From a virus (lineage: Duplodnaviria; Caudoviricetes), in IMG/VR virus record IMGVR_UViG_3300010344_000600, positions 18,039 to 82,038 of that record: 64,000 nucleotides of DNA, one strand, 5' to 3'. Under the pieces are notes generated by a model. The model did no database searches and had not been told where the DNA came from. It saw only the letters and a list, made by a program, of their open reading frames with translations. Within the stretch, counting starts at the first letter, position 1. Each line of letters opens with the position of its first letter. Positions 1-64,000 of the stretch are shown in pieces. Position numbers and translations under genes: made by a program.

Positions 1-2
1 CT

Positions 3-3000
3 GATCCTATTGCCATTGCCGAAGCACAGACACAAGCCAGGGTCGATGCAGCCCGCGCCGATGAACAGCGCACGGCCGCCCGCAACCTGATTCGTGATCG
101 CGTAGCGCATGGCTACACGGAAATCAAGGATGGCGCCCTGCTCAACCCGAAAACCGGGGCGACGCATCCGCTGAACAATCCGGCCGAATTCCTGGTGGCG
201 CACAACGCACTGCGCAATCGCATCGATGAAGCGGCGCATACGGCGGCAACCAGCCATCAGAACGACCTCACACAACCAAGCGACGCACAGAAAGAAGCGG
301 GTAACTATGCCAAGGGTCATGTTGAATGGAACGGGCTGAACCTGGCGATCGAGAACCCAAAGGGCTCTGAACGTTCAGGAACCGACCCAAATGGGAAAGC
401 CTGGTCGGTAACCATGCCCGGGCATTATGGCTACGTTAAGAAGACCCTTGGCGCCGATGGCGATCAAGTGGATTTGTACCTGGGTAATGCGCCGCACAGC
501 AAAAAGGTGTTTGTCGTCGACCAGATCGACGCTGATACCGGAAAGTTCGATGAGCACAAAGCAATCGGCAACGTGCGCGACGAGGCTGAAGCAACCAAAC
601 TCTACGATGCCGGATTCTCCGATGGCAAGGGGCCACAACGGCGCGGCGCCATTACCGAAATGAGCGTTGACCAGTTTAAGGACTGGGTGAAGAAAGGTGA
701 TACGACGAAGGCTCTGGCTTACAAAGTGCCAAATATGGCACCTTCGCCAAAGGAATCTGCACGCAGTAAGCCACGCCTTGGCGAGTCTCCGCAAGAGGTC
801 TGGGCCGCGATCAAGGCCGCCAACGGCGGAATAATCGTCAATGGCCGCACGGCGCGCCCAGCGATCCGCGTTCCCGGGCTCACCGGAACCTTCAGCCTGG
901 CCAACGATTTCACGCTCGACAAGCTGGTCGCTGGCGGAAAAGGCTTGATCAAGGCAACCCGCGAAGAAAACAAGGCGGTCGATGCCGCTGTCGATCAGGA
1001 CCGGGCTGAAGTCGTGGCCATGTCGCAATGGGGTCAGCACGCCGGCGACAAGAACGGAAACCAGAAGGTTATCCAGGTCCTGCACTCACCCTCCGGTAAT
1101 TCCTATCAAACCCAACCCAACCCCACTCAACCCGAGGAAAACAATGCCACAATCCCGGAAGCCGCTCAAGCCATCGAAGCAGAAGCGCAAGGATCGGAAC
1201 AACAACCCGCCGTTGAAAATGACGAAAGCCGGTTTGTTGCTGCCGCGGCTGAACTGGGCCTAAGCCCGTTCAACAATAACCCAAACATTCAGGCGCGGTA
1301 CTTTGGCCCCTATAACCGAAGCGGTGAGTTGATTGAAAAAGAGACCGTCGTCTCGCTGAATCGCAACCCCGATGAGAGAGTATTTCCTTATCGGCTTATG
1401 CACGTCAATATGGTCAGCAAACCGCAGATATCGCTTGTCGATAAGCGTTTCAAGACACTTTCTGATGCGGTTGAAGCGACTCGTGAAGCCTTGGTTGTGG
1501 CTGAGAAGAACGCCCCTACTGAAAACAAGGACGCTGAAGTTAGCGCTGAATTCAACCAGGAGGCAACTGAATCCGCGCCTGGTGAAATAAATACAGATAT
1601 TGCAGAGAATGCGCAAAATCCTGTTGCAAACGAGGATGATGCACAGAATACCGCTTCAGAACTGCCCTTCGGTATCGAGATCAAGTCTTTCCAGCACACC
1701 AAAACCGGAGAAACCAAGTTCGCTGTCGTCGTTCCCGTCCGCACATCGAGCGAGGACTATCAGACACTCAACAAGACAGCGATCAAGCACCGCGGGCGCT
1801 ACTCGTCGTTCAAGGGGTCCGGCGCGGTGCCGGGATTCCTGTTTGGCAGCAACGAGAATGCGGTTGCCTGGGCGAATGATCCGGCGGTCGCGGGGGTGTT
1901 GAAGGGGTATGAGAAGGCCGACGAAACAAAGAGCGAGGCGGCGACCCCGAAAAAGCCTGAAGAAAGCAACCAGGAGCGCAGCTTTCGTAAATGGGGGGAG
2001 AACTACAACACCGTCGTCAACACGGCTGATCTGTCGTCGGTATCCCTTGCCGACCTCGAACGCGCCGATAGTTGGGCGGACAGCTTCATTGCATCAGAGC
2101 GGAGGAAGGGATGGGACGGTGGCGCCGTCAATGAAACTATCATCAATGCCATGGCGCCCGACGTGGCGGCGATCAAGGCCGAGTTATCTAAGCGCTATGC
2201 CGAGCGCGATGCGCGGTTGGAAAGTGCAAAGACCGGCGCTGTTCTGGCCAAAGCCGGAAGCATTCTGCTGGACGAGTACGGCGAAAACGAATGGTCTCTT
2301 GATGCCGACTTAATTGACGATGTTGCAGCACGGAATTATGTAACGATCCGCCAGGGAATGATGGGAGAACGAAAGCAGGCCGTTACTCCCTACGAAATCA
2401 AGAAGCGCATTGCTGAAGATGCGAAGTTCAGGGCCGAGCATCCGAACAAGTCGAAGGCAGAAGAAAACACCCCTTCGGCAAGTGATGCTGTTCCTACCGA
2501 AGCAACCCCCGCTTCGATACCCTATCAATACTTGCTCACTGGCGAACTATGGGACGCCATGAGCTACAGTCAGCACGAGGCGATTGCCAACGGCTATATT
2601 GGGGGCATGCGCGCTGTCGTACATCGTCTGTCAGGTTCCAAGTGGGCCGATATCGGACCGGGCGAACGGAAGTCGCTGCAGGAGTCCTACGACAAACTGG
2701 AACAACAGCGCGAGTCGAGCCGCAAGGCCGATGAATCGCAGGAAGTAGCCCGCGCCGCTGCCGAGGCCGAGGTTTTCGAGGCGATGCGCCAGGTTCCGGC
2801 CGTTATCAATGCGGCGACCAACAGCCCGCACAATTTAGATGTCGAGATCGAGCGCCAGGTAGCGCAGTGGCTTGGGGATCAAATACACGCGGCGGCGATT
2901 GCCGGCGATGGCGACCGGGCGCGGGCACTCTCCAGCCTACTGGCCGACAACAAGCCGGTACTGCCGCCATCCTTCTTCGAGGGGTTGAAAGAATCGCTCA

Positions 3001-6000
3001 AACAGGCTGAGGCGATCGACAAAGAGGATGCGCTGGCCGAAAAAGGACATGACCCGGCGAATCTCGCCTACGTTAAAGCCGAGCTACAGGCTGATCAGAA
3101 GGACGCTTTCCTGCAGGGATGGGCGCATGCCCTGGCCGGCAAGACGAAGTCGACGCTCCCGGGCAATGCAGCAGCGGCCAAGGGATACGATACCGCACGC
3201 GAATGGCTGACGACGCCGGAAGGGCGCGCAGCGTTCTCCGGAAAGCGGGCGAAGAAGCTGGAAAACACCGGGGCCGACCTGCGCCGCTGGTTCGACAAAC
3301 AGAAAGCCAAAATCCGCGATGATAGCGACAACGAAGCGGTGATTGCGGCGCTTGATCTGGCCACCGGCCGCGCCGACCTGATGCGCGGCATGGTCGCCGA
3401 TCTGGCAACTCCCGGAACGCTGCGCTGGATGGAGCAGATGCGCTACGGCGTGATGCCATTCAAGCAGTGGATTACCGAGCGCGGCATGCTACAGCGGTTA
3501 TACGGCCGAGTTGGTAACACGGATACGGCCCGCATGAGCCTCTACCTGGAGGGCAAGGCCTACCTGAAAGATGATCTGGAGAATCCGGACGCGCCGCGTT
3601 CGTTCTTTGATGAAATCAAACTGGCCAGCACTCGGGAACAACGGATTGCCAAGCTGCGTGACGCCGCACAGGAATACGCGACGCTGATGAGCCTGCTGAC
3701 CGACGGGGTAAGAGCCGCTGGTACCGTCGAGGAAGCGGCGCGCGCGCTGCAGTCCGTCCTGTGGGGCGACGAATCGCAGGAAATGACGTTCAACGTCTAC
3801 GACCAGAAGAACTACAGCGATACCGGGAAACTGGTAGCAACGCTGCTGTCGCACCCCGACCGTACCGCCTGGAGATTCGCGTGGAACGGCAAGAACCTGA
3901 GAGACCAGACCTACAGCCTGCGCGGACTGATCGATAAGGAGAATGATGCACTGACGACGACCAAGAAGGCGGCGCTGGTACCGCCTAGGCTGGATCACGT
4001 CGAGCGTACCGGTGAAGACTATCGCGGCGGGTCCAATGTCAGTCCGGAGCAGTTCAAGCGAAAATTCAACTTTGCCGACGTCGGTTTCGGAAAGTGGGTT
4101 AATTCTCGGCAGGATCAGGATCACTTGAATTATGCCTACGATGCTTTCCTCGATCTGGCCAAGTTGCTGAATGTTCCGCCGGAGTCGATCGCGCTCGGCG
4201 GGAAACTGCATTTCACGATCGGCGCGCTCGGACAAGGCAAGTTCGCCGCGCACTACGCGCCGTCGCAGCCGCATCCAGACGGAGGAACGGTACCAGTAAT
4301 CAATGTCACCAACACGCGCGGCGATGGCACGGTCGCCCACGAATGGGCGCATGCGATGGACCTGACCCCACAGGAGCGGCTGTCTGTCGAAGGGGATTAT
4401 GCGCATCTGGCGCGGGCGATCTCGATAATCAAGGCCGATCTCAAGTACGCCTATCACTTTGATGCAGTCAAAGCGGGCGTCATGCGCATGCTGGGCGGTG
4501 ATGCATGGTGGAAAGGCGACAAGCGATCGGCACAAACCGATGCCGGGCGGCTGGAAAACGCACGCCGGGCGATTGACTACTACAGCGGAGCCAGTCACCA
4601 GCTTTCGACGTACTACAAGGAGGCTATTAAGCTCGACGGCAACAAGACCAAAGACCCGTACTGGTCGAATGATCTGGAGTTGTTCGCCCGCGCCTTTGAA
4701 GGCTGGACTGGCGACGCGCTTAATGGCACGTCAACCTACCTCGTCAACCCGGAATGGTCCGGCGAGGGCATGGTGACGGACAAGACGCACCGAGGTACGC
4801 CGTATCCCTTGGGCGAAGAACGTGAACGCTTTGCCCAATGGTTCGACGCCCTCGCCAAGTCGATGGTCTACGATGCAGAAATCAAAGCACTGCGCCTCGA
4901 TGCGTTGAAATGGGCCGAGAATCGGCCGAAGCATGGAGATGAGTGGAAAACGGCGCTCGATGATCTGCGCGCCTCGCTACCGGCTATTCTTAAACAGGTC
5001 AAGCAGGAGCAGGCCGAGAAAGAAGCGACAGAAAGCGCGGCGCGTGATGAGGCGCGGACGATGGCCGTCGGGGATGTGATTCGCGCGCGGCGCATGAATA
5101 ACGGGCTGTCCTCGCGTTTCCCTGATCCGTTAACGATCACCGCTGTCACTCCGACACCGGACGGCCTCGGCGTGCCGCGGATCTCATTCATGGTTGATGA
5201 CCCAGCCGGAGTAAAGCCGACCGAGCATACCTATACCGGCGAGTTCTTTGAGGTCATGGAGCGAGCAACTGATCGCGCGCTCAAGGAAGCCGCAGCAGCC
5301 AAGACCGAAGCAGAATCCAGTGCGCCAGCCATTGAGCCGACCGGAACACTGTCCGATACTGACTATGAAAGGCTGTTCGATGAAGCGGCGGCCGAACTGA
5401 GCGAAGCGGCAGCCGAACAACCGGAATCACCGGTGACGGCCGCGTTGCCTGGTGGATGGACGGTTGAGGACGTCAAGGAGATTCAGGCACTCGTCAACGC
5501 CGGAAAGATCGTTTTGGTGGCCGATGAGAAACTCGGCATACCGACCATTCACGACTTTTCTGGACGGTCGGCGCATCTTGGGTTTGGCACCTTCCGTCTC
5601 AGTACGCCGGAATTTGAAGTGCTGTTCGACGGCGGCGCGGCGATGCACAATACGCCATCTGGAAAAGGCTATACAGTCGTCCTGGTGAATAGCGGAACGT
5701 TCCCCTACGATGAGGCGGGCGTCAAGGCAACGCTGCAAGGGTTGCTGTCTGGAACCGGTACTGCCGAGACAGCCATAGCCGCAGAAGACAAGGGAAGCAT
5801 GCCGGAACCTGACGGCCAGCCGGACAAGAAAGACGAACAACCCAAGCCCGCCAAGAAGCCACGGCCCGGAAAACTACCAAAACTGGACGATCAAGTTCAA
5901 AAGACCGCATCAGCATTGATCGCCGACGCGGCCAAGATGGGCGTCAAGGGCGTCGACGAGGCGCTGACCGGACTCGTCAAACTGTTCGGTGGCGGGGCCG

Positions 6001-9000
6001 GAAAGCTCATGTCGTTCCCGGCTGGCATGGACGAGGATACCTACAAGTCGGCTAAACCGCACTTCGAGGCAGCGCTCAAGAGTTTCCAGGAAGCGGGCAT
6101 GTCGCTGAAAGACCTGTTCAAATGGCTGATCGAGAAGTTTGGCCTCGGGATCAAGCCCTACGCGCTGCACTTTGCCAAGGAGAGCGCGCTGTCGACAGAT
6201 CTCGGCGAGAAACCAAGCGCGCGCCTGGCAGTATCAGGCTTTGTGCAGAAGCAGATGGCCAAGAGCGAGGCATTTACCAGCCGGCAACTGTTCGACGAGG
6301 CCGATCGCGCCTTTGGTGGAACACAAGCTGAGGGCAAGTATTCGCCGAAGGATGCTTACGACGCGATGGAATCCGGTGTGAACCAGTACCTCCTGGCAAC
6401 CCCGTTCCCGATCGCTGTTGAGGCCGATAAGGCCGCCGATATCGCTTCGTTGCTTCAGGACAAGATTAGGATACTTCCGACGCAGACCCGGCGCGATGCG
6501 GAAATGGACGAGTTTCAGCAGTTCTCGACGCCGCCGGCGCTGTCCTATGTCGCTAACTGGGTAGCGGCGATCAAGCCAGGCGAGATCATGGCCGAGCCAT
6601 CGGCCGGAACCGGCGATCTGGCGGTATGGGCGAAGAAAGCGGGCGCTGACCTGATCCTCAATGAGCTCTCAAGCCGGCGCGTGTCCGGGTTGAAAGAGTT
6701 GTTCCCTGGCGCTCGGGTGTTTTCTGAAAACGCCGAGCAACTGCACAACGTCCTGCCGATCGATGCGGTACCGACTGTCGTGGTGATGAACCCGCCGTTT
6801 TCTGCAACGGCTGGCCGCGCCGCGGGAACGCGCGATACGATGAATGGCGCCCGGCATATCGAACAGGCATTGAAACGCCTGACGCCGAATGGCCGACTGG
6901 TAGCCATCGTCGGACAGGGGATGGCCGCCGATCGCCCGGCGTTCAAAGAGTGGTGGAAATCTATTTCAGCGACCTATAATGTAAGAGCCAACATCGGGAT
7001 TGACGGCTCGGAGTACGCGAAATACGGCACCACCTTCGACAATCAAATACTCGTTATTGACAAGGACGGACCGACGCAAGGCGTAGTGCTGACCGGAAAG
7101 GTAGCGAGAGTCGCCGAATTGCCGGCTTTACTGGAGAAAATCCGTGATACTCGACCGCAACCCACTCGACCCAATCGCCCGGGCGAATCAGATGCCGATC
7201 AACCGGGCGGCAGCGACCTTTCTGACCAAGACGGACTGGGGTATCAACCCGGCGGCGATCTGCGTCCTGACACTGATGCGCTGGGGTCTGGAAAACGGCC
7301 TAAAGGCAAAGGGAATAAACGAGGCGGGCGGCTGGATCAGCAGTCTGGCGGAACGCCGGGGGCCGCTGGGGATGACGCAACTGGTGACCGGGGAGCAGGA
7401 GGGGGAGGCCAATCTAACGGAAACGGACCTGATGACGGAAACGGATCCGCTGGGAGCAGCGGCGATGCTACTGGAAAGTCTGGTGCTGAACTACAAAGCG
7501 GGGTTGTAGGCCTCGAAGCCATTGACGCAAAGAAGAACACGGACGAAATATCCGATTCCGTTTTCGAGAACTACTATCCGCAGCGCCTCTCTGTTCCGGG
7601 GGCCAAACCACACCCCGGCCGGCTGGTACAGTCCGCGGCGATGGGCGCCGTCGAGCCGCCTGCTCCAACCTACGTGCCTAACCTGCCAAAGAAGGTGATC
7701 GATAAGGGGTTGTTGTCGATCGCGCAGATCGAGTCCGTTGTTTATGCCGGGCAGGCGCATAACCAGATGCTACCGAATGGCGAACGGCGCGGCTTCTTCA
7801 TCGGCGATGGAACCGGGGTCGGAAAAGGCCGTGAAATCTCCGGAATCATCCTCGATAACCTGCGGCAAGGGCGCGACAAGGCGGTATGGGTGTCGTTCAA
7901 TGAAGGCCTGTTCACCGACGCCAAGCGCGACATGACCGGTATCGGGGCTGACCCGGAGCAACTGTTCTGGCTGGGCAAGACAAAGGCCGACGCCGCTATC
8001 ACCGCCAAGCGCGGCGTCCTGTTTACAACCTACAGCACGCTCGGGCGCGGAGGAAGCAAGAAGCAGGCAACAGCCGACGCGACGACCGGAAAGAGTAAGC
8101 CGGCCAAAACGCGCGGCGACCAGATCGTCGAATGGCTGGGCGAAGACTTTGATGGGGTCATCGTCTTCGATGAGGCGCACTCGATGGGAAATGCTATCGA
8201 GATGCGTGGACGACGCGGAAAGAAGAAGCCATCGGCGCAGGCGATCGCCGGAATTGATCTGCAGAAACGACTGCCCAAGGCGCGCATCGTCTATGTCTCG
8301 GCAACCGGAGCAACCGAGCTCTCCAACCTGTCCTACGCTTCGCGCTTAGGCTTGTGGGGCGAAGGAACGCCGTTTGCGACACCGATCAAGTTCATCAATG
8401 ATGTTTCAGCAGGCGGGGTCGCAGCGATGGAGTTGATCGCGCGCGACATGAAGGCGCTCGGCATGTATATCGCGCGCTCACTATCCTACGATGGCGTCAC
8501 TTATGAGCGGCTTGACCATGAATTGACGCCGCTACAGACCGATATCTACAACGAACTTGCAAAGACCTGGCAGACGGTACTGCTGAATGTTAACGAGGCT
8601 CTTGGAATAACCGGACAGGACATGAGCGGCGACGCCAAGAGCGCGGCGCTATCGGCCTTCTGGAGCACGCATCAACGATTCTTCAATCAGGTCATCACGT
8701 CCATGCAGACGCCGACGGTGATCGAGAGCATGCGTCAGCAGATCGCCGCCGGTCATGCTGTCGTTATCCAACTGACTAATACCAACGAAGCCGAGCAGGA
8801 GCGCCAGGTCGCGCGTGCTCAGGCAACCGATACAGCCCTTGAGGAACTTGACTTTACGCCACGTCAAGCGCTGATGGACTACGTGCGCAACGGGTTCCCA
8901 GTAGCGGCCTACGAGACGTATGTCGACGATAACGGGAATACACGCTCCCGGCCGGTCGTCGATTCCGAAGGAAATCTTGTGCAGGACCAGGACGCCGTGG

Positions 9001-12000
9001 CCATGCGTGACCAACTGCTCGGAACGCTTGAGCAGATCCGGGTACCTGAGAATCCAATCGACGCGATCATCAACGCCTTCGGCTCGGATAAGGTAGGCGA
9101 GGTCACTGGGCGAAAACGTCGCTTTGTGCAGACGCGCGACGAGGACGGAAACCTCAAGATCGTTGAGGAAAAGCGCGGATCACATGCGGCCAAGAACGAT
9201 GCTGATTCCTTCCAGGACGATAAGAAGCCGATCCTGATCTTTTCTCAGGCAGGCGGTACCGGATACTCGTTCCATGCCTCAAACGAGGTCAAGAACCAGC
9301 GGCGACGAATTCACTACATCCTGCAGCCGGGGTGGCGTGCTGACGTGGCGATCCAGGGAACCGGTCGGACGCACCGCACGAACCAGGCCAATGAGCCGCA
9401 TTACGCGCTGCCGACGACGAATCTAAAGGCCCAGAAACGATTTGTCTCGACCATCGCCCGGCGCATGGACCAGATGGGTGCGCTAACCCGCGGGCAACGG
9501 CAGGCGGCCGGGCAAGGACTGTTCTCGGCGGCGGATAACCTTGAGAGCCAGTACGCGATTGACGCGCTCGATATGTTCTTCAACGACCTGTATTCCGGGA
9601 AGACGCCACTCAATTTCAACGACATTACGCAGGCCATGGGGCTGACCGGACTGATCAATGAGGACACTGGGGGGCTGAATACCAGCAGGTTGCCGGAGAT
9701 ACCGCAATTCCTGAACCGCTTGTTGTCGTTGCAGACGCACGAGCAGGATGCCGTTTTTGATGAATTCTCGAAGCGGCTCGATGAAATCGTAGCCTACGCC
9801 GTGCAGAACGGAACATTCGATAACGGACTGCAGACGCTGCGCGCTGAATCGATCGTCAAGAAGCGTGACGAGGTTGCTTACGTAGACCCGAGGACGGGCG
9901 CTGAAACGCGCTATATCGAGGTCGACGTAACGAATCCTATCCGATACACAAAATGGAAGGACGCCTCAGCAATCAAGGGGTTTCCTGACTTCAAGGGATG
10001 GTTTAAGGATCAGCATGGACGCCTATTCGGATTCCGCGATCTTGGGGATCGCGTCGATGCTGCCGGAAAGACTGTTCGCCGTGGCGCCAAGTACGACACG
10101 CGGGGACGGACGATCTACGTCGACAATGCGGCTGATGTCCTGCAGGGATACCGCTACATCCACAAAGACGGGCTCTCGGTGAAAGAGACGATCGCTATCC
10201 CGATGAATATCGCCGACATGCCCGCCGCCTGGGCGGCCGAGATTGAGGTGGCACCGAAGAAATCGACACAACTTAACCGACTGGTCGTCGGGGTTATCTT
10301 GCCGGTGTGGGATCGGGTGCGTGGTCGCTCGACAATCGTGCGGCTGCAGACCGACGATGGCGAACGGATGATCGGGCGCTTATTAACTACGAAGGATGCG
10401 GAGGCAACGCTAAAGAATCTTGGTCTCGGTTCATCCGTGTCGAAACTATCTACAGCGGAAGTGCTGTCGCGTATCCTCGCCGGGGAGAAGGCGATCCTCG
10501 GTAACGGATGGGAAATCAGCCGGGTCAAGGTATCAGGGGAAGATCGCCTAGAACTGAAATCGTCGTCTGGATACTTTGCCAACGGGGATCAGTCGATCCT
10601 CAAGTCGCAAGGCGTATTCTTTGAGCGCATCCAGTGGAACGAGCGCGCCTTCATTCCGATGGGGGAACAGGCGGAATCTGTCTTCAAGCGCGTCACTGAG
10701 TCGCGGCAGGTCGTAGATCTAATAGGTAGCAGCAAGAAAGCACAGGATGATGCGTCCGAGACAGTTTTCTCCATGGGTAGCGGCGAAGTGCGCATCTCGA
10801 CTGCCGACAAAGCCGTCTACGGCATGGCCAACGAAGGTCGCAGCGCCGCCGAGATCCTGGGTTTCATCCAGGCATCGTCGCGGAACCCCTTCTATCGCCA
10901 GTTGGCCAAGTTACTGCTCAAGACCGGGATCAACCCATCGGTAACAGTCGGTGACTCCAAGGGCTGGAAATTCAACGCCGGCCGGGACAACAAGTATTCG
11001 GCGGCCTACAACCCAAAGACGGATGCGATATCGCTGTTCCGTCCGGCATCGGCTGAGCGGCATGCGTTACACGAGATGGTACACGCAGCAACCATCAAGG
11101 CATTACAGAAACAAGGGCTTTCCTCGCTCAAGATGCGCGCGCTATTCGCGCATGTGAAGAAGTCCGGCAAGCTCAAGGGCATGTACGGCATGACGGATAT
11201 CGACGAATTCATGGCCGAAGCCTTCACAAATCCATTCTTCCAGGAGAAATTGCGCTCTGTGTCCGCGCCGAGTGGAATGAATGGACTCAAGAACGCATGG
11301 CACTGGTTCGTGCGCGTGGTGAGCAAGATCCTCGGGTTGGAACAAGGTGATGAAACTGCACTTTCTGCTGTGTTGAGTATTGGTGTTGGGGTGATGCGGG
11401 AGAACAAGCAAGCCAACAATAGCGAATCTACTCGTTCTGGCTATACTGAGAGCATGGCTAAAGACAACCTTGACCCAGACGACAAAGAAGCGGCCTTCGT
11501 TCAAAGCAATGTCGAAGGAAAATCACTGCTTGAGGTTGCGCAATGGATTGAATCAGCCGGGGCGCCTTCCGAGCGCCTGATCGCCAGCAAGGTTATCGAT
11601 CGCTTGCAGATGTTGCAGCGGGCCGGCGTTGCTCTGAATTTCAAGGTAGCGCATGTGGGCGACAAAATACCCGTCTCCCTGGCTAACGCACGTGGGATGG
11701 CCTCCTATAACTTCGGGAAGAACGATTCCAGAATTGATGTATGGGTCAATGGATCTGACGTAACGGGCAAGGTCGGCATGAGTCCCTACATCGTGCTGCA
11801 TGAGCTCGTCCATGCGGCAACAATGGGAGCAGTTCGCCTTGGAAACTATAAGGTAGCTGCGGGAACAAAGTTGGCGGCCGACGTCGCTGACCTGTACGCC
11901 GTCAGCAATGCAGTAAATACCCACATCAACCAGAGGATTAAAGCCGCGAAGCAGGGGAAAACGAAACTTACGCCGTTTGAACAAGCGATGTTTGATGGCG

Positions 12001-15000
12001 ACATCAACGCTTTCAGTACGCCGAACGAAACCCTGGCCTGGGCGCTGACGGATGCGAAGGCACAAAGCTACCTTGAATCCATTCCCTATAAAGGAAAGTC
12101 GGCATGGACCGCCTTCGTTCAGGCGATCCGTAACCTGCTGGGTTTGAGCCCGTCTTCCGATACGGCTTTGTCTGAAGTGCTGCGCGTAGCCGAAGCCTTG
12201 ATGAGCGACAACATCAACGAAATGATACCGATCGCCAATGCGACGGGTACGGCCATGACGGTGCAGTCTTCGTCGGTGCAGGAGGTGGCGACGAATGATG
12301 ACATCCGCTACTCCACTTCCGCCGACCCATCCGCCATCAACGGCACCCCCGATATCGAGCGCTGGCGCGACATCCTCAAGAGCCCAGATGTGCTGAAGTC
12401 GCTGCGTCAGCAAATCGCTGATCAGTTCCAGTCGCAAAAGACCTTCAACTGGTGGCACCGTACCATTGGGTCGCAGTACCACAAGGCCAAGGTCGACGCC
12501 GATTTCGCCAAGGTCTATGAACGCGCTCAGCAGTATCTCGACGATACGAGCCGGCTGGCCAACGAAGCGGCCGACCTCGCCCCCGGTCTCCTACCCAAAA
12601 CCAACAACATGGCCGATGCGGCGCGCGGCATCTACCATATGTTCGGTGACAAGAAGGATGCGCAGGCCATTGCCGGCCCGGTCTTCCATGGCACGATGCT
12701 GGAAAAGACCTTCACCGATGACGAGTTGCGCAATCCGCCCGAGGATATTTTCGGGAAACCGCAGTTCGCGCCCCTGACAGACAAGCAGATCAAGCTGTAC
12801 CGGCAGTACCGGGCGACGATCGACAAGAGCCTCGACGACCTAGCCATCTCAGAAATGGCCCGCTTGTCGCGGACCTCAAAGATGCTGCAAGCGCCGCAGG
12901 GGCTTTCCTTGCGTGCGACGGTGGCCTTCTATCGGGAACAGTACGAAGCGGCCCTGGAGAACGCGCAAACCGCCTTGGCGGACGTGAAACAGCAGCACGC
13001 CGACGATATGGCCATGCTCGAATCCGCGGCACAGGATCAAGCCAGCAATGCCGACGAGCGGAAAAAGTACGCCGGTCTGCGCGAAGCCATGAAAACACGC
13101 CAGGCCGCCGAGCTATCCGCCGCCCAGCGCACCGTCGACAACCTGGAAGAGCTGGACAAAGGAATCGTCGGACGCGCCGGGATCATCGAGAAGTTGAAGG
13201 GCGAGGGCTACTCGCCCCTGATGCGCTTCGGCCAATACACGGTCGACGTGTTCTATGAGGACGAGAACGGAAAGCCGATGAAGGATACCGACGGCAACGA
13301 AATGCGGCCGTTCTTCGGCATGTACGAGTCCGAGGCGATGGCCAACAAGGTCGCCCGTGCGCTGACCGCCGAGTACCCGGATGCGACGGTCAAGAAAGGA
13401 ATCATGTCACAGCGTGATTTCTCGCTGTTCAAGGGCGTTACACCCGAGACGCTGGAAATCTTTGGTAAGTTGATGGGCGCTGAGCAGGATGAAGCCTTCC
13501 AGAGTTACCTGAAACTGGCGGTCAACAACCGATCGGCCATGAAGCGTCTAGTGCATCGCATGGGGGTCGCTGGTTTCAACGATGATCCGACGCGCGTACT
13601 GGCGTCGTTCATCACCAGTAACGCGCGGGCGGCGGCCGGCAATTATCACCTGGGCGAGATGCTGCGCGAGACCTCGGCCATCCCCAAGGGCAAGGGCGAC
13701 GTCAAGGACGAAGCGGTCAAGCTCCTACAATACCTGCAAAACCCATCGAGTGAAGGCGCTTGGTTGCGTTCGCTGCTGTTTGCCAACTTCCTGGGGGGCT
13801 CGGTCGCGTCAGCACTGGTCAATCTGACGCAGACGTTCATTACGACGGTTCCCTTCCTGCATCAGTTCGGTGGCAATACGACCGGCAATGTCCTCTCCGC
13901 AATGAAACTGGCGGCCGGGCGCATGGGCACCAAGAAGAAGACGACCGGCGACGCGGTCCTCGACCAATCTTTGAAGCGGGCCGAAGAAGAAGGCGTTGTT
14001 TCCCCGCACGAGATTCACATGCTGCAAGGCGAGTCCATGCGCTCCGGGGTCCTCACCGGAAACCGCTTCACGCGCAATCTGATGAAGGGTTGGGGTTCGT
14101 TCTTCTCCGTGGCCGAGCAGTACAACCGGGAAGTAGCCTTCATTGCCGCCTACAAGGTGGCGCAAACCAAGGGCATGAGCGGAGAACAGGCGTATCAGTT
14201 TGCCGTCGATGCGGTCAATCAGACGCAGTTCCAATACTCGAAGGCATCACGCTCGAACTGGGGGCGCGGGCCGGTAGGGGCAAGTCTGATGATATTTAAG
14301 ACGTTCACCCTGAGCTACCTGGAGTTTGTCAAACGGCTACCGCCCAAGGAGCGGGCTCTGGCCATGGCCGTCCTGTTTGTCGCGGCCGGCGCGCAAGGTT
14401 TGCCGTTTGCCGACGATCTGGATGATTTGCTCGACACCATCATGCAATCGCTTGGATTCGCATGGAATACCAAACAGGAGAAACGCGCGGCCATCGCCAA
14501 GGTGCTTGGCGCGGACGCAGCGGGCTTTATTCAGTACGGGGTGAGTTACGGCCTTCCGATCGACCTATCGGGCCGCCTTGGCCTTGGAAACCTGATTCCC
14601 GGCTCTGCTGCCTTCAAGCCATCGGAAACCAATAAGACGCGCGACGTGGCTGAATTCTTCGGCGCGGCGGGCGGATTGTTGCAGCAGGCCATGAAAGGCT
14701 TTGAGAAAGTGCAGTCCGGTGATGTGCTCGGCGCGGCCAAGGCGCTGGCGCCGAAAGCAGCGGCCGACGCCATTAAAGGTCTCGACATGGCGAACAAGGG
14801 CTACTACACCGATACAACGGGCCGCCGAGTCGCAGACGTATCGGGATTGGATGCGCTGGTCAAGGGAATAGGATTCCAGCCTGAAGTCATTGCCGAGGAT
14901 GCCCGCGCCCGCTCGATCGTGCAGGACCAAATTACCCTGGATCGTTCGGTGCAGGGTCATATCCAGTCGATGTGGTCACAAGGGTTGATCGAGAATGACC

Positions 15001-15197
15001 CGGAGAAGGTGTCCAACGCACAAGCCGCTTTGCGTGACTGGAATGAAAAGAACCCGGAGAGTAAGATTGTCATCAGCCGAGCGGCCATCTTGCGCCTCGT
15101 GCAGCAGGCCCGATTGACGTCCGATCAACGGATGGTGAATACGATGCCCAAACAGATGAAGGCGCAGTTGCGACAGACGCTGGAAGGCAACTATTGA
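3..15197 (+). CDS. Giant polyvalent virion/anti-restriction protein (DarB-like), 5'-truncated by the window, >5,060 aa
   Basis: The frame is open from nt 3 (DPIAIAEAQ...), upstream of the track GTG at 195. Motifs: pyrophosphatase-like IENPKGSERSG/YGY/GADGDQVD (~300-720); LPD1 with AHEWAHAMD and YWSNDLELFARAFE (~3980-4870); N6-MTase QFSTPP/EPSAGTG/NPPF (~6500-7140); strawberry-notch helicase GDGTGVGKGRE, FDEAH, GRTHRTNQ (~7560-10700); two HExxH zincins (~11060, ~11790); YSPLMRFG (~13210). Confidence 0.9.
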   Translation, partial: DPIAIAEAQTQARVDAARADEQRTAARNLIRDRVAHGYTEIKDGALLNPKTGATHPLNNPAEFLVAHNALRNRIDEAAHTAATSHQNDLTQPSDAQKEAGNYAKGHVEWNGLNLAIENPKGSERSGTDPNGKAWSVTMPGHYGYVKKTLGADGDQVDLYLGNAPHSKKVFVVDQIDADTGKFDEHKAIGNVRDEAEATKLYDAGFSDGKGPQRRGAITEMSVDQFKDWVKKGDTTKALAYKVPNMAPSPKESARSKPRLGESPQEVWAAIKAANGGIIVNGRTARPAIRVPGLTGTFSLANDFTLDKLVAGGKGLIKATREENKAVDAAVDQDRAEVVAMSQWGQHAGDKNGNQKVIQVLHSPSGNSYQTQPNPTQPEENNATIPEAAQAIEAEAQGSEQQPAVENDESRFVAAAAELGLSPFNNNPNIQARYFGPYNRSGELIEKETVVSLNRNPDERVFPYRLMHVNMVSKPQISLVDKRFKTLSDAVEATREALVVAEKNAPTENKDAEVSAEFNQEATESAPGEINTDIAENAQNPVANEDDAQNTASELPFGIEIKSFQHTKTGETKFAVVVPVRTSSEDYQTLNKTAIKHRGRYSSFKGSGAVPGFLFGSNENAVAWANDPAVAGVLKGYEKADETKSEAATPKKPEESNQERSFRKWGENYNTVVNTADLSSVSLADLERADSWADSFIASERRKGWDGGAVNETIINAMAPDVAAIKAELSKRYAERDARLESAKTGAVLAKAGSILLDEYGENEWSLDADLIDDVAARNYVTIRQGMMGERKQAVTPYEIKKRIAEDAKFRAEHPNKSKAEENTPSASDAVPTEATPASIPYQYLLTGELWDAMSYSQHEAIANGYIGGMRAVVHRLSGSKWADIGPGERKSLQESYDKLEQQRESSRKADESQEVARAAAEAEVFEAMRQVPAVINAATNSPHNLDVEIERQVAQWLGDQIHAAAIAGDGDRARALSSLLADNKPVLPPSFFEGLKESLKQAEAIDKEDALAEKGHDPANLAYVKAELQADQKDAFLQGWAHALAGKTKSTLPGNAAAAKGYDTAREWLTTPEGRAAFSGKRAKKLENTGADLRRWFDKQKAKIRDDSDNEAVIAALDLATGRADLMRGMVADLATPGTLRWMEQMRYGVMPFKQWITERGMLQRLYGRVGNTDTARMSLYLEGKAYLKDDLENPDAPRSFFDEIKLASTREQRIAKLRDAAQEYATLMSLLTDGVRAAGTVEEAARALQSVLWGDESQEMTFNVYDQKNYSDTGKLVATLLSHPDRTAWRFAWNGKNLRDQTYSLRGLIDKENDALTTTKKAALVPPRLDHVERTGEDYRGGSNVSPEQFKRKFNFADVGFGKWVNSRQDQDHLNYAYDAFLDLAKLLNVPPESIALGGKLHFTIGALGQGKFAAHYAPSQPHPDGGTVPVINVTNTRGDGTVAHEWAHAMDLTPQERLSVEGDYAHLARAISIIKADLKYAYHFDAVKAGVMRMLGGDAWWKGDKRSAQTDAGRLENARRAIDYYSGASHQLSTYYKEAIKLDGNKTKDPYWSNDLELFARAFEGWTGDALNGTSTYLVNPEWSGEGMVTDKTHRGTPYPLGEERERFAQWFDALAKSMVYDAEIKALRLDALKWAENRPKHGDEWKTALDDLRASLPAILKQVKQEQAEKEATESAARDEARTMAVGDVIRARRMNNGLSSRFPDPLTITAVTPTPDGLGVPRISFMVDDPAGVKPTEHTYTGEFFEVMERATDRALKEAAAAKTEAESSAPAIEPTGTLSDTDYERLFDEAAAELSEAAAEQPESPVTAALPGGWTVEDVKEIQALVNAGKIVLVADEKLGIPTIHDFSGRSAHLGFGTFRLSTPEFEVLFDGGAAMHNTPSGKGYTVVLVNSGTFPYDEAGVKATLQGLLSGTGTAETAIAAEDKGSMPEPDGQPDKKDEQPKPAKKPRPGKLPKLDDQVQKTASALIADAAKMGVKGVDEALTGLVKLFGGGAGKLMSFPAGMDEDTYKSAKPHFEAALKSFQEAGMSLKDLFKWLIEKFGLGIKPYALHFAKESALSTDLGEKPSARLAVSGFVQKQMAKSEAFTSRQLFDEADRAFGGTQAEGKYSPKDAYDAMESGVNQYLLATPFPIAVEADKAADIASLLQDKIRILPTQTRRDAEMDEFQQFSTPPALSYVANWVAAIKPGEIMAEPSAGTGDLAVWAKKAGADLILNELSSRRVSGLKELFPGARVFSENAEQLHNVLPIDAVPTVVVMNPPFSATAGRAAGTRDTMNGARHIEQALKRLTPNGRLVAIVGQGMAADRPAFKEWWKSISATYNVRANIGIDGSEYAKYGTTFDNQILVIDKDGPTQGVVLTGKVARVAELPALLEKIRDTRPQPTRPNRPGESDADQPGGSDLSDQDGLGYQPGGDLRPDTDALGSGKRPKGKGNKRGGRLDQQSGGTPGAAGDDATGDRGAGGGGQSNGNGPDDGNGSAGSSGDATGKSGAELQSGVVGLEAIDAKKNTDEISDSVFENYYPQRLSVPGAKPHPGRLVQSAAMGAVEPPAPTYVPNLPKKVIDKGLLSIAQIESVVYAGQAHNQMLPNGERRGFFIGDGTGVGKGREISGIILDNLRQGRDKAVWVSFNEGLFTDAKRDMTGIGADPEQLFWLGKTKADAAITAKRGVLFTTYSTLGRGGSKKQATADATTGKSKPAKTRGDQIVEWLGEDFDGVIVFDEAHSMGNAIEMRGRRGKKKPSAQAIAGIDLQKRLPKARIVYVSATGATELSNLSYASRLGLWGEGTPFATPIKFINDVSAGGVAAMELIARDMKALGMYIARSLSYDGVTYERLDHELTPLQTDIYNELAKTWQTVLLNVNEALGITGQDMSGDAKSAALSAFWSTHQRFFNQVITSMQTPTVIESMRQQIAAGHAVVIQLTNTNEAEQERQVARAQATDTALEELDFTPRQALMDYVRNGFPVAAYETYVDDNGNTRSRPVVDSEGNLVQDQDAVAMRDQLLGTLEQIRVPENPIDAIINAFGSDKVGEVTGRKRRFVQTRDEDGNLKIVEEKRGSHAAKNDADSFQDDKKPILIFSQAGGTGYSFHASNEVKNQRRRIHYILQPGWRADVAIQGTGRTHRTNQANEPHYALPTTNLKAQKRFVSTIARRMDQMGALTRGQRQAAGQGLFSAADNLESQYAIDALDMFFNDLYSGKTPLNFNDITQAMGLTGLINEDTGGLNTSRLPEIPQFLNRLLSLQTHEQDAVFDEFSKRLDEIVAYAVQNGTFDNGLQTLRAESIVKKRDEVAYVDPRTGAETRYIEVDVTNPIRYTKWKDASAIKGFPDFKGWFKDQHGRLFGFRDLGDRVDAAGKTVRRGAKYDTRGRTIYVDNAADVLQGYRYIHKDGLSVKETIAIPMNIADMPAAWAAEIEVAPKKSTQLNRLVVGVILPVWDRVRGRSTIVRLQTDDGERMIGRLLTTKDAEATLKNLGLGSSVSKLSTAEVLSRILAGEKAILGNGWEISRVKVSGEDRLELKSSSGYFANGDQSILKSQGVFFERIQWNERAFIPMGEQAESVFKRVTESRQVVDLIGSSKKAQDDASETVFSMGSGEVRISTADKAVYGMANEGRSAAEILGFIQASSRNPFYRQLAKLLLKTGINPSVTVGDSKGWKFNAGRDNKYSAAYNPKTDAISLFRPASAERHALHEMVHAATIKALQKQGLSSLKMRALFAHVKKSGKLKGMYGMTDIDEFMAEAFTNPFFQEKLRSVSAPSGMNGLKNAWHWFVRVVSKILGLEQGDETALSAVLSIGVGVMRENKQANNSESTRSGYTESMAKDNLDPDDKEAAFVQSNVEGKSLLEVAQWIESAGAPSERLIASKVIDRLQMLQRAGVALNFKVAHVGDKIPVSLANARGMASYNFGKNDSRIDVWVNGSDVTGKVGMSPYIVLHELVHAATMGAVRLGNYKVAAGTKLAADVADLYAVSNAVNTHINQRIKAAKQGKTKLTPFEQAMFDGDINAFSTPNETLAWALTDAKAQSYLESIPYKGKSAWTAFVQAIRNLLGLSPSSDTALSEVLRVAEALMSDNINEMIPIANATGTAMTVQSSSVQEVATNDDIRYSTSADPSAINGTPDIERWRDILKSPDVLKSLRQQIADQFQSQKTFNWWHRTIGSQYHKAKVDADFAKVYERAQQYLDDTSRLANEAADLAPGLLPKTNNMADAARGIYHMFGDKKDAQAIAGPVFHGTMLEKTFTDDELRNPPEDIFGKPQFAPLTDKQIKLYRQYRATIDKSLDDLAISEMARLSRTSKMLQAPQGLSLRATVAFYREQYEAALENAQTALADVKQQHADDMAMLESAAQDQASNADERKKYAGLREAMKTRQAAELSAAQRTVDNLEELDKGIVGRAGIIEKLKGEGYSPLMRFGQYTVDVFYEDENGKPMKDTDGNEMRPFFGMYESEAMANKVARALTAEYPDATVKKGIMSQRDFSLFKGVTPETLEIFGKLMGAEQDEAFQSYLKLAVNNRSAMKRLVHRMGVAGFNDDPTRVLASFITSNARAAAGNYHLGEMLRETSAIPKGKGDVKDEAVKLLQYLQNPSSEGAWLRSLLFANFLGGSVASALVNLTQTFITTVPFLHQFGGNTTGNVLSAMKLAAGRMGTKKKTTGDAVLDQSLKRAEEEGVVSPHEIHMLQGESMRSGVLTGNRFTRNLMKGWGSFFSVAEQYNREVAFIAAYKVAQTKGMSGEQAYQFAVDAVNQTQFQYSKASRSNWGRGPVGASLMIFKTFTLSYLEFVKRLPPKERALAMAVLFVAAGAQGLPFADDLDDLLDTIMQSLGFAWNTKQEKRAAIAKVLGADAAGFIQYGVSYGLPIDLSGRLGLGNLIPGSAAFKPSETNKTRDVAEFFGAAGGLLQQAMKGFEKVQSGDVLGAAKALAPKAAADAIKGLDMANKGYYTDTTGRRVADVSGLDALVKGIGFQPEVIAEDARARSIVQDQITLDRSVQGHIQSMWSQGLIENDPEKVSNAQAALRDWNEKNPESKIVISRAAILRLVQQARLTSDQRMVNTMPKQMKAQLRQTLEGNY

Positions 15198-15331
15198 AAA
15201 CGCTCGGGAATATCGTGGCGGTGATGATGGTGGCTGGAACAGTGGCCTCCATTATCGATCAGCCGCTGATCCTGGTTTACTTTGCGGTGGTCTTCCTGCT
15301 GTTCAGTGGGCTGAACTGGAACGATCGCTAG
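15194..15331 (+). CDS. Small two-TM membrane protein, 45 aa (MKTLGNIVAVMMVAGTVASIIDQPLILVYFAVVFLLFSGLNWNDR)
   Basis: The TTG start overlaps the giant gene's TGA (TTGA). It has two hydrophobic stretches and is below the ORF-track size cutoff. Confidence 0.5.
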   Translation: MKTLGNIVAVMMVAGTVASIIDQPLILVYFAVVFLLFSGLNWNDR

Positions 15332-15530
15332 GGCGCGCTGCATCGGCACGTATCTGTGCCGCCATGTTCTCCAGCAGATCGGCCAGGACGGATGCGGATA
15401 GCTCGCTGGTAGCTTGCACAGAAAATCCGCTTCCCTGAGCGCCGTTCAGGATGATGACCAGCACGCCTTGCGCGTGCGTCAATTCGCGTACCTGCGTGGC
15501 CACGTCATCGTACTTTCCAGGTCCGTGCAT
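15303..15530 (-). CDS. Hypothetical phage protein, 75 aa
   Basis: ATG with upstream AAAAGGAAAAG; globular composition. Confidence 0.65.
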   Translation of the reverse strand: MHGPGKYDDVATQVRELTHAQGVLVIILNGAQGSGFSVQATSELSASVLADLLENMAAQIRADAARPSDRSSSAH

Positions 15531-15681
15531 TTGCTTTTCCTTTTATCTCAAACTGAAGCACGCTGATTAAGCGCCTGGCGATGGTTCCCTAATCATCAGG
15601 CCGGGCCCCGAGCAGTTGCCCGCAGGGCAAGGGTCGGGCTGGCAGTCCAAGCGAAGCGCGGCAGGGAAGCGGAGAGATGAG

Positions 15682-15690
15682 TTATCCACA
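15682..15690 (+). promoter_or_regulatory. DnaA box (TTATCCACA)
   Basis: Perfect consensus match, next to an AT-rich tract (15701-15730) and repeats. Confidence 0.7.
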
Positions 15691-15730
15691 GGCCGCTTCC
15701 TATAGTTCTTTAATATACAAAATATAGTTA

Positions 15731-15811
15731 TGGTCCCTCCATGGACCGTATTAAATCGCATTTAGTACGGTCCACCCATGGACCGTACTGCTGGTCCTCC
15801 AATGGACCGTA
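15731..15811. repeat. Three palindromic units GGTCC-N6-GGACCGTA, putative Rep-binding sites/origin
   Basis: TGGTCCCTCCATGGACCGTA (15731-50), TACGGTCCACCCATGGACCGTA (15766-87), TGGTCCTCCAATGGACCGTA (15792-811), directly downstream of the rep gene. Confidence 0.8.
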
Positions 15812-15816
15812 CACGC

Positions 15817-16449
15817 TTATTTGCTAGGCAGAAGTTTTGACAGGCTCGGCGCGATGCGGGCGAATAGTTCAGCGCCAAGTTGTTGGTGGTATGCATCGCT
15901 CTCGGCCGACGAACTCATTGGCAGTGACGATGCCTTGATTGATGATTTCAGCGTTTTTGACTTTTCATCCCAAACAAAGCCCGGTCCTGGAATAATCTCC
16001 ACTTCCGCCCATGCCTCGTCGTCGTGCTCTCCAGTCTTGAGCGATTGATTCAGGCGATTGAGTTGAACGCGTAACTTGTTCGGCACGTAGTCAATCACCA
16101 CAAAACATATCACCCGGCCGCCCAGCCGCACCGCCAATCGTTCTCTGGCAATGTAAGTCTGCCCTTTGCGCTTGAACTTCGATTCTTCAATAACGCGCAG
16201 CATATGTGCGTCGATCAGAATCTTAACGGCACGCACCACGGTTTGATGCGATACGCCGATCTTCTTTCCGATCTCGCGCATGCCAGGGAACGCCTCGCCG
16301 GTCGTAAAGTCGGCATAGCACTTGATAACCGACCACACCGCATAGGCGTTGACCCCGATCTCGGCAACGATACCGGACGCGAACATATCCCGTTGCTGGG
16401 TTTGAAATGTGCTGTCTATCTCGCCTTCCATTCCTCGCCTATCGCTCAA
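15817..16449 (-). CDS. Winged-HTH plasmid-type replication initiator (putative)
   Basis: AYAVWSVIKCYAD..TGEAFPGMREIGKKIGVSHQTVVRAVKIL is an HTH typical of Rep-like proteins; it lies between the par genes and the origin-like repeats. Confidence 0.65.
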   Translation of the reverse strand: MSDRRGMEGEIDSTFQTQQRDMFASGIVAEIGVNAYAVWSVIKCYADFTTGEAFPGMREIGKKIGVSHQTVVRAVKILIDAHMLRVIEESKFKRKGQTYIARERLAVRLGGRVICFVVIDYVPNKLRVQLNRLNQSLKTGEHDDEAWAEVEIIPGPGFVWDEKSKTLKSSIKASSLPMSSSAESDAYHQQLGAELFARIAPSLSKLLPSK

Positions 16450-16684
16450 TGTTGGTCGCTGCGCGACGTATCTTCACCTCGACATAATGGCGCTTCCTGC
16501 GCCGCTGGTCGATCGCCTCGATCGCCTTGAGCCCATCCCCCCACGTTGGCACCGCCAGCGTGTTCAACTGCCCAAGACGATTGTACTTGCCGCCATTGGC
16601 GCTCATGAGTACCACATCCCCGAGCAGATCCAGGTGCAGGCTGACCATGTAGTAGCGGGTGGGTGTTTCCCAGCGGCGGATCAT
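16439..16684 (-). CDS. WGR-domain-like small protein
   Basis: RYYMVSLHLDLLGDVVL...GG...LGQ...RRRKRHY pattern. Confidence 0.6.
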   Translation of the reverse strand: MIRRWETPTRYYMVSLHLDLLGDVVLMSANGGKYNRLGQLNTLAVPTWGDGLKAIEAIDQRRRKRHYVEVKIRRAATNIER

Positions 16685-16690
16685 GGCGCG

Positions 16691-17014
16691 TCAGTCAGTT
16701 CCTATACCTTTGGCTTTGAGCAGCCGCTTGGCCTCGACCTCCAGCGCTTCAATGACGATCTTGCGCATGCTGCTTCCCCAGGTCATGCCGCCAATCCATT
16801 TCAGCTTGCAATGCAACTTGGCGGGCAAAGCGACGACATAGGTTTGCGTGGCTTCCTCGGGGATATCTTCCCAAGGGTGTTTCTCTGGCTTGGTCTCGAC
16901 CGGCCTGGAAACGGCCCGGAGTTGTTTCGCCGGCTTCTTGGAGTCGATTGGGGCAGCGTCTTTGGTCGGCGGCGTGACGATCGGCAGCACATAGGACTCG
17001 TTCTTAGCGACCAT
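16691..17014 (-). CDS. ParG/ParB-like small partition adaptor (ribbon-helix-helix C-terminus)
   Basis: Overlaps the parA stop. Disordered N-terminus plus TYVVALPAKLHCKLKW...SMRKIVIEALE (RHH-like). Start taken at ATG 17014. Confidence 0.65.
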   Translation of the reverse strand: MVAKNESYVLPIVTPPTKDAAPIDSKKPAKQLRAVSRPVETKPEKHPWEDIPEEATQTYVVALPAKLHCKLKWIGGMTWGSSMRKIVIEALEVEAKRLLKAKGIGTD

Positions 17015-17660
17015 GTTTAATGACCTCTCTGGTAATGGAATGCAGTTCGGCAATTGCCTTTTTGTTGACCGGTTTGTGTTCCATAACGGCTTTCCCGTGG
17101 GGAATGGCATCGCTGAAGGCGCCGCGCTGATGGGCCATGGAGGACAGGACTTTGAATTCCTTGAACGGGGCGACCGAGTTGCGCATGGTCGTTGCATCGC
17201 GGGCTCGGCTATGGGTGGACATGCCATTGAGCAGCAGCAAGGAGCGCAACTGTGGATTGCTGGTTCGGCGGATTTCGCCCAGCAGCGGATTGAGCATCGA
17301 CAAGGCGTGAAAATCGAAGTATCCCGAGCGGGCCGGTGTCACCAGCACATCAGAAACGTCGAGCGCCGAGTGCAACTCGACTGAGTTGTAGCCGGCCACG
17401 TCGATCACCACGTCCTTGTAGTCGACGGACAGATCGCGGATCTGGTTGCCGACATTTCGGCCGTCCAGGATAGCCAGCGGTATCGCCGGCAGGATTCCCG
17501 CTTCTGCCCGCAAATGGCACCAGACAGAGGCCGACCCTTGCTGGTCGGTATCCACGAGCAGAACCTTGCGGCCCATGCGCGCCAGGCTGACCGCAAAATT
17601 CACGGACAAGGTGGATTTTCCAGTGCCGCCTTTGGTGCCTCCAAAAATATAGATAGCCAT
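17004..17660 (-). CDS. parA: ParA family partition ATPase (short type Ib)
   Basis: Deviant Walker A KGGTGKST, VLLVDTDQQGS, VVIDVAG; start MAIYIF at 17660. Confidence 0.92.
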   Translation of the reverse strand: MAIYIFGGTKGGTGKSTLSVNFAVSLARMGRKVLLVDTDQQGSASVWCHLRAEAGILPAIPLAILDGRNVGNQIRDLSVDYKDVVIDVAGYNSVELHSALDVSDVLVTPARSGYFDFHALSMLNPLLGEIRRTSNPQLRSLLLLNGMSTHSRARDATTMRNSVAPFKEFKVLSSMAHQRGAFSDAIPHGKAVMEHKPVNKKAIAELHSITREVIKHGR

Positions 17661-17734
17661 GCTTTCCCCGCGATCATCACCCATCCACCATAGCATAATT
17701 TGCAAGTTACGCAAATAGCGCGGGGAGAGCTAGG

Positions 17735-17962
17735 CTAGGTATTCTTGGCGAGTCGCTGGACAAAATACCGGCGCTTGTTTCTCGTTCGCTGCAGGAGGGG
17801 CCGGCGCTCTTGGGCTCTGTGGGGCAGTCGTTCAAATAATGGAATAACGAACAGGGCCTTTGTCTCTGGCCAAGACCTGAATATGTCGAACCATCGCCAA
17901 TTTTTTGGGGCCAGTACGGGGCTGGATACGGAGCGTAGGTAGAGAACGATGAGGGCGTTCAT
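17735..17962 (-). CDS. Hypothetical protein, 75 aa
   Basis: ATGA overlap with the upstream gene's stop. Confidence 0.4.
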   Translation of the reverse strand: MNALIVLYLRSVSSPVLAPKNWRWFDIFRSWPETKALFVIPLFERLPHRAQERRPLLQRTRNKRRYFVQRLAKNT

Positions 17963-18381
17963 GGCGTTTCCCCAGTCACAATCGGCCCAGTCGCCACATT
18001 GATGCAATGCAGAAGTCTCCGGGTGCGGGCATTAAGCAGGCTTTGCAGCACTTGGCGCTCACCGGGCAGCAAATAGGTCCAGGACTGCTGCTCGTCGTAA
18101 GCATCGAAGAGCTTCTTCTCCAACGAGGAAATGCGCTCGATCAGCGCGCGCCGGTCACTGTCCTCGGTACGCTCGGCTTTGGGTTGGTCCGAGAACGCGG
18201 CAATGCGCTGGCCGAGAACCTCGGAAAGTTGGTGCATCAGTTCGGCTTGTTCGATCAGGCGATGGCGCTCCGGGCCGGGAAGAACCTCAAAAGGCGCGGT
18301 CCACAAGAAATCGGCCAACTTGCACAAGCGCTCGTCGAGTTCGCTCTTTTCTTTCACTACACGTTCTTGATAGGCTTCCAT
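17959..18381 (-). CDS. Phage hypothetical protein (crAss001_48-like N-terminus)
   Basis: YQERVVKEKSELDERLCKL..F...RLIEQAELM..LSEVLGQRIAAF pattern. Confidence 0.7.
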   Translation of the reverse strand: MEAYQERVVKEKSELDERLCKLADFLWTAPFEVLPGPERHRLIEQAELMHQLSEVLGQRIAAFSDQPKAERTEDSDRRALIERISSLEKKLFDAYDEQQSWTYLLPGERQVLQSLLNARTRRLLHCINVATGPIVTGETP

Positions 18382-18455
18382 TTGGCTCTCTCCGTAAGAG
18401 TGACGCCCGGCGCTTGCTATCCTGGCATCACAAAGGGTTACGCGCTCGCTTTGGC

Positions 18456-18818
18456 TTACGCCTTCGCTTTGGTTGTTTTATTGCCAGAGGCGGCCGTGGC
18501 CGGCTTGGTTACGGGGTCAGAAGACAGAATATTTGGGCCTTCCTCAACTTGCGCTTGCGCTGCGGCCTGCTTGATCTGGTAGGGCATCCACTCAGCGTAG
18601 TGGTCATGCTCTGGAGGGGCTTCGCCTTCCTGTATCAGCGCAATATTCTGGCGGGAGAAGTGGTCGCCGTGGGCATCAAAACCGCCGACGTTGATGTTTC
18701 CGTTATCATGGACGCGGCAGACCAGCGCCGGTACCGGCTGCTCGTCATGGGTCTTGATAAAAGAGTCTGATTGGGCCGGATGGAACAATACGACGCGGCC
18801 GATAGTAGGTTTGATCAT
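18456..18818 (-). CDS. Conserved phage hypothetical protein
   Basis: MIKPTIGRVVLFHP...PALVCRVH..NINV...WMPYQ; RBS AAGGAAG. Confidence 0.8.
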   Translation of the reverse strand: MIKPTIGRVVLFHPAQSDSFIKTHDEQPVPALVCRVHDNGNINVGGFDAHGDHFSRQNIALIQEGEAPPEHDHYAEWMPYQIKQAAAQAQVEEGPNILSSDPVTKPATAASGNKTTKAKA

Positions 18819-18874
18819 GGGGCTTCCTTTCTAAAATGCTCGCGCTAGGTTACGTGCGCGCGGGCGATCACGGT

Positions 18875-19183
18875 TCAAAATCCGTTGCGCTTGAATCCGT
18901 CTTCGTAGGCTTTCATTGGATTGAATGGTAAGCATTGGTTGAATGGATGGCTAGCGTTGCTAGCTAGGCCCGCAGGTAAGGCTTTCAATGCGATCTGCTC
19001 ATGCGATTGCGCTTCCTGCAACGATACGCACTGGCCGGCCAGGTGCAGGATAGCCAACTGGATCCCTTCCGACCGGTGGCCGACCTCCTTATGCTTCTTC
19101 CACAGCGCGCAGAGGTCGGCCATTTCGTCAATCACTTCTGCTATCGGGTCGTTGGCCGGAACAGGTTTCGTGCCATCTTCCAT
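18875..19183 (-). CDS. Hypothetical protein, 102 aa
   Basis: TAATG coupling to the upstream ORF. Confidence 0.6.
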   Translation of the reverse strand: MEDGTKPVPANDPIAEVIDEMADLCALWKKHKEVGHRSEGIQLAILHLAGQCVSLQEAQSHEQIALKALPAGLASNASHPFNQCLPFNPMKAYEDGFKRNGF

Positions 19184-19443
19184 TACTTTGCTCCCGAATA
19201 AAGTGCTCTCTGCAGTCCATTACACGCCATTTCATAAAGCGTCACGCTCTGGCGCAGCCACCAGTCCCGATAGATGCCAACAAACTCCCGCATCATCTGC
19301 AACTCGGGGCCGGTGGCGCCGATCTTGTCGGTGCGGCTATGCCTTTCCCGAATGGCCTGCAGCGGGATGGACATCGATTCGCACAAGGCAACAATCTTCG
19401 CATCATCCTTGTGCGCTGCCGCGATGAGCAGGACGTTGCGCAT
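19183..19443 (-). CDS. Hypothetical protein, 86 aa
   Basis: Operon position and orientation. Confidence 0.55.
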   Translation of the reverse strand: MRNVLLIAAAHKDDAKIVALCESMSIPLQAIRERHSRTDKIGATGPELQMMREFVGIYRDWWLRQSVTLYEMACNGLQRALYSGAK

Positions 19444-19444
19444 A

Positions 19445-19524
19445 TCAGTTATCGTAGCCTCCTTGTCGATCGTTTTGTTTCGCAGTCCATTGCGGCCATA
19501 CGCGCCGAGCGTCTATCCGCTCTG
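19445..19524 (-). pseudogene. 3' remnant of the Gp37/Gp68 (DUF5131) gene beyond the IS insertion
   Basis: After removing the IS and one TSD copy the frame continues DGFGF-PERIDARRVWPQWTAKQNDRQGGYDN-TGA. Confidence 0.6.
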
Positions 19525-19598
19525 GAAATCCGGGCTATCCGGATTTGATGGTGGAAACGACCGATGAGAGATAAATCATCTTTGGTGGAATCTTCCAT

Positions 19599-20966
19599 TC
19601 AAACCTCCGGGAAAGCGGTGAATCTGGCATGACAGATTTTGCAGATATGAAAGACCATATCCGGTCCGGAAACATCTTCACCTGCATACGGGACAACATG
19701 GTCAACAGTGAAAATCTCAGAGTCTGGATAAAGCCCGGTGCAGTTGGAGCACCGAGTCAGCGCAGCCTCAGAAGCGGCCCGGCGCGCTCTCAGCGTTCGC
19801 TTGTTGGTCGGGCTATTGGCGAACAGCAAGCGAGAACGAATCACTTCAAAGCTGTACCCACGGCCAGCGCGGTTAATCATCTTGGCTATCCCGTTCATGC
19901 TTTCCGTGTAGGCGTTGGTTGTCGGGAAGTCGAAATAGTTGAGGATTTCCGTTCTCCAGTTCTGCATGGCTCGCGTCAGTTCGTGGAACTCCTTGGTCAT
20001 CGACGCCGGGATAGTGGCTGCAAAGGCGTCAAATGCGGCGATAGCCTTGGCTTTCGGAAGGTCGTAGATTCCGAACAGAGCCTCTTTGATGTTGTACGCA
20101 GCATCAATCTCCGGCTCGTTGTTCCGCCATCCGCTCAAGTTGAAGCGCTGTTTATCGCTCAGGTTGTGCTCTCTGGTCAGCAACTGGTGCTTGCTCTGCT
20201 TCCACGAGAGGCGCATCTTCTTATCTTTCCCCTTCTGGACGCGGATACGAACCTTGTCGATTGCCGAGTTAGCCATCTTGACGACATGGAACTTATCAAT
20301 CACCACAGCGGCATTCGGAAGCATTTCTCTCGAAACGTCGCGGTAAGCCTGCCACATGTCGATAGTCACAACGCGCACTTTGGACCGGTCTCGGAACTGG
20401 CTAAACCACCGGGAAACCATAGGCTTGTTCCTGCCAGACAGCATGTCAACAACACGCCGATTCTCAACGTCAGTGATGATTGCCCGGAATATCTTGTTCA
20501 AATGGTTCTCGTCCAGACCAAGCCACTCTGGAAGGTATGGGCGGTATTCGCCATCGGTAACGGCAATGTAGTCGGCAGCGATGTTCCGAATGGTCTTTTC
20601 ATCGCAGCCGAGATGCTCGGAGAGGTGCTGGAAGGTGTCACGAAGGCATTGCTGCTCGATGTAGCGAAGACATCGCTCAGTCATGCGCCTGACTGCATCA
20701 ACGCCACTCAACGGCTGCGGGAACGTCCCGCCGCACGCCCTGCACTTGTAGCGCTGGACCTTAGCAACGATTCGCGTAGGAGTTCCACGAATAGGGCTAT
20801 CGAGGATAGTCACAGACCTTGGCCCATGCTTGTAAAGTTCTCCAACGACGCCACAGAGAAGGCAGAACTCAGGCTGCTTGGCGTATTCGGCACTGATGAT
20901 TGTCTGGTCTTGCTGCTCTTCTATGCCGAGAACGGCCCAGTCTTTGAGTTGAAGGATGTCAGTCAT
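19599..20966 (-). CDS. ISL3 family DDE transposase with a C-terminal Cys/His extension
   Basis: N-terminal zinc finger (CLLCG, CRACG), LGLDENHL, VVTIDMWQAY, VIDKFHVVK, TNAYTESMNG..K.I.R.GRGY. Confidence 0.95.
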   Translation of the reverse strand: MTDILQLKDWAVLGIEEQQDQTIISAEYAKQPEFCLLCGVVGELYKHGPRSVTILDSPIRGTPTRIVAKVQRYKCRACGGTFPQPLSGVDAVRRMTERCLRYIEQQCLRDTFQHLSEHLGCDEKTIRNIAADYIAVTDGEYRPYLPEWLGLDENHLNKIFRAIITDVENRRVVDMLSGRNKPMVSRWFSQFRDRSKVRVVTIDMWQAYRDVSREMLPNAAVVIDKFHVVKMANSAIDKVRIRVQKGKDKKMRLSWKQSKHQLLTREHNLSDKQRFNLSGWRNNEPEIDAAYNIKEALFGIYDLPKAKAIAAFDAFAATIPASMTKEFHELTRAMQNWRTEILNYFDFPTTNAYTESMNGIAKMINRAGRGYSFEVIRSRLLFANSPTNKRTLRARRAASEAALTRCSNCTGLYPDSEIFTVDHVVPYAGEDVSGPDMVFHICKICHARFTAFPEV

Positions 20967-21722
20967 TTAGGCGGCCATATCAATTTTTGCCAAATGGCAG
21001 AAGATACCGCATTGCACCTCGGGTTCCGATTGATAATCGCCAGTCCCCGGCTGAAGCTCGTCAAGGAATGCGCGCTTCTCGTCAATTCGAATAATGCGGA
21101 CGCCAAGCCGCCGCGACTCGGTAGCCATGCGCTGAAACTGAGCAGGGAAGTCCTGCCGAATCTTGTTCCAGTAGCCCATTCCTTGGGCTTTGCAGCATCC
21201 AATGCAGTTGTTATGGTGGTATCCAAGACCGTACATGACCGGCAGCGCGATTCCTGCATCCTTGACGATGGACAGGCAATCCTTGTGCTCCAAGCCACGT
21301 TCCATCAGCGGAGATTCGCAGGCGATGTTGTTGGCGGCGAGAAAGTCGTCCCATCTATCGGCCTCTTCGGCGCAATATCCAAAGACGTGAAAGTCGGTCG
21401 GAAGCTCGAATCTCTCCCTAACCTGCTTCTTGAGCAGCCGAGTGCAGGGAGCGCCACGCACGCCGGAAATGTACGACTCCTTTCGAAAGACTTCGTAGAT
21501 AGAGCCGTCGTACTTATCGTTGATGAGGTTGGCAATCGGCACGCCAAACCACTTCTCGCAGTCGGCTGCGAAGCGGTCGTTATCCGGATGCTCTTCACGA
21601 ACAATACAGCGAGCTACAACCAACGGAAGACGGCCAGCATTAGCCACAATCGCCAGTTTCGTTGCAACCGCACTAGCCGCCCCACAGCTAAACCAGCAAA
21701 TTATTCTGGAAGGTTCAATCAT
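20967..21722 (-). CDS. PAPS-reductase-like (PP-loop) phage-type protein, IS passenger
   Basis: WFSCGAASAVA PP-loop, HPDNDRF, CTRLLKK, GYHHNNCIGCCK, CGIFC; lies wholly inside the IRs. Confidence 0.85.
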   Translation of the reverse strand: MIEPSRIICWFSCGAASAVATKLAIVANAGRLPLVVARCIVREEHPDNDRFAADCEKWFGVPIANLINDKYDGSIYEVFRKESYISGVRGAPCTRLLKKQVRERFELPTDFHVFGYCAEEADRWDDFLAANNIACESPLMERGLEHKDCLSIVKDAGIALPVMYGLGYHHNNCIGCCKAQGMGYWNKIRQDFPAQFQRMATESRRLGVRIIRIDEKRAFLDELQPGTGDYQSEPEVQCGIFCHLAKIDMAA

Positions 21723-21795
21723 GATATTCCACCAGTTATTCCGGATTTACAGAGTATCATATCTACAGTCTTTCCACCACTTATTCCGGATAGCC

Positions 21796-22189
21796 GAAAT
21801 CCGAAGCCGTCGACATCTTCTGCCAACCAGTCAAAGAACGAGCGCATCCTCGCCGGCCGCTTGGTCAGCACCTGATAGGTATGGCGCGTGGTAATAGACA
21901 TGACCGCGAAGACGTCGGCAATGAATTCAAACGGAACATCCTCATGAAACAGGTCGGACATTGAATTGACGAAAATTCGGCGCGGACGTGCCCAGCGCAG
22001 TGGCTGGTCAAGGCGGTCAGGGTGGCAGGCCACGTCAGTGAACGCGCGCCCAGCGTAGGCCGGAACACGCACCATGCGAACCCAGTTGCGCTCGGCATAA
22101 CAATGCTTGCACCCGGAGCTGACCTTGGTGCACCCGGTCGTCGGATTCCAAGTGGCATGTGTCCAGACAATTCCTGTTTTGGCGCTCAT
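21796..22189 (-). pseudogene. 5' part of the Gp37/Gp68 (DUF5131, radical-SAM-like) gene, interrupted by the IS
   Basis: TWNPTTGCTKVSSGCKHCYA, RRIFVNSMSDLFH, YQVLTKRP; the frame runs into the IS end at 21795. Confidence 0.85.
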
Positions 22190-23034
22190 GACTCTCTCCA
22201 TTCCGCGCCCGGAACCGCCTCTCCAACGACAGTTAGGGCCAATACCTTGGCGTGTTTTCTTTCTTTGCGGGCGCACGACATGGCGCGCTCCTTGGCGGTT
22301 TCCTCTTTTCTGAAGCGGATCAGAACTTTGGCCGGTCGCTGGAGAGCGTAGCCGATGACTTCGCCGTCGCTGGGCCTGGATGCTGCCAACCATTCGGCGT
22401 CGACTCTGCTGATGCGGTCTGCGATCTGCTCCGGGGTGTCGCAATTGAAGACGTTGGCCATCGATAGCCACGCGAGAAGTTTGTGATGTGCGTGTTCGAG
22501 AGATGATTTCAGTTGCTTGAGTTCTTCGCTTTTTTCGGCCAGGGTATCGCGCTGCCGCTTGATTCCCGCAATGGCCTCGGCTACTTTTTGCGGGGTATGC
22601 TCACCGACCGCCTGCATCATGGACGATTCCCATTCGTTGATCGACTTCTTGTTGAGCGCGCCCATAGATAGGAGTTGGTGCAGATTGTCGCCTTCAGGAA
22701 CGGCCGTCTTTAGGCTTGGTGTAATGACGTCGTTTCCTGCCTTGGACTCGTCTTTCGGCTCGGCACGCACATCGCTTTCATGATCCTCCAGGTATTTGCG
22801 CCCCGCCTGCGTGATCTGATAGGCGGGAAAATGCGTTACGTCGTCGCGCATGCGGGTTGCCAGCGCGAGTTTTACGATGTGGATCAGGTTGTCCTGGAGT
22901 TTCTTGCGCGATTCCCCGAGTTGCGTTTGCAGGTCGTCGAGCGTCGTAATTCCATTCTTTGCTAGCGCAGCAAGGATAGCTAGGCGCGGCGACTTGGCGG
23001 CAAGGTTAAGTTTTACACGATCAAAGGCATTCAT
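22186..23034 (-). CDS. Hypothetical protein with N-terminal winged HTH
   Basis: GITTLDDLQTQLGESRKKLQDNL...YQITQAGRKYL. Confidence 0.75.
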   Translation of the reverse strand: MNAFDRVKLNLAAKSPRLAILAALAKNGITTLDDLQTQLGESRKKLQDNLIHIVKLALATRMRDDVTHFPAYQITQAGRKYLEDHESDVRAEPKDESKAGNDVITPSLKTAVPEGDNLHQLLSMGALNKKSINEWESSMMQAVGEHTPQKVAEAIAGIKRQRDTLAEKSEELKQLKSSLEHAHHKLLAWLSMANVFNCDTPEQIADRISRVDAEWLAASRPSDGEVIGYALQRPAKVLIRFRKEETAKERAMSCARKERKHAKVLALTVVGEAVPGAEWRES

Positions 23035-24035
23035 GCTGCTTTTTCCTCTACGTAGATTTTGGTGAGCTCGTCGCGCAGGCTGGGCATTCCGCCTTTCACG
23101 ATGGTTACATTGCCGCCTGCTGCGACGGCGGTGTCGTAATGCATGTGTGAGCAGAAGTCAGCCATGAAAAGGACTCGATCGCCAGAGTGGATCGAGTCGC
23201 GCATCTTGGCGCGCTGGTCGGGGGTGAACAGGTAAAGCTCCAGCACATCCCGAAACTCCCGCTTGATGAGTTCCTGCTTGTTGTTGTGCAGGCCAATAAT
23301 CTTGACCTTGGGTTTTCGGGCGGCGGCTTCGGGCGTCGTGGCCGGCGCGGCGATTCCCTCCTGGGGTGCCTTGTCCCGGTGCACCAGGCGCGTTGACCGC
23401 TTGTCGTGCGGCACAAAGTCTCCAACGGGCGCCGTAAACCCAACGAGGGCGGCTTGCTTTGGTTCCTGTGCGAGAGGCGCCGAAGGTACGGAATAGACGC
23501 GCGGCGGGGCGACAGGCGCGGGGGTGGATTCCGGGGCCGCTGTCTCGACACGGTACAGTGGGCGCTGATAGATGCGCTCCATGATCCGGGTCTGTACCGT
23601 CGCCAACTCGGCCGCGACTTCACGGTCGATGAGCGCGGTCATTTCTTCGTGCAACTGGCCAACCACCTGTTTAGCGATCACATCAAACAAGGCGCTGATC
23701 GCCGCAGAAAGCTCGTTCCTCGCCGTAGGTTGCGCGGCGATGGCGTGCACGACATGGAGCGCGGCGTCTTTCTCCGGGTCGGTCGTGAAGCGGGTGCCGA
23801 CGAGCGTTTCCGGGTTCGGTATATCAATCGCTATGCGGTAGCGCACCAATGGGCCGGTCTCGTTATGAATCAGTGTTGTCTCGATCAGTCCAGGGTGCCG
23901 CTTATTGTTGTTGCTGATCGAACCACGAACGGCCTCAATGGGGCGATCAATACCCTCGGAAATTTCAGATTCCGTGCATCCGGGATGGGCCGCAATAAAG
24001 GCGATGAGTTTCTTGCTAATAGGGGTGCGGGTCAT
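23031..24035 (-). CDS. Hypothetical protein: N-terminal HTH, C-terminal DUF2325-like domain
   Basis: Start moved to ATG 24035 (ATGA overlap). FIAAHPGCTESEIS HTH; KVKIIGL...FCSH...GGMPSLRDEL. Confidence 0.7.
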   Translation of the reverse strand: MTRTPISKKLIAFIAAHPGCTESEISEGIDRPIEAVRGSISNNNKRHPGLIETTLIHNETGPLVRYRIAIDIPNPETLVGTRFTTDPEKDAALHVVHAIAAQPTARNELSAAISALFDVIAKQVVGQLHEEMTALIDREVAAELATVQTRIMERIYQRPLYRVETAAPESTPAPVAPPRVYSVPSAPLAQEPKQAALVGFTAPVGDFVPHDKRSTRLVHRDKAPQEGIAAPATTPEAAARKPKVKIIGLHNNKQELIKREFRDVLELYLFTPDQRAKMRDSIHSGDRVLFMADFCSHMHYDTAVAAGGNVTIVKGGMPSLRDELTKIYVEEKAA

Positions 24036-24694
24036 TGTACGACCTCTGGCGCGGGAAGGTCTGCAACATTCTTGGCCGCTGCTGCAGCGGTCGCCGCCTT
24101 CATTTCGTCGTAAAACCCAATACCCCAGACCAGTGCGTAGCAGCACCAGATGAAACGATAGGTGTACTCTGTGCAATCGACTTCCCAGAAGTCTTGAAAG
24201 CAAAACCCTTCATGCTCGAAATCGACGGCCGCCGAGAACGCCGCATGCTCTCCTTCGTCAATCTTGGAAAGAACCTGTTCTTGCACTGCTTGGCGAACGG
24301 AATCCGTAGCGCCGGACTCGTCCAACCATTCCGCAATCACGGCGCGGAATCTGTCGGCGCTGAATTCCTCGAATCCGTCTGTCTTATCGACCGCCTGCAG
24401 TTTTTCTGCCCAGTAGGAAGGATTTATTACCAGTGTCTCACCTTCGCCCAGCGTCCATTCCGGATCCTGGCGGAAGAAGGTGAACATGTCGTTCAAGCGC
24501 GAGAACACATAGGTTCCCATGTCTCCGGTGTAGCACAGGTGGCCGGGCCAGGTGATCAGGTCAAAGGCGCAAATGCCGGTGTTCGGCTGCGTAAAGCGTA
24601 GATGGCGGTGCATGGGGGTGTCGAGGACGACCATCATCTGGTGTTTTTCGACGGAAGCCAAAAACTCAGCTTCGGGAACCGGTGGGTATTTCAT
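24032..24694 (-). CDS. Conserved phage hypothetical protein
   Basis: FDLITWPGHLCYTGDMGTYVFSRLNDMF..FR, INPSYWAEKL. Confidence 0.85.
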   Translation of the reverse strand: MKYPPVPEAEFLASVEKHQMMVVLDTPMHRHLRFTQPNTGICAFDLITWPGHLCYTGDMGTYVFSRLNDMFTFFRQDPEWTLGEGETLVINPSYWAEKLQAVDKTDGFEEFSADRFRAVIAEWLDESGATDSVRQAVQEQVLSKIDEGEHAAFSAAVDFEHEGFCFQDFWEVDCTEYTYRFIWCCYALVWGIGFYDEMKAATAAAAAKNVADLPAPEVVQ

Positions 24695-24749
24695 AATGGG
24701 CGTTCCTTTGTTTTAGAGGGTTGGCAGGATTGGTGCAGGTGCTCAGTGC

Positions 24750-25076
24750 TCATCGCTTCAACTCCGGGAATTTCTCCAGCAGGGCCGCCTGTACCGCGAC
24801 GATGATTCTGACCAGATAGCTGTCATGGTTCTTGGAGCGCTTGAGCCCTGAAGCGCAGCCCAGGTTTCCAGACAGGTACTCGGCCCCTGATCTCGTAAAA
24901 AACTCAGTGATCGAACATCCCATCGCACCCCAGTAGCCGACCCAGGCCGCGTCGTAGCAGCTGATGGTGATACGCCCTTTGCCGGGGGCATAGTCTTCGA
25001 GATAGACGCGGATCGGATCAAGCCGGGGAAGGTCCGTTATTTCGAGCTTGAGCACGGTGCTTTCGACGATGTTCAT
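24750..25076 (-). CDS. Conserved phage hypothetical protein
   Basis: LDPIRVYLED..PGKGRITISCY..AW..YWGAMG. Confidence 0.8.
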   Translation of the reverse strand: MNIVESTVLKLEITDLPRLDPIRVYLEDYAPGKGRITISCYDAAWVGYWGAMGCSITEFFTRSGAEYLSGNLGCASGLKRSKNHDSYLVRIIVAVQAALLEKFPELKR

Positions 25077-26290
25077 GCCGGCACCAGCACAGTACGATTC
25101 CCGGCCTTGTCCGGAACCGAGACAACGCCTTTCGTTTCCATGGCCTCGATCAAGCGCGCCGCGCGGTTGTAGCCAATCTCCATGTGCCGCTGCACCAGAC
25201 TGATCGAAGCCCGCTGATGAGTGATCACGATGGCCTTGGCTTCGTCGTACAGGTGGTCGTGATGGCCGAAGGTGGCCAGCACTTCCCCGTTATGGCCGGA
25301 GATCGTTGCCGTTACTCCGTCCTCGTTGCACAGGGAAGAAAGGCGGTCAGCCGCAGCATTGACCTCGGATTGATCGCTCATGGCCTGGCTGACGAGATCC
25401 GGCTCCGGAACAACCTCGCCGCCCAGCGCTTCAACTAGGTCATCCAGCAGGCGCGCTACTTCGCCGGTCATCAGCGCGAAGTCGAGATCGAAACGTTCTT
25501 CTTCGTTTTCGGCCTGTCCATCCGATTGTTCCTTGAGAATGTCAAGGAAGGCCAGGCGCTTGATACGCAGATCGTCAGTCAGGACAAAAGAGATACGGTC
25601 GTTCCAGGTCATGGCCAGTTGGGTAGCAACCTTTCCCTCGGCAATCATCTGACGAACGCCTTCACCTTCTAGGGAGTGTTTGACGTAGCGCACCTTGGCG
25701 TGCTCGGCGCTCTCCAGACTCAAGTCCTGGTCGATGGTGAAGCCTTTGGGCGCTTCCCCGGCCGCAACCCACCCGGTCATGGCGGCGGCCGGAGAGCGGT
25801 TCGCTCGCAGCAACTTGAGCGGAATGTTGTTGGTAGCGCGCAGCAGACCGAGGAACTCATCAGCCTTGCTGGATGTGGCCGAGTCGATAATCAGCCAGCC
25901 GTTAACCGGATCAATCCAGCCAAAGGTTGTGCGGCGGCGCGTAAAGCGCGGCAGCAACTCGATCGTGACGCTTTCCCGGATTTCCCGGGTTTCCTTGCGC
26001 CCGACCCGGCGCCCTTCGTTTTCTTCGGTCTCCTTGATCTTGTCAGCCGCAAACTGATTGATGACTTCATTGGGCAATAGCTTCTGGTGCGCGCCAAAGG
26101 CCAGCAAGACCTGTTGATTGACAACGTGCACGAACTGATCATTGCCGCGCGGAGAAACCCATCCGGTGCTCTGCGCATCGATGGCGCCGGGCAGCGTGAG
26201 CGGAAGTTTGGCCAGATCCGCCGACAAGTCTTCCGCCGATAGCGGCCACGGACGGGGAAGCCGGTAGATGCTGAGATTCTTGAACCACAT
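25073..26290 (-). CDS. rdgC: Recombination-associated protein RdgC fused to an FtsK-gamma-like winged helix
   Basis: MWFKNLSIYRL...DFALMTGE..RLLDDLVEALGGE, then LYDEAKAIV...ASISLVQRHMEIGYNRAARLIEAME..GVVS. Confidence 0.92.
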   Translation of the reverse strand: MWFKNLSIYRLPRPWPLSAEDLSADLAKLPLTLPGAIDAQSTGWVSPRGNDQFVHVVNQQVLLAFGAHQKLLPNEVINQFAADKIKETEENEGRRVGRKETREIRESVTIELLPRFTRRRTTFGWIDPVNGWLIIDSATSSKADEFLGLLRATNNIPLKLLRANRSPAAAMTGWVAAGEAPKGFTIDQDLSLESAEHAKVRYVKHSLEGEGVRQMIAEGKVATQLAMTWNDRISFVLTDDLRIKRLAFLDILKEQSDGQAENEEERFDLDFALMTGEVARLLDDLVEALGGEVVPEPDLVSQAMSDQSEVNAAADRLSSLCNEDGVTATISGHNGEVLATFGHHDHLYDEAKAIVITHQRASISLVQRHMEIGYNRAARLIEAMETKGVVSVPDKAGNRTVLVPA

Positions 26291-26428
26291 GATTAGTATC
26301 CTGTTGAATGGTTTGGGTGGGGCGGCCGGCGCTGATCTCCGGCTTCCGATTTGGTGTCAGCTTGGTTTTTGGCCCATTCCGGACGGCCAGCCCGCGTGCA
26401 TCAGCCTGCACATTCGCCCCATTGATCT

Positions 26429-26680
26429 TTAATCGGATTCCCGCAGGTCATCCAGAGTAACCTCGCGCAACTTGGCCAGCTTCGTCAGCGGTTTCTTGCC
26501 GTAGATCAGTTCGAACAGCAGAACTATGGGCTTTGGGATGCGGCGGCCGGACTCGTAGCGGGACCCGCCGCTTTGCGTGACGCCGAGGCGCGACCAGAAC
26601 ACGGACTGATTCTCGTTGCGCTTATGGCGGGTCTTGACGACAAGTTCGGTCATGTTGACGGGTTTTTTCGGTGCGGCCAT
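26429..26680 (-). CDS. Small XRE-like HTH protein
   Basis: NQSVFWSRLGVTQSGGSRYESGRRIPKP. Confidence 0.85.
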   Translation of the reverse strand: MAAPKKPVNMTELVVKTRHKRNENQSVFWSRLGVTQSGGSRYESGRRIPKPIVLLFELIYGKKPLTKLAKLREVTLDDLRESD

Positions 26681-26735
26681 GGTGGTACTCCTGTGATTAA
26701 AAATGGTTGATTGCGTAGGTTTGATGCGCGATAGA

Positions 26736-28358
26736 TCAGTCCCAGCGGTCCAAACAGTAGTCAATGCTGTTTCCCGCCGACCAAACGCGGACCATGGCCG
26801 ACCATTCGCCGCCGCCTTTTTGCAGCATCACGCCGGCTGCATGCGGTTCATTCATTCCGGCGATGCTGGCTCTGCGGGAATAGGCCTCGATTACGGAGCG
26901 GATGCCGTGAAACTCTGCACGCAGTATTTCAGGGAAAAGTGCTGCCCCTGGCTGTCTCGACTCGCGCGCCCCGGACAGGACGAATAGCACGCCGAGTCCT
27001 TGGTGATCGTTTCCACCTTCCCATAAGGAAGGCTTGAGGGTAATGGCGTCCACCGGGTAAAACTTTCCAGACTTCAGCCCAAAGGACTCAGCCGACGATC
27101 CGCCATTCCAGAAGTACCACGACACTGGATTGCGCTTGTCTTCATGGTCCCATTGAAGGATCGGCGGGGCATCAGCATTCACCGCTGTTACGAGCGCGGT
27201 ATAGCTGCCCACGGCCGGAGCGCGGAATGCGATGCGCTCAGCGGCAGGAAGAACGGTTCGCTGAAACTTCTCCCAGGTCATTTTATGGGCCGGTATCGCC
27301 ATGCTTAACCCGGATTCCTTGCTCGTGGGTTTCAGGTGGCCGAACACACCTTCGGCGGCCGGAGCCTCCTTTATTGGCGCAGGCTTCCACAGCGCCTTAA
27401 CCTCATCAAGACGGGCGAAGCGACGATCCAGTGATCCAGCGGCACCTAGTTGCTGAATTATTTTTTCTGCCGCGGCAATGGCTCCTTCCGAGGGGGCCGC
27501 TTGCGGACGCTGGTAGGAAAGCGGGTGCATCTTGTCAGCGAACCGGCGCGATACATCGCTAAAATCCATTCCCGCCGCAATATCTTCCAGCAAGGTTCCG
27601 ATCATTGAACTGCGCGGGTGGCAGAATCCAGCGGGCGCCGAAGCAATGGCGCGCCATACCACGTTCGACTTCGCGGTTTTGTGAGCGACGTCGAGCGCAA
27701 GGTGCAGGTTATACAGCCATTCGGCTTGGCCAAGCACCTTCTCGCTGCGATACAGAGAGTCGGTCTTGAGCAGCGTCAGCGCCAGTTCAAGGTGCGGCTT
27801 CGTGAACTCCGTCAAGGCGCGCATAACGGTATTGAAGCCCTCGCGCTTCTCGGCCATGGCCTGGCCTGCGGTCAGCGTCGAGCGCTTATACAAAATGCAA
27901 GACGGCGGGGTGACGGAAAGGTGGTGCCAAACGCCGGTTTCTGGCGTTCCCCAGACGCGATCGGAGGACAGGAATACGCCCGTTACTTTCGCCGTGCGAA
28001 CTATCCTGGCCATGGCAGCAATAGCCGGACGATAGATTTCTGGTGCATCGTACTCGTGCCACAGGGCTGGTGTAGTGACCCCTGTGCTGTCGATAACAAC
28101 CAGACCACCAAAGCGCTCGATAAACTGTCGACAGGCATGGCATGTATGGTTCTGGCGCTGCGGAACCGCTGCTTCACCAGGGGCCGGCATGGGACCAAAA
28201 GCGTCAAGGTAGGCGTCCCACAATCCGATCGCATCAGTTTCAAACAGATGGGCGGCGCCGTTCAGGATGTTTCCAATGAACCGCTCCTGAAGGTGGGCCA
28301 AGAAACCGTCATAAACGGAGTCGCTACTGTTTCCAACGGCAGATATTTGGGTATTCAT
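26736..28358 (-). CDS. Conserved phage protein of unknown function, 540 aa
   Basis: Start MNTQIS at 28358 with RBS AGAGGA; CHACRQF motif; long GC-biased frame. Confidence 0.8.
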   Translation of the reverse strand: MNTQISAVGNSSDSVYDGFLAHLQERFIGNILNGAAHLFETDAIGLWDAYLDAFGPMPAPGEAAVPQRQNHTCHACRQFIERFGGLVVIDSTGVTTPALWHEYDAPEIYRPAIAAMARIVRTAKVTGVFLSSDRVWGTPETGVWHHLSVTPPSCILYKRSTLTAGQAMAEKREGFNTVMRALTEFTKPHLELALTLLKTDSLYRSEKVLGQAEWLYNLHLALDVAHKTAKSNVVWRAIASAPAGFCHPRSSMIGTLLEDIAAGMDFSDVSRRFADKMHPLSYQRPQAAPSEGAIAAAEKIIQQLGAAGSLDRRFARLDEVKALWKPAPIKEAPAAEGVFGHLKPTSKESGLSMAIPAHKMTWEKFQRTVLPAAERIAFRAPAVGSYTALVTAVNADAPPILQWDHEDKRNPVSWYFWNGGSSAESFGLKSGKFYPVDAITLKPSLWEGGNDHQGLGVLFVLSGARESRQPGAALFPEILRAEFHGIRSVIEAYSRRASIAGMNEPHAAGVMLQKGGGEWSAMVRVWSAGNSIDYCLDRWD

Positions 28359-28387
28359 TGATTCCTCTTGTGGTATTGGTGAAATGG

Positions 28388-30205
28388 TTAAGCCGCCTGC
28401 TGTTGCTGAACGGTGTCGTACAGAACTCCGTTTTCCAGCCAGTGCAGCGACCACGTATCCGGGAATCCCTGCGGAAGTTCTTTCAGCGTGGCGCAGATGA
28501 GCACCGTATCGAGCATGCCGTCCGCGACCAGCGTATCGATCCACTCCATGAAGGTGCCGCGGTTGGACAGGCTGAGTACGTCCATGCGGTCGATGATGAG
28601 TATCTTGGTGCCGGACAAATGACTGATGGCTTCTGCAATGGCGGCGTCGGCTTTCCAGCGGGCGGTCTCGCTGCCGAGGGCATAGTCTCTGCCGTCCATC
28701 CAGATTCCCATGTCGTCGGTAATGGAGGTTTGCTTCCAGCCGGTGGCCATCGCTGTTTCGCGCAGCCGACCGTTGAACGGGCGCAGGGCATCCCGCAATA
28801 GTTCACAAGGGATTCCGTCCGGGGCCAGATCGTCGGCCAATGCTTCCCACGTCTTGACGTCAGCGTGATGACCGCGGGCCTTCTCGATATGCGCTTCACG
28901 ACTGGCAACACCGCGTTCAAGCATTTCCAGGCGGGCGACATCCTTGCGCACCATCTCCTGACTGGCGCGCGCGATCGCCAGATCCGCTTCGGGCGAGGTC
29001 GGTACCGGCGTTTCTTCGGTAGTTGTCAGTTCCGCCAGTTCCTTGGCCGCCAGCTCAGCCGCCGTCAGATAGCGCTGATCGTTGGCGACAGAGTTTTTCA
29101 TCAGGGTATAAGCGGCCTCCCGGTCAGCGACCTTGGATGCGAGTTCGCGGGTCTCGGCATCGGGCTCGACGCTGGCGCCGTAATGCTTCTGATACTCGTC
29201 CAGCGCATTCTGGATGCTGACGATCAGGGCTCCGTCCCAGGGAATGAACTCACCGCTCAAGGTGCTGACCAGTTGTGTCGTGCTGACGGTGGCCATGACC
29301 TGTCGCGCAATCGCAACGAAGGCCATCAGGTCAGCGGGCGCCGATTTCTTCGGCAGCAAGCCGGCTGCAACGCGCGATTCTTCGAGTTTGAGCGCGGCCT
29401 CTGAGAGCCCTGCTTCATCGGTCGCCAGTTTGTTGACCATCCGGGCATGATGCGAGGCGGTTTCGCGCAGCCCGGCAATACGCCGCTCCCGGGCCGCTGC
29501 CTGTTCCTTATGGACCCGGTACGCGCCTTGCGCTTGCGTCAGGGTGGAGACCGTCAGGTCGACGCCGGCCAGGGTCTCGCGGGCGGTGTCCAGAGCCGCC
29601 GCGTCAAACGCCACTTCAGCCGGCGCCCAGCTTTCCGCCTTGACCTCGCCGTAGACTTCGTTGGTAATGGCTTTCCAGGCGGCGCGCGCTTCGGACGCCT
29701 TGCCCTTGGCGGTTTTATGGGCGGCCGGCGCACCGGAGGGTAACTCGCAAGCGACGACCTTATCCAGCGCATGCCCTTTTTCCAGAAGGCGGCGGGAAAG
29801 TTCTTCGGCTCCGATCTTGGCGTCGAGCAACCCGAACAGGAAGGTGCGCCGGGCGTCGGGCGTCAGGCTGGAAAAGCGGCCTGCCTGCAGCACGTACTCG
29901 ATCGCGGCAGGCATTGCTCCTTCGCTCAAGTGCGAACCGGAGGGGAGATTGACGCGCGCCCTGCCGTCTTCCCACTCGACGGATACTTGCCCCTTCTTGG
30001 CGCCGTCAAGGACCAGTTGGCCGTAATCCTTTTTTGCGCCGACGCGCGTTGCACGTCCGGTGAAAGCCAGGATCAGGGCGTCGACAAGCGAGGTCTTGCC
30101 CTGCTCGTTGTCGGCCGCGATCAGGGTAATCGGACGGGAGCCGAGGTTCAGGTTGATGTCCCGCAGTATCTGGAAGTTGTTGGCCGTGAGATTGTGCAGT
30201 TTCAT
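28388..30205 (-). CDS. SMC/Rad50-like ABC ATPase
   Basis: Walker A-like ADNEQGKTS, central coiled coil, signature-like LGSE, Walker B ILIIDRMD. Confidence 0.85.
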   Translation of the reverse strand: MKLHNLTANNFQILRDINLNLGSRPITLIAADNEQGKTSLVDALILAFTGRATRVGAKKDYGQLVLDGAKKGQVSVEWEDGRARVNLPSGSHLSEGAMPAAIEYVLQAGRFSSLTPDARRTFLFGLLDAKIGAEELSRRLLEKGHALDKVVACELPSGAPAAHKTAKGKASEARAAWKAITNEVYGEVKAESWAPAEVAFDAAALDTARETLAGVDLTVSTLTQAQGAYRVHKEQAAARERRIAGLRETASHHARMVNKLATDEAGLSEAALKLEESRVAAGLLPKKSAPADLMAFVAIARQVMATVSTTQLVSTLSGEFIPWDGALIVSIQNALDEYQKHYGASVEPDAETRELASKVADREAAYTLMKNSVANDQRYLTAAELAAKELAELTTTEETPVPTSPEADLAIARASQEMVRKDVARLEMLERGVASREAHIEKARGHHADVKTWEALADDLAPDGIPCELLRDALRPFNGRLRETAMATGWKQTSITDDMGIWMDGRDYALGSETARWKADAAIAEAISHLSGTKILIIDRMDVLSLSNRGTFMEWIDTLVADGMLDTVLICATLKELPQGFPDTWSLHWLENGVLYDTVQQQQAA

Positions 30206-30210
30206 GAGGC

Positions 30211-31416
30211 TTACTCCACGTTGCGGAAACGGCCACCGGATTGCGTGGCGGCCGGCTTGCTGCGGACCTTGATGGCGCGTTCAACGGCGTCGATGGCTTC
30301 GCCGCCGAGGCGATTGGCGATGTCCTGGGCCATTTCGTAGTCGTCGCGCGTGACGTAGGCCAGGGCATCCTCCAGCGTCGGGCCGTCGTCGAGCGGCATT
30401 GCGGCGCTATCAGGGGTTTCTTGGGTAGCTTGCCTAGCTTGCGCAGCCGGTTTTTTTTCCTGCCGGTCGACGTGGATGGTTTCAGCCTTTGGAATGGACT
30501 GCTGAACGATTTCCGGCGTCATGTGCTCAAGCGCGGGCGGCTCTGCCCCGTCATCAACCACTGAGCGCACCACGTCGACGTCGTTCATGGCGCGCAGGTC
30601 GATCGTTGCGCCTTCGCTGCGGTCGTCAAGCTGTGCGGCGGCGCTCATCGAATCACCATCCGTCAGCGGCAATTGCTTGGCATGCTTCTTGATCGCTGAC
30701 TTGGCAGCCATGTCGTCCTGCCACATGACCCACGGCGTTTCGTCGTACTTCTTTTGCGCCGAAGCCTTGTCCTTGGCAGTTTCCGCGCTTTCCAGATTGC
30801 GCGTCAGGGCGTTGAAGGTCTCTGAGCGGGCGCGGATCTTGTAGATTTCATCAAGCGGCAGGACGGTCGCCAGTTCGATACCGGAAGACAGGCGCGTATG
30901 ACAGAAGGCGCCGATCAACTCGCCGCGATCCTTCAGCGCCTTGCGATAGCGCAGGAAGGATTCAGACCCCATCATGTGATCGAACAGATCGCCCTCATGA
31001 ATGGCTTGCGCCTGGATGCTGTCGATGTGCGGCGATCGGTGCGCCAGGGTGACGAACCCGCGATAGCCGACCTGGAACTGACAGTCGTAAGCATCAATCC
31101 ACTTTCCGCCGACATTGACGCGCTTTTTGTAGGGGATAAGGAAGGCTTGTTGCTGCACGGTATTGGGTTCCAGCCCGAGCGCCGCTGATGCCATGAAGGC
31201 GCCGAGCACGGACTCCGGGTCGCACTGGGCCAGCAGCGGGGTTTTCTTGATCGAGTTAATGGCCAGGCGCAGGAAGCGCTCGGGCGTGAAAAACTTGGCG
31301 GCAACAGCGCCGATCGCCTTGGCGAAGCGGGGGTTGTCCAACTTGTGGAAGATGGTCGGCACGCTGGAGTTTTCCGCGCGGACTTGTTGCAGTTCATTGA
31401 TAGAGGCGGTTGCCAT
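30211..31416 (-). CDS. recT: RecT family single-strand annealing protein
   Basis: SAALGLEPN..QAFLIPY...CQFQVGYRGFVTLAHRS, MAAKSAIK. Confidence 0.92.
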   Translation of the reverse strand: MATASINELQQVRAENSSVPTIFHKLDNPRFAKAIGAVAAKFFTPERFLRLAINSIKKTPLLAQCDPESVLGAFMASAALGLEPNTVQQQAFLIPYKKRVNVGGKWIDAYDCQFQVGYRGFVTLAHRSPHIDSIQAQAIHEGDLFDHMMGSESFLRYRKALKDRGELIGAFCHTRLSSGIELATVLPLDEIYKIRARSETFNALTRNLESAETAKDKASAQKKYDETPWVMWQDDMAAKSAIKKHAKQLPLTDGDSMSAAAQLDDRSEGATIDLRAMNDVDVVRSVVDDGAEPPALEHMTPEIVQQSIPKAETIHVDRQEKKPAAQARQATQETPDSAAMPLDDGPTLEDALAYVTRDDYEMAQDIANRLGGEAIDAVERAIKVRSKPAATQSGGRFRNVE

Positions 31417-31448
31417 GTGATATCTCCTATGGGGGAAAAGTAATCCGG

Positions 31449-32363
31449 TTACTCGTAACCGCGCGTCAGGTAGCCGGGGAGAGAGACAACTTCAATGCCG
31501 TCGCTGTACCCCGGCCACAGGTTGGTGCGCCGGCAGCGGGCGTATACGTCGAGCAGATCTCGGTATTGGTCGCGGCCAATGGTGATCCCCGTCGGGTCGA
31601 GCATGCTGGCGCAGGCGGCATATGGGTATGCGGTTTCGACGGCGACAAATACAAATCCGTGCACCGTCTTCTCCGAGGCAATCTCGTAGCCGTCGCTGTA
31701 GAACGAGGACTGAATGTGATACCCCTTGCGACCGATCTGGCGCGCAAATTCTTCTGGGCTGGCGTCGGAGTATGTCTTGACGTCGAGAATAATCACGCCG
31801 GTTTCCGTCGTCGGGTTTTCCCAGTCAGGCCGGCAGCGGCACAGTTCGCCGGTCACCGGGTCGTTCCAGAACGCCGAGACTTCTGGCCGCCCTTTGTCGA
31901 GCAGCGCCCGGATGTCGGGCAGGGCGCGCATGGAGTCGGCTTGACGCATGGCGGTTTCGTACTGATCTGCAGTGATCACCCGCTTGTTTCCGTTCTCCCT
32001 TGCGAATTTATCCCAGTATTCGATTGAAATCAAAGTTTCTGCGCTCGGCTTCTTTGCTTCGCGTTGCGCTGATGACGGACGGCGCGGAGCGTCATCAGGA
32101 GTGACGACGTATCTCTTATTGAACTGATCTGGCTCCAGAACGGCGCAATGGGCGAGAGAACCTTCGAGTTGTCCGGCTCGCTCCTTGGGCGCTGGCCGGT
32201 TCGGAGCGAGGTACTTGGCGTAGTAGTGCGCTGGTGATCGGGCGATTTCGGACAAGCCGGACTTGGACACGCCCGGGCCTTGGTGATATGCGTTAATGTC
32301 CAGATCGACAATCAACCCTTGCGGAACGATGGCGCTCTGCGGGAATTGGATAACAGCACTCAT
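31449..32363 (-). CDS. RecE/exonuclease VIII-like PD-(D/E)XK nuclease
   Basis: YH..PGVSKSGL, GSLAHCAVLEP, CRCRPDW, ILDVKT, YHIQSSFYSDG. Confidence 0.9.
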   Translation of the reverse strand: MSAVIQFPQSAIVPQGLIVDLDINAYHQGPGVSKSGLSEIARSPAHYYAKYLAPNRPAPKERAGQLEGSLAHCAVLEPDQFNKRYVVTPDDAPRRPSSAQREAKKPSAETLISIEYWDKFARENGNKRVITADQYETAMRQADSMRALPDIRALLDKGRPEVSAFWNDPVTGELCRCRPDWENPTTETGVIILDVKTYSDASPEEFARQIGRKGYHIQSSFYSDGYEIASEKTVHGFVFVAVETAYPYAACASMLDPTGITIGRDQYRDLLDVYARCRRTNLWPGYSDGIEVVSLPGYLTRGYE

Positions 32364-32563
32364 GATGTACTCCTTGGTAAAACAATCGGCAGGCCCAGCC
32401 AGTGCGGGCCAAGGTGTTCAACAGACGCCATCCACTTGATGCGATGGCGCTTGACATCTTCCCGGTTGGAAAACTCGGTTCTCGGGAAAGCCTTGACCGC
32501 TTTACGGGCCAGGCTGATGCGGCTTTGATTCGCGGTTGCTGCGGTGGATTCAGCAAGTTTCAT
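32360..32563 (-). CDS. Small phage hypothetical protein, 67 aa
   Basis: ATG 32563 with RBS GGGAAG; overlaps its neighbours. Confidence 0.6.
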   Translation of the reverse strand: MKLAESTAATANQSRISLARKAVKAFPRTEFSNREDVKRHRIKWMASVEHLGPHWLGLPIVLPRSTS

Positions 32564-32847
32564 TTCTTCCCTTTCTTCTTCTTGAGAGCGCTCAACTGTT
32601 TCTGGCGGATCGTCTGAAGCTCGGCACAATGAATGCACCGAGATCCAATGTGGCCATCGCGGCAACGGTGCATTCCAGAAGCCTGAAAATCGTGGCCACA
32701 GCACGCGCAGTGATGCTCTATCCCTTCGTCCGTCTCGTCGTGCCCATCCTTGATCAAATGGACTCGGCCAGCGCCCGGTGGAATGGGGTGTGGATCGGAG
32801 ATACGCAGTCCCATCAACTCCACGATCACGAAGGAAACTCCATGCAC
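32560..32847 (-). CDS. Hypothetical Cys/His-rich protein
   Basis: Operon position; CACCGH and CIHC motifs. Confidence 0.45.
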   Translation of the reverse strand: MHGVSFVIVELMGLRISDPHPIPPGAGRVHLIKDGHDETDEGIEHHCACCGHDFQASGMHRCRDGHIGSRCIHCAELQTIRQKQLSALKKKKGKK

Positions 32848-33005
32848 ACCGACGACCGGTCGACTTGTTCATAAGCGTCCAGAGTGGATTCTTTCCTGGC
32901 CCTTTCTTTATTCAAACGTTTTTCTTCCTGGCGATGCTTTTCAGCAACTTCCATCGCTCTCGCATACGCCTTGATCGAACTTCCAAGTTGGTCGAAGGTG
33001 AGCAT
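32826..33005 (-). CDS. Hypothetical protein, first gene of the leftward operon
   Basis: ATG 33005 after AAAGGGGAAAAG, downstream of the pL-like promoter. Confidence 0.45.
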   Translation of the reverse strand: MLTFDQLGSSIKAYARAMEVAEKHRQEEKRLNKERARKESTLDAYEQVDRSSVCMEFPS

Positions 33006-33101
33006 TTCTTTTCCCCTTTGAAAGCGCTCCACGCTTGAACAAGGTTGGGAGCATTACCCTTTTCATCCTGACGGGAGAGTATCGCCGCCCGTTTGATTAG
33101 T

Positions 33102-33130
33102 ATCCTACGCAGCATTGTGGAGTGCGTCAA
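33102..33130 (-). promoter_or_regulatory. Sigma70 promoter for the leftward early operon (pL-like)
   Basis: TTGACG-17 nt-TAGGAT on the minus strand. Confidence 0.65.
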
Positions 33131-33133
33131 GTA

Positions 33134-33161
33134 CATAATCAAAATAAATTTATGGATTATG
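33134..33161. promoter_or_regulatory. Inverted repeat adjacent to the pL-like -35 (putative operator)
   Basis: CATAATC-N14-GATTATG with internal ATAAATTTAT. Confidence 0.45.
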
Positions 33162-33486
33162 CCGCCAGAAATAGGTAATATTTACGTCCTGCTTTGCGCG
33201 AATGTGTATGGCAAACTTGCCGGCAAGAAACAGCAAGGCGATGGCCAGGCAGAGGGGAGGGGTTTTTGTTTCAGCGAACAAATGGAGCTACGCTGCACAT
33301 CCGTTGTTCTGGCAACGGAAGGTTTTGATCTGATGTATGACTAAAGGCGCAGTGAAATAAGTCACACGCACAACCCGGCAAGCCGGTATAGTTAGTTCGA
33401 CCGCGACACTAATTAGCTGAAAAAGTTCTTCAGTGTCGATATATAAAAATGGTCAGGGGGGGTAATGGAACCGTGTCGAAATAATG

Positions 33487-33762
33487 TCAGTTGCTGGGCT
33501 CTGGTGTCGTCGTTTGGGCGCGAGGATCCTGCCGGCACGCCGCCGACAGATCATCACTCAACAGCCTCAGTCCTCCCAGCGTGTGAGCTGCGTATCGTCC
33601 CGCCGAACCGGCAATATCACGCAGATGGCCTTGATGGTCCCGCGTTAAACATACACAGGCTATACCATCGATAGCGCCAGCCTCTGCGTCTTGCAGCAGG
33701 GCCTGCAGGAGATTGATCGTTTCCTGGATGTCGGAGTTTAGGCGGTTCTTCGAGGTCATCAT
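33487..33762 (-). CDS. Hypothetical protein co-transcribed with the repressor
   Basis: ATGA overlap with the repressor's stop. Confidence 0.65.
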   Translation of the reverse strand: MMTSKNRLNSDIQETINLLQALLQDAEAGAIDGIACVCLTRDHQGHLRDIAGSAGRYAAHTLGGLRLLSDDLSAACRQDPRAQTTTPEPSN

Positions 33763-34190
33763 TTCTCTCCAATGGCGATCGGCTGATAAGCCAGGCGCAG
33801 GCGATGAACGGTAGCGAGTTGCGGGGTTGGTGGATAGCGCTTGATGCGCGTAACCTCGGCGGGCGCTTCGATCACAGCAGCTGTTTCCTTGATTTCCGGC
33901 TTTCCGGCCATGCGCAGAAAAACATTTCGTTCTGCGATTCCCAGGGTCGACCACAGTTGCAGGACCAATCTCTCGTCTGCCGACAGAAATAAATCGTGCT
34001 CCGGCACGTCGAGCGCCAGGGCAATCGCCTTCAAAGCGGGCTCGCTCCAGCGAATTCTCCCGCGTTCCAGTTTGGAAAGATTACCCGCGTCGTAGCCGGA
34101 GGCCAAAGCGACCTGTTGCAAGGTCATCCCTTTGGATTCGCGGATCTCGCGCAAGTTGCGCCCTAAATTTTCCATCGTTTTTACCTCCAT
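33759..34190 (-). CDS. CI-like XRE repressor without an S24 peptidase domain
   Basis: LREIRESKGMTLQQVALASGYDAGNLSKLERG; divergent from the cro-like gene. Confidence 0.88.
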   Translation of the reverse strand: MEVKTMENLGRNLREIRESKGMTLQQVALASGYDAGNLSKLERGRIRWSEPALKAIALALDVPEHDLFLSADERLVLQLWSTLGIAERNVFLRMAGKPEIKETAAVIEAPAEVTRIKRYPPTPQLATVHRLRLAYQPIAIGEK

Positions 34191-34220
34191 GGCATTGATG
34201 GGCGAATCATCTTACTTTTT

Positions 34221-34280
34221 TGTTTTCAATGCAAATTAACAAAAACTTGCATGTTTGACTTACAATGTGTATTCAGTGCA
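34221..34280. promoter_or_regulatory. Repeated sites in the CI/Cro intergenic region
   Basis: TGTTTTCAATGCA (34221-33) and TGTATTCAGTGCA (34268-80), 11/13 identical. Confidence 0.4.
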
Positions 34281-34307
34281 CGTTGATACTATAGGAGTGG
34301 TTACTCA

Positions 34308-34565
34308 ATGGGTAAAGGAAAAAGAGCGATGCAGCCGCGCAGCAAGCTACGCATGGCGCGCGAGGCGCGTGGCCTGACGCTGGTGCAGGTCGCCGAGATC
34401 GTCGGTTACGACGCGGGAAATCTGTCGAAGTTGGAGCGTTTTGAAATCCGCTCGATTGATATAGCCCTGAAACTGGTTGATTTTTTCGGCAAGAAAATCA
34501 TCTCGATGGAAGATATTTTGCGGGCACCGAAGGATTGGCCAGTGTCTGAATCTGCGGAAATTTGA
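34308..34565 (+). CDS. Cro-like XRE HTH protein
   Basis: LRMAREARGLTLVQVAEIVGYDAGNLSKLERF; RBS AGGAG. Confidence 0.85.
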   Translation: MGKGKRAMQPRSKLRMAREARGLTLVQVAEIVGYDAGNLSKLERFEIRSIDIALKLVDFFGKKIISMEDILRAPKDWPVSESAEI

Positions 34566-34566
34566 C

Positions 34567-35115
34567 ATGGATCGCACTCCGGTGTCAAAGAAAAAACGCT
34601 TCGACGTATTCAAGCGAGATTCTTTCACTTGCCAATATTGCGGAGCAACTCCACCCAGTGTCGTTCTTGAAGTCGACCATATAAACCCTGTGTCACTCGG
34701 GGGGAAAAACTCCATCGACAACCTGATTACAGCTTGTTTTAGCTGTAATAGAGGAAAGTCGGCCGGCCTTTTGTCGGACATACCGCAAACCCTGAAGGAT
34801 CGCGCAGAAGAAGTTAAAGAGCGCGAGTCACAGATCAAGGGATACAACGCGGTTCTAACAGAAAGAGCGACCCGCCTAACCAATGAAGCATGGGTTGTTG
34901 CTGCGGCTATTGAGGGAGAAGATTGGTTTGACGAGTTCAGCAAGGATGATTTGCAAAGCATAAAAAAATTCCTTGAAAAGCTTCCTGCTCAAGAAGTTAT
35001 CGAAGCCGCAGAGAGCGCCAACAGAAAGGTATTTGGCAATGTAGAAAGGCGGTTTCGTTATTTCTGCGGAATTTGCTGGAGCAAGATAATGGAGGCGGGA
35101 AATGGCTCGCGCTAG
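34567..35115 (+). CDS. HNH endonuclease
   Basis: RFDVFKRDSFTCQYCG..LEVDHINPVSLGGKNSIDNLITACFSCNRGK; start ATG 34567. Confidence 0.9.
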   Translation: MDRTPVSKKKRFDVFKRDSFTCQYCGATPPSVVLEVDHINPVSLGGKNSIDNLITACFSCNRGKSAGLLSDIPQTLKDRAEEVKERESQIKGYNAVLTERATRLTNEAWVVAAAIEGEDWFDEFSKDDLQSIKKFLEKLPAQEVIEAAESANRKVFGNVERRFRYFCGICWSKIMEAGNGSR

Positions 35116-36265
35116 AAATATCAAGCCAAGCTTTTTCATGAACGAAATTCTTGGAGAGGCAGACCCCGTAATAGGGCTTTTGTTTATCGGGTTGTGGTGC
35201 CTAGCAGATAGGGAAGGCCGGCTAGAAGATCGCCCAAGGAAGATAAAGGCAGAGCTACTTCCTTATCGTGATGGTTTGAACGTTGACGAGATGCTCTCAT
35301 TTCTTGCTCATCATGAGCTCATCATGAGGTACGAAATAGAAGGAATTAAGTACATTCAGATCAGCAAATTCTCAAAACATCAAACACCGCACCATCTGGA
35401 AGTTCCGAGTGTCATCCCGCCCCCAGAAGGCGAGGAAAACAAACTGAATCACACGCCAATCGGTGTTCCGCAGCGCAGAAGAATTTATGAACGCGACGGA
35501 TATAAATGTGTTCTTTGCGGGGCTGTTGACAACCTGTCTATAGACCACATAAAGCCCGTGTCTAAAGGCGGTGACAGCAGTGATGAGAACTTGAGAACGT
35601 TATGCAAACCATGTAATTCAAGCAAAGGAAACAGGGAAAAAGCAAGTAAAAAACATGAGCACAAGATGAGATCATCTAAAGCTCATGATGGCCAGAGCGG
35701 TTCTTATCCCACTGATTCCGGATACCTGATACCTGATTCACTGATACCTGATTCACTGATTCCGAGGTTTACCCCTACGCCGGAGCTTTCGACTCCAGAG
35801 ACAAAACCCCTACCGGCCGGCTCGCCGTCCGGACTGGAAAACCTGCCTGCGGTGATCGAACCACCCCCGCCTCCAGCCACTCTCCCCGAAGATACCGAGT
35901 TGCAAGCCGCCTGCAAGCGAACCTGGGCGGCCTACTCCCAAGCCTATACCAAACGCCACGGCGCAGAGCCCCTCAAGAACGCGACAGTGCGCAGCCAGAT
36001 CAAGCAGTTCGTGCAACGAGTCGGGCAAGCAGAGGCGCCGATGATTGCCGCCTTCTACGTCGGCCACAACTCGCGCAACTATGTCGCCAAGAAACACGCG
36101 GTTGGCCTGTTGTTGGCTAATGCCGAGACGCTGCACACCGAATGGGTGACCAACAACCCCGGCACGCAGGCACAGGCGACACAAGCCGACCGCACGCAAG
36201 CGAACTTCAACGCCGCCGAAGAGGCAAAACTGATTCTGGGAAGGATGCTCAGCAATGAGCCATAA
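35102..36265 (+). CDS. Phage replication initiator (O-like) with an in-frame HNH domain
   Basis: MARARNIKPSFF..LFIGLWCLADREGRLEDRP N-terminus; HNH CVLCG..IDHIKPVSKGG..NLRTLCKPCNSSKG; LIPDS repeats. Confidence 0.88.
   Translation: MARARNIKPSFFMNEILGEADPVIGLLFIGLWCLADREGRLEDRPRKIKAELLPYRDGLNVDEMLSFLAHHELIMRYEIEGIKYIQISKFSKHQTPHHLEVPSVIPPPEGEENKLNHTPIGVPQRRRIYERDGYKCVLCGAVDNLSIDHIKPVSKGGDSSDENLRTLCKPCNSSKGNREKASKKHEHKMRSSKAHDGQSGSYPTDSGYLIPDSLIPDSLIPRFTPTPELSTPETKPLPAGSPSGLENLPAVIEPPPPPATLPEDTELQAACKRTWAAYSQAYTKRHGAEPLKNATVRSQIKQFVQRVGQAEAPMIAAFYVGHNSRNYVAKKHAVGLLLANAETLHTEWVTNNPGTQAQATQADRTQANFNAAEEAKLILGRMLSNEP
35711..35763 (+). repeat. Tandem CTGAT(A/T)C repeats inside the O-like gene (candidate lytic origin)
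   Basis: actgattccggatacctgatacctgattcactgatacctgattcactgattcc. Confidence 0.55.
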
Positions 36266-36944
36266 GTCGCCCTCTGCGCAGGACGAGGTGATCGCGGCAA
36301 TTGCCGTCGCTGCGGAGTTGACGCAAACGACCATGAGCGCGGTGGCCATGGCGGTGCTGGCGCGCGACCTGATCCGCTTCTATCCGGTGTCGCGCATCCT
36401 GGCGGCGCTCGATCGCTGCCGGCGCGAACTGAAGTATCCGATGCGTCAGTCCGATGTCGAGCAGTTCATCCATACCGACGACGGACGGCCAGGGCCTGAC
36501 GAAGCATGGGGTATCGTGACGGCTGCCTTTGACGAAGCGGTAACGGTGGTGACCAACGGCGAGATACAGGAGGCCATGGCCACCGCGAAGCCGGTCATGG
36601 ACGGCGGCGACAAGATCGGCGCGCGGCGCACGTTCATCGAAACCTATTCGCGGATCATCAAGCACGCCCGCGATAACCGCTTTCAGCCGCCCAAGTGGTT
36701 TGTTTCGCTAGGGGATGACAAGTCGGGCCGTGCTGAACCGGTGCGCAAGGCGGTAGAGCAAGGGCTGTTGAGCCGGGAGCAGGCGGCGGTCTACCTGCCG
36801 TCGCCAGTGATCGACGAGGATGCGCGGTGCGGCGCGGCGATCGCTGGATTGCTGACGGGAAAGGTCGTTGAGTTTCCCAAGGACCCGGCGATCCGTGCGC
36901 GGCTGGCCAAGATGGCGGATGTGCTGAAGGCGGGGAAGCGATGA
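36255..36944 (+). CDS. Replication P-like/helicase-loader-type protein (DUF6475-like)
   Basis: RILAALDRCRREL..., GRPGPDEAW; follows the O-like gene. Confidence 0.7.
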   Translation: MSHKSPSAQDEVIAAIAVAAELTQTTMSAVAMAVLARDLIRFYPVSRILAALDRCRRELKYPMRQSDVEQFIHTDDGRPGPDEAWGIVTAAFDEAVTVVTNGEIQEAMATAKPVMDGGDKIGARRTFIETYSRIIKHARDNRFQPPKWFVSLGDDKSGRAEPVRKAVEQGLLSREQAAVYLPSPVIDEDARCGAAIAGLLTGKVVEFPKDPAIRARLAKMADVLKAGKR

Positions 36945-38752
36945 ACTACCTCAGCGTCTGCTCTGGAATCGAAGCCGCGACGTGCGCATGGCGTCCGCTT
37001 GGGTGGAAGCCGTTCGCCTTTTCGGAGATCGAACCCTTCCCCAGTCTGGTTCTCGATCACCACTACCCAGACGTGCCGAATCTGGGCGACATGACAAAGT
37101 TCAAGGAGTGGCCTGATGCAACTATCGATGTTCTCGTTGGAGGAACTCCATGTCAGTCATTTAGCATCGCCGGAATGCGAAAAGGACTGGATGACCCGCG
37201 TGGCAACCTCATGCTTACCTACGGTGCCATTGCTGCAAAGTATCGGCCCCGATGGCTGGTATGGGAGAACGTCCCCGGCGTCCTGTCGAGTAACAGAGGG
37301 CGAGATTTTGGAACCTTCCTCGGGATGCTGGTGAACCTCGGGTATGGGTTCGCCTACCGGGTTCTTGACGCTCAATACGCCGGCCTGGCACAGCGACGCC
37401 GCCGTGTGTTCGTTGTCGGACATCTTGGAGACTGGCGACGTGCCGCAGCGGTACTTTTTGAGCGCCACAGCCTGTCGGGGAATCCTGCGCCGAGCCGAGA
37501 AAAGGGGAAAGGAGCTTCCGGAAGCGCTGATGGATGCATTGTTGGCAGTATCTGCGCAGATAGCCACCCCGGATCATACAGCGGACAAGATGCATACACC
37601 GGACGCTTTATCTGCCATTCGCTTCGTGGCGAAGGTTTCGACGCCAGCGAAGACGGGACCGGCCGCGGAACTCCTTTGATTGCCATTCAAGGCTCGATGA
37701 TCGGTCGATCTGAGCTATCTGGACCGGCCGGTCCAGGATGGTCTGACGATGGCGTGAGTTTTACCCTTACCAAGACTGACCAGCACGCTGTCGCCTTCGC
37801 GCAAAACCAGCGAGACGAAGTGCGGTTGATGGACGTGGCTGGATCTCTGGCCGCTGAACCGGGGGCGAAGCAGCAAACCTACGTAAAGGGAGGAATGAAG
37901 GTGCGCCGGCTGACGCCAAAAGAGTGTGAAAGATTGCAGGGCTTTAATCCGGTTCTGGATATTGTGAGGATCGAAGGATGTTTCGACCATCAAAAGAAAA
38001 ATGCGACTGTGGAAATACAAAGTCACAGGTTGCAAAGCAGTGCTTGGAATGCCGCCGAAAGCGATTATCTGAAATTTGCCAATACTGCGGCAAAGAATTC
38101 TATTACGCGCCAAGCCGGAAAAGGGTTACATGTAGCCCTGTATGCGCATCAATGCTTCGAGGCAAATCCTCTGGTGTTACTCAGATCAGACGGCGCGTTG
38201 AAATCAAGTGCGAGCAGTGCGGAAAAACGCAATTGGTCCCGAAGTCTTATCAAGGAAGAAGATTTTGCAGCGTCAATTGCTCTGCATTGGGAAAGTCTGG
38301 TGAAAAAAACCACTCATGGAAAGGCGGAATTACAGCAAAGCATCAGTCTTTCTTTTCTGGACGAGAGTGGAAAAGCAAGTGCAGAGAAGTATGGAGAAGG
38401 GAGCGAGGCAAGTGCCAGCGCTGCGGATATCGATGTGATAAGGGAGAGGTTCATCACGTCGCATCTTGGGCGCGTAACGCCGACTTGCGACTCACCGAAA
38501 GCAACCTCGCTCTGCTCTGTTATCCGTGCCATAAGTTTGTTCATTCCAAACGAAACATCAGCCGAGAGTTTCTGCTTCGACCTCGTTCTTGAGCGCGACT
38601 ACACAAACATCCTCGTTCGCGGAAAGCCTGCTGCCGATGGGCCGAGATACAAGGCTTTGGGGAATAGTTTTGCGGTCCCTGTGGTTCGGTGGATAGGTCA
38701 AAGAATCCAACAAGTGGAGGATGCATGTTCATCTGCAAAAGCTGCGGTATAG
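36941..38752 (+). CDS. dcm: C5-cytosine DNA methyltransferase with an in-frame ~215-aa insertion
   Basis: CSGIEA (I), GGTPCQSFS (IV), WENVPG (VI), QRRRRVF (VIII), RRLTPKECERLQGF (IX), insertion, then DYT...GPRYKALGNSFAVPV (X). Confidence 0.93.
   Translation: MNYLSVCSGIEAATCAWRPLGWKPFAFSEIEPFPSLVLDHHYPDVPNLGDMTKFKEWPDATIDVLVGGTPCQSFSIAGMRKGLDDPRGNLMLTYGAIAAKYRPRWLVWENVPGVLSSNRGRDFGTFLGMLVNLGYGFAYRVLDAQYAGLAQRRRRVFVVGHLGDWRRAAAVLFERHSLSGNPAPSREKGKGASGSADGCIVGSICADSHPGSYSGQDAYTGRFICHSLRGEGFDASEDGTGRGTPLIAIQGSMIGRSELSGPAGPGWSDDGVSFTLTKTDQHAVAFAQNQRDEVRLMDVAGSLAAEPGAKQQTYVKGGMKVRRLTPKECERLQGFNPVLDIVRIEGCFDHQKKNATVEIQSHRLQSSAWNAAESDYLKFANTAAKNSITRQAGKGLHVALYAHQCFEANPLVLLRSDGALKSSASSAEKRNWSRSLIKEEDFAASIALHWESLVKKTTHGKAELQQSISLSFLDESGKASAEKYGEGSEASASAADIDVIRERFITSHLGRVTPTCDSPKATSLCSVIRAISLFIPNETSAESFCFDLVLERDYTNILVRGKPAADGPRYKALGNSFAVPVVRWIGQRIQQVEDACSSAKAAV
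37946..38590 (+). mobile_element. Dual-frame homing-endonuclease insertion in the MTase gene
   Basis: Lies between QGF and ERDYT; ~645 nt (ends uncertain by a few codons); visibly more AT-rich than the flanks; no stop in the MTase frame. Confidence 0.8.
37978..38592 (+). CDS. Multi-zinc-finger HNH endonuclease nested out of frame in the MTase gene
   Basis: Own RBS (GAGGA/GAAGG); CxxC fingers, GEKNHSWKGG, CQRCG..EVHHV..NLALLCYPCHKFVH. Confidence 0.9.
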   Translation: MFRPSKEKCDCGNTKSQVAKQCLECRRKRLSEICQYCGKEFYYAPSRKRVTCSPVCASMLRGKSSGVTQIRRRVEIKCEQCGKTQLVPKSYQGRRFCSVNCSALGKSGEKNHSWKGGITAKHQSFFSGREWKSKCREVWRRERGKCQRCGYRCDKGEVHHVASWARNADLRLTESNLALLCYPCHKFVHSKRNISREFLLRPRS

Positions 38753-39318
38753 AAAAACCGTGCTCTGACTACCGTATCCACAAAAAAGGCTATCGAATCG
38801 GCAAGTGCCGCGAGTGTGAGCGCGCATATCAGAGGGAATTTTCACGGCGCGACCCAGAGAAATATAGGGAGCGTAAGCGCCAGTCAATGGCAAAGATACG
38901 GGCCGCAGACCCGGAGGCTGCGCGCGCTTATAGTCGTGAATACCATCACGCAAACCGCGAACATCAACTAGCGAAGATGCGCGAGTACCAATCAAGGCGG
39001 TTCTTCTGGTCGCGCGCTAAGAAGTGCCTAGGCGCTACGGTACATGCAGCAGAATTATCCAAACTTTGGAAGATACAGCGCGGACGCTGCGCTCTAACTG
39101 GACGGAGGCTTGATAGAACGGCGCAAGTTGATCACAAAATTCCGCGCGCTAAAGGTGGGAAGGACGAAATTGAAAATCTTCGATGGGTTTGCGCTGAAAT
39201 AAATTATGCGAAGCGCGACATGTCAGACGATGAATTGCTTGATATGTGCTTGGATTGCATGTCTTGGATAGGCCGCAGGATTGCGATGGTTGATGCGCGG
39301 AAGGATGAAAAGTCATGA
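38725..39318 (+). CDS. HNH endonuclease overlapping the MTase 3' end
   Basis: RBS GGAGG, ATG 38725; CALTG..QVDHKIPRAKGG..NLRWVCAEINYAK. Confidence 0.85.
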   Translation: MFICKSCGIEKPCSDYRIHKKGYRIGKCRECERAYQREFSRRDPEKYRERKRQSMAKIRAADPEAARAYSREYHHANREHQLAKMREYQSRRFFWSRAKKCLGATVHAAELSKLWKIQRGRCALTGRRLDRTAQVDHKIPRAKGGKDEIENLRWVCAEINYAKRDMSDDELLDMCLDCMSWIGRRIAMVDARKDEKS

Positions 39319-39854
39319 GCCGCATAACCCTTGTTCGCAGTGCCGACCCAATGCCCGGGGAGCCCATCCTCGTGGCGGTGCGCGGATTCCTGTTCGGCTT
39401 GTTCGATGGCTGGAACAAGGACGACAAGATCGGCTGGCGAAAATTATGGGCGCGCTTGTTGGCGCTGGCGCCGGGGGAGTTTGCGGTTGTTGAGTTTGTA
39501 ATTCCCAGAAATGCAAAGTTTCACCGAAAGTTTTTCTCAATGCTGAACTTCGCTTTCGATTCATGGGAGCCAAAGCGGACGCGGAAAACCTACAAGGGAA
39601 AAGAGGTAGTCAAGAACTTCGAGCGATTCCGCAAAGACGTTTTGATTATGGCCGGGTTCTATGACCAGACGTTCGATCTGCGGGGAAACATGAAGCTTGA
39701 GGCGCACAGCATTAGTTTTTCAAGCATGGATGACGCGGAGTTTGAGCAGGTCTATTCCGCTGTTGCAACGGTGATTATTGAGCATGTTCTGACGGGCTAC
39801 TCCGGCCGCGAAGAGTTTGATCGTGTTGTCGAGAAGATGATGGGGTATCTATGA
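39315..39854 (+). CDS. DUF1367-like nin-region protein
   Basis: PRNAKFHRKFF..L..AF, FRKDVLIMAGFY, SISFSSMDDAEF. Confidence 0.8.
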   Translation: MSRITLVRSADPMPGEPILVAVRGFLFGLFDGWNKDDKIGWRKLWARLLALAPGEFAVVEFVIPRNAKFHRKFFSMLNFAFDSWEPKRTRKTYKGKEVVKNFERFRKDVLIMAGFYDQTFDLRGNMKLEAHSISFSSMDDAEFEQVYSAVATVIIEHVLTGYSGREEFDRVVEKMMGYL

Positions 39855-40486
39855 AGTTGGAAGACTTTTCTGGACAGCGTTTTGGCAGGCTTTCTGTGAT
39901 TTCAAGAACTGAGAAAGGAGGGAAGTATGTTCGCTGGTCTTGTGTGTGCGATTGCGGGAACTTCGCCACTGTTTCATCGACGCATCTGAAAACTGGCCAT
40001 ACCAAAAGCTGCGGCTGTGTTCGCAACGAGATTGCTTCCGACCGAGCAAGATCAATGGCCAAGCATGGCATGTGGAATACGCCAGAGTGGAATTGCTGGA
40101 AGGCAATGAAAGACAGATGCCTTCGGAAAACTCACAGCAAATACCATCTTTACGGAGGGCGAGGGATAACGGTTTGCCAAGTGTGGATTGATTCATTTGA
40201 TATGTTTTTTGCTCACATAGGCCATCGTCCAGGTCCGTCTCATTCAATCGACAGGATCGACTCAAGCAATGGATATGAACCAGGAAATGTTCGATGGGCA
40301 GACAATTTCCAACAAAACAACAACAAGCGAAACAACGTAACAATTGAGGTTGACGGTGTTTCGATGACTGCCGCCGAGTTGTCTCGGCGCTTTGGGATAA
40401 CTCACCGCGCGGCTGTTTACAGGATTCGGAATGGCTTGCCGATTGGGGGAGAAAATGAGAATCGACCAACCTCCGACCGCGTGTGA
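39851..40486 (+). CDS. HNH homing endonuclease
   Basis: GQRFGRL, WSCVCDCG, YGGRGITVC..W, SIDRIDSSNGYEPGNVRWA..QQNNNKR. Confidence 0.9.
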   Translation: MKLEDFSGQRFGRLSVISRTEKGGKYVRWSCVCDCGNFATVSSTHLKTGHTKSCGCVRNEIASDRARSMAKHGMWNTPEWNCWKAMKDRCLRKTHSKYHLYGGRGITVCQVWIDSFDMFFAHIGHRPGPSHSIDRIDSSNGYEPGNVRWADNFQQNNNKRNNVTIEVDGVSMTAAELSRRFGITHRAAVYRIRNGLPIGGENENRPTSDRV

Positions 40487-40583
40487 TGCCTATCACGCGC
40501 ATGCTGCGCCGTATTTGTGGCGGCACTTGGGCGACGGGTCGCACGAAATGATCAACCAGATTCTTGAGGGGTTCAACGAATGA
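40455..40583 (+). CDS. 42-aa ORF, possible orphan 3' gene fragment
   Basis: RBS GGGGGAG; ATGA overlap with the next gene; HAAPYLWRHLG..HEMINQILEGFNE. Confidence 0.45.
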   Translation: MRIDQPPTACDAYHAHAAPYLWRHLGDGSHEMINQILEGFNE

Positions 40584-40867
40584 GCAGCTTGTGGATGGGC
40601 TTGATCGCCCAAGTCCCTTGTGTCGTCTGTGCGCAGATGGGGGTGGAGTCGCCATCAGTGGTGCATCACATGCGCGACGGAAACCTCGGCAAGCGAGAGT
40701 CAGACCACCTGACGATAGCGCTTTGCCCGGAGCACCACGTTGGCGACTACTCGATCCACAAAGACCGAGACCGCTTCGAGCGCCAATTTGGGCGCGAAAT
40801 TCTGCTGCTGGCCGAGACGGTCAAGGGTGTTGAGCGCATCCTGAAGCGCCAGGGAGTGCGGGCATGA
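40580..40867 (+). CDS. Ref/DUF968-like small HNH-fold nuclease
   Basis: CVVC..VHH..G..RESDHLTIALCPEHH..IH..FERQFG.E. Confidence 0.8.
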   Translation: MSSLWMGLIAQVPCVVCAQMGVESPSVVHHMRDGNLGKRESDHLTIALCPEHHVGDYSIHKDRDRFERQFGREILLLAETVKGVERILKRQGVRA

Positions 40868-41208
40868 CGCGCGCCATGTATGCTCTAGGCCGGCTTAAAC
40901 AAGGCCAGATGAACAAGACAGAAATGGCTTATGCGAATCATCTTGAGTTGTTAAAGCAATCTGGACACGTCGCCTGGTTCAAGTTCGAGGGAATAAAACT
41001 ACGCTTGGCAGACAACACTTTCTATTCACCTGATTTTGCAGTGATGTTAGTGAGCGGTGTTTTGCAGATGCACGAAGTAAAAGGGTTTTGGCAAGATGAT
41101 GCAAAAGTGAAGATAAAGGTAGCTGCAGATATCTACCCAATCGAATTTATTGCTGTTAAAGCCAAAGCAAAGAAAGATGGCGGCGGATGGGATGTTGAGT
41201 TGTTTTAA
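40864..41208 (+). CDS. DUF1064-like PD-(D/E)XK protein
   Basis: MNKTEMAY..L, LRLADNTFYSPDF, HEVKGFW. Confidence 0.85.
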   Translation: MTRAMYALGRLKQGQMNKTEMAYANHLELLKQSGHVAWFKFEGIKLRLADNTFYSPDFAVMLVSGVLQMHEVKGFWQDDAKVKIKVAADIYPIEFIAVKAKAKKDGGGWDVELF

Positions 41209-41222
41209 GTCGGGAATAAATC

Positions 41223-42302
41223 ATGGAAAGAAAACCAAAAGAACCGAATTGTGTTTGCAAAACTTGCAGCAAGCCATTCCGAGTTCCTCCATCACAGATA
41301 AGAGCAGGAAGAAAGTATTGCTCGGTATCGTGCGTGCCATCATCCGGAGAGAATAACCACAATTGGAAGGGTGGTATGGCGGACCGCACTTGCGAATGGT
41401 GTGGAGTTAGGTTTGAAACCAAGCAAAATACTGTTCGGCGCGGACACGGAAAGTTTTGTTCAAAGAAATGTACTCTTAAAGCAACTGGCCAGAATATTTC
41501 TGATAGCGCTAGAAATAAGCGGGTAATTAGAAATTGCGAGGTGTGTCGAAAAGAAATAAGTATTAAGCCCAGTCACGCAGGATTTGAAGGTAAATATTGC
41601 TCACGTTCATGTATGGCCGTCGCCTACAAATATCGGTTTACGGGAGTCGATAATCCAAACCATAGGCACGGAAGATCAGGAGAAAAGCGCCTGCTGCGCG
41701 GCATGTACATGGACAAGGATATTGTCAGGCTGTGGGTTCGGCAGCGCGGGGGTTGTGCTATGTGCGACGCATCTCTTGATCGTGACGGAATGCACCGTGA
41801 CCACATCATACCGATAGCACGCGGAGGAAGTAACTTTATTGGGAATATTCAGTTGCTGTGCGCTCAGTGCAATCTACGTAAGGGGTCGCTGCTTCCAGTC
41901 GAGTATCGATACAGGTCAGGAGTTCGTAGCAAGGAGTTTGAATTGTCAAAACTTCTGTCTTGGGTTCAAGTGCTAGATGTTGAAATACCAGAGTTGCGGA
42001 TGATGCGCCGCATGTCTTTTTCTGGAAATATCCAACAACAAGCTTTTTCCAAACAATCCACCATTGGATTAAGCGCTGGAGTTCCTGATTTGAACTTGCC
42101 GACCGCGCGGGCCGGGTTCCATGGTCTGTATCTGGAAATGAAGGTCGGGCGCAACAAGCCGAGCGAAGCGCAAATCGAGTGGATCAATGATCTGGAAAAC
42201 GCCGGCTATGCCTGCTATGTGTGCTATGGCTGGATGGCAGCGGCGAGGGTGATCAAGGATTATCTGGAGGGTAGGCCGGTGGCGGGAAGGACACAGCGAT
42301 GA
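41223..42302 (+). CDS. Zinc-finger HNH endonuclease fused to a VRR-NUC domain
   Basis: CxxC/FCSxxC fingers; HRDHIIPIARGG..NIQLLCAQCNLRKG; AGVPDL..GLYLEMKV..KPSEAQIEW..L..AGY. Confidence 0.85.
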   Translation: MERKPKEPNCVCKTCSKPFRVPPSQIRAGRKYCSVSCVPSSGENNHNWKGGMADRTCEWCGVRFETKQNTVRRGHGKFCSKKCTLKATGQNISDSARNKRVIRNCEVCRKEISIKPSHAGFEGKYCSRSCMAVAYKYRFTGVDNPNHRHGRSGEKRLLRGMYMDKDIVRLWVRQRGGCAMCDASLDRDGMHRDHIIPIARGGSNFIGNIQLLCAQCNLRKGSLLPVEYRYRSGVRSKEFELSKLLSWVQVLDVEIPELRMMRRMSFSGNIQQQAFSKQSTIGLSAGVPDLNLPTARAGFHGLYLEMKVGRNKPSEAQIEWINDLENAGYACYVCYGWMAAARVIKDYLEGRPVAGRTQR

Positions 42303-42703
42303 AAACGGCTACGGAAAGCAGGGACTTATCCGTCCGTCCCGAAGAAAGCCTCATGGGAACGCTGCCAAACGAGTGGGTGCGCAGTCACTTTGCGCAGTGC
42401 GTGATGGAATGGGCACGCACTCAGATCGCCCTTCCCGAACTATCTGCGGGTCTGCTGTATGGTCCGGGTGGCGATGGCCCTGACCTGATCCTGTTCGCGC
42501 ACGGATGTGGGTTGTTCGTCTATTTCACAACCCGTGAGGCAAACGATCTTCCCGAGCCGGTGCACTGCTGGGTGAATCGCTGGGCGGCGGCCGGCGCACC
42601 GAGAGCCGCGACCTTTGCAACCAGTTCCGTATTCGGCGCGTGTTCGCTGCTCGTCGATCACCTGCAGCCGCATCTGCTGGACATCGAAGGGTGGGCACAC
42701 TGA
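42299..42703 (+). CDS. Hypothetical protein, possibly a degenerate VRR-NUC paralog
   Basis: EW..PEL..GPDLILF..GLFVYF pattern lacking the ExK motif. Confidence 0.55.
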   Translation: MKTATESRDLSVRPEESLMGTLPNEWVRSHFAQCVMEWARTQIALPELSAGLLYGPGGDGPDLILFAHGCGLFVYFTTREANDLPEPVHCWVNRWAAAGAPRAATFATSSVFGACSLLVDHLQPHLLDIEGWAH

Positions 42704-42990
42704 TGCGCTGCCCATCCTGCAATGGACAATCCATGGTGCTGGAGCGTCGTGGCCAGCGTCGGCGGCGGCAATGCCTGAAGTGCGGTAGGCGCTGGACGAC
42801 GATGGAATCCTTGGTCGGCATCAAGCCGGTCTCGCTTCCGCCCGTGCTAGCCAAGCTAAGCACGCAATCCAAGCCAGTCAGGCGTTTAATACGGCAGGAA
42901 TCCAAGCCGATCGACGATGCCCCTGACGATCCGAGCGACGTCGACGAATACCTGCATAGCAACTTACCGGAGCTTTTCAATGGACGCTGA
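42703..42990 (+). CDS. Zinc-ribbon protein (NrdR-N-like)
   Basis: MRCPSCNG..RRRRQCLKCGRRWTTME; TGATG overlap. Confidence 0.75.
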   Translation: MRCPSCNGQSMVLERRGQRRRRQCLKCGRRWTTMESLVGIKPVSLPPVLAKLSTQSKPVRRLIRQESKPIDDAPDDPSDVDEYLHSNLPELFNGR

Positions 42991-43495
42991 TTACGTACCG
43001 CCCTCTGCCGTCGAGCGCCTGGCCGTCGCCCGGTGGACGGACGACCTGACGGTCAAGAAATGCCGTTGTGACGTGGACGTGCTGATTGCGGCTGGCTTTG
43101 CGGCGCTGCGCACCAATCTCGGCGCGGCGGCGCTGGTCAATCTGCGGTTTTCGCTGACGCCCGGTGACTGGGCGCTGGCGCTGGACCGGGCAACGGAACT
43201 GGCGCAGCGCATCAGCCATGCCGAGAAATGGCACTTCGAGGATCGGCAGATCCTGGCGCTGGCCAGAGCCGCGCTCAAGCATTTTCTGGTACCGGTGTGC
43301 CCGGAATGCCGCGGGCAGCGCTTCGAGGAAATCCCCGGCACGCGCCGGCTGGGTAAAACCACCTGCAAGGCGTGCCATGGGACCGGTGAGCGCCCGTTAC
43401 CAAGGGAGTCGTCGCGCCAGATGCGCGCCATTCTCTCGTTGATGGAGCAGGATCAGGCGAATGTGAATTCGGCGTTGAAGGGGGTGTTGCGGTGA
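42980..43495 (+). CDS. Putative Q-like antiterminator
   Basis: CPECRG...CKACHGTG zinc fingers; end of the nin-like region. Confidence 0.6.
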   Translation: MDADYVPPSAVERLAVARWTDDLTVKKCRCDVDVLIAAGFAALRTNLGAAALVNLRFSLTPGDWALALDRATELAQRISHAEKWHFEDRQILALARAALKHFLVPVCPECRGQRFEEIPGTRRLGKTTCKACHGTGERPLPRESSRQMRAILSLMEQDQANVNSALKGVLR

Positions 43496-45063
43496 GCAAA
43501 CTTTCCTATCAGTTGCATCGCGGGGATTGCCTTGAGTTTGTAAAGACTATTCCGGACAACAGCATCGATTCGATTGTGACAGATCCCCCGTATCACCTGA
43601 CAACGGGAAAGAAAGGCGGAACAGGGTCTGCCTCTATAAATCTCAACTCGCCAGCGGGACGGTCTTTGATATCGACAGGGTTCATGGGGATGTCCTGGGA
43701 CGGCGGCGACATTGCGTTCAGCGTTGAGTTGTGGTCGGAGTGCCTGCGGGTGTTAAAGCCAGGGGGGCACTTGTTGGCTTTCTCAGGATCTCGAACCTAT
43801 CACCGCATGGCATGCGCGATCGAGGATTCTGGGTTTGAGATTCGAGACAATATTGCCAGGTTCTATACAGGCGATGAGGATATATCCGATTTCCTAGATA
43901 GCCTAACGCACGTGCAACGGGAGAAGTTTCTTGACGCGTTCGGGCGCCCTGCAATTGTTGAATGGGTTTACGGCTCAGGATTCCCGAAAAGCCTAGATGT
44001 GTCGAAGGCGATTGATAAATCGGCGGGAGCTGACCGCGAAGTTCTTGGGGTTATTGATTCTCGTGTAAAATTCGACGGGCGAGACAGGGCATCATCGGCC
44101 ATGAACAATAAATGGAGGGCGGCAGAAGGACGATCTGATATTCGAGATTTTAGTAAAAAAGAACTTTCAACCCCTTCGACCAACGAAGCCAAGCAGTGGG
44201 AAGGTTGGGGAACTGCCCTTAAACCCGCTCATGAACCGATCTGCTTGGCCAGAAAGCCGATCTCCGAGAACACTGTCGCAGCCAACGTCTTGGAGCATGG
44301 GGTAGGCGCTGTGAATATTGATGGGTGCCGCGTCGAGCCAACAGGAGAAAGGCTTGGTGGAGGCGATGAAAGTGGCAAAGTAAGCAAGCCGGAGGGATGG
44401 GCGAGGCCGTGGATGGATGATGCTGAGCACGTTGCGACTCATAGCGCAAAGGTCACAGCAAATGTAGAAAAAGCGACCAAGCTCGGGCGCTGGCCGGCAA
44501 ACTTAATTCACGACGGAAGCGATGAGGTTGTCGCGTTGTTTCCAGAAGCCAACAGTGCGCGCGCAAGTGGAAATCCAAACAACCCAAAACACGGAAGAAA
44601 ATGCGATCCAACCTCGTATAACTGGAATCCAGAGAGAGTGTCTCATGACTTCCGAGATACCGGAAGCGCAGCCCGCTTCTTCTACTGCGCAAAGGCGTCG
44701 CGTTCCGACCGTAACGAAGGTCTTGATGGACCAGGCCCGCAGTTTAAGCATGGCGCAACGCTGAGACAGGTAGAAAACACAGAAACAAAAGGGAATAACC
44801 ACCCGACCGTTAAGCCAACTGCGTTGATGCGGCATCTCGTGCGTCTGATTACGCCACCTGGAGGCGTCGTTCTTGATCCATTCATGGGTAGCGGATCAAC
44901 AGGAAAAGCGGCCATCCTCGAAGGATTCAGGTTTATCGGGGTCGACAAGGATGACGACGGAGAAGGAAATCCACTTGGCTATATCGACATTGCCGAGGCT
45001 CGTATCAAGCATGCCGTCAATCAAAAGATGGAAGAAACAGCCCAGAAATCACTTGACCTGTAG
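43492..45063 (+). CDS. Beta-class N4/N6 DNA methyltransferase
   Basis: IVTDPPY (IV), HPTVKP, VLDPFMGSGSTG (I). Confidence 0.92.
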   Translation: MSKLSYQLHRGDCLEFVKTIPDNSIDSIVTDPPYHLTTGKKGGTGSASINLNSPAGRSLISTGFMGMSWDGGDIAFSVELWSECLRVLKPGGHLLAFSGSRTYHRMACAIEDSGFEIRDNIARFYTGDEDISDFLDSLTHVQREKFLDAFGRPAIVEWVYGSGFPKSLDVSKAIDKSAGADREVLGVIDSRVKFDGRDRASSAMNNKWRAAEGRSDIRDFSKKELSTPSTNEAKQWEGWGTALKPAHEPICLARKPISENTVAANVLEHGVGAVNIDGCRVEPTGERLGGGDESGKVSKPEGWARPWMDDAEHVATHSAKVTANVEKATKLGRWPANLIHDGSDEVVALFPEANSARASGNPNNPKHGRKCDPTSYNWNPERVSHDFRDTGSAARFFYCAKASRSDRNEGLDGPGPQFKHGATLRQVENTETKGNNHPTVKPTALMRHLVRLITPPGGVVLDPFMGSGSTGKAAILEGFRFIGVDKDDDGEGNPLGYIDIAEARIKHAVNQKMEETAQKSLDL

Positions 45064-45068
45064 ACCGG

Positions 45069-45317
45069 ATGACCATGAAACCAAGACACATCCCCCGCAA
45101 ACAACCCCGGAACATCACGCTTTCCACGCTCGGTAACGTTGTCGCCGGGCCGCGTGCGGTGATCGAAACTGAGCGCGTCGTTAACCGCGCGATTGCAATG
45201 CGCGATGACCAGGCAATGCTGGTCTCCGCACAGGAGAAACGTGAGCGCAAGGCGGCCAAGGCGGCGGCGCTGGTCCGGCGTAACAACCAAAAAAGAAAGG
45301 ACTGCAATGGTCTCTAA
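45069..45317 (+). CDS. Basic hypothetical protein
   Basis: Operon position. Confidence 0.6.
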   Translation: MTMKPRHIPRKQPRNITLSTLGNVVAGPRAVIETERVVNRAIAMRDDQAMLVSAQEKRERKAAKAAALVRRNNQKRKDCNGL

Positions 45318-45534
45318 GCTAGCAACGATAGATTGCCTACCCGGACAGCAATGGAGTGCGCCGGCCGCCCTTGGCGACGCCATGGCTTCGGTGGATGACT
45401 CGACCAAGATAGTCATCCTGTTCCTTGATGAAAACAACCACCTACGCATGCGATCGGCCAATGTCAGCTATGCCGAAGCTCACCTGATGCTGCTGCAGGA
45501 AGCAAAAATTGTCCTTGATGAGTCGATGGAATGA
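45307..45534 (+). CDS. Hypothetical protein
   Basis: RBS AAGGA, ATG 45307. Confidence 0.65.
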   Translation: MVSKLATIDCLPGQQWSAPAALGDAMASVDDSTKIVILFLDENNHLRMRSANVSYAEAHLMLLQEAKIVLDESME

Positions 45535-45836
45535 GCAGAACAGAGGTCCTGGAGAAAAAAGGGGGTCCGGCGTTCCCGACCCCTTTATCGCGCGACGCTT
45601 GTGGGCGGATGGTAAGCCCTCTTCAGTATGATCTTGGTGGCCTGACGGCACGAGACTACTTCGCGGCCCATGCGCCTGATGTTCCTGATTTCTTTCCGTC
45701 GCAATCAACCCTTCGCGTTGTTGATATTGGCAATGGAATGGTAGGCCCAAGGGATATCAAGGAAACCGCGATGGAGCGTTTTATTCGGTGGAAGTTCGTC
45801 TACGCCGACGCCATGCTAGCCGAGCGTACCAAATGA
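45531..45836 (+). CDS. Conserved phage hypothetical protein
   Basis: GGPAFP...GLTARDYFAAHA...ADAMLAER. Confidence 0.8.
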   Translation: MSRTEVLEKKGGPAFPTPLSRDACGRMVSPLQYDLGGLTARDYFAAHAPDVPDFFPSQSTLRVVDIGNGMVGPRDIKETAMERFIRWKFVYADAMLAERTK

Positions 45837-46672
45837 ACAAGACTAACCAATGGACGCATGATGGTCTGCAGTCGGACCTGGCTGAACACTTGGCTTCGAC
45901 CCGTGATCGCATCATTTGGGAGGATATGCAGATTGGCCCCTCGGGATCGCCGCGTCCGGACGTCTATACCATTCCCAAGAGCTACACGAAGTTTCGCCCG
46001 CTGGCCTACGAGATCAAGATTAGCGTCTCTGATTTCCGCCGCGACGTCACGACCGGGAAATGGCAGAGCTATTTGGAGTTCGCTAGCGGCGTGATATTTG
46101 CTGTACCGTCTGGATTGATTTCTAAGGCTGATGTTCCAACAGGTTGTGGATTGATGGCGCGGAACGAGGACGGCTGGCGAACGATGAAAGCTCCGACGCT
46201 GAAGCATCTGGCCAGTCTTCCGCATCAAGCCTGGTTGAAGTTGCTAATCGACGGGATAGATAGGAAGCGCGGAGGGGCAAAGGAAAGAGAATTCAACCAC
46301 TTTCGCGCACGACAAGCGCTGATGAAAAAGTTTGGGGATCGTGTCGGTGAGTTGGTATGGAATTTAGCGCGGTCCGAGGAACTCCTGCAATACGAGCTGC
46401 AGGCGGATAAGGCTCGCCACGACGCAGTGCTTGAGGCTGAGCGAAAGAGATACCTCGTGGAACGGGAGCGCCAGAAGTCTGATCAGGCGCAGATAGATGC
46501 CGGCCGGGCGATGCTGTCTACGGCGTTAGGATTATGCCCAGATGCCAATACCTGGGCAATCGTACAGCAGTTGCAGAGAGCGCGCTCGAAGATATCAGAA
46601 GACCATGAAGTAAGGCGGCTTATGGAGATAATCCACCGCATCCGCATGGCCGTGAGCAAGGTCGACGAGTGA
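45833..46672 (+). CDS. MmcB-like PD-(D/E)XK nuclease
   Basis: RPDVY..YEIKISVSDFRRD..KWQSY; start 45833. Confidence 0.75.
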   Translation: MNKTNQWTHDGLQSDLAEHLASTRDRIIWEDMQIGPSGSPRPDVYTIPKSYTKFRPLAYEIKISVSDFRRDVTTGKWQSYLEFASGVIFAVPSGLISKADVPTGCGLMARNEDGWRTMKAPTLKHLASLPHQAWLKLLIDGIDRKRGGAKEREFNHFRARQALMKKFGDRVGELVWNLARSEELLQYELQADKARHDAVLEAERKRYLVERERQKSDQAQIDAGRAMLSTALGLCPDANTWAIVQQLQRARSKISEDHEVRRLMEIIHRIRMAVSKVDE

Positions 46673-46676
46673 CGTC

Positions 46677-46931
46677 ATGGCCGACATGTTCGACATGGTT
46701 GCACGTATGGCAGCGGCCGCTCCCGAGACCCCGGCACCAAAGCGTGAACCCTGGCGATCTGTCGACGAGTGGGCAATGACGCGCGGAAAGTTCTCGATCG
46801 CGCAATACGGGATCAAGCCAAATGCGGATTACGGGCTGTTCGGGTCAGGCCCGGAGATGCTGGGGCACAGCAAGGACTACCGGGAGTTGATGGCGTTGGC
46901 GGATAAATTTGATAAACAAGGGACTACATGA
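46677..46931 (+). CDS. Hypothetical protein
   Basis: Operon position and overlap. Confidence 0.6.
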   Translation: MADMFDMVARMAAAAPETPAPKREPWRSVDEWAMTRGKFSIAQYGIKPNADYGLFGSGPEMLGHSKDYRELMALADKFDKQGTT

Positions 46932-47146
46932 AAACGTTGTTTATAGCTAAGAAATTCGGCTTTTGTCTGACCATATCCCCGGAAAGCGATGCAGAGAATG
47001 AAACGATCGCTTCGTTTAGCGAGGACCATCTGCATATCGAAACTATGTACGAAATGAGGTTCTTTATTAAAGAAGGCCTGGTTCAAAGGGATGCTGGACC
47101 CAATAAGGTTTTGGTCTTGAGTTACGAGTTCACTGAAAGAACCTAG
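46928..47146 (+). CDS. Hypothetical protein
   Basis: ATGA overlap. Confidence 0.55.
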   Translation: MKTLFIAKKFGFCLTISPESDAENETIASFSEDHLHIETMYEMRFFIKEGLVQRDAGPNKVLVLSYEFTERT

Positions 47147-47153
47147 GATAGTC

Positions 47154-47429
47154 ATGGCTGACGATCGCTTGTTTATAAAGTGCGACGGGTGCGGCGCCTG
47201 GAAGATGCTGATGAAGCAGATGGATGAAAAGCACTACACCGACTGGAAGGCAATCGATACAAACCGTGCTCAGCAAGCGATTTGTCGTGGTGCAAAGGTG
47301 TTCGCTTTGCCTGGAAGTTTTTTCCGTGGCGGCGCAAGTTACGAACATGGGTTGCAAACCAAACGTGATGCTTGTTACGTGGTCAGCAAACTGGTAATGC
47401 GTGGCCTTATCCTCCCCGAACAACAATAA
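47154..47429 (+). CDS. Hypothetical protein
   Basis: RBS AGGA. Confidence 0.5.
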   Translation: MADDRLFIKCDGCGAWKMLMKQMDEKHYTDWKAIDTNRAQQAICRGAKVFALPGSFFRGGASYEHGLQTKRDACYVVSKLVMRGLILPEQQ

Positions 47430-47467
47430 AGGAAAGCGACCGTGGCTGCAACGAAGAAGAAGCGCAA

Positions 47468-47677
47468 ATGCTGATTGCCAAGATCATCGAGAGCCCACGA
47501 AAAATCTCGTTCCGCGAGGTTATGCGCATTGGCCGGGTGCAGTTTGACCCGCGTGATGGGTGGGTGTTGCTGCGCTCACCGCTCGGAGAACGACCGAGAA
47601 AACTTGAGTATCAATGGATGCACCCAAGCGACGTGAAGTTTGAGTGGGTGCGCAAGTTCAGGTTTGCTGCTCAATGA
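47468..47677 (+). CDS. Hypothetical protein, 69 aa
   Basis: ATG 47468; last rightward gene before the hairpin. Confidence 0.55.
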   Translation: MLIAKIIESPRKISFREVMRIGRVQFDPRDGWVLLRSPLGERPRKLEYQWMHPSDVKFEWVRKFRFAAQ

Positions 47678-47707
47678 AAAACGCCCGAAATTTGCGGTCC
47701 GGGCGTT
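47676..47707 (-). terminator. Intrinsic terminator between convergent operons
   Basis: AACGCCCG/CGGGCGTT stem, T-tract on the minus strand. Confidence 0.65.
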
Positions 47708-47733
47708 GAGTGCAAGTCAGAGTGTTGGATTTT

Positions 47734-47925
47734 CTATTTCACCTTCACCGCAAACCCTTCCCGCACAACTTGCCCGCAGCAAGGGCAAATAGTCTTTCCC
47801 TGGCGGGCCTTGACCGCCTTGTAGACGGCGGCCGACGAGATGCCCGTCGCCTTGGCGGCCGCATTCGGGGTAAGCGTCTTGTCCGACAGCAAGAGGTCAA
47901 GCGCTTTCTGTGTTTTCGATTTCAT
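47734..47925 (-). CDS. Small HTH protein with a C-terminal CPCC zinc knuckle
   Basis: LTPNAAAKATGISSAAVYKAV helix-turn-helix. Confidence 0.75.
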   Translation of the reverse strand: MKSKTQKALDLLLSDKTLTPNAAAKATGISSAAVYKAVKARQGKTICPCCGQVVREGFAVKVK

Positions 47926-48079
47926 CGTCTTTTTCCTCATTACATTTTGCACAACCCGGGTGATCGGGGTCCCGGCAGTCGGGGTGTTGCGTCAAGCGTG
48001 CCTGTTGCGCGCGGCTGTAGCGATCGATCGCCGCAAGATAGGCCGCTTCGTCGCCGTCGTGGAAGGTGAGCATTACCAA
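47897..48079 (-). CDS. Hypothetical protein, 60 aa
   Basis: RBS AGGAGG; HPDCRDPDHPGC..C. Confidence 0.6.
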   Translation of the reverse strand: MVMLTFHDGDEAAYLAAIDRYSRAQQARLTQHPDCRDPDHPGCAKCNEEKDDEIENTESA

Positions 48080-48375
48080 AGACCTCCTTTTGACCGTCCA
48101 GAAGGCCCGAAGTCACGATCGGGAACAATCGCAACATCGCCGCGGATCGTATGAGTGGTTCCTGGCCGGCAGCGAGCAAGGTAAAGCGCCGTGGCCTTTG
48201 GATTGATCGCTAAGCCCTTGGCGTGTCCAATATCATCAAGGAACATCACCATTCCGGCGTCGAGGCGCACGGTATCCATTCCCTGATCGGCCCCGATCAG
48301 TTTTGCGATCTCGGCCGTAGAGTGAAGCCCTTCGAGCAGTATCTCGGTGCCGTCCGTTTTTATGAGTTTGCGCAT
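48073..48375 (-). CDS. DUF3846-like protein
   Basis: LIGA..MDTVRL..MFLDDIG...INPKATALY...IRGDVAIV. Confidence 0.75.
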   Translation of the reverse strand: MRKLIKTDGTEILLEGLHSTAEIAKLIGADQGMDTVRLDAGMVMFLDDIGHAKGLAINPKATALYLARCRPGTTHTIRGDVAIVPDRDFGPSGRSKGGLW

Positions 48376-48387
48376 GCTGGCTCTCCT

Positions 48388-49104
48388 TTATTGATATTCT
48401 TCCGGATGCAGGCGCCTGTTCTCTTCTTCGCGCTCCTGTTCCCATCGACGGCGAACCTCGCACCGAGCGTTACTCATGGCTTCAGCCATTTCGACAAGGC
48501 CAGGAAAGTTCTTGTAGCAGTATTCGCCGGCCTGACGCAGTTCAGCGGTCTCGCCGTGGAGCGCGTATTCGTTGACCATCGCCAGCACTATTTCGGTGTA
48601 GTGCGTGTCCAGCGGCGCAAGTATGTCTCCGATCGGGAACCAATAGAACTCGCTGTTGTAAAGCGATAGGATGCACTTTGCCAGGGCTCCTTGCCCGCTG
48701 GTGCCGTGGTTCTTTTTGACCAGATCGAGGCCGCGCAGGTAGGGGTTTGCTTCCGGTGAGACAAGTTGCCACATGGACTTATTCTGCCCGAAATCCTTGA
48801 TAGGAACCGTTTCGTAGGTCGGGCAGAGCGACTCAAGCTTTCTGAGCAGATCATCGCGCTGCTCTTTTACAATGTGCGCTTCCATAACCAGATTCTGCTG
48901 GAGCCCAGACTCAAGGCTTTCTGTGCTGATGTGCTGGCAGGCATTGACGCAGGCCACGATACGCCGGGCGTCCACTTTTGAGGTAGCAATTACCGTAGCC
49001 CCGATCTCTGTTTTCCCGCCAATAACTGGCCGAATAAAATGAGCGGTATCAAGACGGCACGGCCCAAATTCAGCGACCTTCCACGGCTCTGGAGTGTGTT
49101 TCAT
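48388..49104 (-). CDS. Hypothetical phage protein
   Basis: MKHTPEPW...DARRIVACVNAC. Confidence 0.75.
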   Translation of the reverse strand: MKHTPEPWKVAEFGPCRLDTAHFIRPVIGGKTEIGATVIATSKVDARRIVACVNACQHISTESLESGLQQNLVMEAHIVKEQRDDLLRKLESLCPTYETVPIKDFGQNKSMWQLVSPEANPYLRGLDLVKKNHGTSGQGALAKCILSLYNSEFYWFPIGDILAPLDTHYTEIVLAMVNEYALHGETAELRQAGEYCYKNFPGLVEMAEAMSNARCEVRRRWEQEREEENRRLHPEEYQ

Positions 49105-49490
49105 TGTGCTTCCTTTGCTTTGGCGATGGCGCCGCGTGCCGCGTTATAGCGCACGCGATCAAAGTCACTCATGTAGGTAGGCTTCATCGTCGCAACCACA
49201 CCCTCAAGTGCCGCAAGCAATTCGTCGCGCTGCTTCTCAATCTCGCGGAACCTGTCGGCTATCGGTGCGCCGAGAACGACGATTGACTTGTTGGCTACAA
49301 GCCATTCTGCCGGGACTTCCTTGAGGGCGTTTACGCAGGCGACGATACGGTCGGCGTTGGCCTTTTGCTCGTTAATCGACACATCCCGGAGGATGATGCG
49401 GGCAATCAGCGGTGTGCCGGCTGCGCCGATGCCGATGCTGCTGTCGGGTTGCGCCCAGTGGTTGATGGACCAGGGCTCTTTGGTGTGCAT
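49101..49490 (-). CDS. Hypothetical phage protein
   Basis: MHTKEPW...ANADRIVACVNAL...QRDELLAAL. Confidence 0.75.
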   Translation of the reverse strand: MHTKEPWSINHWAQPDSSIGIGAAGTPLIARIILRDVSINEQKANADRIVACVNALKEVPAEWLVANKSIVVLGAPIADRFREIEKQRDELLAALEGVVATMKPTYMSDFDRVRYNAARGAIAKAKEAQ

Positions 49491-49555
49491 TTGCGCTTCC
49501 TTTCTGTAGGGTTGAACAATCATTGAAGCCCGCTGCGACGGGCTTGGGTGATGGA

Positions 49556-49741
49556 TCAGTCCGTCTTGGCTTCCGCTGCTGGCGCTGCCGGCGAGAAGCG
49601 CGAGGGCGACCAGTCGCAACTGGTATCGGATTCAACGTGGCCGAATATCATCTTGCAGCGGTAGATATGTCGGCAGTCACCGCAGGTAATTCCGGCTGGC
49701 AACTTCATCTTGTCCGGGTCGGATGGATCGTAGTTAAGCAT
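49556..49741 (-). CDS. Small Cys-rich protein
   Basis: TCGDCRH..RC..FG...CDWSPSRF. Confidence 0.7.
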   Translation of the reverse strand: MLNYDPSDPDKMKLPAGITCGDCRHIYRCKMIFGHVESDTSCDWSPSRFSPAAPAAEAKTD

Positions 49742-49814
49742 TTTTCATTTTGTTTCTCCGGTGGTGGTTGGTCTACTGACCCAAACGCCCGTCGCCAGGC
49801 GCTTGCGTGAGCGG

Positions 49815-49994
49815 TCAATCCGGATCGTCGCAGGCGTAGCAAACGCCTTCGTAGGCGTCTACGTCGGTGGATCCGCATTCAGTGCAATACCAGGCCGATT
49901 CTTCCGGGCCAGTAGTGACGCGCGTGAATCGGCCCCTGTCCTCAACCCAGTCGCAGTCGAACTTTTCCATCAGTTGCTCGATGTTGGCGCACAT
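49815..49994 (-). CDS. Small acidic CxxC protein, 59 aa
   Basis: CTECG...CYAC; ATG 49994. Confidence 0.55.
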   Translation of the reverse strand: MCANIEQLMEKFDCDWVEDRGRFTRVTTGPEESAWYCTECGSTDVDAYEGVCYACDDPD

Positions 49995-49996
49995 GG

Positions 49997-50209
49997 TTAG
50001 CGCGCCGCGGTCAGACGTACATTGCAATAGATGTCGTTGCGCCGGCAATAGGCCACGATATCGGCGCGTTCGGCCAGTGGATCCACCGCGTTGGCTTGGT
50101 CGAGCACCATATCCATTTCCATGGCGATCGGCCGCGGCATCCAGTTAAGCGCGGAACATCCGTTCTCGCGCAACAGGCGGCGGGCTTTCTTGTATTGGGT
50201 CTTGGTCAT
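49997..50209 (-). CDS. Hypothetical protein, first gene of the leftward small-gene operon
   Basis: RBS AAAGGA downstream of the promoter. Confidence 0.7.
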   Translation of the reverse strand: MTKTQYKKARRLLRENGCSALNWMPRPIAMEMDMVLDQANAVDPLAERADIVAYCRRNDIYCNVRLTAAR

Positions 50210-50248
50210 AGCGGTCCTTTCGGCGTGGTGGGTGAGGTGTTAGATTCC

Positions 50249-50277
50249 AGTATAAACAGTAACAGTTACTGTTACAA
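50249..50277 (-). promoter_or_regulatory. Sigma70 promoter with a perfect palindromic operator in its spacer
   Basis: TTGTAA-17-TATACT; AACAGTAAC-A-GTTACTGTT at 50255-73. Confidence 0.75.
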
Positions 50278-50322
50278 GGTGAATCAATACAATCACGCAA
50301 AAAGAAACCACTTTCCCGCCAC

Positions 50323-50331
50323 TGGTATAAT
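50323..50331 (+). promoter_or_regulatory. Extended -10 promoter (pR'-like late promoter)
   Basis: TGGTATAAT upstream of terS. Confidence 0.55.
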
Positions 50332-50339
50332 GGGTGTAT

Positions 50340-50542
50340 TAACTGAGTAAAACGCTACCGGCAGTGTCCGGTGCGTGCCGGGGGCGCCGAGGGCCATCAA
50401 GTCTCGGGCGCAGGCCCAATTAAAGACCCGGGGTGGCTTGCGCTAGCGTGGTCGGTCCTAGCTGCCGATCACGATGCAACACTCAAGTAGTCTGCTCAGC
50501 AACGTAACCCAACGAAGCCCAGCCCACGAAGCTGGGCTTTTT
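50340..50542 (+). ncRNA. Candidate structured leader/ncRNA
   Basis: No credible ORF; several stems between the promoter and the terminator. Confidence 0.4.
50515..50542 (+). terminator. Intrinsic terminator before terS
   Basis: AAGCCCAGC/GCTGGGCTT stem followed by Ts. Confidence 0.75.
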
Positions 50543-50561
50543 GCATTCCAGCGTGGTCTCC

Positions 50562-51251
50562 ATGAACGACAAGAACAAAACGACGGCCAAGAAGCCCGGC
50601 GCGGAGACTGTTACAAAGCCCGCGATCGATTGGGAGCGGGTCGAGATTGATTACCGGCTCAATGTTCTGTCGCTGCGCGAAATAGCGGCTGCACATCCTG
50701 GCTTGTCACACATGGCCATCGCCCGCAAGGCCAAGGCTTGTGGATGGGTGCGCAACCTCGCGGAAAAGATCGCGGCCAAGGCCGACGAGATTATTACAAG
50801 AGAGTCTGTTACAGCGGGCGTTACAAAATCTACCGCTGTAACAGACCGCGATGTAGTCAATGCCGCGGGGGCGATTGTCGCCTCTATCCGTGTTGGTCAC
50901 CGCAAGGATATCGCCCGCTTCCGCGCGCTGGTCATCAACCTGCTGGCCGAGCTTGAGGACCAGACGGAGCACCAGGACCTCTACAAAGAACTGGCGGACG
51001 TCCTGGAAGCCGTGGACGATGACGGAAAACCGACGGGCACCGATAAACTGAACGACATCTACCGGCGCGTGATCGCCATGCCGCAGCGCGTGGACTCGCT
51101 CAAGAAGCTGTCGGAAACCTTGAAAGTGCTGATTGCCCTGGAGCGCGAGGCCTACGGCATTGGAGCTTCCGCTGACGAGAAGGCGACGAAGGACTATGAT
51201 GGTCCTGCCATGTCAGCGCAGGATGCGTATATGAGGATGATCGGAAAATGA
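50562..51251 (+). CDS. terS: Terminase small subunit
   Basis: IDWERVEIDYR..LSLREIA...IARKAK..GW HTH; position before terL. Confidence 0.8.
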   Translation: MNDKNKTTAKKPGAETVTKPAIDWERVEIDYRLNVLSLREIAAAHPGLSHMAIARKAKACGWVRNLAEKIAAKADEIITRESVTAGVTKSTAVTDRDVVNAAGAIVASIRVGHRKDIARFRALVINLLAELEDQTEHQDLYKELADVLEAVDDDGKPTGTDKLNDIYRRVIAMPQRVDSLKKLSETLKVLIALEREAYGIGASADEKATKDYDGPAMSAQDAYMRMIGK

Positions 51252-51847
51252 AGTCCGGTATTTATCAGATACGCCACGTTGAAACTGGCAAGGTTTATGT
51301 CGGAAGTGCTGTCAATTTCCCGCGGCGCTTTGCCTTGCATCGATGCAATCTGCGCGCAGGGAAACACAGAAACACAAAATTGCAGAACGCCTGGAACAAA
51401 TACGGAGAGTCAGCTTTTCGTTTTGAGCGGGTCTTGATCTGTTCAAAGGCAAATCTCATCACGTATGAGCAGGCATGTATCGATGGTTTTTCGGCGGTAA
51501 GCGACGGATACAATATCCTGGGAGTAGCGGGATCTGCCTTGGGGTTTCGGCATAGCGCGGAACACCGTTCAAAACTTCTAGGTAATCAACATGCGCAGGG
51601 CCACAAGCACGATGCGGATACTCTGAGGCTGATATCAGAGGCGTCAAAAGGGAATACGCATAGCCTTGGTCATCGCCATAGCGATAACGCCCGCAGAAAT
51701 ATTGCGGAAGGTCATCGTGGGATTAAGCAGGATCCGGAGTGGGTATCCAAGCGCATCGCCGGTCACGTTGGGGCAAAGCGGTCAGAATCAGCTATTGCAA
51801 ACATGCGCGCCGCTTGGGTTCGTCGCAAAGAAGCCGCAGCGCAGTGA
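51248..51847 (+). CDS. GIY-YIG homing endonuclease with NUMOD3-like repeats
   Basis: SGIYQI..KVYVGSA..R..H..L..GKH.N; repeated HS.E..S motifs. Confidence 0.92.
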   Translation: MKSGIYQIRHVETGKVYVGSAVNFPRRFALHRCNLRAGKHRNTKLQNAWNKYGESAFRFERVLICSKANLITYEQACIDGFSAVSDGYNILGVAGSALGFRHSAEHRSKLLGNQHAQGHKHDADTLRLISEASKGNTHSLGHRHSDNARRNIAEGHRGIKQDPEWVSKRIAGHVGAKRSESAIANMRAAWVRRKEAAAQ

Positions 51848-53361
51848 ATGATTTTGATTGGAAGAAACCCGATTACGAGCGGGTGTTCAAAGAGCGCGCC
51901 GAACGTTTAGAGCGCATTCGTTCTTCCCCCGGCATGTTAGCGGGGCTCATGGAGCACTACAAAGAGAATCCAATCGACTGGATTTCTCAATGGGGTCTTA
52001 CGTTTGATCCGCGCCTGGCCGAAATCGGATTGCCAACGACGATCCCGTTCATTCTGTTTCCCCGACAAGAGGAATTTGTTACTTGGGTGATTGAACGCTG
52101 GCGCGGGCGTGAGGACGGCCTGGCGGAAAAAAGCCGCGACATGGGCGTTTCCTGGCTGTGCGTGGCCGTCGCTGTCTGGATGTGGACGTTTCAACCGGGC
52201 ACGGTCATCGGGTTTGGTTCGCGCAAGGAAGAATACGTAGACAAGCTAGGTGACCCTAAATCGCTATTCTGGAAAATGCGCCAGTACATTGCGCTGCTAC
52301 CGCCAGAATTCAGGCCAGATGGCTATGTTGAGCGGGTCCATGCGCCGTTCATGGGGATACTTAACCCTGCGAATGGCAGCGTGATCGTAGGAGAGGCTGG
52401 AGACAACATCGGCCGAGGGAACAGAACCTCCGTCTATTTCATCGATGAGTCAGCCTTCCTGGAGCACGCCGAGGCCATTGATGCGGCATTGAGTCAGACG
52501 TCGAACTGTAAACTGCACGTATCGACGCCAAACGGGGCAGGAAACCCATTCTATCGCAAGCGGCACAGCAGAAAGACCAGTATCTTCTCGTTTCACTGGA
52601 CGCAGGATCCGCGGAAAGACGACGAGTGGTACGAAGCGCAGAAGGACAAACTGGATCCGGTCGTTCTCGCACAAGAGATCGATATCGACTATCACGCCTC
52701 GACGACGGACTCTTGGGTGTCCGGCGATCTTCTGGCGGCGGCGATGCGCAACGGGCCGGCCGATGTGGTCCCGATCGGGGGCTGGATTATCGGCATTGAT
52801 GCGGCGCACTTTGGCGACGACGAGAGCGTAATCCATTGCCGGCGCGGACGGTTGAATCTGAAACAGGTAGTGCGCGCCAAGATGGATGGTCCGCAACTGG
52901 CTTGGCTCTGCGAAGCGCAGGCCGACTTGCTGGAAAAATCTGGACAGCCGGTGGTGGCGATCGTGATCGAACTGGATGGCCCGGGTGCCAGTTGCTATGA
53001 CCAGCTTCGACTCGGGCGTTACCGAGAGAAGGTGGTGGGGCTACATACCGGCGCCAAGTTGGACGACGGCGAGAACTACAACGTCCGGGCACAGTTACAC
53101 AGGAAGGCCAAAGACTACCTGCTGAACGCACCGGTGGCCATGGTCGAGTGCGCGGAACTGCGCACACAGGGCGGCGCGATCAAATATTCATACAGAAATG
53201 GACTTCTTCTGATGCAAAGCAAGAAGGAATACAAGAAAATCAACGGATGCTCGCCGGATCGCTGGGACGCGTTCGTGCTGACTTTTGGCGCGGATAGTGT
53301 TTCCGGTGATCTGCAGCGCGGTTACGGCGGCCACAAGCCAGCATCGAGCGCGGGTTATTGA
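51844..53361 (+). CDS. terL: Terminase large subunit
   Basis: GTG start overlapping the GIY-YIG stop; EKSRDMGVSW, FIDESAF, STPNG, IGIDAA..GDD, SPDRWDA. Confidence 0.93.
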   Translation: MNDFDWKKPDYERVFKERAERLERIRSSPGMLAGLMEHYKENPIDWISQWGLTFDPRLAEIGLPTTIPFILFPRQEEFVTWVIERWRGREDGLAEKSRDMGVSWLCVAVAVWMWTFQPGTVIGFGSRKEEYVDKLGDPKSLFWKMRQYIALLPPEFRPDGYVERVHAPFMGILNPANGSVIVGEAGDNIGRGNRTSVYFIDESAFLEHAEAIDAALSQTSNCKLHVSTPNGAGNPFYRKRHSRKTSIFSFHWTQDPRKDDEWYEAQKDKLDPVVLAQEIDIDYHASTTDSWVSGDLLAAAMRNGPADVVPIGGWIIGIDAAHFGDDESVIHCRRGRLNLKQVVRAKMDGPQLAWLCEAQADLLEKSGQPVVAIVIELDGPGASCYDQLRLGRYREKVVGLHTGAKLDDGENYNVRAQLHRKAKDYLLNAPVAMVECAELRTQGGAIKYSYRNGLLLMQSKKEYKKINGCSPDRWDAFVLTFGADSVSGDLQRGYGGHKPASSAGY

Positions 53362-55661
53362 GCATGGGCGACATGATCTCCCCGCTGATAACGCCGGAAG
53401 CCGAGGAAGCAGCGCGCTTTGCCGAGACAAAGAAGCACATGGCGCTGACGGCGCAGCAGGGCGGCACGCCAGTTTCTCAACTGCAACCGCTGTCTATCAA
53501 GCTACAGGGCGAGTTCACGCGTTTCGCGGCTGACCGCCAGCCGGTCGAGGAACGCTGGCTGATGGATTTGCGTCAGTTCTTGGGGATTTATGAGCCGAGC
53601 GTGGCCGGCGCGCTGAAGAATCGCTCGAAAGCATTCAAGCGCAAGACGCGCTCGAAGATCCGTGCGGTAGATTCCCGGATGTTCGATTTGTTGTTCCCGG
53701 CCAGCGCCGAGCGCAATTATCGTTTGAAATCGACGCCCGAGCCGACGATTTCCGAGGAAGACCGGCAGTGCATCATCCAGTCGCTGCAGCAGCCGACGAC
53801 CGAAAACAAGTTGCGCGAAGCTATTCGTTCCTTTGTCGATGAAGCGGCGCTGCGCATGGGCAACACCATCGACGATCAACTGGTCGAAGGCCGCTTCAAG
53901 CGCATTGCGCGCCAGGTTCTGCACTCGGGCAACCTGTACGGAACCGGCATCCTCAAGGGGCCGCTGGTCGAGCGACGTCTATCGCGCGTGCGCTACATCT
54001 ATTCAGCGACGGAGAAAAAGTTCGTGATGTCTCGGCAGGAGGAATTCAAGCCTTTCATGGATTTCTGCCCGCTGTGGCGCTTCTATCCGGACATGGCGGT
54101 GACCGAACTGGAGCAGGCGCGCGGGGCCTGGGAGCGGCACTTGATGAGCAAGCAAGGGCTTTTGCTGCTGGCCAAGAGCCGGGTCGTGGATGGGCCGCGC
54201 ATCCGCAGCTATGTGTCATCGCTCCCGCAAGGGCTGGTCACGCGCCAGAGCTTCGAGCAGACCTTGCAGCAGATGGGCGACACACGGCAGACGAATTTTA
54301 ACCAGTCCGGTCAATACGAGCTGCTGGAACGCTGGGGCTGGCTTGATCGGGATGATCTGCTGTCATGCGGCGTGCAGTTGCCGACCAGCGACGACGATAT
54401 TTACTTCGGCAATGTCTTGATGTTCCCGAACGGCGAACCGATCAAGGCCGTGCTGCAGCCGATGGAGGGTCAGGACTGGCCCTACCACCTGTATTACTTC
54501 GACAAAGACGAAACATCGATCTTTGGTGAGGGTATTGCGACGATCATGCGCGGCGATCAGGAGATGATCAACGCCGCGACACGGGCCACGCTGGACAACG
54601 CGGCGATCACCGCAGGGCCGCAGATCGAGGCGTTCGTCGACCTGCTGGCGACCGGCGAGAAGATCGACGAGATTTACCCGTTCAAGGTCTGGGCGCGGAC
54701 CAAAGGCGATCCGCAGTATCCGGCGATCCGGGCCATCAACATCGACTCGCACATCAGCGAACTGCGCCAGATCGCGCAGGACTTCGACGCCAGCGCCGAC
54801 GAGACCACGGCAATCCCGAAATTCATGGATACCGGCGTCAATCCGACGCAGGGCGCCGCTGGTACCGCATCCGGCATGTCCATGCTGCTCAGTCAGTCCA
54901 ATGTCGCGCTCAAGGATCAGGTCAGCGCTTGGGACGAAGGTATCACCAAGCCGTTTGTGACCGGGATGTACTCGTGGAACATGCAGTTCAACCCAGACCC
55001 CGCGAACCATGGCGATTTCGATGTTGAAGCCCTGGGCGCGTCGTCGCTGGTGGCCAAGGAAGTCCGCTCGGCGCAACTCGGGCAGTATGCCGCGTCCAGC
55101 GCACCGGAAGAACGGCCGTTCATCAAGTGGCATAAGTTCGCGGAGCAGCGCGCGCAGGCCAATGAACTGGTCGGAATCATCAAGAGTGAAGATGAAGTCG
55201 AGGAAGAACAGAATACCGACGAGGCCAAGCACCAGGCCGAACTGGACAAGCGCTTGCGCGAGCTGCAAGTGGCCAATCTCGAAACCAATGTGGCCAAGTT
55301 AGCTGCGCAGGTAGCACAAATCAACGCCGACGCGATCAGCAAGCGCGCCGATACCATTTATGCGGCGATGCAAGGGGGTGGTGTTGCAGCCAGCAACCCA
55401 GCGGCCGCCGCTGCCGGCGATGAAATACTCGATAGTATCGGGGCTATCGACATGACGCCACAGGAAACGACTACCACCGCATCGATCGAAGGGGCTGCGG
55501 CTCCAGCGGCACAACCTAGCCTAGCAAGCCCGCCTATGCAAGACAGCCAGCCAAGCCTAGCATCGCAGGCAAGGCCAGCAAGCCTTGTGCCCGATCGGGA
55601 AACTGGGGGCGCGCTGGTCGGTGAGCATGCCGGCATCGAAACCGCGCAGATCCCAGGCTGA
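53358..55661 (+). CDS. Portal protein
   Basis: Follows terL; 767 aa (or ATG 53364); GTGILKGP, CPLWRFYPD, TAIPK...GTASGMSML. Confidence 0.88.
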   Translation: MSMGDMISPLITPEAEEAARFAETKKHMALTAQQGGTPVSQLQPLSIKLQGEFTRFAADRQPVEERWLMDLRQFLGIYEPSVAGALKNRSKAFKRKTRSKIRAVDSRMFDLLFPASAERNYRLKSTPEPTISEEDRQCIIQSLQQPTTENKLREAIRSFVDEAALRMGNTIDDQLVEGRFKRIARQVLHSGNLYGTGILKGPLVERRLSRVRYIYSATEKKFVMSRQEEFKPFMDFCPLWRFYPDMAVTELEQARGAWERHLMSKQGLLLLAKSRVVDGPRIRSYVSSLPQGLVTRQSFEQTLQQMGDTRQTNFNQSGQYELLERWGWLDRDDLLSCGVQLPTSDDDIYFGNVLMFPNGEPIKAVLQPMEGQDWPYHLYYFDKDETSIFGEGIATIMRGDQEMINAATRATLDNAAITAGPQIEAFVDLLATGEKIDEIYPFKVWARTKGDPQYPAIRAINIDSHISELRQIAQDFDASADETTAIPKFMDTGVNPTQGAAGTASGMSMLLSQSNVALKDQVSAWDEGITKPFVTGMYSWNMQFNPDPANHGDFDVEALGASSLVAKEVRSAQLGQYAASSAPEERPFIKWHKFAEQRAQANELVGIIKSEDEVEEEQNTDEAKHQAELDKRLRELQVANLETNVAKLAAQVAQINADAISKRADTIYAAMQGGGVAASNPAAAAAGDEILDSIGAIDMTPQETTTTASIEGAAAPAAQPSLASPPMQDSQPSLASQARPASLVPDRETGGALVGEHAGIETAQIPG

Positions 55662-55915
55662 TGACCATGAAAACAGCAAACGACTTGCGCAATGCGGCTT
55701 TTGTTGCGCTGGCCGGCGTGCGTGAGTACCGGGCCAACGAGCAAACAAAACAGATGGTCGTGATGCTGGACGCTTTGATCGAGCACTACCAAGTGCGGCT
55801 GATCGACTGCCCTGACGCCGAGGTCTCGCGCTTGCGTGTCTCGGCCCAGCAACTCGTCTTGCTGCGCACCGCACTAACCGCCGCCGATTTGAATCGCGTG
55901 GCTTTAACCGCGTAA
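55661..55915 (+). CDS. Hypothetical protein after the portal gene
   Basis: TGATG overlap. Confidence 0.75.
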   Translation: MTMKTANDLRNAAFVALAGVREYRANEQTKQMVVMLDALIEHYQVRLIDCPDAEVSRLRVSAQQLVLLRTALTAADLNRVALTA

Positions 55916-55943
55916 TACCCCTGCAACTCGCAGGACAGACCAG

Positions 55944-55965
55944 GCCGGGATTTCCCGGCTTTTTT
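55944..55965 (+). terminator. Intrinsic terminator
   Basis: GCCGGGA-TT-TCCCGGC followed by T6. Confidence 0.65.
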
Positions 55966-55979
55966 ATTGGGGAATCCTC

Positions 55980-57047
55980 ATGGACCAAGCCACAAAAGAC
56001 CGCTTCGCCTCCGGGTTCCGCGGCAAAACAACCGAAAAGAAGCCTGATGCGCCCGAAGTGGCCATCGTGATCGCGCCGGAAGGCGACGCCGGCAGCATCA
56101 ACGGCGAGGGAGCGACTGACGCTGGAACGCAGGGCGCGGGATCTGGTGAAACCGGCCCGGGTACCGGAACGGTCGAGAACACCTCTCCCACAGGCGAAAC
56201 CGGTACTGACGATGAAGCCATGCCGGAAATGACGCACAGCGAGAAGACCTGGCAAGGTCGGCTGGCCAAACGAGAAGCGGAGCTCAAGGCCAAAGAAGCG
56301 GCTTTGATGGCGGCGAATAACCCCCTGCACGACGGATCGCATGCGGTGACCGCTGAGCCGGAAGAGACAGCCATGGACCCCAACGAGGCGAACGAGCCGG
56401 CCGCCGAAGAAATGGGCGAGACCGCAGGCGAGGAAATGGCCGAAGCGCAGACCGAACCAGACGGCGAAGCACTGCCCGGATCGACGCCGGATGTTGTTGC
56501 CAATGCGCCGGAAAAGATCAAAGCCATTGCCCAGCGCTGGAGCAGCGATTTTGGCCCGGACTTCATGGATGACCTGGCCAAGTTCGTCGGGTACATCGCT
56601 GAAGCCAGTGCCGGCAAGGTGGCTAGTGAAGCCATTGGCCCGCTCAAAGCGCAGAACGATGACCTGGCCAGCACGCTGGATGCGGTGATCGCCGGCTTCC
56701 AGGGCATGCATCAGGGCGACATCGAGGACCAGGAACCCGACTTCGAACAAGTGGTGAACTCACCCGAGTTCGAGCAGTGGGTGACCGCTCAGGAACCGGA
56801 TGCGCAGCAGAAGATTGTGCGCGTCCTTGAAGGCGGATCCGCAGGGCGCATCGTGCGCGTGCTCAAGGACTTCAAGGACTTTGTAGCGGCCAATGCCGAA
56901 CCGGCGCCAGGCTCTATCGATACCTCGGCGCTGGACGCAGCAACTTCCGTGCGCTCGTCGGGAACACCGGTTCCTTCGCTCGCTGGCAAAGCGGGCGGAA
57001 GTGCCGAGGACGCTTTCAAGCGCGGCTTCTACCGCAGCAAAGCTTAA
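55980..57047 (+). CDS. Putative capsid scaffolding protein
   Basis: Acidic, low-complexity; directly upstream of the major capsid gene. Confidence 0.75.
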   Translation: MDQATKDRFASGFRGKTTEKKPDAPEVAIVIAPEGDAGSINGEGATDAGTQGAGSGETGPGTGTVENTSPTGETGTDDEAMPEMTHSEKTWQGRLAKREAELKAKEAALMAANNPLHDGSHAVTAEPEETAMDPNEANEPAAEEMGETAGEEMAEAQTEPDGEALPGSTPDVVANAPEKIKAIAQRWSSDFGPDFMDDLAKFVGYIAEASAGKVASEAIGPLKAQNDDLASTLDAVIAGFQGMHQGDIEDQEPDFEQVVNSPEFEQWVTAQEPDAQQKIVRVLEGGSAGRIVRVLKDFKDFVAANAEPAPGSIDTSALDAATSVRSSGTPVPSLAGKAGGSAEDAFKRGFYRSKA

Positions 57048-57217
57048 CCGATTTTAAACCGCAGGCCTGACGGTATCAGGCCGACACGAAAAGAAAGACA
57101 GCCCACGCGCTTCCTGGCCCTCCTGCGATACGTCCTAGACGCCCAGCGACCACAGCATACGACCGGACAGCTTTCTTGGAGAACCCCTGTTTTAACTAAC
57201 TCTCTGAGGAAACCAAA

Positions 57218-58216
57218 ATGACTACTGCTACCCAATACGGAGACGTCTCGCCGGAAGTGGCGGGCTACATTTCCGGCCAACTGCTGGAACGTGGCATGCC
57301 CACGATCGTCCTTGACCGTTTCGGCCAAGCTGAATCCCTGCCGAGTAACGAAACGAAGGTGATGACCTTCTTCCGCTACAACGCCCTGCCCTCTGGCCCG
57401 GAAAACACGCTGCTGCAGGAAGGCGTACAACCGGCCGGCCGCAAACTGTCGCGTACACCGGTGACCGTTACCCTGAACCAGTGCGGCGACTTCATCGGCA
57501 TTACCGACGTGGTACAGGATACCTGCGACGACACGACCATCCAGGGAAGCCTTGATGTTTTGTCGCAGCAGATCAGCGAAACGTCCGAGAAGATCATCAT
57601 CAACGAGCTTTTGTCGACGACCTCGAAATGGTTCGCTAACGGCGCGGGGCTCTCGGCGGTGAATACCGTGATGGGCAAGGCCCATGTGGAGCGGGCGGTG
57701 ACCGGTCTGATGCGTCAGAACGCCAAGTTCATCACCAAACAGGTCAAGGCCACGGTCGATTTCGGGACCGAAGCCGTGCGCCCGGCCTACATCGCCATCA
57801 TTCCCCCGGAATTGGTGCCGACCGTGCGCGGGTATGTCGGCTTCAAGGACTCGGCGGACTACGGATCGATCACGCCCTACCCGACCGAAATCGGTGCGGT
57901 CAACGATGTGCGCTTCCTGTATCACACGCTTCTGGTGCCATGGGCCGGACAAGGGGCGACGGGCGGCGCCTCGGTGCGTCAGGATGCCACGAGCGGCAAG
58001 GCCGACGTCTTCCCTTGCATCATCTTCGGGGACAACGCTTTTGCCAACGTCGCGCTCAACGGCCTGCACAACGTCACGCCGATGGTGCGCAATCCTAAGC
58101 CGGCGCCGGGCGATGAGCTCGGACAAACCGGGTCGATCGGCTGGAAATTCATGAAGGCGAGTAAGATATTAAACGATGCGTTTTTGGCATTAATCCTTAC
58201 AGCATCCCCGGTCTAA
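57218..58216 (+). CDS. Major capsid protein, N4-gp56 family
   Basis: YGDVSP..LPSNETK..FFRY, Q.GDF..ITD, GEIG.V..VRF, D.LGQ.G..GWK. Confidence 0.9.
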   Translation: MTTATQYGDVSPEVAGYISGQLLERGMPTIVLDRFGQAESLPSNETKVMTFFRYNALPSGPENTLLQEGVQPAGRKLSRTPVTVTLNQCGDFIGITDVVQDTCDDTTIQGSLDVLSQQISETSEKIIINELLSTTSKWFANGAGLSAVNTVMGKAHVERAVTGLMRQNAKFITKQVKATVDFGTEAVRPAYIAIIPPELVPTVRGYVGFKDSADYGSITPYPTEIGAVNDVRFLYHTLLVPWAGQGATGGASVRQDATSGKADVFPCIIFGDNAFANVALNGLHNVTPMVRNPKPAPGDELGQTGSIGWKFMKASKILNDAFLALILTASPV

Positions 58217-58280
58217 CCAAGGCGCAGTGACCTAAGCCCGCTCGTCCAGGGGCTTTTTCAATTTCTCGAAAGGAAACACC

Positions 58281-58880
58281 ATGAATTCCCAATCTCTCCA
58301 AGGCGCGCGTCATTCCGACCTGCGCTTTGCGCTGGGCATGATCGTCCTCGCGGCGGGCGGCCTGGCCATCGATGCGGTGCCGGCCAAGTTCAAGACCGTC
58401 AACGCAATTCCCTACGCCGTTGACGGCGTGTTCAAGACGGCCAAGGCGGCAACCACGGCGCTTGTCTTCTCGTCCGGCCATGCCACGGTGCCGCTGGGCT
58501 TCTCGTGCCTGTTCGTTGTCGGTCTGGACGCGGCGGGTGCGGTGACCACGTACCAGGGCGATCTCTTCAAGGCGGAAGTCAACACCCTCACCGGTGCCAC
58601 CCAGTACCGCGCCTACGTGCTGTCGACCAACGCGGCCGGCATCGTGACGCCGGTCAAGACCTCGAAGCTGGTGGATACCACGTCGGAGCTGCTGATTGCT
58701 TCGCCGCCGATTCCCCCGGCACTCTCGACCGTCGCGCAAGGCATCCCCGACAACGTTGTCCCGATCGGCGCGATCAAGATCGTCGCCGCCGCCGACTTCA
58801 TCCCAAATACCACGGCGCTGACCGGCGTGGCCACGTACTACGACTTTGCGGGCGTGCTGCCGGCCGCAACCGCCCTCTAA
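58281..58880 (+). CDS. Putative capsid decoration/structural protein
   Basis: Follows the capsid gene; Ala/Val/Thr-rich. Confidence 0.7.
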   Translation: MNSQSLQGARHSDLRFALGMIVLAAGGLAIDAVPAKFKTVNAIPYAVDGVFKTAKAATTALVFSSGHATVPLGFSCLFVVGLDAAGAVTTYQGDLFKAEVNTLTGATQYRAYVLSTNAAGIVTPVKTSKLVDTTSELLIASPPIPPALSTVAQGIPDNVVPIGAIKIVAAADFIPNTTALTGVATYYDFAGVLPAATAL

Positions 58881-58897
58881 CCTCCGCAGCCCCCTTG

Positions 58898-58923
58898 AGC
58901 CCGCCTTGTGCGGGCTTTTTTTT
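58898..58923 (+). terminator. Intrinsic terminator
   Basis: AGCCCGC/GCGGGCT stem followed by a T-tract. Confidence 0.8.
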
Positions 58924-58949
58924 GCCCGCATTTTCTACCGGAGCCACAC

Positions 58950-59372
58950 ATGGCCACAGCCCAAACCAACAAATCCACCGACGCACTTGCCGAACTGGCG
59001 ATTCCTCCTGGCGTCACGCCCGCTGCCGCCCATCCGGCCATCACCACTACCAACGACCTGGCCAATCCGCCGAACGCGACACTGCCGGAAGTCGTTACCT
59101 CGTCAATGCGCGCCGGTCTCTCAGGCGAAACCGTGCAAATCGTGCTGGCAGCCGGAGAAGGCGCTGCCGGCAAGGAAGCACAGTTCGTGCGCGTCAACGA
59201 ACACACCTGGCTGGTGCCGCGCAACAGCCCGCAAATCATCCCGGTCGAGGCTTATCACGCGCTGAACGACACGACTCCCCCGCTTGCCGAAGGGTCGCGC
59301 GGCGTAGATTTCTCCCCGCGCTTCAGTGTCTCGGTGATGAAGACGTTTCCCGCGCCCCAACTTGCCGCCTAA
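58950..59372 (+). CDS. Hypothetical structural-region protein
   Basis: ATG 58950 after GGAG. Confidence 0.7.
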   Translation: MATAQTNKSTDALAELAIPPGVTPAAAHPAITTTNDLANPPNATLPEVVTSSMRAGLSGETVQIVLAAGEGAAGKEAQFVRVNEHTWLVPRNSPQIIPVEAYHALNDTTPPLAEGSRGVDFSPRFSVSVMKTFPAPQLAA

Positions 59373-59384
59373 CGGCTGACGGCT

Positions 59385-60167
59385 ATGGGTCGTAATCTGG
59401 TCCGCGAGGCCGTGTATAAGGTCTCGCTGCTGCTCGGGGATACGGAGCCGCAATTCGTTGACTGGAGCGAGCACGAGCTCGTGCTCTGGTTCAACGATGC
59501 GCAGCGCACGCTCTGCAAGTTCCTGCCGGCCGCAGGTGCGCGCATGGATTCGGTCAAACTGGTTCCTGGCACTCGGCAGTCGATTCGCCGGATACCAGCC
59601 AACCGCATCCTGCCGGGCGACGGCAGTGCGGCGGTCGAAGTACAAGGGACGGTCCTGAACGACATCCTGCTCAACATGGGACCAACCGGCACCACGCCGG
59701 GCCAGTCGATACGGCTGGTTCCGCGCCGCGACCTGGACGCCATCAATCCGGGCTGGCATGTGACGCCCGGCGATGGGTCGATTGCGCAGTTTGTTTTCGA
59801 CCCTCGATTCCCGACCGAATTCTTTGTCGAGCCTGGCGTGCCGTCGACACCGGATGTCTGGGTCGAGATCGGCTATCAGGCCATTCCGGTCGAAATTCCC
59901 AATACCGGCGTGCCGGGCAATGAGCTGTACCTTTATGGTGGGCCCAGCACCGCGACGCTGACGCTTGACGATCAGTATGCCGACGATTTGATTTCCTACG
60001 TCATGGCCCGCGCCTGGCTCAAGTCACCCGAGCGCGCGGCCAATGGCGCCAGCTATCTGCAGCAATTCCTGTCCTCGATCAATGCGCAGGCCAAGGCCAT
60101 GACCGGGACAAATCCCAACCTCAAAGTGCTGCCGCTTGCTGCTGAGCCGGCCGCCGCGGCCAGCTAG
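59385..60167 (+). CDS. Head-tail adaptor-like protein (DUF6682-like)
   Basis: LLGD...WSEHELVLWFNDAQR..., DDQYADDLISYVMARAW.K. Confidence 0.7.
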   Translation: MGRNLVREAVYKVSLLLGDTEPQFVDWSEHELVLWFNDAQRTLCKFLPAAGARMDSVKLVPGTRQSIRRIPANRILPGDGSAAVEVQGTVLNDILLNMGPTGTTPGQSIRLVPRRDLDAINPGWHVTPGDGSIAQFVFDPRFPTEFFVEPGVPSTPDVWVEIGYQAIPVEIPNTGVPGNELYLYGGPSTATLTLDDQYADDLISYVMARAWLKSPERAANGASYLQQFLSSINAQAKAMTGTNPNLKVLPLAAEPAAAAS

Positions 60168-60175
60168 GAGAAATC

Positions 60176-60355
60176 ATGCCTGAGTACAAAAAAGCAGCCG
60201 GTCATCCTGATGTTCCTCGGCCAAGCAATGAAGAACTGATCGAATTGGCTTATCAGGTGTGTTTAGCGATTGAACGGTGCGGGGCAAGTCCTGAATTAAC
60301 CCATGCCGTGATGTTGGCCAGCGACTTGCATACCTACCTGCGGAAACCTGTTTAA
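60176..60355 (+). CDS. Small hypothetical protein, 59 aa
   Basis: RBS AGGAG; TAATG overlap with the next gene; below the track cutoff. Confidence 0.6.
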   Translation: MPEYKKAAGHPDVPRPSNEELIELAYQVCLAIERCGASPELTHAVMLASDLHTYLRKPV

Positions 60356-61005
60356 TGGCTACCCCCAACATCGACAGCCTGTTCCCGCTGCTCCTGCCTG
60401 ATCTGCCGGAGTGCCCGCTGGACACCGTGCGTATGGCCGTGCGCCGTGCGTGCCGCCACTTCTGTCGGGAGTCAACGGCCTGGCGCAAGCTGCTGACACC
60501 AATACCGCTGATCGATGCGGTTCACGAGTACCCGCTGCCGATACCGGCCAATACCGAAACGGTGCTGGTCTGCAACGTCTACAACCCAGCCGGTAATGAA
60601 CTGGTCGGCAAGAGCCTGGATCAACTACGCCAGATCCTGCCCGACTGGATCACGGCCGAGGGTCGCCCAACGTACTTCAACAGCCTGGACTACCTCAACC
60701 TGACGCTCTACCCAACACCCGTTATCCACTACGCGGGAACGGAGTACACGGTGCGCGTGGCACTGACACCGACGCTGACGGCGCCGGACTTGCCCGCTGA
60801 ACTAACCTCGCGCTACGACGAGGCGCTAAGCGCGGGCGCCCTGGAACTGCTCTTTGCCGTGGCCGACCGCCCGTGGTCGCAGCCGGCCCAGGTAGCCACC
60901 AAGCACGCGCAATCGGAACGGATGATCGTTTCCGCGCGCATCGCCGTGGAACATGAACGAGTCAAGGGCAGCATCCGGGTCCAGTCGCGGAGGTTCGGCG
61001 CATGA
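60355..61005 (+). CDS. Adaptor/tail-tube-like structural protein
   Basis: LPDLPECP..VR.A..HFCRES..WR; podovirus-type connector position. Confidence 0.7.
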   Translation: MATPNIDSLFPLLLPDLPECPLDTVRMAVRRACRHFCRESTAWRKLLTPIPLIDAVHEYPLPIPANTETVLVCNVYNPAGNELVGKSLDQLRQILPDWITAEGRPTYFNSLDYLNLTLYPTPVIHYAGTEYTVRVALTPTLTAPDLPAELTSRYDEALSAGALELLFAVADRPWSQPAQVATKHAQSERMIVSARIAVEHERVKGSIRVQSRRFGA

Positions 61006-61655
61006 AGATCAAAGAATTAATAACCGAGTTTCGCACGATCACCGGCGATCTGAAGTTTCCCTATTTCTGGTCGGATCAGAACATCATCGGGTACGCCAAC
61101 AAGGCCGAGATGGAGGCTTGCCGGCGCGCCCTGCTGATCGCAGACACCGGAATCCTGGACGTCTTCGCCAATGAACCGCTGGTAGCGCTTGATCCGCTTA
61201 TCCTGTTCGTGCGTCGGGTGCGACTGGAAACCGGCGCAAAAAATTTGAAGTTGCTCAGTTGGCGCCGTGTGGAAGAAACCACGCCCGACTGGGAAAGCGT
61301 CAATGCCTCGCCCGTTCCCTTCATCGCTATGCCCGACTGGGTATCCGGGGCGCTGCGCCTGTATCCGACGCCGGTATCCGACGATACCGCGCGCGCCGCG
61401 TACTTCCGGCTTCCGCTCAATCCCATGACAGGCATGGACGACGCGCCGGAAATCAATGTCCGGCACCACAAGGATCTGCTCGACCACATGCTGGAACTGG
61501 GCTACGCCAAGCATGATGCCGACACCTTCGATCCTGCTGCCGTGAAATTCTACGGTGACCGCTTTACCACCATCTTCGGCCCGCCCGTCTCGGGCGTCGC
61601 TGAAACGGACGCCGAGCGGGACACCTCGCGCGCCAGGCACCTTCCTCAACGCTAA
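61002..61655 (+). CDS. Second DUF6682-like adaptor protein
   Basis: FR...D..PYFWSD..Y.N.A..EACRR, PEI...HH..L. Confidence 0.7.
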   Translation: MKIKELITEFRTITGDLKFPYFWSDQNIIGYANKAEMEACRRALLIADTGILDVFANEPLVALDPLILFVRRVRLETGAKNLKLLSWRRVEETTPDWESVNASPVPFIAMPDWVSGALRLYPTPVSDDTARAAYFRLPLNPMTGMDDAPEINVRHHKDLLDHMLELGYAKHDADTFDPAAVKFYGDRFTTIFGPPVSGVAETDAERDTSRARHLPQR

Positions 61656-61664
61656 GGATTCAGG

Positions 61665-62288
61665 ATGGCTGATGCAATTTACAACGTTACGATCCGCCAG
61701 GGGCACAGCTACACCAACGTACTGCGCTGCGAGGTGCCGCCGATCGTGCGCAAGCCGATCCTGGCAATCTCCTGCCCTTATGCCTCGGCAGTGATCCAGA
61801 CGACCGAGCCGCACGGCCTGCTCGATGGTTGGCGCACGGCCATTGTAAACGTCGACGTACCAAAGGAAATCAACGCGCTCAACGCCGATGATATTCAGGA
61901 TGAAGAGTATTACGCCGCGACGGTGGTCTCGCCGGACGTCATTGAGCTCAACGAAAAGAACATCGCGGATCTGAAGGCTTACACGCAGGGCGGGTTCATT
62001 CATTACAACACGCCCATGTCACTGACCGGGATGACTTTCCGCATCCGGCTCAAGACGCGCAAAGGGGGAACGCTCCTGGCTTCCAATCTGGTCGCGGATG
62101 GGGCGCTCAACGTCCTGAAACTGACGGTCAACACCAGCCTGTCGACGATCACACTGGAAATTCCGGCAGCGGCGAGTGAGTTGTTGGCGGGAAAAACCGG
62201 CTGGTACGACATTGAGGCCGTTACCTCAGACTCTCCGGCCAAAGTCATTCCCTTGGTTAGTGGCTACGTGAAGGTGGAGAAAGAATGA
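61665..62288 (+). CDS. Hypothetical structural protein
   Basis: RBS AGGA; beta-rich composition. Confidence 0.7.
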   Translation: MADAIYNVTIRQGHSYTNVLRCEVPPIVRKPILAISCPYASAVIQTTEPHGLLDGWRTAIVNVDVPKEINALNADDIQDEEYYAATVVSPDVIELNEKNIADLKAYTQGGFIHYNTPMSLTGMTFRIRLKTRKGGTLLASNLVADGALNVLKLTVNTSLSTITLEIPAAASELLAGKTGWYDIEAVTSDSPAKVIPLVSGYVKVEKE

Positions 62289-62638
62289 GCGAAATCGACA
62301 GCCAGCCACTAACGCTCGGAGACTTCAAGGGGTTGATGTCAGCCCACGAGGCGAACGAGGCAACGATGAAACAAGCGATGGTCGCAGAGTTTATGTCAGC
62401 GTTTCCTAACGGCGATCCGCTTCCGCACCGCGAATATCACCAAGCCAAGATAAACGCGGCGAACGCTGAGAAAGAGGCGGAAATATCGCGCAAGAAGATG
62501 TACGAAGCCGCAATCAACAAGATTACCGAAAAGGGAATTGAAGGCGTCTTCGGCGTCGCCAAGATCCTCTTTGTAATCGCCATCGCAGCGCTGGCAGTAA
62601 AACTCGGCGTCGCCTTGCCAGCCTGGCTGATCAAATGA
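62285..62638 (+). CDS. Hypothetical protein with a C-terminal TM helix
   Basis: ILFVIAIAALAVKLGVALPAWLIK. Confidence 0.75.
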   Translation: MSEIDSQPLTLGDFKGLMSAHEANEATMKQAMVAEFMSAFPNGDPLPHREYHQAKINAANAEKEAEISRKKMYEAAINKITEKGIEGVFGVAKILFVIAIAALAVKLGVALPAWLIK

Positions 62639-62853
62639 ACGATATCAAATACCTGTTGCAGCGCAAATTACTGGCGCATGACCAGGCTAAATGGCGCACG
62701 GTAACACGGGTTTCCAAGACCGATGCGCAGAAGGCCATGCAACTGGCAGCAGAGATAGCTAGGATCGGTGAGCCAATGAATTGGCGTGTTGTTATTGACG
62801 ACGCCGAACAAAAGCCCGTTGCGCACTGGCTTCCTAGCAGTGGGTGGAATTGA
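62635..62853 (+). CDS. Hypothetical protein
   Basis: ATGA overlap. Confidence 0.55.
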   Translation: MNDIKYLLQRKLLAHDQAKWRTVTRVSKTDAQKAMQLAAEIARIGEPMNWRVVIDDAEQKPVAHWLPSSGWN

Positions 62854-62965
62854 TGGCTTGTTTCTCCCTTGTCCCTGACTTGTGGAAGGCGCTTGCAGCC
62901 ACCGCAATCGTCACGGCGCTTGCCTTTATGGCGCTTATTGGCAGCGACGAATAAGGAGATAGGCA

Positions 62966-63181
62966 ATGAAAATCACCCTGACCGACGATTGGAAGAAGAT
63001 TCTCAAGAAGGCCTGGAGTTTCAGGCTGGCCATGCTGGCGGCCCTGCTCTCGGGTATTGAAACTGTTCTCCCGATGTTGGAACCATCGATGCAGACTGGC
63101 ATCTTTTCCGGACTGTCGTTTTTGGTGGCTGTCGGGGCCGGCGCATCCCGCGTCATCGCCCAGCCGGGCATGACGAAATGA
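62966..63181 (+). CDS. Putative holin/antiholin
   Basis: DWKKILKKAWSFRL plus two TM segments, directly before the endolysin; RBS AAGGAG. Confidence 0.75.
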   Translation: MKITLTDDWKKILKKAWSFRLAMLAALLSGIETVLPMLEPSMQTGIFSGLSFLVAVGAGASRVIAQPGMTK

Positions 63182-63636
63182 GACCGACGACCAAGCAGGC
63201 GGGATGGTTGGCCATCGCTATTACCGCTGTCTGTGCTTATGAGGGACTGTCTCTCAAGGAATATCCGGACATCGGTAGAGTGCCGACCATCTGCTACGGC
63301 GAAACTCGCGGGGTGCAGCCGGGCGACGTGGCAACCAAGGCGCAATGCGACAAGCGATTATCGGAGCGACTGGTGGAATTCAATCAAGGGGTCGATTCAT
63401 GCGTTACAGCGGATCTGCCGAACAAGCGCCGGGCGTCCTTTGTCTCTCTGTCCTACAACATCGGTGTGTCTGCCTTCTGCAAGAGCACAGTGGTCCGTCG
63501 CATCAATGCTGGGGATGTTGCTGGGGCCTGCGAAGCCGTGATGATGTGGGACAAGGTCAAGGGCAAGCACGTGCAGGGGCTGACCAACCGGCGCAAGCGT
63601 GAGCGCGATATGTGTCAGGAGGGGCTGACGCAATGA
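63178..63636 (+). CDS. GH24 lysozyme, probable SAR endolysin
   Basis: Hydrophobic N-terminus; YEG...YPD..VPTICYGET (E-8-D-5-T triad); GL.NRR..E..MC. Confidence 0.92.
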   Translation: MRPTTKQAGWLAIAITAVCAYEGLSLKEYPDIGRVPTICYGETRGVQPGDVATKAQCDKRLSERLVEFNQGVDSCVTADLPNKRRASFVSLSYNIGVSAFCKSTVVRRINAGDVAGACEAVMMWDKVKGKHVQGLTNRRKRERDMCQEGLTQ

Positions 63637-63998
63637 TCGAAACCCTACTGCTCAACTGGAAACTTGTCGTCATCGGCGCGCTGCTCGTTGGTCTTGGCAT
63701 GATGTCGTCCCTCTACGTCAGCAAGCGCGACGAACTGATTACCTTCACCGCGCAGGTAGAAGCCGCTGGACTTGCGCAACAGGCCAAGAACGCCGAGACG
63801 AAGGCGCGCTACGAAGACAATTTGATCACTATCCGGAGCGAACATGAAGCCCACGTCAATGAAATACGCGACAGCGCTGTTGCTGCTTACCGCGCTCACT
63901 TTGCCGGCGTGCGGACATACCCCGGTCGCCGTGGAGTGCCCAGCGCTCCCGCCAGTCTCAAGCTGGATGATGACCCCAAGCAAGAACTCGTTCTTGAT
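63633..63998 (+). CDS. Inner-membrane spanin (Rz-like), 3'-truncated by the window
   Basis: ATGA overlap; N-terminal TM followed by a coiled coil; not in the ORF track (no stop in the window). Confidence 0.75.
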   Translation, partial: MIETLLLNWKLVVIGALLVGLGMMSSLYVSKRDELITFTAQVEAAGLAQQAKNAETKARYEDNLITIRSEHEAHVNEIRDSAVAAYRAHFAGVRTYPGRRGVPSAPASLKLDDDPKQELVLD

Positions 63999-63999
63999 C
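63844..63999 (+). CDS. Outer-membrane spanin lipoprotein (Rz1-like), embedded in the +1 frame, 3'-truncated
   Basis: MKPTSMKYATALLLLTALTLPAC-GHTPVAVECPALPP: lipobox followed by a Pro-rich tract. Confidence 0.75.
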   Translation, partial: MKPTSMKYATALLLLTALTLPACGHTPVAVECPALPPVSSWMMTPSKNSFLI

Positions 64000-64000
64000 C

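Follow-up and report, generated by a model that had tools for sequence, protein, structure and literature searches.

Results

We find that a phage genome carries an intact insertion sequence (IS) of the ISL3 family with a PptA-family passenger gene inside it, and that the element is probably a recently inserted member of a phage-dwelling ISL3 lineage with a built-in cargo slot, the cargo of which presumably benefits the phage. The window, by which we mean the whole 64,000-nt stretch of DNA that was analysed, comes from a phage genome itself (an 82-kb IMG/VR virus record), and the element occupies 2,263 bp of it at 19533-21795 on the minus strand, with the passenger and the transposase as its only genes. 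ISPpu12 of Pseudomonas putida pWW0 is a passenger-carrying ("transporter") ISL3 element, and the element in the window is a variant of this kind.

Boundaries of the element and its target gene

ISL3 elements have a DDE transposase, inverted repeats (IRs) of about 15-39 bp that start with GG, and an 8-bp target site duplication (TSD), and in the window the transposase type, the IRs and the 8-bp TSD are all of this kind. The TSD is perfect and flanks both IRs, with its left copy at 19525..19532 (GAAATCCG) and its right copy at 21796..21803 (GAAATCCG); a search script independently recovered the same TSD/IR pair. In the orientation of the transposase, the transposase-distal repeat IRR is found at 19533..19558 (GGCTATCCGGATTTGATGGTGGAAAC) and the passenger-proximal repeat IRL at 21770..21795 (reverse complement GGCTATCCGGAATAAGTGGTGGAAAG), both assigned to the minus strand. 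Each is ~26 nt long, 21 of the first 25 positions are identical between the two ends, and both begin GGCTATCCGGA, as do the IRs of relatives. A subterminal copy of the IR core (21726..21745, minus strand, TCCGGAATAACTGGTGGAAT) stops 3 nt short of the passenger ATG, and the GGTGGAA inside this repeat is probably the ribosome-binding site of the passenger. The passenger, a non-transposition gene, lies within the IRs between IRL and the transposase, and the unit of passenger and transposase with an IRL upstream also occurs in other flanks.

The genes flanking the element are small ORFs without a family match and the remnant of a DUF5131 (Gp37/Gp68-like) gene, which is the target of the insertion. 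The N-terminal part of this gene (codons 1-129; 21804..22189, minus strand) matches Pfam DUF5131 at 1.2e-44 over profile positions 1-122 of 243 and is 67-73% identical to viral relatives, and alignment after in-silico excision places 28 further codons and a TGA stop beyond the IS (19445..19532, minus strand). Removal of the element and one TSD copy restores the DUF5131 frame, and homology to relatives runs past the junction, where the motifs WP..W..GYDN, common to the loci L210 and L214, are followed by the stop; the target is truncated, the C-terminal ~170 aa of the normal protein being absent from the window. In-silico excision and protein homology were used because the closest DUF5131 relatives reach only 73% identity, and the exact 31-mer spanning the excised junction had no match in IMG/VR that would mark a natural empty site. 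We estimate that in the TSD/IR search a perfect 8-mer duplication around repeats that agree at 15 or more of 25 positions would turn up ~0.004 times per locus, which together with the restored frame excludes a chance origin of the ends. The preliminary description had proposed an ISL3 transporter element that transposed recently as a whole unit, and we agree on both counts: both ends, the 8-bp TSD and the passenger within the ends are all present, and we judge the element to be intact and recently inserted, with its perfect TSD.

The same evidence bears on whether the ends could have been mis-assigned, such that PptA was resident in the phage and a one-gene ISL3 element inserted beside it. Although PptA genes are typical of phages and the element lies in a phage record, the IRs and perfect TSD surround both genes, no IR-like end lies between passenger and transposase (which abut), excision of the whole 2,263 bp restores the DUF5131 frame and homology, and the same passenger-transposase junction recurs elsewhere, again with an IRL ahead of the passenger, so that we find this explanation scarcely credible. 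The exact element is single-copy across all collections searched: there is no second copy in its own phage record, none among PLSDB plasmids, none in IMG/VR when searched by exact IR pattern, and none in GenBank phages, where only a 69% match to the transposase of Burkholderia phage Bcep22 was obtained.

The passenger is a PptA-family protein

The passenger (20967..21722, minus strand; 251 aa) is a putative PP-loop sulfur-transfer enzyme of the PAPS-reductase fold, assigned to the PptA family by PHROG 424 (phrog_424, 1.4e-39) and by PptA in the PDB (21fy_C; E 1.1e-70, ~50% identity), to which it aligns at full length (residues 5-243 against 26-262) except for ~20 N-terminal residues of the chain that the passenger lacks; the family profile matches 21fy_C at 1.9e-99. 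The PDB entry also contains the full-length cysteine desulfurase IscS of E. coli, solved together with PptA. Both proteins share the SCGxxS, NNC-x2-C and C-terminal Q/E-C-G/S motifs, and the motif set is complete in the passenger (SCGxxS loop, C93, NNC-x2-C, C-terminal QCG), with S12, C13, G14, S17, C93, N172, C173, C176, K178 and C238 (passenger numbering) invariant among 48 sequences. An AF2 model of the passenger (pLDDT 89.8) has a predicted fold nearest to APS/PAPS reductase, LarE and TtuA, with a TM of about 0.5 and 13-16% identity to PAPS/APS reductase. An assimilatory PAPS/APS reductase (CysH, PF01507) was considered and rejected, no Pfam family being matched by the passenger even at E up to 10, and there was likewise no NCBIfam match at E up to 0.1. 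Of the earlier identification as a phage "PAPS reductase", then, the phage family holds through PHROG 424, while the enzyme name has to be replaced by a PptA-like one. Our literature search found no paper describing PptA or reporting experiments on PptA or the element.

The sulfur-inserting enzymes of DNA phosphorothioation, DndC, SspD and BrxP, have a PAPS-reductase domain, and IscS can donate sulfur for this modification (PMC12914056). PptA resembles them in its PP-loop/PAPS-reductase fold and its conserved cysteines, and in its sulfur donor as well if, as the co-structure suggests, PptA also draws on a cysteine desulfurase. It differs in that those systems need an NTPase partner (DndD, SspC or BrxC); none is present on the element, nor is DndE or SspB, and the passenger has no significant match to the DndC, SspD or BrxP families in Pfam or NCBIfam. 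A phosphorothioation module (DndCDE, SspBCD or BrxPC) was rejected for the missing adjacent NTPase partner. The anti-Dnd phage protein JSS1_004 proved to be an unrelated kinase.

Transposase and gene junction

The transposase (19599..20966, minus strand; 455 aa) has zinc ribbon, helix-turn-helix (HTH) and DDE domains by Pfam and NCBIfam, matching DDE_Tnp_ISL3 (PF01610; 2.1e-59, profile positions 1-239 of 240), Zn_ribbon_ISL3, HTH_Tnp_ISL3, and transpos_ISL3 (NF033550), the last at 286 bits where the cut-off is 180. The candidate catalytic residues D166, D224, E355 and K362 are invariant among 5 relatives. Residues from about 387 to 455 (19602-19808, minus strand) form a putatively HNH-derived zinc tail that scores 19.2 bits against PF01844, below the cut-off of 21.4, with DH and CxxCH present and the Asn not obvious; the tail of a relative from Massilia (L008) has the full HNH motif and scores 29.1 bits.

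The coordinates confirm the previously noted junction, in which the passenger TAA (20969-20967) directly abuts the transposase ATG (20966-20964) in the same frame. Because no Shine-Dalgarno sequence precedes this ATG, we infer termination-reinitiation at the TAA|ATG, on which translation of the transposase would depend; the recurrence of stop-ATG abutment in the lineage fits the translational coupling proposed before. The same-frame layout had also been taken as a hint of readthrough, but other members have 4-nt overlaps or gaps of 3-21 nt, and since the relative frame is thus not conserved across the lineage (offsets 0, -4 and +3 to +21 nt) we reject a readthrough fusion of passenger and transposase. 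Scanning the element for consensus sigma-70 promoters gave none. The order of IR, -10-like box, repeat and ATG is present in most of 36 relatives, and the putative left-end promoter, which would drive co-transcription of cargo and transposase, is assigned solely from the -10-like box conserved in these relatives, the box of the window's copy (GATACT) being weaker than theirs.

A lineage with a cargo slot

The lineage was surveyed through 72 viral loci with related transposases, half of which (36/72) are bounded by IRs and a perfect 8-bp TSD, the IRL lying 382-1574 nt ahead of the transposase ATG. In all 36 the cargo slot is 61-80 nt in from the left end, behind a leader that typically comprises the terminal IR, a -10-like box and, as probable ribosome-binding site, a second copy of the IR core. 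The order in the lineage is leader, one or more cargo genes, and the transposase last, which in near relatives always begins MTDIL..., and the leader architecture and gene junctions are conserved. Annotated cargo in the relatives includes DpdA, a TGT/DpdA-like protein, two N6/N4 DNA methyltransferases, NADAR, Bro-N, DUF551 and a second PptA; roughly two thirds of the observed cargo genes are unannotated, so that the notion of anti-defence cargo rests on the annotated minority. Other copies of the lineage were found in phage context, and the three matches in bacterial genomes are two IMG/VR proviruses and one MAG contig; because the related loci come from a viral collection, the phage-dwelling habit in part reflects sampling.

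The nearest transposases, 57% identical and encoded in Massilia prophages, have unrelated cargo in the same slot. This bears in two ways on the question of whether other copies lack the passenger, for which no exact copy was found in the collections searched: the nearest elements indeed do without this passenger, but the place is taken by other cargo. It also argues against the suggested role of the passenger as functional partner of the transposase, in which its modification of DNA or RNA would be required for transposition or target choice and the coupling would fix the proportion of the two proteins. The TAA|ATG abutment of the genes, the strong purifying selection on the passenger while IS-borne, at least two captures of PptA by the lineage and the unusual, putatively HNH-derived tail of the transposase would all suit such a partnership. 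Against these stand not only the Massilia elements but ~30 distinct elements in which methylases, DpdA, NADAR, Bro-N or unknown genes occupy the slot, one PptA cassette paired with transposases only 45% identical to each other, and the fact that 59 of 83 PptA genes lie in phage early regions without a transposase. We regard the partnership as very improbable; the cargo is probably dispensable for transposition. The passenger also differs from the solved PptA in being IS-borne and not a resident phage early gene.

Bcep22 provides a member of the lineage in a named phage. Its record (NC_005262) has two "putative insertion sequence boundary" features around gp32 (transposase), gp33 and gp34 (hypothetical), and this annotation marks the IS boundaries only. 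The IS between them (L144) has a transposase 45% identical to ours over residues 1-449, the same IR type, an 8-bp TSD and its cargo upstream of the transposase in two ORFs; unlike in the window, these encode two small proteins of unknown function and not PptA. Our literature search found no paper on ISL3 elements in phages, on this lineage or on the Bcep22 IS.

Exchange of cargo between backbones

The arrangement of passenger and transposase recurs at other sites (L002 and L003/L009). The same passenger, at 91% nucleotide identity, occurs in another backbone with a transposase of only 45% identity, and nucleotide identity of 90-100% is confined to the passenger ORF, falling to 50-60% in the leader and transposase. 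For this pair the passenger has a dS of 0.40 and a dN/dS of 0.08, and the transposase a dS of 1.72, which is saturated. A young cassette in an old backbone is direct evidence for cargo exchange within an IS family, and at the level of sequence these comparisons show that the PptA cassette has been swapped between divergent backbones; we would guess that co-resident elements exchange cargo through homologous or illegitimate recombination. According to a quick tree with SH-aLRT support, in which the IS-linked clade of five has a support of only 84%, the lineage has captured PptA genes on at least two occasions. The PptA-carrying relatives L002 and L009 have no TSDs, possibly as a result of chimeric assembly of a repeated element or of recombination between copies, and we have left them out as evidence of fresh transposition.

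These data also address the possibility that the passenger hitchhikes neutrally, with the slot taking in any nearby phage gene and neither phage nor IS gaining from it. The cargo is extremely varied and mostly unannotated, and decayed copies (L011, L012 and L089) keep the passenger while the transposase is truncated, as might be expected of such a slot. That it is the cargo and not the transposase that survives in decayed copies can, however, equally be held against neutrality. So can the dN/dS of the passenger relative to IS-borne relatives, which at 0.07-0.08 across a dS of 0.4 indicates strong purifying selection and a protein kept functional, the concentration of annotated cargo in DNA-modification and counter-defence functions, and the spread of the cassette between backbones, which suggests selection for the cassette. 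On balance we consider a neutral passenger unlikely.

Discussion

The element in the window resembles the known transporter ISL3 elements, for example ISPpu12, in its DDE transposase, terminal IRs, 8-bp TSD and the presence of non-transposition genes inside. It differs from them in that the cargo occupies one fixed slot, with a conserved left-end leader on one side and the transposase ATG on the other, appears often to be translationally coupled to the transposase in the phage lineage, and varies from element to element with swaps between backbones, and in that the elements of the lineage sit in phage genomes and have a transposase with a putatively HNH-derived C-terminal tail. A fixed position beside a recombinase or transposase gene that takes interchangeable single-gene cargo, expressed (in this lineage presumably) from an element-borne promoter, is also reminiscent of integron gene cassettes and mobile insertion cassettes (MICs). 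Unlike integrons, the lineage has no attC or attI site and no integrase, and its elements move as whole units through DDE transposition.

Insertion sequences are regarded as rare in phage genomes and as a cost to them, and a benefit of the cargo to the carrier phage would offset that cost. PptA would bring this benefit by thio-modifying nucleic acid with sulfur derived from IscS, which would let the phage escape host restriction or defence; in sister elements, methylases, DpdA and NADAR would each serve the same end through their known chemistry. We put forward only tentatively the wider hypothesis that the ISL3 lineage is a phage-specialised shuttle of swappable counter-defence and DNA-modification cassettes, with a coupled transposase and with PptA as a stand-alone thio-modifier fed by IscS sulfur. 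If this is true, anti-restriction functions spread horizontally among unrelated phages by this route, and a lineage paying its way by swappable anti-restriction cargo would explain the movement of such genes between them; looking in the slot would then also be a straightforward way to discover new counter-defence genes. PptA itself is an abundant phage family routinely mislabelled as PAPS reductase or as an "auxiliary metabolic gene" of sulfate assimilation, and its place among DNA-modification and counter-defence cargo argues against this metabolic reading in virome surveys.

The element and its insertion site

The source is an 82-kb IMG/VR virus record, complete according to CheckV, which carries in this window an intact cargo-bearing ISL3 element inserted with an 8-bp duplication. 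Identical copies of the target-site duplication (TSD) GAAATCCG lie at 19525-19532 and 21796-21803, and directly inside them are inverted repeats (IRs) of ~26 nt, both starting GGCTATCCGGA and agreeing at 21 of the first 25 positions. Between the IRs, on the minus strand, are a passenger gene (21722..20967; 251 aa) and a transposase gene (20966..19599; 455 aa), the TAA of the first abutting the ATG of the second. The preliminary description had proposed both the two-gene ISL3 unit with a perfect 8-bp TSD and this direct junction; the former is borne out by the ends, the genes and excision in silico, and the latter by the window sequence. The 455-aa product is a full ISL3 transposase with zinc ribbon, HTH and DDE domain, scoring 286 bits against the NCBIfam model transpos_ISL3 (cut-off 180), and its candidate catalytic residues are invariant across five relatives. 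All features of the ISL3 family, and of passenger-carrying "transporter" insertion sequences (ISs), that we tested were found in the element.

The C-terminal zinc module of the transposase (window 19602-19808, minus; L008:5099-5386 in a related Massilia element) is derived from an HNH nuclease. The L008 tail matches Pfam HNH at 29.1 bits (cut-off 21.4) with the full DH...N...CxxCN motif, the window tail falls slightly under the cut-off at 19.2 bits, and the DH is lost in the transposase backbone typified by metagenome contig L002. To our knowledge, fusion of a DDE transposase to an HNH domain is unusual.

The insertion breaks a DUF5131 (Gp37/Gp68-like) gene at codon 129, splitting it into pieces at 19445-19532 and 21804-22189 (minus). 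When the 2,263-bp element is taken out in silico along with one TSD copy, the DUF5131 frame becomes continuous; the 28 residues beyond the junction align with DUF5131 relatives (WP..W..GYDN), and the stop falls at 19445-19447. After excision the frame encodes 157 aa where relatives have 326-349 aa; the window has no counterpart of the last ~170 residues of normal DUF5131 proteins, and the remnant ends TGAtATG, immediately ahead of the next small gene. Because the gene is short even after excision and ends in this way at its neighbor, its C-terminal half was lost by a deletion separate from the IS, which therefore sits in a gene remnant, a tolerable location in a phage genome.

The passenger is a PptA-family protein

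The cargo of the element is a PptA enzyme that is conserved and under selection. The passenger matches PHROG 424, "phosphoadenosine phosphosulfate reductase" (1.4e-39), and belongs to a very large family (length ~250 aa; over 7,400 relatives among the matches listed), most of them neighbors of YqaJ exonuclease, SSB and integrase genes in phage early regions, away from any transposase. A 48-member profile of the family finds one solved protein, PptA (PDB 21fy chain C; 1.9e-99), which the window passenger alone matches over its full length at ~50% identity (1.1e-70); a search with the K-12 iscS product shows that the same entry also holds full-length E. coli cysteine desulfurase IscS. A confident AlphaFold model of the passenger (pLDDT 89.8) has as its nearest folds the APS/PAPS reductases, [4Fe-4S] LarE and TtuA (TM ~0.5, 13-16% identity). 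Residues invariant in the family include an SCGxxS loop, C93, NNC-x2-C and a C-terminal QCG, the last appearing to resemble the ECG(L/I)H tail of sulfonucleotide reductases.

Even at permissive thresholds no Pfam or NCBIfam model, PAPS_reduct included, matched the passenger, and a true PAPS reductase is rejected on this family test. The earlier label "PAPS-reductase-like" holds for the PHROG assignment and the fold, and not for membership of PAPS_reduct. The PAPS-reductase-domain proteins DndC, SspD and BrxP put sulfur into the DNA backbone, with DndA/SspA or IscS as donor, and depend on an NTPase partner (PMC12914056). The element encodes no such NTPase, and so differs from DNA phosphorothioation modules in lacking the partner that defines them. 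Our reading is that the passenger may be a stand-alone phage sulfur-transfer enzyme using host IscS, with nucleic-acid thio-modification as the leading guess for its activity. A literature search for PptA found no paper.

Exchange of cargo between backbones

The proteins most like the passenger (94-96% aa identity) are encoded on metagenome contigs L002, L003 and L009, where the passenger gene is again followed by an ISL3 transposase at a TAA-ATG junction and preceded by the left inverted repeat (IRL) and a subterminal repeat, in at least two different phage-like flanking contexts. Their transposases are just 44-47% identical to that of the window, and in a sliding window nucleotide identity reaches 90-100% only across the passenger frame, against 50-60% in leader and transposase. 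The passenger differs from its closest IS-borne relatives by a dS of 0.37-0.40 (dN/dS 0.07-0.08), the adjoining transposase by a saturated dS of 1.72 (dN 0.47). This silent-site gap is too large for adjacent genes with one shared history, so either the cassette moved between backbones or two captures from a single source produced the same junction. A quick maximum likelihood tree (84% support for the main IS clade) places IS-linked PptA genes in two positions among non-IS phage genes, implying at least two captures.

Further PptA cassettes, at ~76-80% aa identity, lie behind a third IRL type (L012) and beside a further reading frame (L010). In the latter (L010:1553-1581) the PptA TAA abuts the ATG of a frame (MNVTKEMIG...) that is not a transposase, before the contig end, which suggests stacked cassettes reusing one junction. 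At three loci (L011, L012, L089) an intact PptA cassette stands beside transposase stumps of 29-93 residues; cargo outlives transposase in these decayed copies. At L089:4001-5100 an overlapping phage gene takes the place of the left IR, and IS cargo seems able to turn into a fixed phage gene in this way. The PptA-carrying elements at L002:2743-4005 and L009:1994-3760 adjoin genes for a DarB-like polyvalent protein and a 588-aa phage DNA methyltransferase, and ISs of this type seem to land in anti-restriction neighborhoods.

A lineage with a cargo slot

The lineage is characterized by a cargo slot and by cassette exchange. Among bacterial genomes, the most similar transposases (57% identical over residues 1-449) come from two Massilia genomes and one Pseudomonadota MAG, and both Massilia loci are also present, as proviruses, in IMG/VR (L006=L132, L008=L133). 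L008 has IRs of the same kind, a perfect TSD (ATTATTTC) and flanking portal-like and terminase-like frames, as judged from their translations; a different 165-aa gene takes the place of PptA. Searching IMG/VR with an alignment of five transposases gave 72 loci, among which a script that accepted only repeats matching at 15/25 positions or more and enclosed by a perfect 8-bp duplication resolved 36 elements of 1.8-2.9 kb. The IRL lies upstream of the transposase ATG, at 382-1574 nt, in all 36. The left end has a conserved order: IR, ~22 nt with a TATAAT/TATACT-like box, a second IR-core copy and, at 61-80 nt from the tip, the start codon of the first cargo gene. The transposase starts MTDIL in all near relatives; the last cargo frame stops exactly at its ATG in eight distinct elements and overlaps it by 4 nt in about five, most others ending within 21 nt.

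Cargo varies in nearly every element, and about two thirds of it is without annotation. The annotated genes encode DpdA (PF23859), a TGT/DpdA-like protein (phrog_887), two N6/N4 DNA methyltransferases, a NADAR domain protein, Bro-N, DUF551 and a second PptA, 45% identical (L156). The preliminary description had allowed that the passenger might be a functional partner in transposition; this is contradicted by the interchangeability of cargo.

TSDs of the 36 elements are AT-rich, and several end in TTTC in transposase orientation (CGGATTTC in the window, ATTATTTC, CAAATTTC, GAGATTTC, ATACTTTC), which hints at a target preference.

Expression and function

Transcription would start at the left-end box, whose position between two putative transposase-binding repeats would leave room for autoregulation. 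The promoter is the weakest step of this scheme, since a consensus scan of the window copy found none. For the passenger, the GGTGGAA in the subterminal repeat would drive translation; the transposase, having no Shine-Dalgarno sequence ahead of it, would probably be translated by reinitiation at the TAA-ATG junction. Stop readthrough, raised earlier, is not indicated, as the same-frame arrangement is not conserved. The cargo may help the host phage against restriction or defence.

In many elements (L006, L008, L131, L153, L155, L158 and others) a conserved GAYAAT box occupies nt -15 to -10 relative to the transposase ATG and ends ~6 nt before it; the distance would be right for the -10 element of a leaderless transposase mRNA. 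The window has GATATG at this position, within the last codons of the passenger.

Relation to known elements

Passenger-carrying ISL3 elements such as ISPpu12 are already known. So is the IS annotation of Burkholderia phage Bcep22, which carries a member of the present lineage, a transposase with two hypothetical genes, marked on both sides in its GenBank record as "putative insertion sequence boundary". A literature search found no paper on the fixed slot, the coupling, the phage habitat, cassette exchange or PptA as cargo. The window element is ordinary within its lineage, and the lineage itself is under-described and useful.

Follow-up and report, generated by a model that had tools for sequence, protein, structure and literature searches.

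How can a nuclease gene lie within a conserved region of a DNA methyltransferase gene and yet leave the reading frame of its host unbroken? Introns, inteins and intergenic space are the textbook homes of homing endonuclease genes. In the window analysed here, i.e. the whole stretch of 64,000 nt taken from viral record IMGVR_UViG_3300010344_000600 (positions 18,039 to 82,038), an ORF for an HNH nuclease is found in a second frame inside a methyltransferase ORF that continues through it (Table 1).

Structure of the interrupted methyltransferase gene

The host ORF is identified by its Pfam match as a C5 cytosine methyltransferase (PF00145), and methylation of cytosine at C5 is its predicted activity. 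The match is limited to residues 1–336 of the protein (profile positions 1–290 of 324), and motifs I, IV (PCQ), VI (ENV), VIII (QxRxR), IX and X (GNS) follow each other in order, with motif X located downstream of the insert. In an alignment of 85 methyltransferases, comprising 24 filled and 61 empty alleles, PCQ (70–72), ENV (109–111), QRR (151–153) and GNS (574–576) are invariant, and in filled and empty alleles both Y554, T555 and D566–L573 are nearly invariant, with G574, N575 and S576 completely so. AlphaFold2 (AF2) models the protein with pLDDT values of ~88–95 for residues 1–170, 80–86 around motif IX and 84–94 in the C-terminal part. The closest named homologues of the methyltransferase are proteobacterial and the family is carried by metagenomic phages, the sources of which are apparently proteobacterial phages. 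The profile match, the motif alignment and these homologues together agree with the preliminary description, which had placed the insertion at a motif IX/X site of a C5 methyltransferase in a phage of this apparent kind.

Table 1. Coordinates of the methyltransferase gene, the insert and the embedded nuclease ORF within the window
Feature	Position	Strand	Basis
Complete C5 cytosine DNA methyltransferase ORF, 603 aa, uninterrupted through the insert	36941..38752	+	ORF list; PF00145 E 6.6e-45
Methyltransferase N-terminal part: motifs I–VIII, variable target-recognition region, motif IX (..ECERLQGF)	36941..37945	+	Alignments
HNH-frame TAA located precisely at the 5′ junction	37945..37947	+	Sequence
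Inserted element, 217 host-frame codons (336–552), stop-free in the methyltransferase frame	37946..38596	+	Filled vs empty alleles
Shine–Dalgarno-like AGGA, 7 nt before the HNH ATG	37967..37970	+	Sequence
HNH homing-endonuclease ORF (putative), 204 aa	37978..38592	+	ORF list; PF01844 E 5.4e-10
HNH catalytic core, residues 146–190	38413..38547	+	Pfam stretch; 5H0M alignment
Methyltransferase C-terminal part: DYT...DGPRYKALGNS, motif X, in the frame of the N-terminal part	38597..38752	+	Alignments, tblastn

Alignment with uninterrupted homologues (P0015, P0024, P0046 and P0093 being amongst those without an insert) sets the insertion point at GF(P)^(D)YT, downstream of RLQGF (motif IX) and upstream of DYT...GNS (motif X), where the element replaces the dipeptide PD of empty alleles for a net gain of 645 nt. 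The ends proposed beforehand, 37946–38592, lie within two codons of those determined in this way, and the ~215 extra codons that had been noted between RLQGF and DYT..GNS, free of stops in the methyltransferase frame, are borne out by the ORFs, by the alignment and by a stop count of zero. Whilst the length of the insert is a multiple of three, the HNH ORF is offset by one base from the host gene, the methyltransferase frame being +1 with respect to that of the HNH. Across 37940–38610 there are no stops in the methyltransferase frame, nine in the third frame and 6–11 in the reverse frames. The G+C content of the insert is low; this continues into the downstream genes, and is therefore a weak sign of recent arrival.

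With regard to the embedded ORF, its 204 aa product is recognizable as an HNH endonuclease of the beta-beta-alpha-metal fold (PF01844), with a score of 39.7 bits against a Pfam gathering cut-off of 21.4. Its architecture consists of three N-terminal Cys4-type zinc-finger units and a C-terminal zinc-bound HNH domain, and 43 columns of the family are invariant, including the Cys pairs, H159, H160, N176, H185 and H189 (C146, C149 and C184 are likewise invariant, and C181 nearly so). The AF2 model has a mean pLDDT of 86.7, and its best match in the PDB is the HNH protein of phage GVE2 (5H0M; TM 0.66 by target, rmsd 1.4 Å over 72 columns, 26 % identity). Both the nuclease and motif X are under purifying selection. 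The Shine–Dalgarno-like AGGA recurs at the same 7 nt spacing in L004, L019, L021, L039, L040, L044 and L056, and the TGA stop falls inside the host codons CTT GAG. The multi-zinc-finger HNH protein with its own ribosome-binding site, as described from the sequence initially, is thus upheld by the Pfam match and by the position of the AGGA; presumably, it is a homing endonuclease that cuts the empty site.

Upstream of its start codon, the HNH frame opens at 37948 in the window, and 0–3 codons before the ATG in many alleles. Due to the TAA at the 5′ junction, which closes this frame upstream, there is almost no room for a frameshift fusion of methyltransferase and nuclease. A frameshift joining the N-terminal part to the HNH protein was rejected, as the HNH frame is shut 0–10 codons before the ATG in most alleles.

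Conservation of the open host frame

Homologues of the insert were fetched using HNH-frame peptide patterns alone, and the sampling of alleles was therefore independent of the host frame. The metagenome scan by itself yielded at least 488 stretches encoding an HNH relative, and 99 non-redundant embedded alleles were analysed, with expected stops derived by resampling the synonymous codons of each allele. In the 36 alleles from genomes and viral contigs the host frame contains 0 stops versus 86 expected, whilst the +2 control frame contains 477 versus 495 expected; in the 63 further alleles, from metagenomes, the host frame again has 0 stops versus 155 expected, and the +2 frame has 935. Overall, every one of the 99 alleles (HNH identity 37–66 %) is open in the host frame, with 0 stops against ~241 expected, and the third (+2) frame of the same alleles holds 1412. 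Stops in the methyltransferase frame of homologous inserts, which the preliminary description had singled out as the observation to look for, thus occur in 0/99 alleles found by HNH homology alone. Free-standing relatives, on the other hand, carry stops in the equivalent frame at the usual rate, as seen for 42 remoter relatives that share only the HNH domain (330 stops in 10,003 codons). The sole exception amongst these is L060, which is itself embedded in a different methylase (PF01555). One allele, L051, has two stops in the HNH frame, with the host frame still open over 766 aa. At every locus where both parts of the methyltransferase were found flanking the insert by tblastn, the C-terminal part is in the frame of the N-terminal part, with the exception of L034, in which the N-terminal part is shifted upstream of the insert.

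For a single allele, an open methyltransferase frame is less surprising than was first supposed. When the HNH protein sequence and its codon usage are taken as given, simulations yield a chance of 0.007–0.02, which renders the earlier uniform-codon estimate of 3e-5 too optimistic; the significance of the open frame accordingly derives from the 99 stop-free alleles and not from any one of them. Within the HNH ORF, valine is never encoded by GTG (0/11), whilst 30/89 valine codons in neighbouring genes are of this type. Strong selection keeps the host frame free of stops, and the absence of host-frame stops from 99 relatives means that the insert appears to be read by ribosomes as part of the host gene instead of being removed by splicing. 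Overprinting within an unbroken methyltransferase frame would in this manner spare the host gene from stops, as previously suggested, the host frame being open in each allele. From stop avoidance it follows that the passage of ribosomes over the insert is important, but not, in a formal sense, that the product is a working methyltransferase.

Beyond this, the host-frame peptide is under no amino-acid constraint. Its excess identity over the synonymous-permutation expectation is 0.040, versus 0.033 for the untranslated +2 frame, and HNH codon identity at conserved residues is no higher than in the single-coding part of the methyltransferase at equal protein identity. In the AF2 model, the host-frame reading of the insert mostly falls below a pLDDT of 60, whilst the methyltransferase core on either side reaches 80–94. 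The region is consequently 'dual-coding', the term initially applied to it, only in a weak sense: both frames are indeed open, but the host-frame reading is unconstrained beyond being stop-free. AF2 does pair beta strands of the two insert ends (residues 338–365 and 543–552) with moderate confidence. The hairpin region at residues 338–365 overlaps the ribosome-binding site and the conserved N-terminus of the HNH protein, and its interpretation as a selected structure was dropped as both constraint tests were negative.

Probable read-through of the insert and alternative explanations

The insert is most probably an unspliced, read-through homing-endonuclease gene within a C5 methyltransferase. 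A free-standing-type HNH gene, bringing its own ribosome-binding site and ATG but neither intron nor intein, would have entered the short loop that separates motif IX from motif X. Ribosomes on the methyltransferase mRNA would read through the 645 nt element and then resume at motif X, with the ~215 added residues forming a linker, unselected and for the most part disordered, that projects as a loop from the folded enzyme, such that the sole adaptation of the element to its host would be the lack of a stop in the host frame. The product of read-through would be an active enzyme. A separate, internal initiation event at the ATG of the nuclease, in the other frame, would yield the HNH protein, which would presumably cut insert-free alleles at the conserved GGNTTCCCNGAYGAYTAYAC region, after which repair would copy the element in (homing).

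That the interrupted methyltransferase is instead inactive, with the open frame serving only to maintain translation against polarity or mRNA decay affecting the HNH or downstream genes, is improbable. Such methyltransferases are often dispensable for phages, as has been argued for ShiLan (PMC11855218), and a large insertion beside motif X could well do damage; however, DGPRYKALGNS is invariant or nearly so in the 24 filled alleles, as it is in the 61 empty ones, the upstream catalytic motifs are conserved too, and polarity would already be countered by ribosomes translating the HNH ORF across this region. The avoidance of polarity on downstream genes is a counterpoint in that it would also favour an open frame, whilst the conservation of motif X argues for function. 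An insertion of 215 residues beside motif X, which binds AdoMet, could also impair the enzyme, and the AF2 model of the insert is of too low confidence to settle this.

A self-splicing intron, be it of group I/II or unorthodox, with a ribozyme that overlaps the HNH ORF and an open frame that is incidental, is a highly unlikely origin for the element. HNH genes are frequent cargo of phage group I introns (PMC11855218), and insertion into a highly conserved coding motif is reminiscent of intron homing sites. A spliced intron, however, has no need of an open host frame, so that 99/99 stop-free alleles, where ~241 stops are expected, count against it; phage introns usually have early in-frame stops, an example being LittleE (PMC11855218). 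A search of 37700–38900 against Rfam at E<=10 returned no intron family and one chance sRNA match outside the insert, and RNAalifold, applied to 13 inserts, gave a consensus of only −6.1 kcal/mol across 759 columns and no conserved fold. Furthermore, only ~32 nt 5′ (32 nt ahead of the ATG) and ~4 nt 3′ lie outside the HNH ORF (at most ~35 nt), which, together with the empty Rfam and RNAalifold results, accords with the earlier view that there is no recognizable intron. Contigs of four wastewater runs labelled as cDNA (but probably DNA) cross the 5′ junction (37904–38053) and the 3′ junction (38503–38652 and 38535–38667), with no insert-skipping joint.

Removal of the insert at the protein level, through non-canonical protein splicing, self-cleavage or a protease, to give a mature methyltransferase without it, is similarly very improbable. 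It would account for the requirement for an open frame, the related methyltransferases of L051 and L052 host true inteins, and the pairing of strands from the two insert ends in the AF2 model is in its favour. Nevertheless, a Pfam search of the 603 aa protein identified PF00145 only, and no Hint or intein domain, whilst the same search picked up the inteins of L051 and L052. The insert ends read NPV.../...LVLER-D in the window and vary across alleles (I, S, T, P ... P, D, G, H, R), as regards the residue that opens the insert and the one that follows it, with no conserved Cys/Ser/Thr at the junctions and no terminal His-Asn; the lack of a Cys/Ser start and of a His-Asn end was the basis on which an intein had already been discounted. 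A catalytic fold would, moreover, leave a trace of conservation, and the absence of one from the host-frame peptide, whether in its excess identity relative to the +2 frame or at the synonymous sites of the HNH gene, counts against this explanation.

A frame left open by chance, in a pseudogenised methyltransferase carrying an HNH protein poor in Leu/Val/Ile/Met, has a likelihood of 0.7–2 % for a single allele that is not negligible when many windows are scanned, but is refuted by the family data (99/99 alleles stop-free, control frame and free-standing relatives as expected), with the avoidance of GTG as a further point against it, and its probability is very small.

Distribution and history of the insert

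On the methyltransferase tree, alleles with the insert are scattered amongst those that lack it, and presence of the insert entails 17 state changes versus 21 with shuffled labels; the tree is poorly resolved, and its well-supported branches force only 3 changes. Very close pairs of filled and empty methyltransferases exist (P0002 versus P0046/P0049, and P0007 versus P0093), and L001 and L020 have HNH proteins that are 79 % identical alongside methyltransferases that are only 48 % identical. The divergence of HNH and methyltransferase is positively correlated (Spearman 0.61), from which it follows that much of the history of the insert is vertical, and that loss instead of gain could explain some of the patchiness. 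The patchy distribution, the near-identical filled and empty methyltransferases and one decayed copy may be mentioned as hints of homing.

Comparison with known systems

The ShiLan domain is an insertion in actinophage methylases for which an unspliced, read-through homing gene has been proposed on about ten described alleles, without a statistical test (PMC9957025; PMC11855218, i.e. Arsenault, Gosselin and Gogarten 2025). Each of the two elements adds ~200 codons to a phage DNA methylase gene at a conserved site, leaves the host frame stop-free and has an HNH ORF in another frame that fills nearly the whole insert and stops at its 3′ edge; both lack an intron or intein signature and show a disjunct distribution, and in both cases host methylases can also carry inteins. 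They differ in that zinc fingers are N-terminal and the HNH domain C-terminal here, whilst ShiLan has a central HNH flanked by zinc fingers, and in that translation of the present ORF would start from an ATG preceded by the AGGA, compared to GTG with no ribosome-binding site in ShiLan. Unlike ShiLan, moreover, the host here is a PF00145 C5 methyltransferase broken at the motif IX/X junction, and the family, represented by 99 alleles and a statistical test, occurs in metagenomic phages with proteobacterial methyltransferase affinities. A tblastn search of 50,697 phage genomes with the HNH protein gave no Mycobacterium phage match at E<=1e-3, ShiLan itself being compared by description only, and a search seeded with the C5 methyltransferase of a cluster J mycobacteriophage recovered cluster J phages only and no ShiLan record. 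Hence, of the resemblance to ShiLan noted at the outset, the architecture matches the published accounts, but kinship of the HNH protein to mycobacteriophages is not detectable at this threshold, so that the element can be called an analogue of ShiLan but not, on this evidence, its relative. Judged by these comparisons, the family is a different HNH lineage of the same recently described kind.

A second, unrelated nuclease-like ORF lying out of frame inside a methylase is that of Pacc40 gp60 (PMC11855218), free-standing relatives of which adjoin a methylase in other phages (PMC11855218); its host is a helicase–methylase fusion, the site is another one, and its HNH assignment is less certain. 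The HNH enzymes of group I introns (e.g. I-HmuI of Bacillus phage SPO1, PDB 1U3E) also break a conserved phage coding motif, but depend on a ribozyme of at least ~200 nt and are removed by splicing, with the host frame not kept open. Inteins with homing-endonuclease domains are likewise inserted in frame at conserved motifs and translated with the host protein; their nuclease, however, is in the host frame and they are excised by Hint, whilst the nuclease here is out of frame, with no Hint motifs or splice residues. The free-standing seg/mob endonucleases of T4 are likewise encoded by self-contained ORFs that start translation independently and have no splicing element, yet these and mobE-type genes are intergenic or leave the host gene product in two separate polypeptides, whereas the present ORF is inside a continuous host ORF. 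Finally, the GVE2 HNH protein, although the closest of the solved structures to the catalytic domain, is a single-domain packaging protein of 92 residues that has no zinc-finger array and is not embedded in a gene.

Biological implications

The pairing of a hidden HNH ORF with a methylase recurs, being seen in the C5 family described here, in the PF01555 methylase of L060, in ShiLan and in Pacc40. It is nonetheless unlikely that nuclease and host methyltransferase are functionally coupled, as opposed to the insertion being merely tolerated. If they were, the carrier genome could be shielded by the methyltransferase against cuts of the nuclease, obligatory read-through would tie both activities to one transcript, and the whole could constitute a compact and mobile module of addiction or exclusion, akin to restriction-modification and directed against rival phages.

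A fourth lifestyle for homing genes, inside coding sequence and unspliced, was proposed only in 2023–2025, at that time with no experiments or statistics. The present family is separate from, and much larger than, that of ShiLan, and gives a clean population-genetic signature. For annotation, it means that gene callers list such ORFs as long 'DNA cytosine methyltransferases' and overlook the nuclease. With ordinary Escherichia coli tools, the family also lends itself to tests of read-through, of homing and of methyltransferase activity in the presence of a 215-residue loop-out.

Overlapping frames and the ends of the insert

The 82,038-bp IMG/VR record behind the window was assembled from activated-sludge metagenomes and has a CheckV completeness of 100%. 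The preliminary description reported a 204-aa HNH endonuclease in another frame of a stop-free methyltransferase (MTase) ORF, and both ORFs are confirmed by their Pfam matches (see table). The PF00145 match covers the first 336 residues of the 603-aa product, with the profile reached only to position 290 of 324. Relative to the HNH frame, the MTase (host) frame is shifted by +1, one base out of register, and contains no stops across 37940-38610, compared to nine in the third frame and 6-11 in the reverse frames.

Homologues found by protein search with the 603-aa product fall into two classes, uninterrupted (~380-460 aa) and long (588-723 aa), with the latter covering 98-100% of the query. The extra sequence of the long forms occurs at a single place in the alignment, downstream of motif IX (ECERLQGF, as a rule followed by P) and ahead of motif X, (D/G)YT..P.R.K...DGPRYKALGNS. 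Empty alleles, such as the L100 and L101 loci, read GFPD-DYT or GFPD-GYT, and very close filled/empty pairs (MTase proteins P0002 versus P0046/P0049, and P0007 versus P0093) demonstrate that, in filled alleles, other sequence replaces or breaks up the two codons separating GFP from YT. Within the window insert, 32 nt lie 5′ of the HNH ORF, the TGA of which sits two codons ahead of DYT. Judged by alignment with uninterrupted homologues, the insert coordinates first proposed were right to within two codons.

The region around the MTase looks like a homing-endonuclease hotspot. The HNH of the second endonuclease ORF (38689-39318) displays weak similarity to the embedded HNH (27% over 64 residues).

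Coordinates of features in the window and in related loci (L handles)
Feature	Coordinates	Strand	Remarks
C5 cytosine methyltransferase ORF	36941-38752	+	603 aa; PF00145, E 6.6e-45
Insert	37946-38596		MTase codons 336-552, in place of PD; net +645 nt
TAA in HNH frame	37945-37947	+	Coincides exactly with 5′ junction of insert
AGGA, Shine-Dalgarno-like	37967-37970	+	7 nt before HNH ATG
HNH endonuclease ORF, inside MTase ORF	37978-38592	+	204 aa; PF01844, E 5.4e-10
Predicted beta-hairpin, start of filler	37952-38035		MTase residues 338-365; pLDDT ~80-86
Second HNH endonuclease ORF	38689-39318		PF01844/PF14279; overlaps last MTase codons; likely ATG near 38725
Further HNH-bearing ORFs	35102-36265		Inside replication-initiator-like protein
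ORF	39851-40486		No Pfam match
N6/N4 DNA methylase ORF	L060:2498-4501	+	667 aa; PF01555
HNH ORF embedded in L060 methylase	L060:2764-3324		186 aa; PF01844; HNH domain 45% identical to window's
C5 MTase ORF	L051:3-2300	+	Open over 766 aa
HNH remnant	L051:1574-2176		In-frame stops at codon 7 and at about codon 91
C5 MTase with intein and HNH insert	L052:758-3715
MTase with N-part in another frame	L034:1692-3769
Locus L104, Mycobacterium phage Dove	PQ184790.1:62903-64350		C5 MTase annotated as gp107 (249 aa) and gp108 (117 aa)

Stop avoidance in the host frame

Taken alone, the open frame of the window allele is suggestive, but no more. When the HNH protein was held fixed, synonymous codons redrawn and host-frame stops scored, the frame was stop-free in 2.3, 0.7 and 0.07% of simulations using the ORF's own codon usage, that of neighbouring genes, and uniform synonymous usage, respectively. 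This range supersedes the earlier estimate of (61/64)^215, which disregards the HNH-coding constraint.

To avoid selecting for open frames, homologues were retrieved by HNH only: a 16-protein HNH alignment supplied peptide patterns in the HNH frame, with which genome, viral and metagenome contigs were scanned. Almost all loci with an HNH match of at least 140 residues (37-66% identity) share the window's arrangement, in which a PF00145 MTase stops just before the HNH and resumes just after it, with a constant frame relation. Amongst the insert-bearing alleles thus collected, after removal of those >90% identical in DNA, not one host-frame stop is present, either in 36 alleles from genome and viral contigs (86 expected; 477 versus 495 expected in the +2 control frame) or in 63 from metagenome contigs (155 expected; 935 in the +2 frame). 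Expectations derive from resampling every allele's own synonymous codons and are conservative, because own-codon usage already reflects any stop avoidance. Although the products of per-allele probabilities (~1e-45 for the genome/viral set and ~1e-79 for the metagenome set) overstate independence, the direction of stop avoidance is not in doubt. As a control, 42 more distant relatives matching only the HNH domain contain 330 stops in 10,003 codons of the equivalent frame, with L060 being the sole stop-free member. This locus harbours an out-of-frame HNH within its methylase ORF, an instance of the same arrangement in another methylase superfamily. In the L034 locus the MTase N-part lies in another frame than the insert and C-part; the shift is upstream of the insert and not inside it, suggesting either a frameshift or misassembly at that point, and the insert itself is still stop-free.

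Intron, intein and fusion as alternatives

Were the insert a spliced intron, there would be no need for an open host frame, which would thus stay unexplained. No space is left for an intron outside the HNH ORF, no Rfam family matches within the insert at E≤10, and no conserved RNA fold was found across 13 aligned inserts, in keeping with the initial view that it is no recognisable intron. Both junctions are spanned by contigs from nominal cDNA runs that are probably DNA, with no joint skipping the insert. An intein, likewise discounted from the outset, would carry a Hint domain, which is absent from the window MTase in a search that does detect true inteins in L051 and L052; furthermore, the junction residues vary, and lack the usual nucleophiles or His-Asn. 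An MTase-HNH frameshift fusion was rejected, as in most alleles the HNH frame extends only 0-10 codons upstream of its ATG.

The window insert is, in our assessment, most likely an unspliced, read-through HNH homing-endonuclease gene. The preliminary observation is confirmed and its interpretation supported by the ORFs, the insert ends, the stop-free alleles and the lack of an intron or intein signature.

Other arrangements were encountered. The L051 host ORF additionally possesses an intein splicing domain (PF14890), and the 986-1141-aa C5 MTases of L052, L053 and L058 contain both a Hint-domain intein (PF13403) and an out-of-frame HNH insert, a co-occupancy also seen in the ShiLan gp65 methylase. 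In phage Dove, a related C5 MTase of cluster J mycobacteriophages is annotated as two adjacent CDS, with a small HNH gene (gp109) directly after, and may represent a split or interrupted variant.

Probable read-through and the host-frame filler

Selection against stops implies that ribosomes must cross the insert in the MTase frame, as would be expected if motif X must form one polypeptide with the remainder of the MTase. Consistent with read-through into motif X, the post-insert residues Y554, T555, D566-L573, G574, N575 and S576 are invariant, or nearly so, across 24 filled and 61 empty proteins. Selection on the insert's host-frame peptide itself is not detectable. At equal protein identity, synonymous codons of conserved HNH residues show no more conservation than those of the single-coding MTase N-part, and the excess of pairwise identity over a synonymous-permutation null is 0.040 for the host-frame translation, as against 0.033 for the untranslated +2 frame. 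With both tests negative, the filler is taken to be incidental to HNH coding, with stop codons the only thing screened out. The label 'dual-coding' originally applied therefore holds insofar as both frames are open, but not in the sense of a filler under detectable selection other than against stops.

The HNH-frame structural model has a mean pLDDT of 86.7, from only 16 sequences, and its catalytic domain matches the zinc-bound HNH of phage GVE2 (5H0M) with an rmsd of 1.4 Å and a TM of 0.66 by target. In the 603-aa model, pLDDT for the MTase core is ~88-95 over the first 170 residues, 80-86 near motif IX and 84-94 after the insert; most of the insert region is <60. The AlphaFold hairpin overlaps the RBS and the most conserved section of the HNH N-terminus. 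Due to the negative constraint tests it was rejected as a selected structure, and its high pLDDT is probably owed to the alignment conservation that these overlapping elements impose.

Distribution and probable mobility

Filled and empty alleles are intermixed in the MTase-core tree, with 17 insert state changes, only three of them forced by well-supported branches, versus 21 for shuffled labels. Divergence of HNH and MTase is correlated overall (Spearman 0.61), but HNHs can resemble each other much more closely than their host genes do: between loci L001 and L020, HNH identity is 79% and MTase identity 48%. Four loci (L005, L052, L056 and L057) carry the HNH within a very divergent C5 MTase clade, with N-parts 17-22% identical to others and junction residues of ..Y[VEI]I[ED].. 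versus ..YT.IP.. elsewhere. Their HNHs are ~50-54% identical to those of the main MTase clade, which suggests transfer between distant hosts. In L051, the MTase frame stays open despite HNH-frame decay. Together, the insert distribution and this decayed copy fit a homing-element cycle of gain, fixation, decay and loss.

Comparison with the ShiLan domain

The 'ShiLan domain' entered the literature in 2023 as a puzzling insert without stops in actinophage methylases (PMC9957025), and in 2025 was found to hide an out-of-frame HNH, with intron or intein undetectable and no experiments (PMC11855218); the resemblance drawn at the outset was accurate. Our literature search returned no further paper with the ShiLan-domain term or an out-of-frame HNH homing endonuclease in a methyltransferase. 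Whilst the window element shares the ShiLan architecture, its domain order differs, its HNH starts with an ATG and has a Shine-Dalgarno-like motif upstream, where ShiLan has a GTG and no such motif, and it interrupts PF00145 enzymes between motifs IX and X. Within a 50,697-genome phage collection, the window HNH has no detectable relation to any mycobacteriophage HNH, and no cultured phage carries a close homologue of the element. The nearest named relatives of the window MTase in the protein search are from Sphingobium, Massilia, Burkholderia and Achromobacter. New relative to the ShiLan work are a large independent family of out-of-frame HNH inserts, the absence of any other sign of selection on the host-frame filler, and a quantitative demonstration that selection keeps the host frame open.
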